A stretch of 27,795 nucleotides of DNA, taken from positions 1-27,795 of the forward strand of contig CAWBHS010000068.1 in NCBI GenBank assembly GCA_963788655.1, given 5' to 3'. Below the pieces are notes generated by a model. It searched no databases and was not told where the DNA came from. It saw nothing but the letters and a program-made list of their open reading frames with translations. Of the stretch, positions 1-27,795 are shown one piece after another (the stretch's first letter is position 1; each line of letters starts with the position of its first letter). The DNA is from an uncultured Verrucomicrobiae bacterium. GTDB taxonomy: Bacteria > Verrucomicrobiota > Verrucomicrobiia > Limisphaerales > JAFGQR01. The position numbers were made by a program, and so were the translations under genes.

Positions 1-794
1 AGAAGAGACAAGGAGGAAATACGGGGTGCCGGAGAAGTTCTTCCTCGCATCCGCCCGCTTCGTCGAGAAGAAGAATCTGCCCCGCTTGCTCCAAGCCTAC
101 GCACTTTACAGGCAAAATGGTGAAACGCGGAAGTCAAAGAGCACCTCACCCCGGCCTCTCCCCAGAGCGGAGAGGGAGGAGCCCCTTGGTCGTTGGTTTT
201 GCTGGGCGATGGCTTACTTAAGTCTGACCTCTGTCGTCTGATCTCTGACCTCTCCTTGCAGCACTCCGTGCTGCGCCCGGTTTCAAACAGTACGACGAAC
301 TCCCGGTCTATTATGGCCTGGCCAACGCGTTTGTCCACGCCAGCACCACTGAACAATGGGGCCTGGTCGTCAACGAGGCGATGGCCAGCGGCCTGCCGGT
401 GCTGGTGTCGAACCGCTGCGGTTGCGCCCCGGACCTGGTGCAGGAAGGCGTGAACGGCTTCACTTTCGATCCATATAACATCGAGCAACTCGCCCAACTC
501 ATGCTCAGCTTCCACCATGGATAAAGGGGGGAGCACAGGCGCCTCGCCTGTTGAATCCGGCGCCCCGCCGCCCGGATTCCCCTTCCGCCATCTGTCCTCC
601 GTCTTCCGCCCTCAACCCTCAACTCTCAGCCACCCTTACCGAGATGGGCGAAGCCAGTCGCCGCATCATTGCCGACTGGGGGCCGGAGCGATTGCTTCGG
701 CCTCAAGCAAGCCGTCGAGTGTGCCTTGCGTGTTGGTCCAGTAAAGCCCACCTTCCTCCAGCGATTAATCCTCCGTGCTTTGCTTGCCAGGTGA
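1..794 (+). CDS. GT4 (GT-B) glycosyltransferase, 3' part; runs off the window and is split by several frameshifts
   Basis: Frames join as ...ASARFVEKKNLPRLLQAY / LVLLGDG / GFKQYDELPVYYGLANAFVHASTTEQWGLVVNEAMASGLPVLVSNRCG (E-x7-E motif) / MGEASRRIIADWGPE...RALLAR*; TGA at 792-794. Confidence 0.88.
142..177. repeat. REP-like palindrome (CCTCACCCCGGCCTCTCC...GGAGAGGG) inside the GT coding region
   Basis: Stem CCTCTCC (155-161) pairs with GGAGAGG (169-175); translated as an extra STSPRPLPRAERE segment. Confidence 0.65.
529..570 (+). repeat. GGAGCAC-type double-hairpin REP-like element, copy 1 (inside the GT gene)
   Basis: GGAGC-ACAGGCG-CCT-CGCCTGT...CGGCG-CCC-CGCCG; same layout as 5116-5160. 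Confidence 0.65.
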
Positions 795-835
795 TTTCAG
801 CGTTTCAGTATTTTTACGAATCGCCCCTTTGCGCC

Positions 836-863
836 TTGCTGGTTTCAAAACTCAAACTATGCT
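836..863 (+). promoter_or_regulatory. Putative sigma70 promoter for a leaderless TA transcript
   Basis: TTGCTG-16 nt-TATGCT, ending 7 nt before ATG 871; no Shine-Dalgarno sequence. Confidence 0.6.
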
Positions 864-870
864 CTAACAC

Positions 871-1131
871 ATGGACACCTTAACCATCCAAATACCGGAG
901 TCAGTGCTGCTACAGACGGGGGCATCCCGCGAAGCCTTGCAGCGGGAAGGCGAATTTTGGCTGGCGCTCCGTTTCTTTCAGAGCGGACGGCTCACCTCGG
1001 GTCAAGCGGCGGCCATGTGCGGCCTGAACCGCGTGGATTTCTTGTTGGCGGCAGGCCGGGAAGGAGTGCCCGTCGCGGATCTGGACGGCGACGAACTGGA
1101 CCGCGAAGTGGGCGTGGCGCGTGGGCACTGA
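871..1131 (+). CDS. UPF0175-family protein (putative antitoxin)
   Basis: 86 aa, LALRFFQSGRLTSGQAAAMCGLNRVDFL HTH signature; overlaps the downstream PIN gene. Confidence 0.88.
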   Translation: MDTLTIQIPESVLLQTGASREALQREGEFWLALRFFQSGRLTSGQAAAMCGLNRVDFLLAAGREGVPVADLDGDELDREVGVARGH

Positions 1132-1618
1132 CACCGCCAGCCATGTTGTCTGCAACTGCGGGCCGCTCATTGCCCTGGCCGGTATCCGGCAGATGGAACT
1201 GTTGACCCGTCTGTTCAGTCGCGTCTGGATTCCCACTGTTGTTCACACTGAATTAACCGGTTCGGTCCGGTTTGCCACTGCCCGTGACTTGTTCACCCAG
1301 CCTTGGTTGCAAATCATCTCTCCTGCGGAACCGGTGGACACCTTTCTCTCGTCACAACTGGATCCGGGCGAAGCTGCGGTGCTGACTCTGGCCCGCCAGA
1401 CTCCGGGGGCAGAAGTCCTGATGGACGAACGGCGGGGACGCCGGGTTGCGGAGCAGGTTTACGGTCTGCCCATCGTGGGCACGGGAGGGCTGTTGCTCCG
1501 CGCCAAGGCAGCAGGTTTAATCCCGGCGGTGAGCCCATTGCTGTCGGCCATGAAAGCGAACGGCTATCATCTCAGCGAGCGGTTGATGCACGCCGTATGC
1601 CGTGCCGCGGGTGAATAG
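1121..1618 (+). CDS. DUF3368 / PIN-domain protein (putative toxin)
   Basis: VVCNCGPLIAL, IPTVVHTEL, LDPGEAAVL, LMDERRGR and GTGGLL...G motifs of the COG2405 family. Confidence 0.88.
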   Translation: MGTDTASHVVCNCGPLIALAGIRQMELLTRLFSRVWIPTVVHTELTGSVRFATARDLFTQPWLQIISPAEPVDTFLSSQLDPGEAAVLTLARQTPGAEVLMDERRGRRVAEQVYGLPIVGTGGLLLRAKAAGLIPAVSPLLSAMKANGYHLSERLMHAVCRAAGE

Positions 1619-1633
1619 CCAAACCCCACGAGT

Positions 1634-1880
1634 CAGTTTTCAGCATCTCAGCGTTTCAGCCCCGTCCTTTATTGCCGATTTCAGCCTTTCAGCTTTTCAG
1701 CTTTTTAGCTTTTTAGCCCCGTCCCTTGGTCCTTTGGTCCCTTGGTCTTTTCGTCCCATTTCCAGCCTTTCAGCTTTTCAAGCCTGTCCCATGATCCGTA
1801 GTTCTTTGGTCCTGATTTCAGCATTTCAGCATTTCAGTGTTTCAGTGTTTCAGTGTTTCAGTGTTTCAGTGTTTTGTTTT
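1634..1880 (+). repeat. Degenerate octamer tandem arrays (TTTCAGYN)n and (CCTTGGTC)n
   Basis: Many copies of TTTCAGC/TTTCAGTG (longest run 1816-1871) interleaved with CCCTTGGT/CCTTTGGT copies at 1723-1750. Confidence 0.9.
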
Positions 1881-1911
1881 TTTTGGTTGCGTTCTCTGCG
1901 GTTAAGCTAAA

Positions 1912-3256
1912 GTGAAAGTCGTCTGCCTCCTGGATTCGGTGTCCCGCCAGAATGGAGGCATCTTCGAAGCCGAACGTAAACTGCAAGTCGAGCTGGCCGG
2001 CAGTCAGCAAGTCAACGTTGCGGTGCTGGGTTTGGCGGATGAACATACGCGCGCCGATGCACCTGCCTGGAAGCCGCTTGATGTCTCCACTTTTCCCGTT
2101 GTCGGCCCCAGCTTCTTCGGTTACTCGCCCCAACTCAAGCACGCCCTTTCAAACAGTGAAGCCGACGTTGTCTATAACGCCGGGCTTTGGAAGTATCCTT
2201 CGCTGGCGACCAAGGACTGGGCAAATGCCACGCGAAAGCCATACGTGGTCGCTCCGCACGGAATGCTGGACGCCTGGGCCCTGCAAAACTCCAGGTGGAA
2301 GAAGCAGTTGGCCGGATGGTGCTTTCAGAATGCGCACCTGCGCGGTGCCGCCTGCCTGCGGGCGCTCTGCACTGCGGAAGCTCAATCCATCCGCGCCTAC
2401 GGCCTGAAGAATCCCATTGCCATAATCCCGAATGGGGTCGAGCTGCCAGACCTTGGAAATGCTGAAATACTGAAAACTGAAAAGCTGAAACCGGAGAATG
2501 GCGATGTTCACGCTTCTCAACATTTCAGCGTTTCAGCGTTTCAGCGTTTCAGCGTTTTCTCGAACCGTAAGGCCCTGCTTTATCTTGGCCGCATCCATCC
2601 CAAGAAAGGTCTGGTCAACCTCCTCCGCGCATGGCGTCTGTGTCTCGCCCTCTGTCCTCTGACTTCTGTCCTCTGTCCTCTGATTGGACTCTCGCCATCG
2701 CCGGCTGGGACCAGGGCGGGCACGAAGCGGAACTCAAACGCCTGGCCACGGAACTGGAGATTCCGTGGCGCGACTGCCGCGAAGCGCCTTATACACTCAG
2801 GGGAGAGTTGGCCGCAGGCCGGATGAGGTGGATTTCAGCATTTCAGATTTTCAGCGTTTCAGCGTTTTCTTTTTCGGCCCGCTGTTTGGCGCCGAAAAGC
2901 CGCCGCTTACGCTCCTGCGACGCCTTTATCCTTCCCTCTTTCAGCGAAGGTTTGCCCATGGTGGTGCTCGAAGCCTGGGCCTACGGCAAGCCGGTGCTGA
3001 TGACGCCGGAGTGCAATCTCCCCGAAGGCTTCGCCGCCAACGCCGCGATCCGGATCGAGACGAATCCCGAAAGCATTGCGCGAGGACTTAGTATTTTAGC
3101 CAATTACCGATAACTGATAACCGATCACTCGGAGCGAACGGACGGAAGTTGGTGAGCGAACGCTTCACCTGGCCCAAAATCGCGGCGGAAATGAAGCAAG
3201 TTTACGACTGGGTGCTGGGTGGAGGAGCAAAGCCGGAAAGTGTGGTTGATTGTTGA
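1912..3256 (+). CDS. GT4 glycosyltransferase with several frameshifts and four repeat-derived insertions
   Basis: VAPHGMLDAWAL, IIPNGV, LYLGRIHPKKG, FILPSFSEGLPMVVLEAWAYGKPV, RFTWPKIAAEMKQVYDW; stop at 3254-3256; frame breaks near 2632, 2820-2900 and 3110-3130. Confidence 0.9.
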
Positions 3257-3267
3257 GGGTCTGGATA

Positions 3268-3304
3268 AATGCTGAAAATCTGAAATACTGAAACGCTGAA
3301 ATGC
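3268..3304 (-). repeat. Octamer array in reverse orientation (GCTGAAA)n
   Basis: GCTGAAAA-TCTGAAAT-ACTGAAAC-GCTGAAAT; complementary to the TTTCAGC arrays at 3549-3575. Confidence 0.85.
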
Positions 3305-3371
3305 GGAAAGCAGACGAAACCGCCGGCCTGACTGGCTGATTCCAGTTCCCCTTCAAGATGAGACTTCCATC

Positions 3372-3440
3372 GGAGCGCGGACATTCCTGTCCGCTCGGGC
3401 AACGCCATCCCCGCCGAGCGGACAGGAATGTCCGCGCTCC
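3372..3440. repeat. REP doublet (perfect 27-bp inverted repeat)
   Basis: GGAGCGCGGACATTCCTGTCCGCTCGG (3372-3398) is the exact reverse complement of 3414-3440; each arm is itself a hairpin. Confidence 0.9.
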
Positions 3441-3548
3441 AATCCGCTTTCGCATTAGCCCCAACTTGAAAGCAAAATGGAACATGGGTGCTGAAATCCT
3501 GGAACTTGGAAAATCAAGCTGAACAGAGGTCTCCTTCGATCATTCCAG

Positions 3549-3652
3549 TTTTAGCCTTTCAGCGTTTCAGCTTTTTGCTTTGCAGTCCTTTGGTCTTTTG
3601 GTCCGTGGTCCCTTGGGCCTCTTTTCAGCTTTTCAGACCCGTCCTTTGGTCC
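3549..3652 (+). repeat. TTTCAGC and CCTTTGGTC octamer arrays upstream of the second TA pair
   Basis: Same two unit types as 1634-1880. Confidence 0.85.
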
Positions 3653-3673
3653 GCAGCCTTTGTTCACAGGAAC

Positions 3674-3702
3674 TTGCTATCTGTTTCCTAAGCCTTTATT
3701 CT
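3674..3702 (+). promoter_or_regulatory. Putative sigma70 promoter for a leaderless TA transcript
   Basis: TTGCTA-17 nt-TATTCT, ending 6 nt before ATG 3709. Confidence 0.7.
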
Positions 3703-3708
3703 TGCCGC

Positions 3709-3972
3709 ATGGGTGAATCGCTCACCATCACGTTAACGCCGATGCAGCTTGCCTGGGTAAATGCCCGCAAGGAAGAAGAGGGCTTTTCGTCCTCCGGCGA
3801 TGTCATCCGCGAATTGATTCGGCGCGAACAGGAAAAGGAGTGGGCAGTATTGGCGGCTGAATTTGAGCGGCTGAACAACGGCAGTGGCGGCGAACCGGAG
3901 CCAGTCGAGGAAATTAACCGAATTGTGCGCCAAGTGAAAAAGGAACGGCGTGAGGCCCATCGCCGTTCTTGA
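3709..3972 (+). CDS. Ribbon-helix-helix (ParD/CopG-like) antitoxin
   Basis: MGESLTITLTP...GFSSSGDVIRELIRR RHH pattern; true start at ATG 3709, since the upstream part of the ORF is repeat sequence. Confidence 0.82.
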   Translation: MGESLTITLTPMQLAWVNARKEEEGFSSSGDVIRELIRREQEKEWAVLAAEFERLNNGSGGEPEPVEEINRIVRQVKKERREAHRRS

Positions 3973-4375
3973 TTCCACCGTCGTTGTCGCGGGTATTGGG
4001 TGGCAAGGAGACAGCCGGCAGATTTTGGCATTGTTGGCGCGGCGCGGCTTGGTTTCCGTCCGTACTTCTTGGCTGACTGACGAGTGGGCCAGCACGGTGG
4101 CGCGCGTTGCCCAAGAGGCACATAGTTGGCGCAACCGCAATTGGCCGGCGTGGCTAAACTGGCTCAAGCGCGCCTCGGTGCTGTTGGAGGATCCGCCCAT
4201 GCGAGCGACCGTCAAGCGCGATCCGAAAGATGATCCGGTCATCGCTGCCGCAGTGGCCGCCCACGCAACGTATTTGGTGTCTTACGACCGGGACTTACTG
4301 GATTTGGACAAGCCTTACGGTGTGCAATGTCTTCGTCCGCACGCCTTTCTTGCCGCGGTGCTAGCCAAGCCATAA
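3950..4375 (+). CDS. PIN-domain putative toxin (TIGR00305-like)
   Basis: AVLDSTVVVAG, RDPKDDPVIAAA and YLVSYDRDLLDL motifs; overlaps the antitoxin gene. Confidence 0.88.
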   Translation: MRPIAVLDSTVVVAGIGWQGDSRQILALLARRGLVSVRTSWLTDEWASTVARVAQEAHSWRNRNWPAWLNWLKRASVLLEDPPMRATVKRDPKDDPVIAAAVAAHATYLVSYDRDLLDLDKPYGVQCLRPHAFLAAVLAKP

Positions 4376-4481
4376 AGGATGGTTGCCGATGAGCCGCAGG
4401 AAATTCAGCCTTCACTCGGCCTGAAGCTCCCGAATACAGATGACGGAGGTTGGAAATTAGAGGACAGTTAAAAAGCTTTAA

Positions 4482-4551
4482 TTGGTCCTCTGTCCCTTTG
4501 GTCCGGTTATCAGCATTTCAGCATTTTAGCGTTTTAGCGTTTCAGCGTTTT
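4482..4551 (+). repeat. TTGGTCC and TTT(C/T)AGC octamer arrays between the TA pair and wcaF
   Basis: TATCAGCA-TTTCAGCA-TTTTAGCG-TTTTAGCG-TTTCAGCG, ending about 8 nt before ATG 4559. Confidence 0.85.
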
Positions 4552-4558
4552 CCGATGT

Positions 4559-5113
4559 ATGGATTTGGCCAATTACACGACGAAGGATTTTGACCGGGGC
4601 GCCCGTCGCTTGAAGGAAGTGCTTTGGACCATCACCAAAGCGCTTTTTTTTATGCCGTCATGGCCGTGGCCGTCGCGTTTGCGTGCGTCCTTACTGCGGC
4701 TGTTTGGCGCCCAGGTTGGCCGCGGGCTCGTCATTCGTTCGCGAGTTAACATCACCTTCCCCTGGCGCTTGTGTGTCGCAGATCATGTGTGGATCGGGGA
4801 AGAGACGGTGATCCTGAGCCTGGCAACCGTCACCATTGAATCGCACGTATGCATTTCGCAGCGCTCATTCCTCTGCACCGGCACGCATAACTTTTACCGA
4901 CATGATTTCGAACTACAAACCAAGCCTATTGCCGTCCGCGCGGAAAGTTGGATTGCCGCCCAGGCATTTATTGGCCCAGGCGTCGAGATCGGCACCGGCA
5001 GCGTAGTGGCTGCGGGCAGTGTGGTGATGGAATCCGTCCCACCGAATTCCTTGGTCCGGGGCAATCCTGCGCAAATCGTCAAAAAAATCGAACGCCCGAA
5101 TTCACCAAAGTGA
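4559..5113 (+). CDS. wcaF: WcaF-like exopolysaccharide acetyltransferase (hexapeptide-repeat family)
   Basis: LLRLFGAQVG, VNITFPWRL, VWIGE, CISQRSFLCTGTH, GNPA motifs. Confidence 0.88.
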   Translation: MDLANYTTKDFDRGARRLKEVLWTITKALFFMPSWPWPSRLRASLLRLFGAQVGRGLVIRSRVNITFPWRLCVADHVWIGEETVILSLATVTIESHVCISQRSFLCTGTHNFYRHDFELQTKPIAVRAESWIAAQAFIGPGVEIGTGSVVAAGSVVMESVPPNSLVRGNPAQIVKKIERPNSPK

Positions 5114-5115
5114 AC

Positions 5116-5160
5116 GGGAGCACGCCCGCCCCGGGCGTCATAAACGGCGCCCCCGCCGTT
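5116..5160 (+). repeat. GGAGCAC-type REP-like element, copy 2
   Basis: GGGAGC-ACGCCCG-CCC-CGGGCGT...AACGGCG-CCCC-CGCCGTT double hairpin directly after the wcaF stop. Confidence 0.65.
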
Positions 5161-5195
5161 GACCCAACGAATTGATCCGCGTTCATCCATGACTG

Positions 5196-5254
5196 AAATT
5201 CGTGCCAATTCGTGAAATTTGTATCTCTCCACGGTTGTTGTTCCGTGCAATCCG
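5196..5254 (+). repeat. ATTCGTG/ATCCGTG-type 9-10-mer tandem repeat forming the intron 5' exon
   Basis: AAATTCGTGCCAATTCGTGAAATTTGT...TTCCGTGCAATCCG; the last 13 nt are identical to 16656-16668. Confidence 0.7.
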
Positions 5255-7232
5255 GAAAGCGCCAAGCAAGCTTGGTGGTTCTTGTTAACTGCAACGTGTT
5301 AACCATGATAAATGGTCGAGAGTCATGTAGCCGACCCTTAAGCGGGTGGGAGCGATCCTGCCCGTTGAAGCTGGGGAAGGCCAATGCGCGAGCCGTAGCG
5401 TTCCGCGAACTCGGTTCGGCCTCGTTACACAAAACTGGGAGTGGCCAGCCTGCCGGATGTGGTGAAGCCCGCATCGGTCGGGAAGATTCGATCCCATGCA
5501 CCGACCGGACTCCCCGGGGTGAGAGGAGACAGCGCGCGCAGAAAGAACCACTGGGAACTTGGGAGGCCCGGTTCGGAGTCCTGGCCTGTAACGCAGGACA
5601 ACCCCTGGCGGGAAGCCATAACCGCTGGTGGGGCCGAATCGCGGCGTCGGATGGGCTCATAGTAGCGTCGATCTGCCGATCAAGTTGGCAGGGAGCCAAG
5701 GAGCCCTGGCCAGAGTCAAGCCGAGTCAGAGGAATCCGGAGCTGATTGGGATGGAGTTCATTCCTACAACAGAAGAAGCGGTGGAGGAACTTTCCTTCCG
5801 GGAAGCGATCCTGCCGCCGAGCCTGCGGGAACTGAGACAGAAGCTGGGCCAGAAAGCCAAACAACAGAAGCGGTTTCGCTTCTACAGTCTCTACGCTTTG
5901 GTGTATCGAACCGACGTGCTGCAAGCGGCTTGGGCCGCGGTGCGGCGCAACGACGGTGCGCCGGGCGTGGACGGAGTGAGCATCGAACAGATCACCACGA
6001 CGCCGGAAAGCGAAGCGGCATTTCTGTCCGAGATCGAACGGAGCCTGAGGGACAAAACCTATCGTGCCCAAGCGGTGCGGCGGGTGTATATCTCGAAGGC
6101 CAACGGCAAGTTGCGGCCGTTGGGCATTCCGACGGTGCGGGACCGGGTGGTGCAAGCGGCGGTGTTGCTGATCCTGGAGCCGATCTTCGAAGCCGACTTT
6201 GAAGACTGCTCCCACGGGTTTCGGCCCGGACGATCGGCGCACGATGCCTTGCGCGCCATCCAACAGCACCTGAAGGAGGGTCAAACGGCGGTGTATGATG
6301 CGGATCTGGCTGGCTACTTCGACAGCATTCCCCACGATAAGCTGATCGCTTGCGTGCGGATGCGCGTGGTGGACGGTTCGGTCCTGGGACTGATCCGACA
6401 ATGGCTCAAGGCGCCGGTGGTGGAACCGCCCCCAGGGGGACAACCACCCACGGTGCGACGCAACGACCGGGGCACCCCCCAAGGTGGAGTGCTTTCGCCT
6501 TTGCTGGCCAATGTCTATTTGCACTGGTTCGACCACCTCTTCCAACGAGGAGATGGACCGGCGCAATGGGCCAAAGCGAAGCTGATCCGTTACGCGGACG
6601 ACTTCGTGGTCATGGCTCGCTACATCAGTCCGAAGTTGCGGGAATGGATCGAGGGCAAACTGGAAGGCTGGCTGGACCTGCAAATCAACCGGGATAAAAC
6701 TCGGATCGTGGATTTGAAGCAATCGGGCCAGAGCCTGGATTTCCTGGGCTACACCTTTCGGTATGACCGCGATCAATACGGTCGGCCGCAGCGTTACTGG
6801 AACCTGGAACCGTCGCGCAAAACGATGGAGCGGGAACGGAAAGCGTTGCGAGGGTTGATCAACCCGCATCAGAGTCATACGCCCATGCCGGAGTTGATTG
6901 GACGGGTGAACCGTCACCTGCGGGGTTGGTCCAACTACTTCAAGTTGGGCTATCCGCGGAAGGCATTTCGTCAGCTCAATCACTTCGTGCGGTATCGGTT
7001 GGGACGGCATCTGCAACGTCGCAGCCAACGGGGTTGGCGAGCCCGTGAGGGCGTCAGCCTGTATGCTCACTTGGACCATCTGGGACTGGTTGCGTTGTGA
7101 ATGCTTTGTGGAAGAGCCGACACTGGCGAGAGCCGGATGGGGGAAATCTCCATGTCCGGTTCGACGAGGGAGAGGGAAGCGGCGGTCATTGGTTTTCGGG
7201 CCTTTCATTCCGTGCTTTCCTCTCTACTCTAC
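5255..7232 (+). mobile_element. Group II intron (non-IIC, no endonuclease domain; resembles bacterial class E/F, class not determinable here); 5' boundary approximate (5255-5257)
   Basis: Domain V GAGCCGGATGGGGGAAATCTCCATGTCCGGTTC (7130-7162) with AGC triad and GAAA loop; domain VI ending CTCTACTCTAC (7232); domain I closing stem CCAAG (5262-5266) with CTTGG (5558-5562); RT ORF inside. Confidence 0.92.
5751..7100 (+). CDS. ltrA: Group II intron reverse transcriptase/maturase
   Basis: [62 protein letters not shown] and thumb GWSNYF motifs; no HNH domain; uninterrupted 449 aa from ATG 5751. Confidence 0.95.
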
Positions 7233-7449
7233 TGGCGAATACATCTCCAGCGATTGTGAATCCGCCGCCGATGTAGAGGTTGCCGGAACTGTCCGTCACC
7301 GCTGCTCGAACGCGACCGTTCACGCCTGGGAAGCCTCCCATGCTCATCCAGTTGTCATTACTGTAGGTTCCAGCGTGGATGTTGGCGCTGGACGCGCCGA
7401 TCAGAAGCATGGCGAGGACGCCGAGGGCATGATGGCTGGTTGTTCTCAT
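7233..7449 (-). pseudogene. N-terminal fragment of a secreted beta-propeller repeat protein, cut at the intron 3' end
   Basis: MRTTSHHALGVLAMLLIG...NWMSMGGFPGVNG...GNLYIGGGFTIAGDVFA is a close paralog of the N-terminus of 8121-10402; similarity stops at 7233. Confidence 0.85.
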
Positions 7450-7481
7450 GGCATGGTTACTGTAGTTGAAGGATTCCGCCG

Positions 7482-7980
7482 TTAGTCATTGTCCGTGATG
7501 GTGAGCGTGGCTTGGTGGTTGGGCGGAGCCGCAGTCCCGTGGCTGGCGACCGTCACGATCACGCTCTCGCTGGCGCCTTCATCGAGCGTGTCGGAGATGG
7601 GCGTGATGGTCAGGTTAACGGCAGCGACGCCGGCAGGCATCGTAACCCTGCCGTTGGGGTTCAGGCCGCTCACGGTGTAATCGCCGCTAAACGTGGCGTT
7701 CCCGGCGAAATTCAGCAGGACCTCGATCTGTTGATCGGTGTTGTCGCGAGAGAGGGTGAGGGTGGCGGTTTGCAGGCCAGACTCGTTGACGGTCGTCGGT
7801 GCGACGGCGATGGAGACGACGGGGGCGTGGGTGACGGAGAAGCTGGAGAACGTTACTTTCGCAATGACACTTGGCTGCGGAGGATCATCGTCTCTCCCAG
7901 TCCAGTCCGGGTAGTAACATCCAGCCTTGAAGTAAAGGTCGTCACCGAGCCACGCAGCGTTCATGGGCAAGGTCTGGAAA
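7482..7980 (-). pseudogene. Orphan C-terminal fragment: last PL7 lyase motif plus a Calx-beta-like domain
   Basis: LYFKAGCYYP...AKVTFSSFSVTH matches the end of the giant protein, followed by E-S-G...ATLTLSR...GNAT..DY...D.LDEG.SE.V...ATLTITDND (Calx-beta pattern); the SELR and QIH motifs are absent. Confidence 0.7.
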
Positions 7981-8120
7981 TGACAGGCACACCCGGTGCG
8001 CAACCGCAAAGGTTAAGCGCAGAGATTCCGAGAACGCAGAGATTGCTGCGACCGCCGAATAACGAGGCGAGCAGTTTCATGGGGATCAGCGACGGCTGCG
8101 GGCGTTTCGGTTCATTGCGT

Positions 8121-10402
8121 TCACGGCAGCTCCAGCGTGCGGTAAAAGGCCGGGCCGGGCGGGGCGTTGGTGTCGGTGAAAGTGAACGAGCCGTCCCGCG
8201 CGGGAGAAAGGGGGCTGGTGGTGAGAGTGGTCCAGGTGATCGGCGGGGCGAGGTTCGTGGCGCGCTGCACGTCGTATTGGTAGCCGGTCACGCCGGAGAA
8301 CTGGATCGAGGCCGTGGAGTTGGTTACCGCCACCGACTTGATGATGCTGCCAATGCGGGCCTTGGCCAGAGAGTATGACACTTTGCCCCCAGCGGTGGTG
8401 AACGCGCCGCCCACATATAGATCAGGACCCATGACTGCCAAGTCCCACACAGAGCCGCCAACCCCTGAACCGAGTGCGCTCCAACTATTCCCGTTCCACT
8501 TTGGCGATTCCATTTACTGGGGCTCCCACCCGCTGTCGTGAACGCGCCTCCAGCATACAGGTCGCTGCACGACACCGTGAGCGCAGTAACATCGCCATAC
8601 GTGGGCATCCCCGAACCGAGTGCACTCCAACTGCTCCCGTTCCATTTGGCGATGTTACTGGCCGCGATGACACCTGCCGTCGTGAAATCCACCCCCCGCA
8701 TACAGGTCGCTGCCCAGCACCGCCAGCACATGCACAGAGGGCCAATCTCCACCCATCCCCGAAGCGAGCGCGCTCCAACTGCTCCCGTTCCATTTGGCGA
8801 TGCAATCGGCTGTGCTGCCGCCCGCCGTCGTGAACCGGCCGCCCGCGTATAGGTCGCTCCCCGCCACCACCAAGGCATACACGGTGCCGTTCATCCCCGA
8901 GCCCAGTGCGCTCCAAGTGTTTCCGTCCCACCGAGCAATGTTATTGGCCGACACCCCGCCCGCTGTGGTGAAATCTCCGCCCACGTAGAGATTGCTGCCG
9001 GACACCGCCAGCGCAGTCACATAATTCACCACATTCCCGTTCACCCCTGAGCCCAGCGCGCTCCAACTGCTCCCGTTCCATTTGGCGATCCGATTGGCCG
9101 ACACTCCGCCTGCCACTGGTGAAATCTCCCCCCGCATAGAGGTCGCGGCCGGACACCGCCAGCGCTCGAATATGCTCATCCATACCTGATCCCACCGTGC
9201 TCCAAATGCTCCCGTTCCATTTGGCAACGCGATTGACTGACACCCCACCCGCCGCGTTAAGGTATCCCCCCACATACAGGTCGCTGCCGGACACCGCCAA
9301 CGCAGCCAGTGGACCGTCTGGCCCTGAGTACAACGCGATCTCACTCCAACCGTTTTCGTTCCATTTGGTGATCCCAAAATCGCCACCGACGTACAGGTCG
9401 CTCGCCGAAACCGCCAGCGCAGACACCCAGTAGTCCTCGATATAGGGACCCACCGTGCTCCAACTGCTGCCGTTCCATTTGCCGATCCGACCGATCGAAT
9501 CAGTACCCATACTGGAACTGGAACACCACATATAGATCGTTGCCCGCAACCGTCAGTGCAAACACGTAGCCGGGCGTGTCCGTTCCCGAACCGACTGCGC
9601 TCCAACTCGACCCATTCCATCGGGCAATATACGAGGCCGGCACGCCGCCCGCCGCAGTGAAATAGCCCCCCGCATACAGGTCACTGCCCAGCACGGCCAG
9701 CGAATACACACGGGCGTTCACCCCCGATCCCAAGGCGCTCCAACTGGACCCGTTCCATTTGGCGATGTAATTGACCGACACCTCACCCGCGTTCGTGAAG
9801 TCGCCCGCCGCATACAGATCACTGCCCGACACTTCCAGTGCAAGCACACTACGGTTCATCCCCGCACCAACTGCGCTCCAATTAGTCCCATTCCATCTGG
9901 CGACGTTTGTGGCCGACACTCTGCCCGCTCTGGTGAAAAGTCCCCCCACATACAGGTCGCCACCTGATACCGCCATAGTCGTGACCGTGCCGCCCACCCC
10001 CGAACCTAGCGCGCTCCAATTGGTCCCGTTCCATCTGGCAATGTTTGTGGCCGCTACTTCGCCCGCCGTAGTGAAAAGGCCGCTCGCATACAGGTCGGTG
10101 CCCGACACTGCCAGGTCCCACACCATGCCGTCGATCCCCGATCCCAGCGCACTCCACTTGGTCCCGTCCCACCTGGCGATATTTGTGGCGAACATCTCTC
10201 CCGCTATCGTGAACGCGCCGCCGACGTAGAGGTTGCCCAAGCCGTCCACCACTACCGCGTCAACCTCGCCGTCCACGCCGTAAATGCCACCCATGCTGGT
10301 CCAGTTGTGATCACTGAAGGTCCCGGCGGAGAGGTTGGCGGCGTACGCGCCAACCAGAAGCACGGCGACGACGGCAAGGGCATGACGATTGGTTCTGCCC
10401 AT
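8121..10402 (-). CDS. Secreted beta-propeller repeat protein (~46 aa GGxFTTAGG..ANNIA(K/R)W(N/D)GxxWSALGSG repeats) with a C-terminal FYR-type domain; several frameshifts
   Basis: Signal peptide MGRTNRHALAVVAVLLVGAYAANLSA; more than 10 repeats distributed across ORFs 9500-10417, 8941-9549, 8655-9620, 8324-8878 and 8121-8513. Confidence 0.82.
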
Positions 10403-10409
10403 ATCGAAA

Positions 10410-16004
<5,595 letters not shown>

Positions 16005-16051
16005 AGGCGACCATCACAGCTATTTGTTAACCTTCCAACGTCCTAACCGCG

Positions 16052-16100
16052 ATCTCAGCAGGAATGGCCATTGGTGTCAACAATATATTTAAAAAAATAC
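16052..16100 (-). promoter_or_regulatory. Putative promoter of the giant gene
   Basis: Perfect TTGACA (16080-16075), 17 nt spacer, weak -10 TGAGAT; AT-rich UP-like tract at 16081-16099. Confidence 0.5.
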
Positions 16101-16173
16101 GTGCGGTGGTTTTTCGGAACTGATTCAACGAACGATCGGGCGGGGGAAGCGCGGACCTGAGGCGTTATTGTTT

Positions 16174-16404
16174 TTTGCCACCGGGCAAAACAACCTGGCG
16201 ATGAACCGCACTGTGGCGCAGATCGCCCGGCATTACATTCAGGGCAACACGATTCCCGAGCCGATGCTGAACCGCGTCGAGGCGGGCATCCGGGCGTTCG
16301 ATCCGTGCCTGAGTTGCTCGACGCACGCCGACGGCCGTCTGGCACTCGAAGTAGCGTTGGTCGCGGCGGATGGATCGGTGCTGGACCAAAAGGGGCGCGG
16401 GTGA
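16174..16404 (+). pseudogene. 3' remnant of a group 3 [NiFe]-hydrogenase large subunit (HoxH-like)
   Basis: ATGQNNLAMN...LNRVEAGIRAFDPCLSCSTH (L2 motif) plus the cleavable C-terminal tail; the upstream part of the gene, including the L1 motif, is absent. Confidence 0.85.
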
Positions 16405-16449
16405 AAACTTCGGATTCAACCGAGCGGCTGACGCAAGGATCCAATCCCT

Positions 16450-16621
16450 GGTAGGGCGAGACTCCGTCGAGCCCTGATTTCCCCTGGGCGCGTTCAGTAG
16501 CAAGAATCCGGTCAAAGGAAAATCTTGTGATGTTCGAACACTATGGTCTTCCCGGCGTTGCCGCTTTCGGGAGTTCGGAAGCGCCTCGGAAAGTCAGGGC
16601 TCGACGGAGTCTCGCCCTACC
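16450..16621. repeat. GTAG-type REP doublet (REPIN-like), perfect 28-bp inverted repeat
   Basis: GGTAGGGCGAGACTCCGTCGAGCCCTGA (16450-16477) is the exact reverse complement of 16594-16621. Confidence 0.9.
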
Positions 16622-16643
16622 TGGCCGGCACGTGGGACTGAAG

Positions 16644-16671
16644 AATCCGTGAAGATCCGTGCAATCCGCGG
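16644..16671 (+). repeat. ATCCGTG-type tandem repeat
   Basis: AATCCGTGAAG-ATCCGTGCA-ATCCGCGG. Confidence 0.7.
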
Positions 16672-16704
16672 TCAATCCACTGCGGGCCATACATTAAACC
16701 TTCG

Positions 16705-17153
16705 ATGCCCAACACCCTGATCATCGGTTACGGCAATGAGATTCGCGGCGACGACGCGGTCGGGCCACGGATTGCGGCGTTGGTGAACGATTGGAAGCTT
16801 CCCGCGGTAACGGCGTTGGCTGTCCATCAACTGCCCCCGGAACTGGCCGAACCGATCGCTGCGGCGCAACAGGTGGTTTTTGTCGATGCCAGCGCTGATC
16901 CGAACGTGCGGGAGGTCCAGACGCGACCACTTGAACCGGCAACCCAGCGCAGTGGCGGGACGGACACGTGAGCCGTCCTGGCGATTTGCTGGCGCTGGCG
17001 CAAGCCGTCTATGGGCATTGTCCGCCGGCCTGGCTGATCACGGTGCCCGGCGAACGCTTTGAATTCGGCGAATCGCTGTCACCGCGAGCGGAACATGGGA
17101 TGAGGGAGGCATTGGTCCTCTTGCGGAGCTACTGCGGGAAGTTGGAACCGTAA
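16705..17153 (+). CDS. Hydrogenase maturation protease (frameshift near 16965)
   Basis: LIIGYGNEIRGDDAVG, HQLPPELAE, VVFVDA, then FEFGESLS in the next frame. Confidence 0.88.
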
Positions 17154-17172
17154 GCGCAGTGGCCATTTGCAG

Positions 17173-17413
17173 CGTGCTGCCGGCATCTTGCCGGCAGTTT
17201 GGAACAGAGCGTTCGATAAATGACCAATGACCACTGTCCAATGACCAGCGAATGACCACGACCCAATCCCCAACTCCCAACCGACGAGCGGTGGACGCTC
17301 CCAATGCGCCTTGGTGCTTGGAATTTGGACCTTCTCTGGAGCTTGGTCCTTGGCCATTGGTCATTCCTGCCCGCTGTTCCATTCGGTTCTGCCGGCGAGA
17401 CGCCAGCAGCACG
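17173..17413. repeat. Nested palindrome: REP pair enclosing a heptamer-repeat hairpin
   Basis: Outer arms 17173-17197 and 17389-17413 match 22/25; inner (AATGACC)n arm 17219-17241 and 17343-17365 match 19/23. Confidence 0.85.
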
Positions 17414-17484
17414 TTATTTCGGCCCGACGCTGCCTCCAAAACAGGACTTCCCGAGTTGACTCGGATGCGTTAGGCTGCCGCCCT

Positions 17485-18375
17485 ATGAAAGGCGTCATCC
17501 TTGCCGGCGGGTCCGGCAGCCGGTTGTATCCGCTGACCCAGGTGGCCAGCAAACAACTTCAACCGGTGTTTGATAAGCCCATGGTTTATTATCCGCTGAC
17601 CACGCTCATCGAGGGTGGGATTCGGGAGATTTGCCTCATTTCCTCACCGCAGGATCTGCCGCGCTTCCGCCAATTGTTGGGCGAGGGCGGCAACTGGGGA
17701 TTGCGCATCGAATACCGTGAACAACTGCGGCCCGAAGGCATTGCCCAGGCCTTTCTGATCGCCGAATCCTTCATCGGCACGGACCCCGTCACGCTCATTT
17801 TAGGCGACAACGTTTTTTATGGAGGCGACAATTTCCAACGCGCGTTTGGTGAATTCAAATCGGGCGCCACGATGTTCGGCTATCATGTCCATGATCCCGA
17901 ACGTTACGGCGTCGTTGAGTTCGGCGACGATGGCCGGGCGCTGTCCATCGAAGAGAAACCCAGCCAACCCAAAAGCAATTATGTGGTGCCCGGCTTGTAC
18001 CTGTACGATCATCAGGTGGTGCTCATAACCAAAAATCTGAAACCGTCCGCGCGCGGTGAGTTGGAAATCACCGATGTGAATGTCGAATATCTGCGCCGCG
18101 GGCAATTGCGGGTGCATCGGCTGAGCCGGGGCTTCGCCTGGTTGGACGCGGGCACCAGTACCAGTTTGCACGAGGCTTCGGCCTATGTGCAGACCATCGA
18201 AAAACGGCAGGGCATAAAAATCGGCTGCCCCGAGGAAGCGGCATTGCACCGGGGCTTCCTGTCGCTCGCCCAACTGGAAGCCTTGACCGCGAACATGCCG
18301 CGGTGCGAATACCGCGATTATCTGACCGAAGTGGTGGAGGAAGCCCGCCGCTTGCCCGCACCACCCTGCCAATGA
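17485..18375 (+). CDS. rmlA: Glucose-1-phosphate thymidylyltransferase
   Basis: MKGVILAGGSGSRLYPLT...SKQL, ILGDN, EEKP, SARGELEITD and AWLDAGT motifs. Confidence 0.96.
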   Translation: MKGVILAGGSGSRLYPLTQVASKQLQPVFDKPMVYYPLTTLIEGGIREICLISSPQDLPRFRQLLGEGGNWGLRIEYREQLRPEGIAQAFLIAESFIGTDPVTLILGDNVFYGGDNFQRAFGEFKSGATMFGYHVHDPERYGVVEFGDDGRALSIEEKPSQPKSNYVVPGLYLYDHQVVLITKNLKPSARGELEITDVNVEYLRRGQLRVHRLSRGFAWLDAGTSTSLHEASAYVQTIEKRQGIKIGCPEEAALHRGFLSLAQLEALTANMPRCEYRDYLTEVVEEARRLPAPPCQ

Positions 18376-18921
18376 CCATCCTGACTTGCGACTTGCCCGG
18401 CTTGCTCATCGTCGAACCCAAAGTGATGGGAGACGCTCGCGGATTCTTCCTGGAACTCTGGCACCAGCAGCGTTACCAGGAAGCTGGATTGGAGGTCGGG
18501 TTCGTCCAGGACAATCTCTCACGCTCGCGCCAGGGCACTCTGCGGGGCCTGCACTTTCAGAATCCCCGGGCGCAAGGCAAACTCATCTCCGTGCTCGAGG
18601 GTGAAGTGTTCGACGTCGCGGTTGATCTCCGGCGCAGCTCCCCGACCTTTGGACGCTGGCACGGCTTGCGGCTTTCCAGCGACAACCACCGGCAGTTCTT
18701 CATCCCGTCCGGCTTCGCGCACGGCTTCCAAGTCCTCAGTGAAACCGCGTTGTTCCATTACAAGTGTACCGCGTATTACGCGCCCGAAACCGAACTGGCG
18801 GTTCGCTGGAACGATCCCGACCTGGCCATTCAATGGCCGTTGCCGAATCCCATTCTCTCAGATCAAAGACCAGGCCGCTCCTCTACTCCGTGAGCTGCCG
18901 CCTGAGCGGTTATTCGATTGA
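18372..18921 (+). CDS. rmlC: dTDP-4-dehydrorhamnose 3,5-epimerase (1-nt frameshift near 18863)
   Basis: GDARGFF, FVQDNLS.S, LRGLHFQ, VFDVAVDLR, GFAHGF; the C-terminus KDQAAPLL is in the adjacent frame; ATGA overlap with rmlA. Confidence 0.94.
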
Positions 18922-18932
18922 ACGTCTGCGCC

Positions 18933-19817
18933 ATGAATACTTCACGAATTCTGTTGATCGGTGCGAACGGTCAAGTCGGCTGGGAGCTGCGCCGCACCCT
19001 GGCACCGTTGGGACCACTGATCGCTGTGGACTACCCGGATATCGATCTGGCCGACGGCGCATCGATTCAAAAGTGGATCCAAGATTCGCAACCGAATCTC
19101 ATTGTCAATGCCGCAGCCTACACCGCGGTGGACCAAGCCGAAAGCGATGCCGAACTCGTCATGAAGATCAACGGCCAGGCCCCCGGCATTTTGGCCAAAG
19201 CCGCCAAAGAGGCCAGCGCCCTGTTGGTGCATTATTCGACAGATTACGTGTTTGATGGCAACCAGACCGAACCCTATCTCGAGGAGGATCGGCCCAATCC
19301 GCAAAGCGTTTACGGACTTTCCAAACTGGCCGGCGAACAGGCGGTGCAAGCCGCGGATGGCCTTCATCTTATTTTCCGGTTGTGCTGGGTTTACGGGGCG
19401 CGCGGGCGCAACTTCATGTTAACCGTCAGGCGTCTGGCCCGGGAACAGGAAAAGCCGCGCATCGTGCATGACCAGGTGGGCAGTCCGACGTGGTGCCGGT
19501 TGATTGCCGAGACCACGGCCTTGGCACTGCAACAAGTCCGGGCGGTGGCGGCCCCGAGCCGCTTTACGGGCCTGTATCATCTGAGCGCCGCCGGCGCCAC
19601 CAGTTGGCATGGCTTTGCGGAAGCGATCGTTTCCATGATGCCGCCGGAAGAAACGAAGTGCCGGCAAATCGAAGCAATCACCACCCAGGAATATCCTACC
19701 CCGGCGAAGCGTCCGGCCTATTCCGTGCTGAACTGCGCGAAACTGAAACGCACGTTTGGACTGCACCTGCCGGATTGGAAAGAGAGTCTCAACCAAGTGC
19801 TCGCGCAGACGAGTTAA
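18933..19817 (+). CDS. rmlD: dTDP-4-dehydrorhamnose reductase
   Basis: [31 protein letters not shown] and AKRPAYS motifs. Confidence 0.96.
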
Positions 19818-19849
19818 ACGTTCCAGCCACGACCAAACCAAGAACAACC

Positions 19850-20884
19850 ATGCAACTGCTTGTCACCGGCGGGGCCGGCTTCATCGGTTCGAACCTGATT
19901 CACCATATCATTGACCGGCCGGAAATCGAACGGTTGATCAACCTCGATTGCCTCACGTACGCCGGCCATCTGGCCAACCTCGAATCCGTCAGCCGGCACC
20001 CAAAATACGTCTTCGAAAAAGTCGATCTGCGCGACAAAGCCGCCGTGCTCGAAGTGGTGCGCCGCCACCGCATCACCCACGTAATGCACTTGGCGGCCGA
20101 ATCGCATGTGGACCGCTCAATCAGTGGTCCCGGTGACTTTATTCAGACGAATATCGTGGGGACCTTCAACCTCCTCGAAGCCTGCCGCGCGACCTGGCTT
20201 GATCCGGCATCTGGCATCCAATTTCTGGCATCCGCCACCCGCTTCCACCACATCAGCACCGACGAAGTCTATGGCAGCCTGGGGCCCTCCGGGTTCTTTA
20301 CTGAAACCACCCCGTACGCGCCCAATTCGCCTTACTCGGCGAGCAAGGCCGCCAGTGACATGCTGGTCCGCGCCTACCAACACACCTACGGTCTGCCGAC
20401 GGTCATCACCAATTGCTCGAACAACTATGGGCCGTTTCAATTCCCGGAAAAGCTCATCCCGGTGGTCATTCAAACGGCCCTCGCCCGGAAACCGATCCCT
20501 GTGTACGGCGACGGTATGAACGTGCGCGACTGGCTCTACGTGCGCGACCATGCCGAAGCCCTTTGGCAGGTGCTCACCCGCGGTCAAATCGGCGAAACCT
20601 ACAACATCGGCGGCCATAATGAGTGGGCCAACCTCCGCATCGTCGAGTTGATCTGCGACCTGATCGATGAACTGAAGCCAGACCTGGGAGGCAACACCCG
20701 TCAACTGATCACCTTCGTTACCGACCGGCCCGGTCACGACCGGCGTTACGCCATCGACGCCTCAAAGATCCAGCGCGAGCTGGGCTGGTCCCCGGCCCAC
20801 ACCTTCGAAGGCGGCTTACGCGAAACCGTGCAATGGTATCTCGACCACCAGAAATGGGTGCAAACAGTGTTGCCCGCAAAGTAA
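19850..20884 (+). CDS. rmlB: dTDP-glucose 4,6-dehydratase
   Basis: [38 protein letters not shown] and DRPGHDRRY motifs. Confidence 0.97.
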
Positions 20885-20980
20885 ACCAACGATCGGAACC
20901 AACCCCGCTCTGGTTGGAAATCTGGCGTTGCCACCGGGGCCAGGATTGCAATCCGCATCGGATTCAGGTCAATTGGCCGC

Positions 20981-21583
20981 ATGATGGAACTCGATCTTGA
21001 AGGCAAACACGCCGCCCGTGCCTACGGGGTGCTGGCCAGCTTGATAACGCCGCGCCCGATTGCGCTGATTACTTCGGTAAGCCCGGACGGCAAAATCAAT
21101 GCCGCGCCCTTCAGTTTCTTCAATGCGCTCGGCGCCCGTCCGCCGATCGTGGCGGTGGCTCCCGGCGACCGTGACGATGGCACGCCCAAAGACACTGCCC
21201 GCAATATCCGGCTGACGCACGAATTCGTCGTGAACCTGGTGGATGAAGCCATCGCCGAAGCCATGAACCGTTGTGCTGCCGCCCTGCCCTACGGCGAAAA
21301 TGAACTCGAGATTGCCGGGCTGACAGCGGTGCCTGCTTCCGTCGTGCGTCCGCCGCGTATCGCCGAAGCGCCGGCAAACCTGGAATGTGTCGAATACGGC
21401 ACGTTGCGCATTGGCGAAAACCGGCTGGTCCTCGGCCTGGTGAAACGCGTCCATGTTCGCGACGGCATTCTGGATCCGGAAACCTTGCGCCTCCAACCCG
21501 ATCATTACCAACCCATCGGCCGGATGCACGCCCCCCATTGGTATTGTCGCACGCGGGACCGGTTCGAAATGGTACGCCCTTGA
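20981..21583 (+). CDS. Flavin reductase family protein (DIM6/NTAB-like)
   Basis: ITPRPIALITS, NAAPFSFFN, KDTARNI, EFVVN and PPRIAEAPANLEC motifs. Confidence 0.9.
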   Translation: MMELDLEGKHAARAYGVLASLITPRPIALITSVSPDGKINAAPFSFFNALGARPPIVAVAPGDRDDGTPKDTARNIRLTHEFVVNLVDEAIAEAMNRCAAALPYGENELEIAGLTAVPASVVRPPRIAEAPANLECVEYGTLRIGENRLVLGLVKRVHVRDGILDPETLRLQPDHYQPIGRMHAPHWYCRTRDRFEMVRP

Positions 21584-22824
21584 TGATGAATAAAGCGTCT
21601 TCCCGGTCAAAAACTGACCACCAGCATGTCCCTGCCACCGGCAGCATCGCCGGCGCGCAAACCCGGCGCACGCCGTGGGTGCAGATGAAGTATTACAGTT
21701 TTCACCCGTGCATTTATCCGGCGATGCTCAAGACCGTTTCCCCCGACGCCAAGGCCGGAGATTTGGTGACGGTGTATGACAAGGACGGCCACTTGTTCGG
21801 CGCCGGCTTGTACAATCCCAAAGCCCGGGTGCCATTGCGGGTGTTTGCGCATGGTGAGGCGCCGTTCACTGAGGCAGACTTCATCGGATTGCTCGATCGC
21901 GCGATTGATCTGCGCCTCGAACTTTTGGAATTACCCCAACACAGCGATGCGTTTCGGGTGGTCAACTCCGATGGCGACGGCTTGAGCGGCTTGGTGGTGG
22001 ACCGTTACGCGGATGTTTTGAGCGTGGAAGTACACAGCCTTGGGGTGTTCCACCGGCTGCCACAATGGCTGGCGCATCTCCATCGCCGGTTGGGAACGCA
22101 GCGGGCAGTGATCGAAGTCGATCCGCAAGTGGCCCGAATCGAAGGGATCAAGCCCCAGACCTTGCCATCCGACGCGGTGCGCACCGTTCGCATCCAGGAA
22201 CACGGCGTGCGTTACGAAGTGGATTTTGCCGCAGGTCACAAAACCGGCTTTTTCTGCGATCAACGCGAGAACCGCCGTCGGGTAACGGCGTGGACTCAAG
22301 GCAAACGCGTTTTGGATCTGTGCTGTTACACCGGCGGCTTTGCGCTGGCGACTCGCGTGCTCGGTGGCGCGCAGGAAGCGACCGGTGTGGACCTTGATGA
22401 AAAGGTCATTGCCCAGGCGCGCCGCAACGGCAATCTCAATCAAACCCGCGTGGACTGGGTGCATTGTGATGCGTTTGCCTACGCCCACCAGATGCACAAA
22501 AACGGGCGGCGTTGGGACGTGGTGGTGGTGGATCCGCCAAAATTGATCTTCAGCCGGGACGACGCCTTCGAGGGCCGCCGCAAATATGAAGACCTCAACG
22601 GATTGGCCGCGCGCTTGGTGGAACCGGGGGGCCTGCTGGTCACGTGTTCCTGCTCCGGCCTGCTCTCCGAAGAGGACTTCGAGAAACTGGCAATTCGCGG
22701 AGCGCACCGGGTGGACCGGCGGCTGCAATTCCTCGAGCGGACCGGCGCCGCGGCGGACCATCCCGTGATGTCTAATTGCCCGGAAAGCCGTTACCTGAAG
22801 GTGCTGTGGGCGCGGGTGCTGTGA
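21583..22824 (+). CDS. RlmI/RlmK-like class I SAM-dependent rRNA methyltransferase
   Basis: PUA-like N-terminus; DGLSGLVVDRY, GHKTGFFCDQRENR, VLDLCCYTGGF, DPPK, TCSCS and E.RYLK motifs. Confidence 0.9.
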   Translation: MMNKASSRSKTDHQHVPATGSIAGAQTRRTPWVQMKYYSFHPCIYPAMLKTVSPDAKAGDLVTVYDKDGHLFGAGLYNPKARVPLRVFAHGEAPFTEADFIGLLDRAIDLRLELLELPQHSDAFRVVNSDGDGLSGLVVDRYADVLSVEVHSLGVFHRLPQWLAHLHRRLGTQRAVIEVDPQVARIEGIKPQTLPSDAVRTVRIQEHGVRYEVDFAAGHKTGFFCDQRENRRRVTAWTQGKRVLDLCCYTGGFALATRVLGGAQEATGVDLDEKVIAQARRNGNLNQTRVDWVHCDAFAYAHQMHKNGRRWDVVVVDPPKLIFSRDDAFEGRRKYEDLNGLAARLVEPGGLLVTCSCSGLLSEEDFEKLAIRGAHRVDRRLQFLERTGAAADHPVMSNCPESRYLKVLWARVL

Positions 22825-22891
22825 ACCGGATTTTGCGCCGGAAAATCTTGCAAGCCGGCCAGTCACCGGCGACAACATTCCCCCACCGATT

Positions 22892-23521
22892 ATGTTTACC
22901 GGAATTGTTGAAGAAGCAGGCGTTGTTAAAGTCATCCACAAAACGGCCAAAGGCATTCGCCTGACCGTACAGGCGCAGATTTGCGCCAAAGGTATCAAAC
23001 AAGGCGACAGCCTCGCCATCAACGGTTGTTGCCTGACCATCGTCAAGGCGGCGCCGTCCCGGAAAGGCAAACTGCTCCAGTTCGATTTATTGCAGGAAAC
23101 CTGGGACAAAACCAATCTGTCCCATACCCGCGTGGGTTCGCTCGTCAATCTCGAACGGCCTTTGCGCGCCGACGGACGGTTGGATGGCCATTTTGTCACC
23201 GGCCATGTGGACGGTATGGGCATCATTACCCAATGGAAACGCGTCGGGGCGGATTGGGTGTTGGACCTCAAGCTGCCGTCCGAAGTGATGCGCTACATGG
23301 TCTACAAAGGGTCCATTGCCGTGGACGGCATCAGCCTGACCGTGGCCGAGGTGCTGAAGCGGGGGTGCCGGATTTGGATCATTCCGCACACCTACGAAGT
23401 AACCGCGCTGCGGGAACGCAAGGTGGGCGACCCGGTGAATCTGGAAGCGGACATCCTGGGCAAATACGTGGACCGATTTTTCGAACAAATGGCGAAAAAG
23501 CCCAAAAAAATCCAGAAATAG
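22892..23521 (+). CDS. ribE: Riboflavin synthase (alpha chain)
   Basis: MFTGIVE N-terminus, GDSLAINGCCLT, GHFVTGHVD, KGSIAVDGISLTV. Confidence 0.96.
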   Translation: MFTGIVEEAGVVKVIHKTAKGIRLTVQAQICAKGIKQGDSLAINGCCLTIVKAAPSRKGKLLQFDLLQETWDKTNLSHTRVGSLVNLERPLRADGRLDGHFVTGHVDGMGIITQWKRVGADWVLDLKLPSEVMRYMVYKGSIAVDGISLTVAEVLKRGCRIWIIPHTYEVTALRERKVGDPVNLEADILGKYVDRFFEQMAKKPKKIQK

Positions 23522-23524
23522 TGC

Positions 23525-23553
23525 TTGCCACAAGGCCGGAGGTTTTCTAGGTT
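23525..23553 (+). promoter_or_regulatory. Putative sigma70 promoter of rpmB
   Basis: TTGCCA-17 nt-TAGGTT, about 32 nt before the ATG. Confidence 0.6.
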
Positions 23554-23585
23554 TCGCGTTCCTTTAACTGAAACAGGAATTTATT

Positions 23586-23861
23586 ATGTCGCGGATTTGT
23601 GAATTAACTGGCAAGCGCCCGATCAAGGGCAGAAAAATTTGGCGGAGTGGCAAAGCCAAGAAACTGGGGGGCATCGGTACGCACATTACCGCCACAACCA
23701 AACGTCGGTTCTTTCCCAACCTGCAACGGGTCAAAGCCGTTGTTGATGGCGAGGTTCGCTACATCCGCGTTTCCGCCAAAGCCATCAAGAAAGGCTTGAT
23801 CGTCAAACCGCCCAAACGGACCTGGAAAAAGGGCGACGAAGCGGTGGCCGCCAAGAAATAG
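23586..23861 (+). CDS. rpmB: 50S ribosomal protein L28 (long form with the GKAKKxGGIG insert)
   Basis: MSRICELTGK...TKRRFFPNLQ. Confidence 0.95.
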   Translation: MSRICELTGKRPIKGRKIWRSGKAKKLGGIGTHITATTKRRFFPNLQRVKAVVDGEVRYIRVSAKAIKKGLIVKPPKRTWKKGDEAVAAKK

Positions 23862-23891
23862 CCCGACGCCAGATTTTTCCTGGATTTGCGC

Positions 23892-23922
23892 AAAAGCGAG
23901 GTTTCCCGGAAACCTCGCTTTT
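23892..23922 (+). terminator. Intrinsic terminator after rpmB
   Basis: AAAAGCGAGGTTTCC-C-GGAAACCTCGCTTTT perfect hairpin with A/T tails. Confidence 0.88.
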
Positions 23923-23988
23923 GTATTACCTGGCGCAGTGCCGGCCTGGGGGGTTTTGGAATGGCGCATCATTAGTCGCGCCAGCGTT

Positions 23989-24016
23989 TGGAGTGCGTCC
24001 GGCTTGCCGGCGCTTT
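23989..24016 (+). repeat. Single REP-like palindrome (GGAG type)
   Basis: TGGAGTGCGTCCGG-CTTG-CCGGCGCTTT. Confidence 0.5.
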
Positions 24017-24184
24017 CGCTCGTGGTGAGGCGCTCTGATTGTTGGCCGCGCTTGCTTCTTGGGATCACGCAACGCTTCGCGGCGATCGCCGCTACCAGCA
24101 GATCGAACAGGCTTGGCGATTGTGTATTTGGCGAAATGCGTTAGTTTTACTGGCTCAAACCAATTACGCCACGTCGCAAGAATT

Positions 24185-25865
24185 ATGAAGACGATCCATA
24201 TCTGGGGCGCCGTCGCCCTGGGACTGCTGAACATCCACTTCCCTGCCGCCGCCGCTGAATTGCAGAAGAAGGTCCTCATCATTGGCATCGACGGCACCAT
24301 GCCCTCGGCGCTCGCCGTGGCGCACACGCCCAATCTCGACGCCCTCAAATCAAACGGCTGCTTTTCTGACCGCGCGATCACTCATCCGGTAACGCATAGT
24401 GCCGCGTGCTGGTCCAGCATGTTCACCGGCGTATGGGGCGATAAACACGGCGTCAACGATCCGGGAAACAGTTTTTCGGGCAACCACTTCGCTGAATATC
24501 CGAATTTCTTGAAGCGGTTGGAAACGGCGAACCCAGCCCTGAATACGGTGGCTTACTTGCGGTGGGCCCCGCTGTCCACGGCACTCGACGGGGCCGACGT
24601 AGTGCAGGCCTATGGTTCGGATGCTGCGCTCGTCACGGCGACCACGAATCAGTTACTCACCGCCAATCCCGATGTGTTCTATACCATCCTGCTGGACGTG
24701 GACTCCGCCGGGCACAGCTATGGTTGGGGACCGACCGTGGCCAACTATGTGAAGGCCATTGAAGACGCCGACCAGCGCGTCGGGATCATCATCAATGCGC
24801 TGACGAATCGCCCCACGTATGCGAACGAGGACTGGCTGGTCATTTCGTTAAGCGATCATGGGGAGCACGACAGCACCCTTGAGCGCGCCCGGCTTACCTA
24901 CCACATTGTCAGTGGACCTTCGGCAGCGCGGGGCACGATCGATCCCGCGCCCAGCATTGTGGACGTGTGTGCGACTGTGCTAACACACCTCGGCGTGCCT
25001 ATCGATCCCGTGTGGAATCTGGACGCGCGCGTGGAAGGTTTGCCGCTGCCGCCCACGCGTTTTGGAACCAACCTCATCTTCAATCCGGATGCCGAAGTGA
25101 ATTCGGGCACCAATGGCTACACGCCGAATCGGGGCATTGCTTGGTGGTGGGACCCGGATGCCATCACCCTTGGAACTTACGGTGCGAATCCCGAGTTTCC
25201 TGAGGCCACCAGCTCCGGTCCAGCCAATCGTGGGCAGAACTTCTTTTTAGGCGGGACCGACAGCGCCTCGATATACCAAACGATTAACATCTCGGATCTC
25301 GGTGATGACGTGGACCAATCCGGGGTGGACTACGTATTGTCCGGCTGGTTTGGCGGCCAGAGCGATCAGGATGATGCCGCGCAACTCACGGCGCGCTTTT
25401 TGGACAGCGCGCGGGCGGGGTTGGGAACCAACTCGGTGGGCGGAGGTACTCGCGGCGGATCGTGGTGGTCTGACCGGTATGTTGGAACGGAGCGCCACGG
25501 GAACACTGCCCGTGGGCACGCGGTATGTAGAGTTTGAACTCGCCATAAACGAAGTAACGACCTCGAATGACGGCAGCGCTGATAATCTCTTTTTTAAGCT
25601 TTTGCCCAGGCTCGAACAACCCGTGCTGAGTTTGTCCCGCGAAGACAACGAGGCACTCTGGTTGGTGGCTTTCGACAGCCAGACGAACCGGCTTTACACC
25701 CTTGAACGTTCAACAGAATTACCTGGGTGGACCGTAGTTTCACCGGCCACGACCGGGACAGGGAACCGCTTGACATTGACCGACACCAATCGTGCGAACG
25801 GACAAGCCTTCTATCGCGTCAATTGCCAATCGGCGACACCACCGTCAATGCCAATGGAACCGTAG
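24185..25865 (+). CDS. Secreted alkaline-phosphatase superfamily (NPP/phosphodiesterase) protein with a C-terminal FYR-type domain; frameshift near 25445
   Basis: Signal peptide MKTIHIWGAVALGLL...AAAA; KVLIIGIDG, T.SAACWSSMFTG, DSAGHSYG and SDHG motifs; continues in ORF 25302-25865. Confidence 0.85.
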
Positions 25866-25877
25866 GACAGGCGTCCC

Positions 25878-26001
25878 CAAGATTGTCTCAAAACTGTAGC
25901 AGCGGACGTAAGTCCGCTCTGACTTTTCTTAAAAAACACGAGGAATAGTGAGCCAACTCACATCGACTGCTACGCCGGTTTTGGAGTTTTGAGGCTGTCT
26001 C
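25878..26001. mobile_element. MITE-like insert of ~124 bp within a GTAG REP hairpin
   Basis: Imperfect terminal inverted repeats AGATTGTCTCAAAACT and AGTTTTGAGGCTGTCT (13/16); TCCC duplicated at 25874-25877 and 26002-26005; removal restores GTAGGACAGGCG-TCC-CGCCTGTCC. Confidence 0.7.
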
Positions 26002-26114
26002 TCCCGCCTGTCCCGAATGTCATCGGACGTCCATCCTTGTCACCAATGCTTCAGCAAACCAGCAGTTCTTTGTGATTCGGGATAGCCGGGGTGACTGTCC
26101 CATGTTGTGCCTGA

Positions 26115-27795
26115 CTAATTTCCCGTCGTCGCGTGCATTTCGGGCGCCCGGGACGGCAGTAGTTCTTTCAGGTTGTAGTGCGTGTAGCGGGTGTGGCTGG
26201 CAACGTTCTTGGAATCAGCATTAGCTACCCAGAAATCCAACGTGTCCGGCGCGAACAGCACCGAGTGAATGTTCGAGTTCATCGCCACGGGACGTTTCAT
26301 CAAGTCGCGCGCCTTGTCGGCGTCGATGCGCCCATACTGCTCTTTGACTCGTTGGGCGAGGGTTTCGTAACGGCTTCCGGCGGACATCAGCACCACGTCT
26401 TTGATGGCATGCGGAACCGCGGATGGCTTTGGCCCGGTTGCACGACTTCAAACGTGTCCGGTGTGGCGGCGATGCCCACGGCCCGTTTCGATTTGGCATC
26501 GGAAATGACGTAGTAATATTCGCAGGTGCGCGGTCCGCGCCGCATGATCTCCACGGCTTCGTCGAGCGTGTTGGCGCGTTCCATGACTTCGCGCACCAGT
26601 TGCGCCATCGGTTTGCCGTCCCAATGCCCCTCGCCGCGACCGCCCATTTCGCCAATAGCCACGTGTTTCTCGTTCATGGCGGTCACCGAGCCAATAAAGC
26701 CTGCGTAACTGACATTGACCCACGCATTGCCCTGATCAGGCTGAATCACCATCACCACAGCGCTTTGTTCGAGGCCCACGCCGCGCAGATAATCCAGAAT
26801 GCGGCCGTGATACATGCGCGCGCCAACGGTCGCGTCGCCGAACAGCGCGAAGCCGCTGCAGTGAAACAGTTCAGGGAAAAAGTTCGCCAGCCGGATTTCC
26901 TCTCGCTCAAAACCCGAAGCCAGGGCGATGGCATCCATCTCCCGCAAGTAACGTGGTTCGATGAACGGCGCCAAACGGTTCTGGGCTTCCTCGATTTCGC
27001 CAAAGAACCAGCGGCCTTTCTCGAACGAACTGCCCACGCCCACGCCATACAAAATGCAATTGACCACCTTGCGAATTTGTTTCTTGAGCAGCTTGCCTTG
27101 CTGGGCACCCATTTCCTCGGCCGTACCTTTTAGAAAAAGCACCCGGGTGCCGTCAATCAACTCCAACCGCCCTTTGCCTTCGGTGGCCACGACGCGGCGT
27201 TCGCCGGTAGCGGGTCCCAGCGTGGGAATCTTCTGATCGAGCAGCGAGAGCGCCACCGGGAAAAATCGAGTCAAATGCGAAAGCGCGGTGGTTTCGATGT
27301 GGTCGTCTGCCTGTGAGGGAATGTCCAGGTATCGGCTGGCGCCGGTTGACGCAACTGGGCGTCGTGCAACTGGAGTTCCACGTCGAGCTTCTTGCCGTCG
27401 CGGTAACCGATGCGGAGCGGCAGGAAATCGCTTTGGCGAACCCACAATGTCAACTCGCCTCGGGGCAGTTTGAGCGCCTGGATCGCTTCGGGCTTGGGCG
27501 TCACCCGGAGCGCATAACAAAGCGTCGTTTCCACGTTTGTCCGGGTAGCCCTCGCACGTCCATGAGCAGTGGCAGGAGCGCGAGTTGTTCCGGCGGCAAG
27601 GGCAGTTTGAAGTCGGCCAGATGTGTAGCGTCTTTCTGGTTCGGCGCCGAGGCGAACCGCGCGACGCCGGGCTTGCCGATCAACCGCCTACTTTTTTCGC
27701 CGGCGTAGGGATCGAGATTTGTTGACCGTTGCGACCGGCGGAAAACTGTTTTCCATCGATGTCCGCACAGACGGCAAGTTGATCAGGCGCCTGGC
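26115..27795 (-). CDS. C45-family autoproteolytic peptidase/acyltransferase with an N-terminal extension; frameshifted, 5' end probably outside the window
   Basis: LKGTAEEMGAQQG, ELFH|CSGFA (Cys nucleophile), HGRILDY, GSVTAMNEK and SNIHSVLFAP motifs; upstream pieces lie in ORFs 27271-27534 and 27501-27683. Confidence 0.8.

Follow-up and report, generated by a model that had tools for sequence, protein, structure and literature searches.

Class C (IIC) group II introns lack EBS2, have an IBS1 of just 3-4 nt and carry CGC in domain V. RmInt1 of Sinorhizobium, a IIB-like intron, has its site in the insertion sequence ISRm2011-2.

The part of PMC4424553 available to us distinguishes three target specificities among bacterial group II introns, namely homing sites, terminators and attC sites. 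It names intrinsic terminators, downstream of which they insert, and integron attC sites as the targets of IIC introns, describes priming at replication forks for introns whose protein lacks an endonuclease, and includes introns with a shifted 5' splice site (C.te.I1 of Clostridium tetani and fungal IIB1 rRNA introns), which retain GUGYG and splice 1-33 nt upstream of this motif. Short-period intergenic tandem arrays, many per genome, are represented by the TAACTGA heptamers of Beggiatoaceae, for which the parts of PMC4679880 and PMC4853749 available to us report no link with group II introns. Our literature search turned up no paper with tandem arrays as homing targets of group II introns and none on the Verrucomicrobial intron family described below; PMC3552965 mentions neither Verrucomicrobia nor target sites.

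With RmInt1 and its relatives, the present intron shares a protein with reverse transcriptase (RT) and maturase domains but no D/En. It also shares EBS/IBS homing, a high copy number and a preferred site in a repeated genomic element. It differs from them in its apparent target, a 9-10 nt tandem array and not an insertion sequence, in its IBS2 of 3-4 nt and in its 5' end, GAAAGCG. Like the introns with a shifted splice site, it has a 5' boundary that departs from GUGYG, but here it is the motif itself that differs: it is GAAAGCG in this intron, and GAGCG and then GUGCG as the relatives become more distant. The arrays concerned differ from the Beggiatoaceae heptamers in phylum, in unit and in period, which is 8-10 nt here.

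Results

A complete intron with exact limits

The window, i.e. the whole stretch of 27,795 nucleotides that was analysed, contains a complete group II intron of 1978 nt on the plus strand (5255-7232; Table 1). Its non-coding RNA of about 630 nt matched Rfam RF02005 (group-II-D1D4-6; 59.8 bits at 5293-5529, gathering score 49), as expected for the fold of domains I-IV. The domain V/VI core was recognized by RF00029 (47.2 bits at 7128-7232, gathering score 40) over the full length of the model, domains V and VI being intact; A7226 is the candidate branch point. RNAalifold predicted 85 pairs from 26 copies, 34 of them with compensatory changes. The intron-encoded protein has an intact reading frame with a YADD motif and matched Pfam RVT_1 (1.2e-32, residues 114-336) and GIIM (1.3e-13, residues 363-429), consistent with the RT/maturase that group II introns encode in domain IV, while DNA-binding and endonuclease domains are absent. 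Among solved structures, its best match was the GsI-IIC RT (199 bits), followed by LtrA (160) and the T.el-type protein (151).

Table 1. Features of the intron, its exons and the candidate empty site, in window coordinates.
Feature	Position	Strand	Basis or content
IBS2 GTG, exon positions -10 to -8	5245-5247	+	covariation with EBS2 across 26 copies
IBS1 ATCCG, exon positions -5 to -1	5250-5254	+	covariation with EBS1
Domain I	5262-5562	+	RNAalifold closing helix CCAAG (5262-5266)/CUUGG (5558-5562); next helices covary
EBS2 CAC, internal loop GUUACAC	5428-5430	+	covariation with exon GTG
EBS1 hairpin	5443-5469	+	loop 5451-5460 (UGCCGGAUGU); EBS1 CGGAU 5454-5458; Rfam, covariation, RNAalifold
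Intron-encoded protein, 449 aa	5751-7100	+	RT and maturase (X) domains; Pfam, translation
Domain V	7130-7162	+	Rfam RF00029
Domain VI and 3' end ...CUCUAC	7166-7232	+	Rfam alignment reaches the last model position at 7232
3' exon	7233-7449	-	N-terminal 72 codons of a beta-propeller repeat protein (signal peptide and first blade); ends at the intron
Predicted exon join, 5255-7232 removed			...GCAATCCG/TGGCG; in relatives ...ATCCG/CGGT
Short tandem array holding the candidate empty site	16639-16680	+	units ...AATCCG, TGAAGATCCG, TGCAATCCG, CGGTCAATCC
Candidate unoccupied cognate site	16659-16672	+	GTG CA ATCCG / CGGT (GTGCAATCCG/CGGT); insertion point 16668/16669

The limits assumed in the initial annotation (5255-7232) proved exact to the nucleotide, as judged from flank variation, related loci and empty sites. 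Alignments with related loci (numbered with the prefix L) began at window positions 5236-5254 in 27 loci and ended at 7232-7237 for 26 matches in 25 loci. Homology among the 26 related copies was confined to the limits of the intron, and its 3' end (...CUCUAC, with the AY usual for group II introns) was identical across 25 related loci. Copies from the same genome were identical in the intron interior and varied in the nine bases upstream. At L007, two intron-less paralogous copies matched both flanks over 50-100 nt with 98-100% identity, the flanks meeting precisely at ...CTCTCTG/CGGTTG, which sets the boundary. The intron therefore starts with GAAAGCG (5255-5261) instead of GUGYG, a sequence invariant in all 26 aligned copies. 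Relatives start with GAGCG (L015) or GUGCG (L018/L038, L042-48); a pattern (regex) search for the 5' ends of distant relatives yielded nothing useful.

The family is multi-copy in Verrucomicrobiota genomes. Single genomes hold nearly identical copies at several sites, which argues for recent mobility, as far as this can be read from sequence. The bacterial intron of the window is full-length and probably active; its RNA is IIB-like and its RT/maturase lacks an endonuclease.

Two exon-intron pairings that covary

The initial annotation had proposed CCGGAT (5453-5458) as EBS1, complementary to ATCCGG (5250-5255). Both sequences lie at these positions. By itself the complementarity is weak evidence, as about 0.07 six-nucleotide complements are expected by chance somewhere in a 300-nt domain. 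RF02005 and RNAalifold both put CCGGAU into the loop of a domain I hairpin. The stems predicted by RNAalifold are 5443-5445/5467-5469 and 5448-5450/5461-5463, one pair being CG in 13 copies and UA in 10. The complementarity is backed by covariation: CGGAU changes together with ATCCG, the five bases that end the 5' exon, and is therefore EBS1. In the 26 copies, 85% of the EBS1/IBS1 cells were paired, versus 76% in shuffles and 32-52% in slid controls, and the covariation score was 0.393 versus 0.212, with none of 500 shuffles as high. IBS1 thus forms five pairs, some of them covarying; mismatches occur in some copies (C.A in L001 and L050).

EBS2/IBS2 behaved similarly. The centre pair was CG in 13 copies, UA in 6, AU in 4 and UG in 3, and unpaired in none; the covariation score was 0.377 versus 0.155 in shuffles, again with 0/500 as high. 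Both pairings typical of group II introns are thus present and covary. The RNA is IIB-like, its domain I carrying EBS2 in an internal and EBS1 in a terminal loop, and the absence of D/En completes the set of characters found in endonuclease-less IIB-like homing introns (D, E, F and unclassified).

Structural modelling thus kept EBS1 where it had been proposed instead of moving it elsewhere. Likewise, the 5' exons of other copies turned out not to be unrelated sequences: they are short tandem units ending in the complement of the copy's own EBS1.

The usual target as the last unit of a tandem array

The IBS1 5-mer was repeated, at 4-5 of its 5 bases and 8-11 nt upstream, in 23 of the 26 copies (background 9.2% of 15,754 positions); at least four matching bases were missing in L008, L067 and L069. 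With one copy per genome, the repeat was found in 15/15 genomes (binomial 3e-16). Some flanks are paralogous (L020, L021 and L028; L007), and the copies therefore do not all represent independent insertions. The periodicity of the 28-nt flank exceeded the 95th percentile of the background in 12/25 copies. Judged from these flanks, the intron usually targets the terminal unit of an array of 9-10 nt tandem repeats, since the IBS1 5-mer recurs just upstream. The 5' flank of the window copy is itself only weakly repetitive (periodicity score 0.29, background quantile 0.04), with an upstream unit, TTCCG (5241-5245), that matches IBS1 at 4/5 bases 9 nt upstream.

The initial annotation also pointed to a possible empty site at 16656. 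Its 13-nt match, TCCGTGCAATCCG, is present in the window in exactly two copies (5242-5254 and 16656-16668), about 8e-4 such exact repeats being expected by chance in 27.8 kb. After removal of 5255-7232 the first copy is followed by TGG, the second by CGG (16669-16671). The stretch 16656-16672, 9.4 kb further along than the intron copy, matches every determinant that could be defined and is unoccupied. Moreover, 16659-16672 is the sole match in the window (both strands, wobble allowed) to IBS2, 2-3 nt, IBS1 and YGG, and its layout is that of the unoccupied array sites of relatives. Tandem Repeats Finder reported a period of 10 with 2.2 copies at 16639-16661. In the flanks of 25 loci we counted 16 unoccupied full sites versus 9.25 expected from shuffles, a modest enrichment, and 10 of the 16 sit in arrays followed by YGG.

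Homing into a tandem array was thus supported, but the abundance suggested for the target unit was not seen in the window: the unit occurs in two places only, and the common 8-mer arrays of the window (TTTCAGCG and others) have units unrelated to it.

Gene context was assessed with Pfam on 141 flanking ORFs, plain ORF listing being too noisy in this GC-rich DNA. Among 16 copies, no Pfam-matched domain was interrupted by the intron; a Pfam-supported ORF as listed touched the junction in three loci (L014, L020, L022). No promoter-like site was found at 16380-16780 or 5050-5300, and the window flanks (4400-5254 and 7233-8700) had no match among 79 loci, which thus offered no orthologous empty site for this copy. 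Reading the ORF at 16705-16971 as a hydrogenase maturation protease received no Pfam support and was dropped.

The 3' exon begins with YGG

YGG started the 3' exon in 30 of the 35 rows with at least 3 nt, with T at +4 in 23 of these 30, and the TGG of the window copy agrees with this. Base pairing was considered as the reader of YGG. The position just 5' of EBS1 (C5453 in the window) holds a C or a U, neither of which can pair with Y; the base two positions 5' of EBS1 is mostly G, and U in L002; ACCA/ACCG near 5547 belongs to a predicted helix and shows no covariation. No intron pairing partner for YGG was found in the aligned copies, and we infer that the protein reads it. tRNA genes were considered as targets in view of the T-loop-like 3' exons of L018 and L069 (CGGTTCGAATCC), and were rejected when ARAGORN detected no tRNA gene in any of 20 exon joins.

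A gene truncated at the 3' junction

In the window copy the 5' exon is cognate and the 3' exon is a truncated gene, not repeat DNA. The segment 7233-7449 is 75% identical to 10186-10402, with homology beginning exactly at 7233. The beta-propeller gene is thus cut exactly at this position, and no continuation was found left of 5254. This implies recombination between two copies, a deletion after an ectopic insertion, or a chimera made in assembly. At the corresponding site of the paralogue (...GCGATATTTG/TGGC), IBS1 pairing would involve two G.U pairs and the 3' exon is YGG, so that an ectopic target is plausible there. The truncation suggests that the repeats may act as rearrangement hubs, a role that the initial annotation had proposed.

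Alternative explanations

We considered GTGCA (5245) as the start of the intron, since it resembles GUGYG and lies within reach of several BLAST alignments extending back to 5242. ATCCGG/CCGGAU would then be an internal helix of domain I, and the 13-mer at 16656 a stray copy of this intron's 5' tip. Yet the nine bases before GAAAGCG differ among otherwise identical FR_27 copies (GTGCC, GCGCC, GTGGA, GCACC, GCAGC), and the L007 empty sites retain those bases while lacking everything from GAAAGCG to CUCUAC; this start is therefore ruled out. Hardly more credible is a targeting of the IIC kind, in which a DNA structure (a terminator or an attC-like stem-loop) is read with little sequence specificity. 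The analogy with IIC introns drawn in the initial annotation holds for the outcome only, many intergenic sites per genome. Also shared with that class are an endonuclease-less protein, whose best solved relative is the GsI-IIC RT, and a short recognized sequence, and the more distant relatives L042-45 and L047 sit 10 nt after GC-rich hairpins. The analogy fails for recognition, which here involves an EBS1 of at least five pairs, an EBS2 of 3-4 pairs (both covarying) and a YGG 3' exon, but no stem-loop. The 5' exon of the window has no terminator-like site on the intron strand, the only matches being at 5260-5277, inside the intron, and at 5132-5117 on the minus strand, and thirteen 50-nt flanks folded no better than shuffles (z from -1.97 to +1.36). 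In neither the window nor these flanks, then, does the intron follow a DNA stem-loop at a distance of a few bases. The presence of EBS2, the five-pair IBS1, AGC in domain V in place of CGC and the match of the RNA to RF02005 also depart from class C.

One may also ask where the arrays come from. The intron itself could have made or expanded them, through slippage or through aberrant cycles of insertion and loss, instead of meeting a pre-existing host repeat. Each 9-10 nt unit corresponds to the span IBS2-spacer-IBS1, which makes every unit a near-target, and arrays adjoin 23/26 copies. Arrays of the same form, however, occur without an intron in the window (16639-16680) and at L001, L014, L019, L021, L037, L050 and L067, and the intron-free 8-mer arrays that fill the window have unrelated units. 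Duplication of 5' exon sequence is not known for group II insertion, and we consider this origin improbable. A more serious concern is that the junction at 7233 is an artefact, two loci having been joined by the assembler through a collapsed multi-copy intron. The flanks are non-contiguous, the beta-propeller gene ends exactly where the intron does, and the relatives occur in multiple copies and come mainly from metagenome assemblies. Genuine recombination between two copies would nevertheless leave an identical pattern, and the paralogue offers a plausible ectopic target; we therefore hold a chimera to be possible but rather unlikely.

Discussion

Taken as a whole, the data are in our view best explained, with good probability, by sequence-paired homing to array-end units, with 16659-16672 as an empty target and the junction in the window resulting from recombination between copies. 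In this mechanism, the excised RNA-protein particle would select DNA sites by three elements, EBS1, EBS2 and YGG(T). EBS1 (CGGAU) would pair with the last five exon bases and EBS2 (CAC) with exon positions -10 to -8, and YGG(T) would be required at the start of the 3' exon. The 9-10 nt unit, GYGNNATCC, would offer IBS2 and IBS1 in every repeat, and the intron would sit at the end of the array, where YGG comes next. From one genome to another, EBS1 and EBS2 differ in parallel with the local array unit. Priming at replication forks would be expected by analogy with such introns, because the protein has no endonuclease.

On this account 16659-16672 would be the unoccupied cognate target. The copy of the window would have kept its cognate 5' exon, its 3' exon representing an imperfect site in the beta-propeller gene. 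This is most simply explained by recombination of an intron copy in a repeat site with another that lay ectopically in the gene.

We lean towards regarding the intron as a member of an undescribed lineage, whose natural home would be the terminal unit of host tandem arrays, whose EBS1 and EBS2 would shift from genome to genome and which would splice from GAAAGCG. If this is true, such arrays would join unique homing sites, terminators and attC as a fourth kind of target. The natural copies would provide a compensatory series for EBS1/IBS1 and EBS2/IBS2, and the minimal target would comprise about 11 specified bases; the unusual 5' splice sequence would be testable for catalysis. The case also illustrates how multi-copy introns may truncate genes or mislead assemblies. 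It bears on the nature of the abundant 8-10 nt arrays in these Verrucomicrobia, and a lineage resident in arrays of short tandem units would represent a new route by which a retroelement gains access to many harmless sites.

Limits of the intron

A single group II intron, on the + strand, is present in the window (the match to its domains I-IV came with laxer Rfam filters). The translated intron protein shows the YADD motif and ends 20 residues past its maturase domain, and thus has no DNA-binding/endonuclease part. Its best match in the set of solved structures was the GsI-IIC RT (199 bits), ahead of 7uim (175) and LtrA (160), a ranking that does not by itself fix the class.

Features of the window
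Feature	Position	Strand	Match or remark
Intron domains I-IV	5293-5529	+	Rfam RF02005 group-II-D1D4-6, 59.8 bits (gathering score 49)
Intron domains V and VI	7128-7232	+	Rfam RF00029, 47.2 bits (gathering score 40)
ORF of intron-encoded protein, 449 aa	5751-7100	+	RVT_1 1.2e-32; GIIM 1.3e-13
3' exon: codons 1-72 of a beta-propeller repeat protein	7233-7449	-	75% identity to 10186-10402
Beta-propeller gene of 138-nt repeats	8384-10417	-	reads as three overlapping ORFs: 9500-10417, 8655-9620, 8324-8878
8-nt arrays	1638-1874, 2456-2557, 2832-2867, 3267-3309, 3548-3636, 4483-4550		
Family-4 glycosyltransferase	1912-3113		apparently split into two frames: ORF 1912-2826 (N-terminal GT4 domain), ORF 2631-3113 (C-terminal GT1 domain)
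(AG)15.5 dinucleotide run	15941-15971		
37-nt inverted repeat	16447-16483 / 16588-16624		92% complementary, encloses 104 nt; MITE-like look; 35 nt upstream of array with empty homing site
55-nt inverted repeat of AATGACC heptamers	17219-17365		just upstream of and overlapping start of nucleotidyl transferase ORF (17311)

A protein scan of genome contigs gave 155 confirmed relatives, of which 80 were retrieved; the 79 loci kept (designated L) are mostly of Verrucomicrobiota and include several multi-copy genomes. When window segments 5140-5760 and 7050-7330 were compared with these loci by BLASTN, alignments started at 5236-5254 in 27 loci and ended at 7232-7237 in 26 hits from 25 loci. In an alignment of 26 copies, conservation sets in at G GAAAGCGCC, and the nine bases preceding this point varied between copies otherwise identical in one genome (GTGCC, GCGCC, GTGGA, GCACC and GCAGC in the multi-copy genome FR_27). 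The decisive case was L007, taken from a complete chromosome, where two intron-less paralogous sites lie beside the occupied one; they are 98-100% identical to both of its flanks over 50-100 nt and join GAGCTCTCTG directly to CGGTTGATT. The mobile unit thus extends from GAAAGCG to CUCUAC (5255-7232), in agreement with the limits assumed in the initial annotation. A start at the GUGYG-like GTGCA (5245) was ruled out by the related copies and the L007 sites.

The intron thus departs from GUGYG at its 5' end, with GAAAGCG as the putative 5' splice sequence. Precedent for such a departure is provided by C.te.I1 and fungal IIB1 introns, described in PMC4424553 as splicing away from GUGYG. At 62-67% protein identity, L015 starts with GAGCG and L018 and L038 with GUGCG, and more distant relatives also have GUGCG. 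Damaged copies were also encountered: about 3 kb of foreign DNA interrupts the protein gene of L029, domain I of L031 is broken after about 40 nt, ~120 nt are missing from the 5' end of the L010 intron, and L052 comprises two tandem degenerate copies, one with T in place of the preceding G.

Recognition of the exons

CCGGAT had been put forward as a candidate EBS1 from the sequence of the window. CCGGAU (5453-5458) is indeed located within a 10-nt hairpin loop, both by folding (stems 5443-5445/5467-5469 and 5448-5450/5461-5463) and in the Rfam model; one stem pair alternates between CG (13 copies) and UA (10 copies). The loop changes along with the exon across copies. Pairing was found in 85% of alignment cells, versus 76% after shuffling and 32-52% in slid controls, with a covariation score of 0.393, reached by none of 500 shuffles, versus 0.212. 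With the boundary at 5254/5255, IBS1 is ATCCG (5250-5254) and EBS1 proper is CGGAU (5454-5458); the additional C5453 lies opposite G1 of the intron itself and may correspond to the delta position known from IIB introns.

Exon-intron pairings in the window and related copies
Pairing	Exon	Intron	Copies
EBS1	ATCCGG	CCGGAU	window, FR_27, L070
EBS1	ATCTGG	CCAGAU	L012, L030, L067
EBS1	ATTCGG	CCGAAU	L011, L014, L029
EBS1	TTTAGG	CCUAAA	L019
EBS1	TTTATGG	CCGUAAA	L002
EBS1	TCTCTGG	UCAGAGA	L006-9
EBS2	GUG	CAC (5428-5430)	window
EBS2	GCG	CGC	FR_27
EBS2	GAG	CUC	OY760937 (genome assembly)

EBS2 had escaped the initial annotation. The exon carries G at -10 in 23 and at -8 in 24 of 26 copies, and -9 changes in step with the central base of GUUAC(A/G/U)C, an internal loop. 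This centre pair is CG in 13 copies, UA in 6, AU in 4 and UG in 3, and is never unpaired; its covariation score (0.377 versus 0.155 shuffled) was reached by 0/500 shuffles. Together, the two pairings define a 5' exon signal of G-N-G, two free bases and five bases.

Among the 35 junction rows that extend for 3 nt or more, 30 have a 3' exon starting with YGG, followed by T at +4 in 23 of these 30. This rule is common to copies with different EBS1 and to relatives with as little as 40% protein identity (L078). An RNA partner for YGG was sought and none was found; we infer that it is read by the protein. The 3' exons of L018 (5604-5619, CGGTTCGAATCCG) and L069 (5469-5484, CGGTTCGAGTCCG) resemble a tRNA T-arm. 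A tRNA target was rejected on the L069 exon join, the one of the two submitted to ARAGORN, which contained no tRNA.

The initial annotation had also drawn an analogy with IIC introns, which does not extend to the mechanism. No terminator-like site was found in the 5' exon on the intron strand, the scan having given one hit within the intron and one on the other strand, and 13 flanks of 50 nt folded no better than shuffles (z -1.97 to +1.36; -0.1 to -7.4 kcal/mol). Sites are recognised by base pairing, whereas IIC introns target a stem-loop. Seven distant relatives in a Thermodesulfobacteriota genome (L042-L048; 56% protein identity, canonical GUGCG start) are all preceded by the exon GTGAATGCYT, resembling the window's GTGCAATCCG. 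A GC-rich hairpin stands 10 nt before the insertion in five of them, an IIC-like arrangement.

Genomic setting and the 3' side of the window copy

Pfam searches of 141 ORFs flanking 16 copies disclosed no interrupted Pfam-matched domain, and the distance from site to supported gene was 8-300 nt. Intron and both neighbours are co-oriented in L009 and L012, probably also in L006 and L014, whereas the intron has the opposite orientation in L003, L022 and L030. A supported ORF, as listed, touches the junction in L014, L020 and L022, so that insertion may have occurred there into a gene's first codons.

In the window, the beta-propeller homology begins exactly at 7233, and left of 5254 there is no continuation of that gene, only spacer after a hexapeptide transferase ORF. 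At the matching point, the paralogue reads GCGATATTTG followed by TGGCGAAC; its ATTTG can pair with CGGAU if two G.U pairs are allowed, and its TGG conforms to YGG, making this point, on sequence grounds, a plausible ectopic site. We think that recombination between two copies is the simplest account, in which an intron in a repeat site would have recombined with one in the beta-propeller gene. A possible alternative is an assembly chimaera formed at a collapsed repeat, which would give an identical picture. The beta-propeller gene, given its three overlapping ORFs, may be frameshifted. Each of its repeats holds GGCGATGTTTG followed by TGGC, close to the intron's target rule.

Tandem arrays as probable targets

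The initial annotation had the intron homing into tandem repeats. In the 5' flanks of the copies, a unit of 9-10 nt occurs two to four times (e.g. three copies of GCGCCATCC in L020 and of CGTNNATCTG in L012). The IBS1 5-mer recurs 8-11 nt upstream (4 or 5 of 5 bases) in 23/26 copies, against a background of 9.2% for the 15,754 positions scored across these loci, and in 15 of 15 genomes when the first-listed copy of each is taken (binomial 3e-16). A stricter 28-nt periodicity score exceeded the 95th percentile of background in 12 and the 99th in 8 of 25 copies. The window's own 5' flank has low periodicity by this measure (0.29, quantile 0.04); its upstream unit, TTCCG, matches IBS1 at 4/5 bases. 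Each unit GYGNNATCC contains both IBS2 and IBS1; it is followed by YGC or YGT at inner unit junctions and by YGG at the intron position. Three target specificities are given for bacterial group II introns in a review (PMC4424553): homing sites, terminators and attC. The literature searched contained no account of this intron family, or of tandem arrays as homing targets for group II introns.

The window also contains dense arrays of 8-nt units (TTTCAGCG/TTTCAGTG, GTCCYTTG) in both orientations, within a polysaccharide-synthesis gene cluster. They are often composite, with GTCCYTTG units and then TTTCAGYR units, and are unrelated to the intron's target. The array at 2456-2557 falls between the GT4 and GT1 domains of the split glycosyltransferase, and may represent either a phase-variable tract or an insertion.

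Unoccupied sites were searched for with each copy's own EBS1 and EBS2 plus YGG, wobble allowed. With both strands of the window searched, exactly one match was found, at 16659 (GTGCAATCCGCGG), inside a small array (TRF period 10, 16639-16661) and followed by CGGT, the commonest 3' exon, in line with the empty site suspected at 16656. The flanks of 25 loci yielded 16 unoccupied matches, modestly more than the 9.25 expected when sequences were shuffled. Six of them, in coding-like DNA, seem to be chance matches. The other ten are arrays followed by YGG (L001, two sites in L007, L014, L019, L021, L037, L050, L067 and the window). In L007, a segment with a period of ~445 nt occurs three times (~3050-6700), the first with the intron and the next two empty. 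Arrays with a suitable unit thus occur free of the intron, which argues that they predate it.
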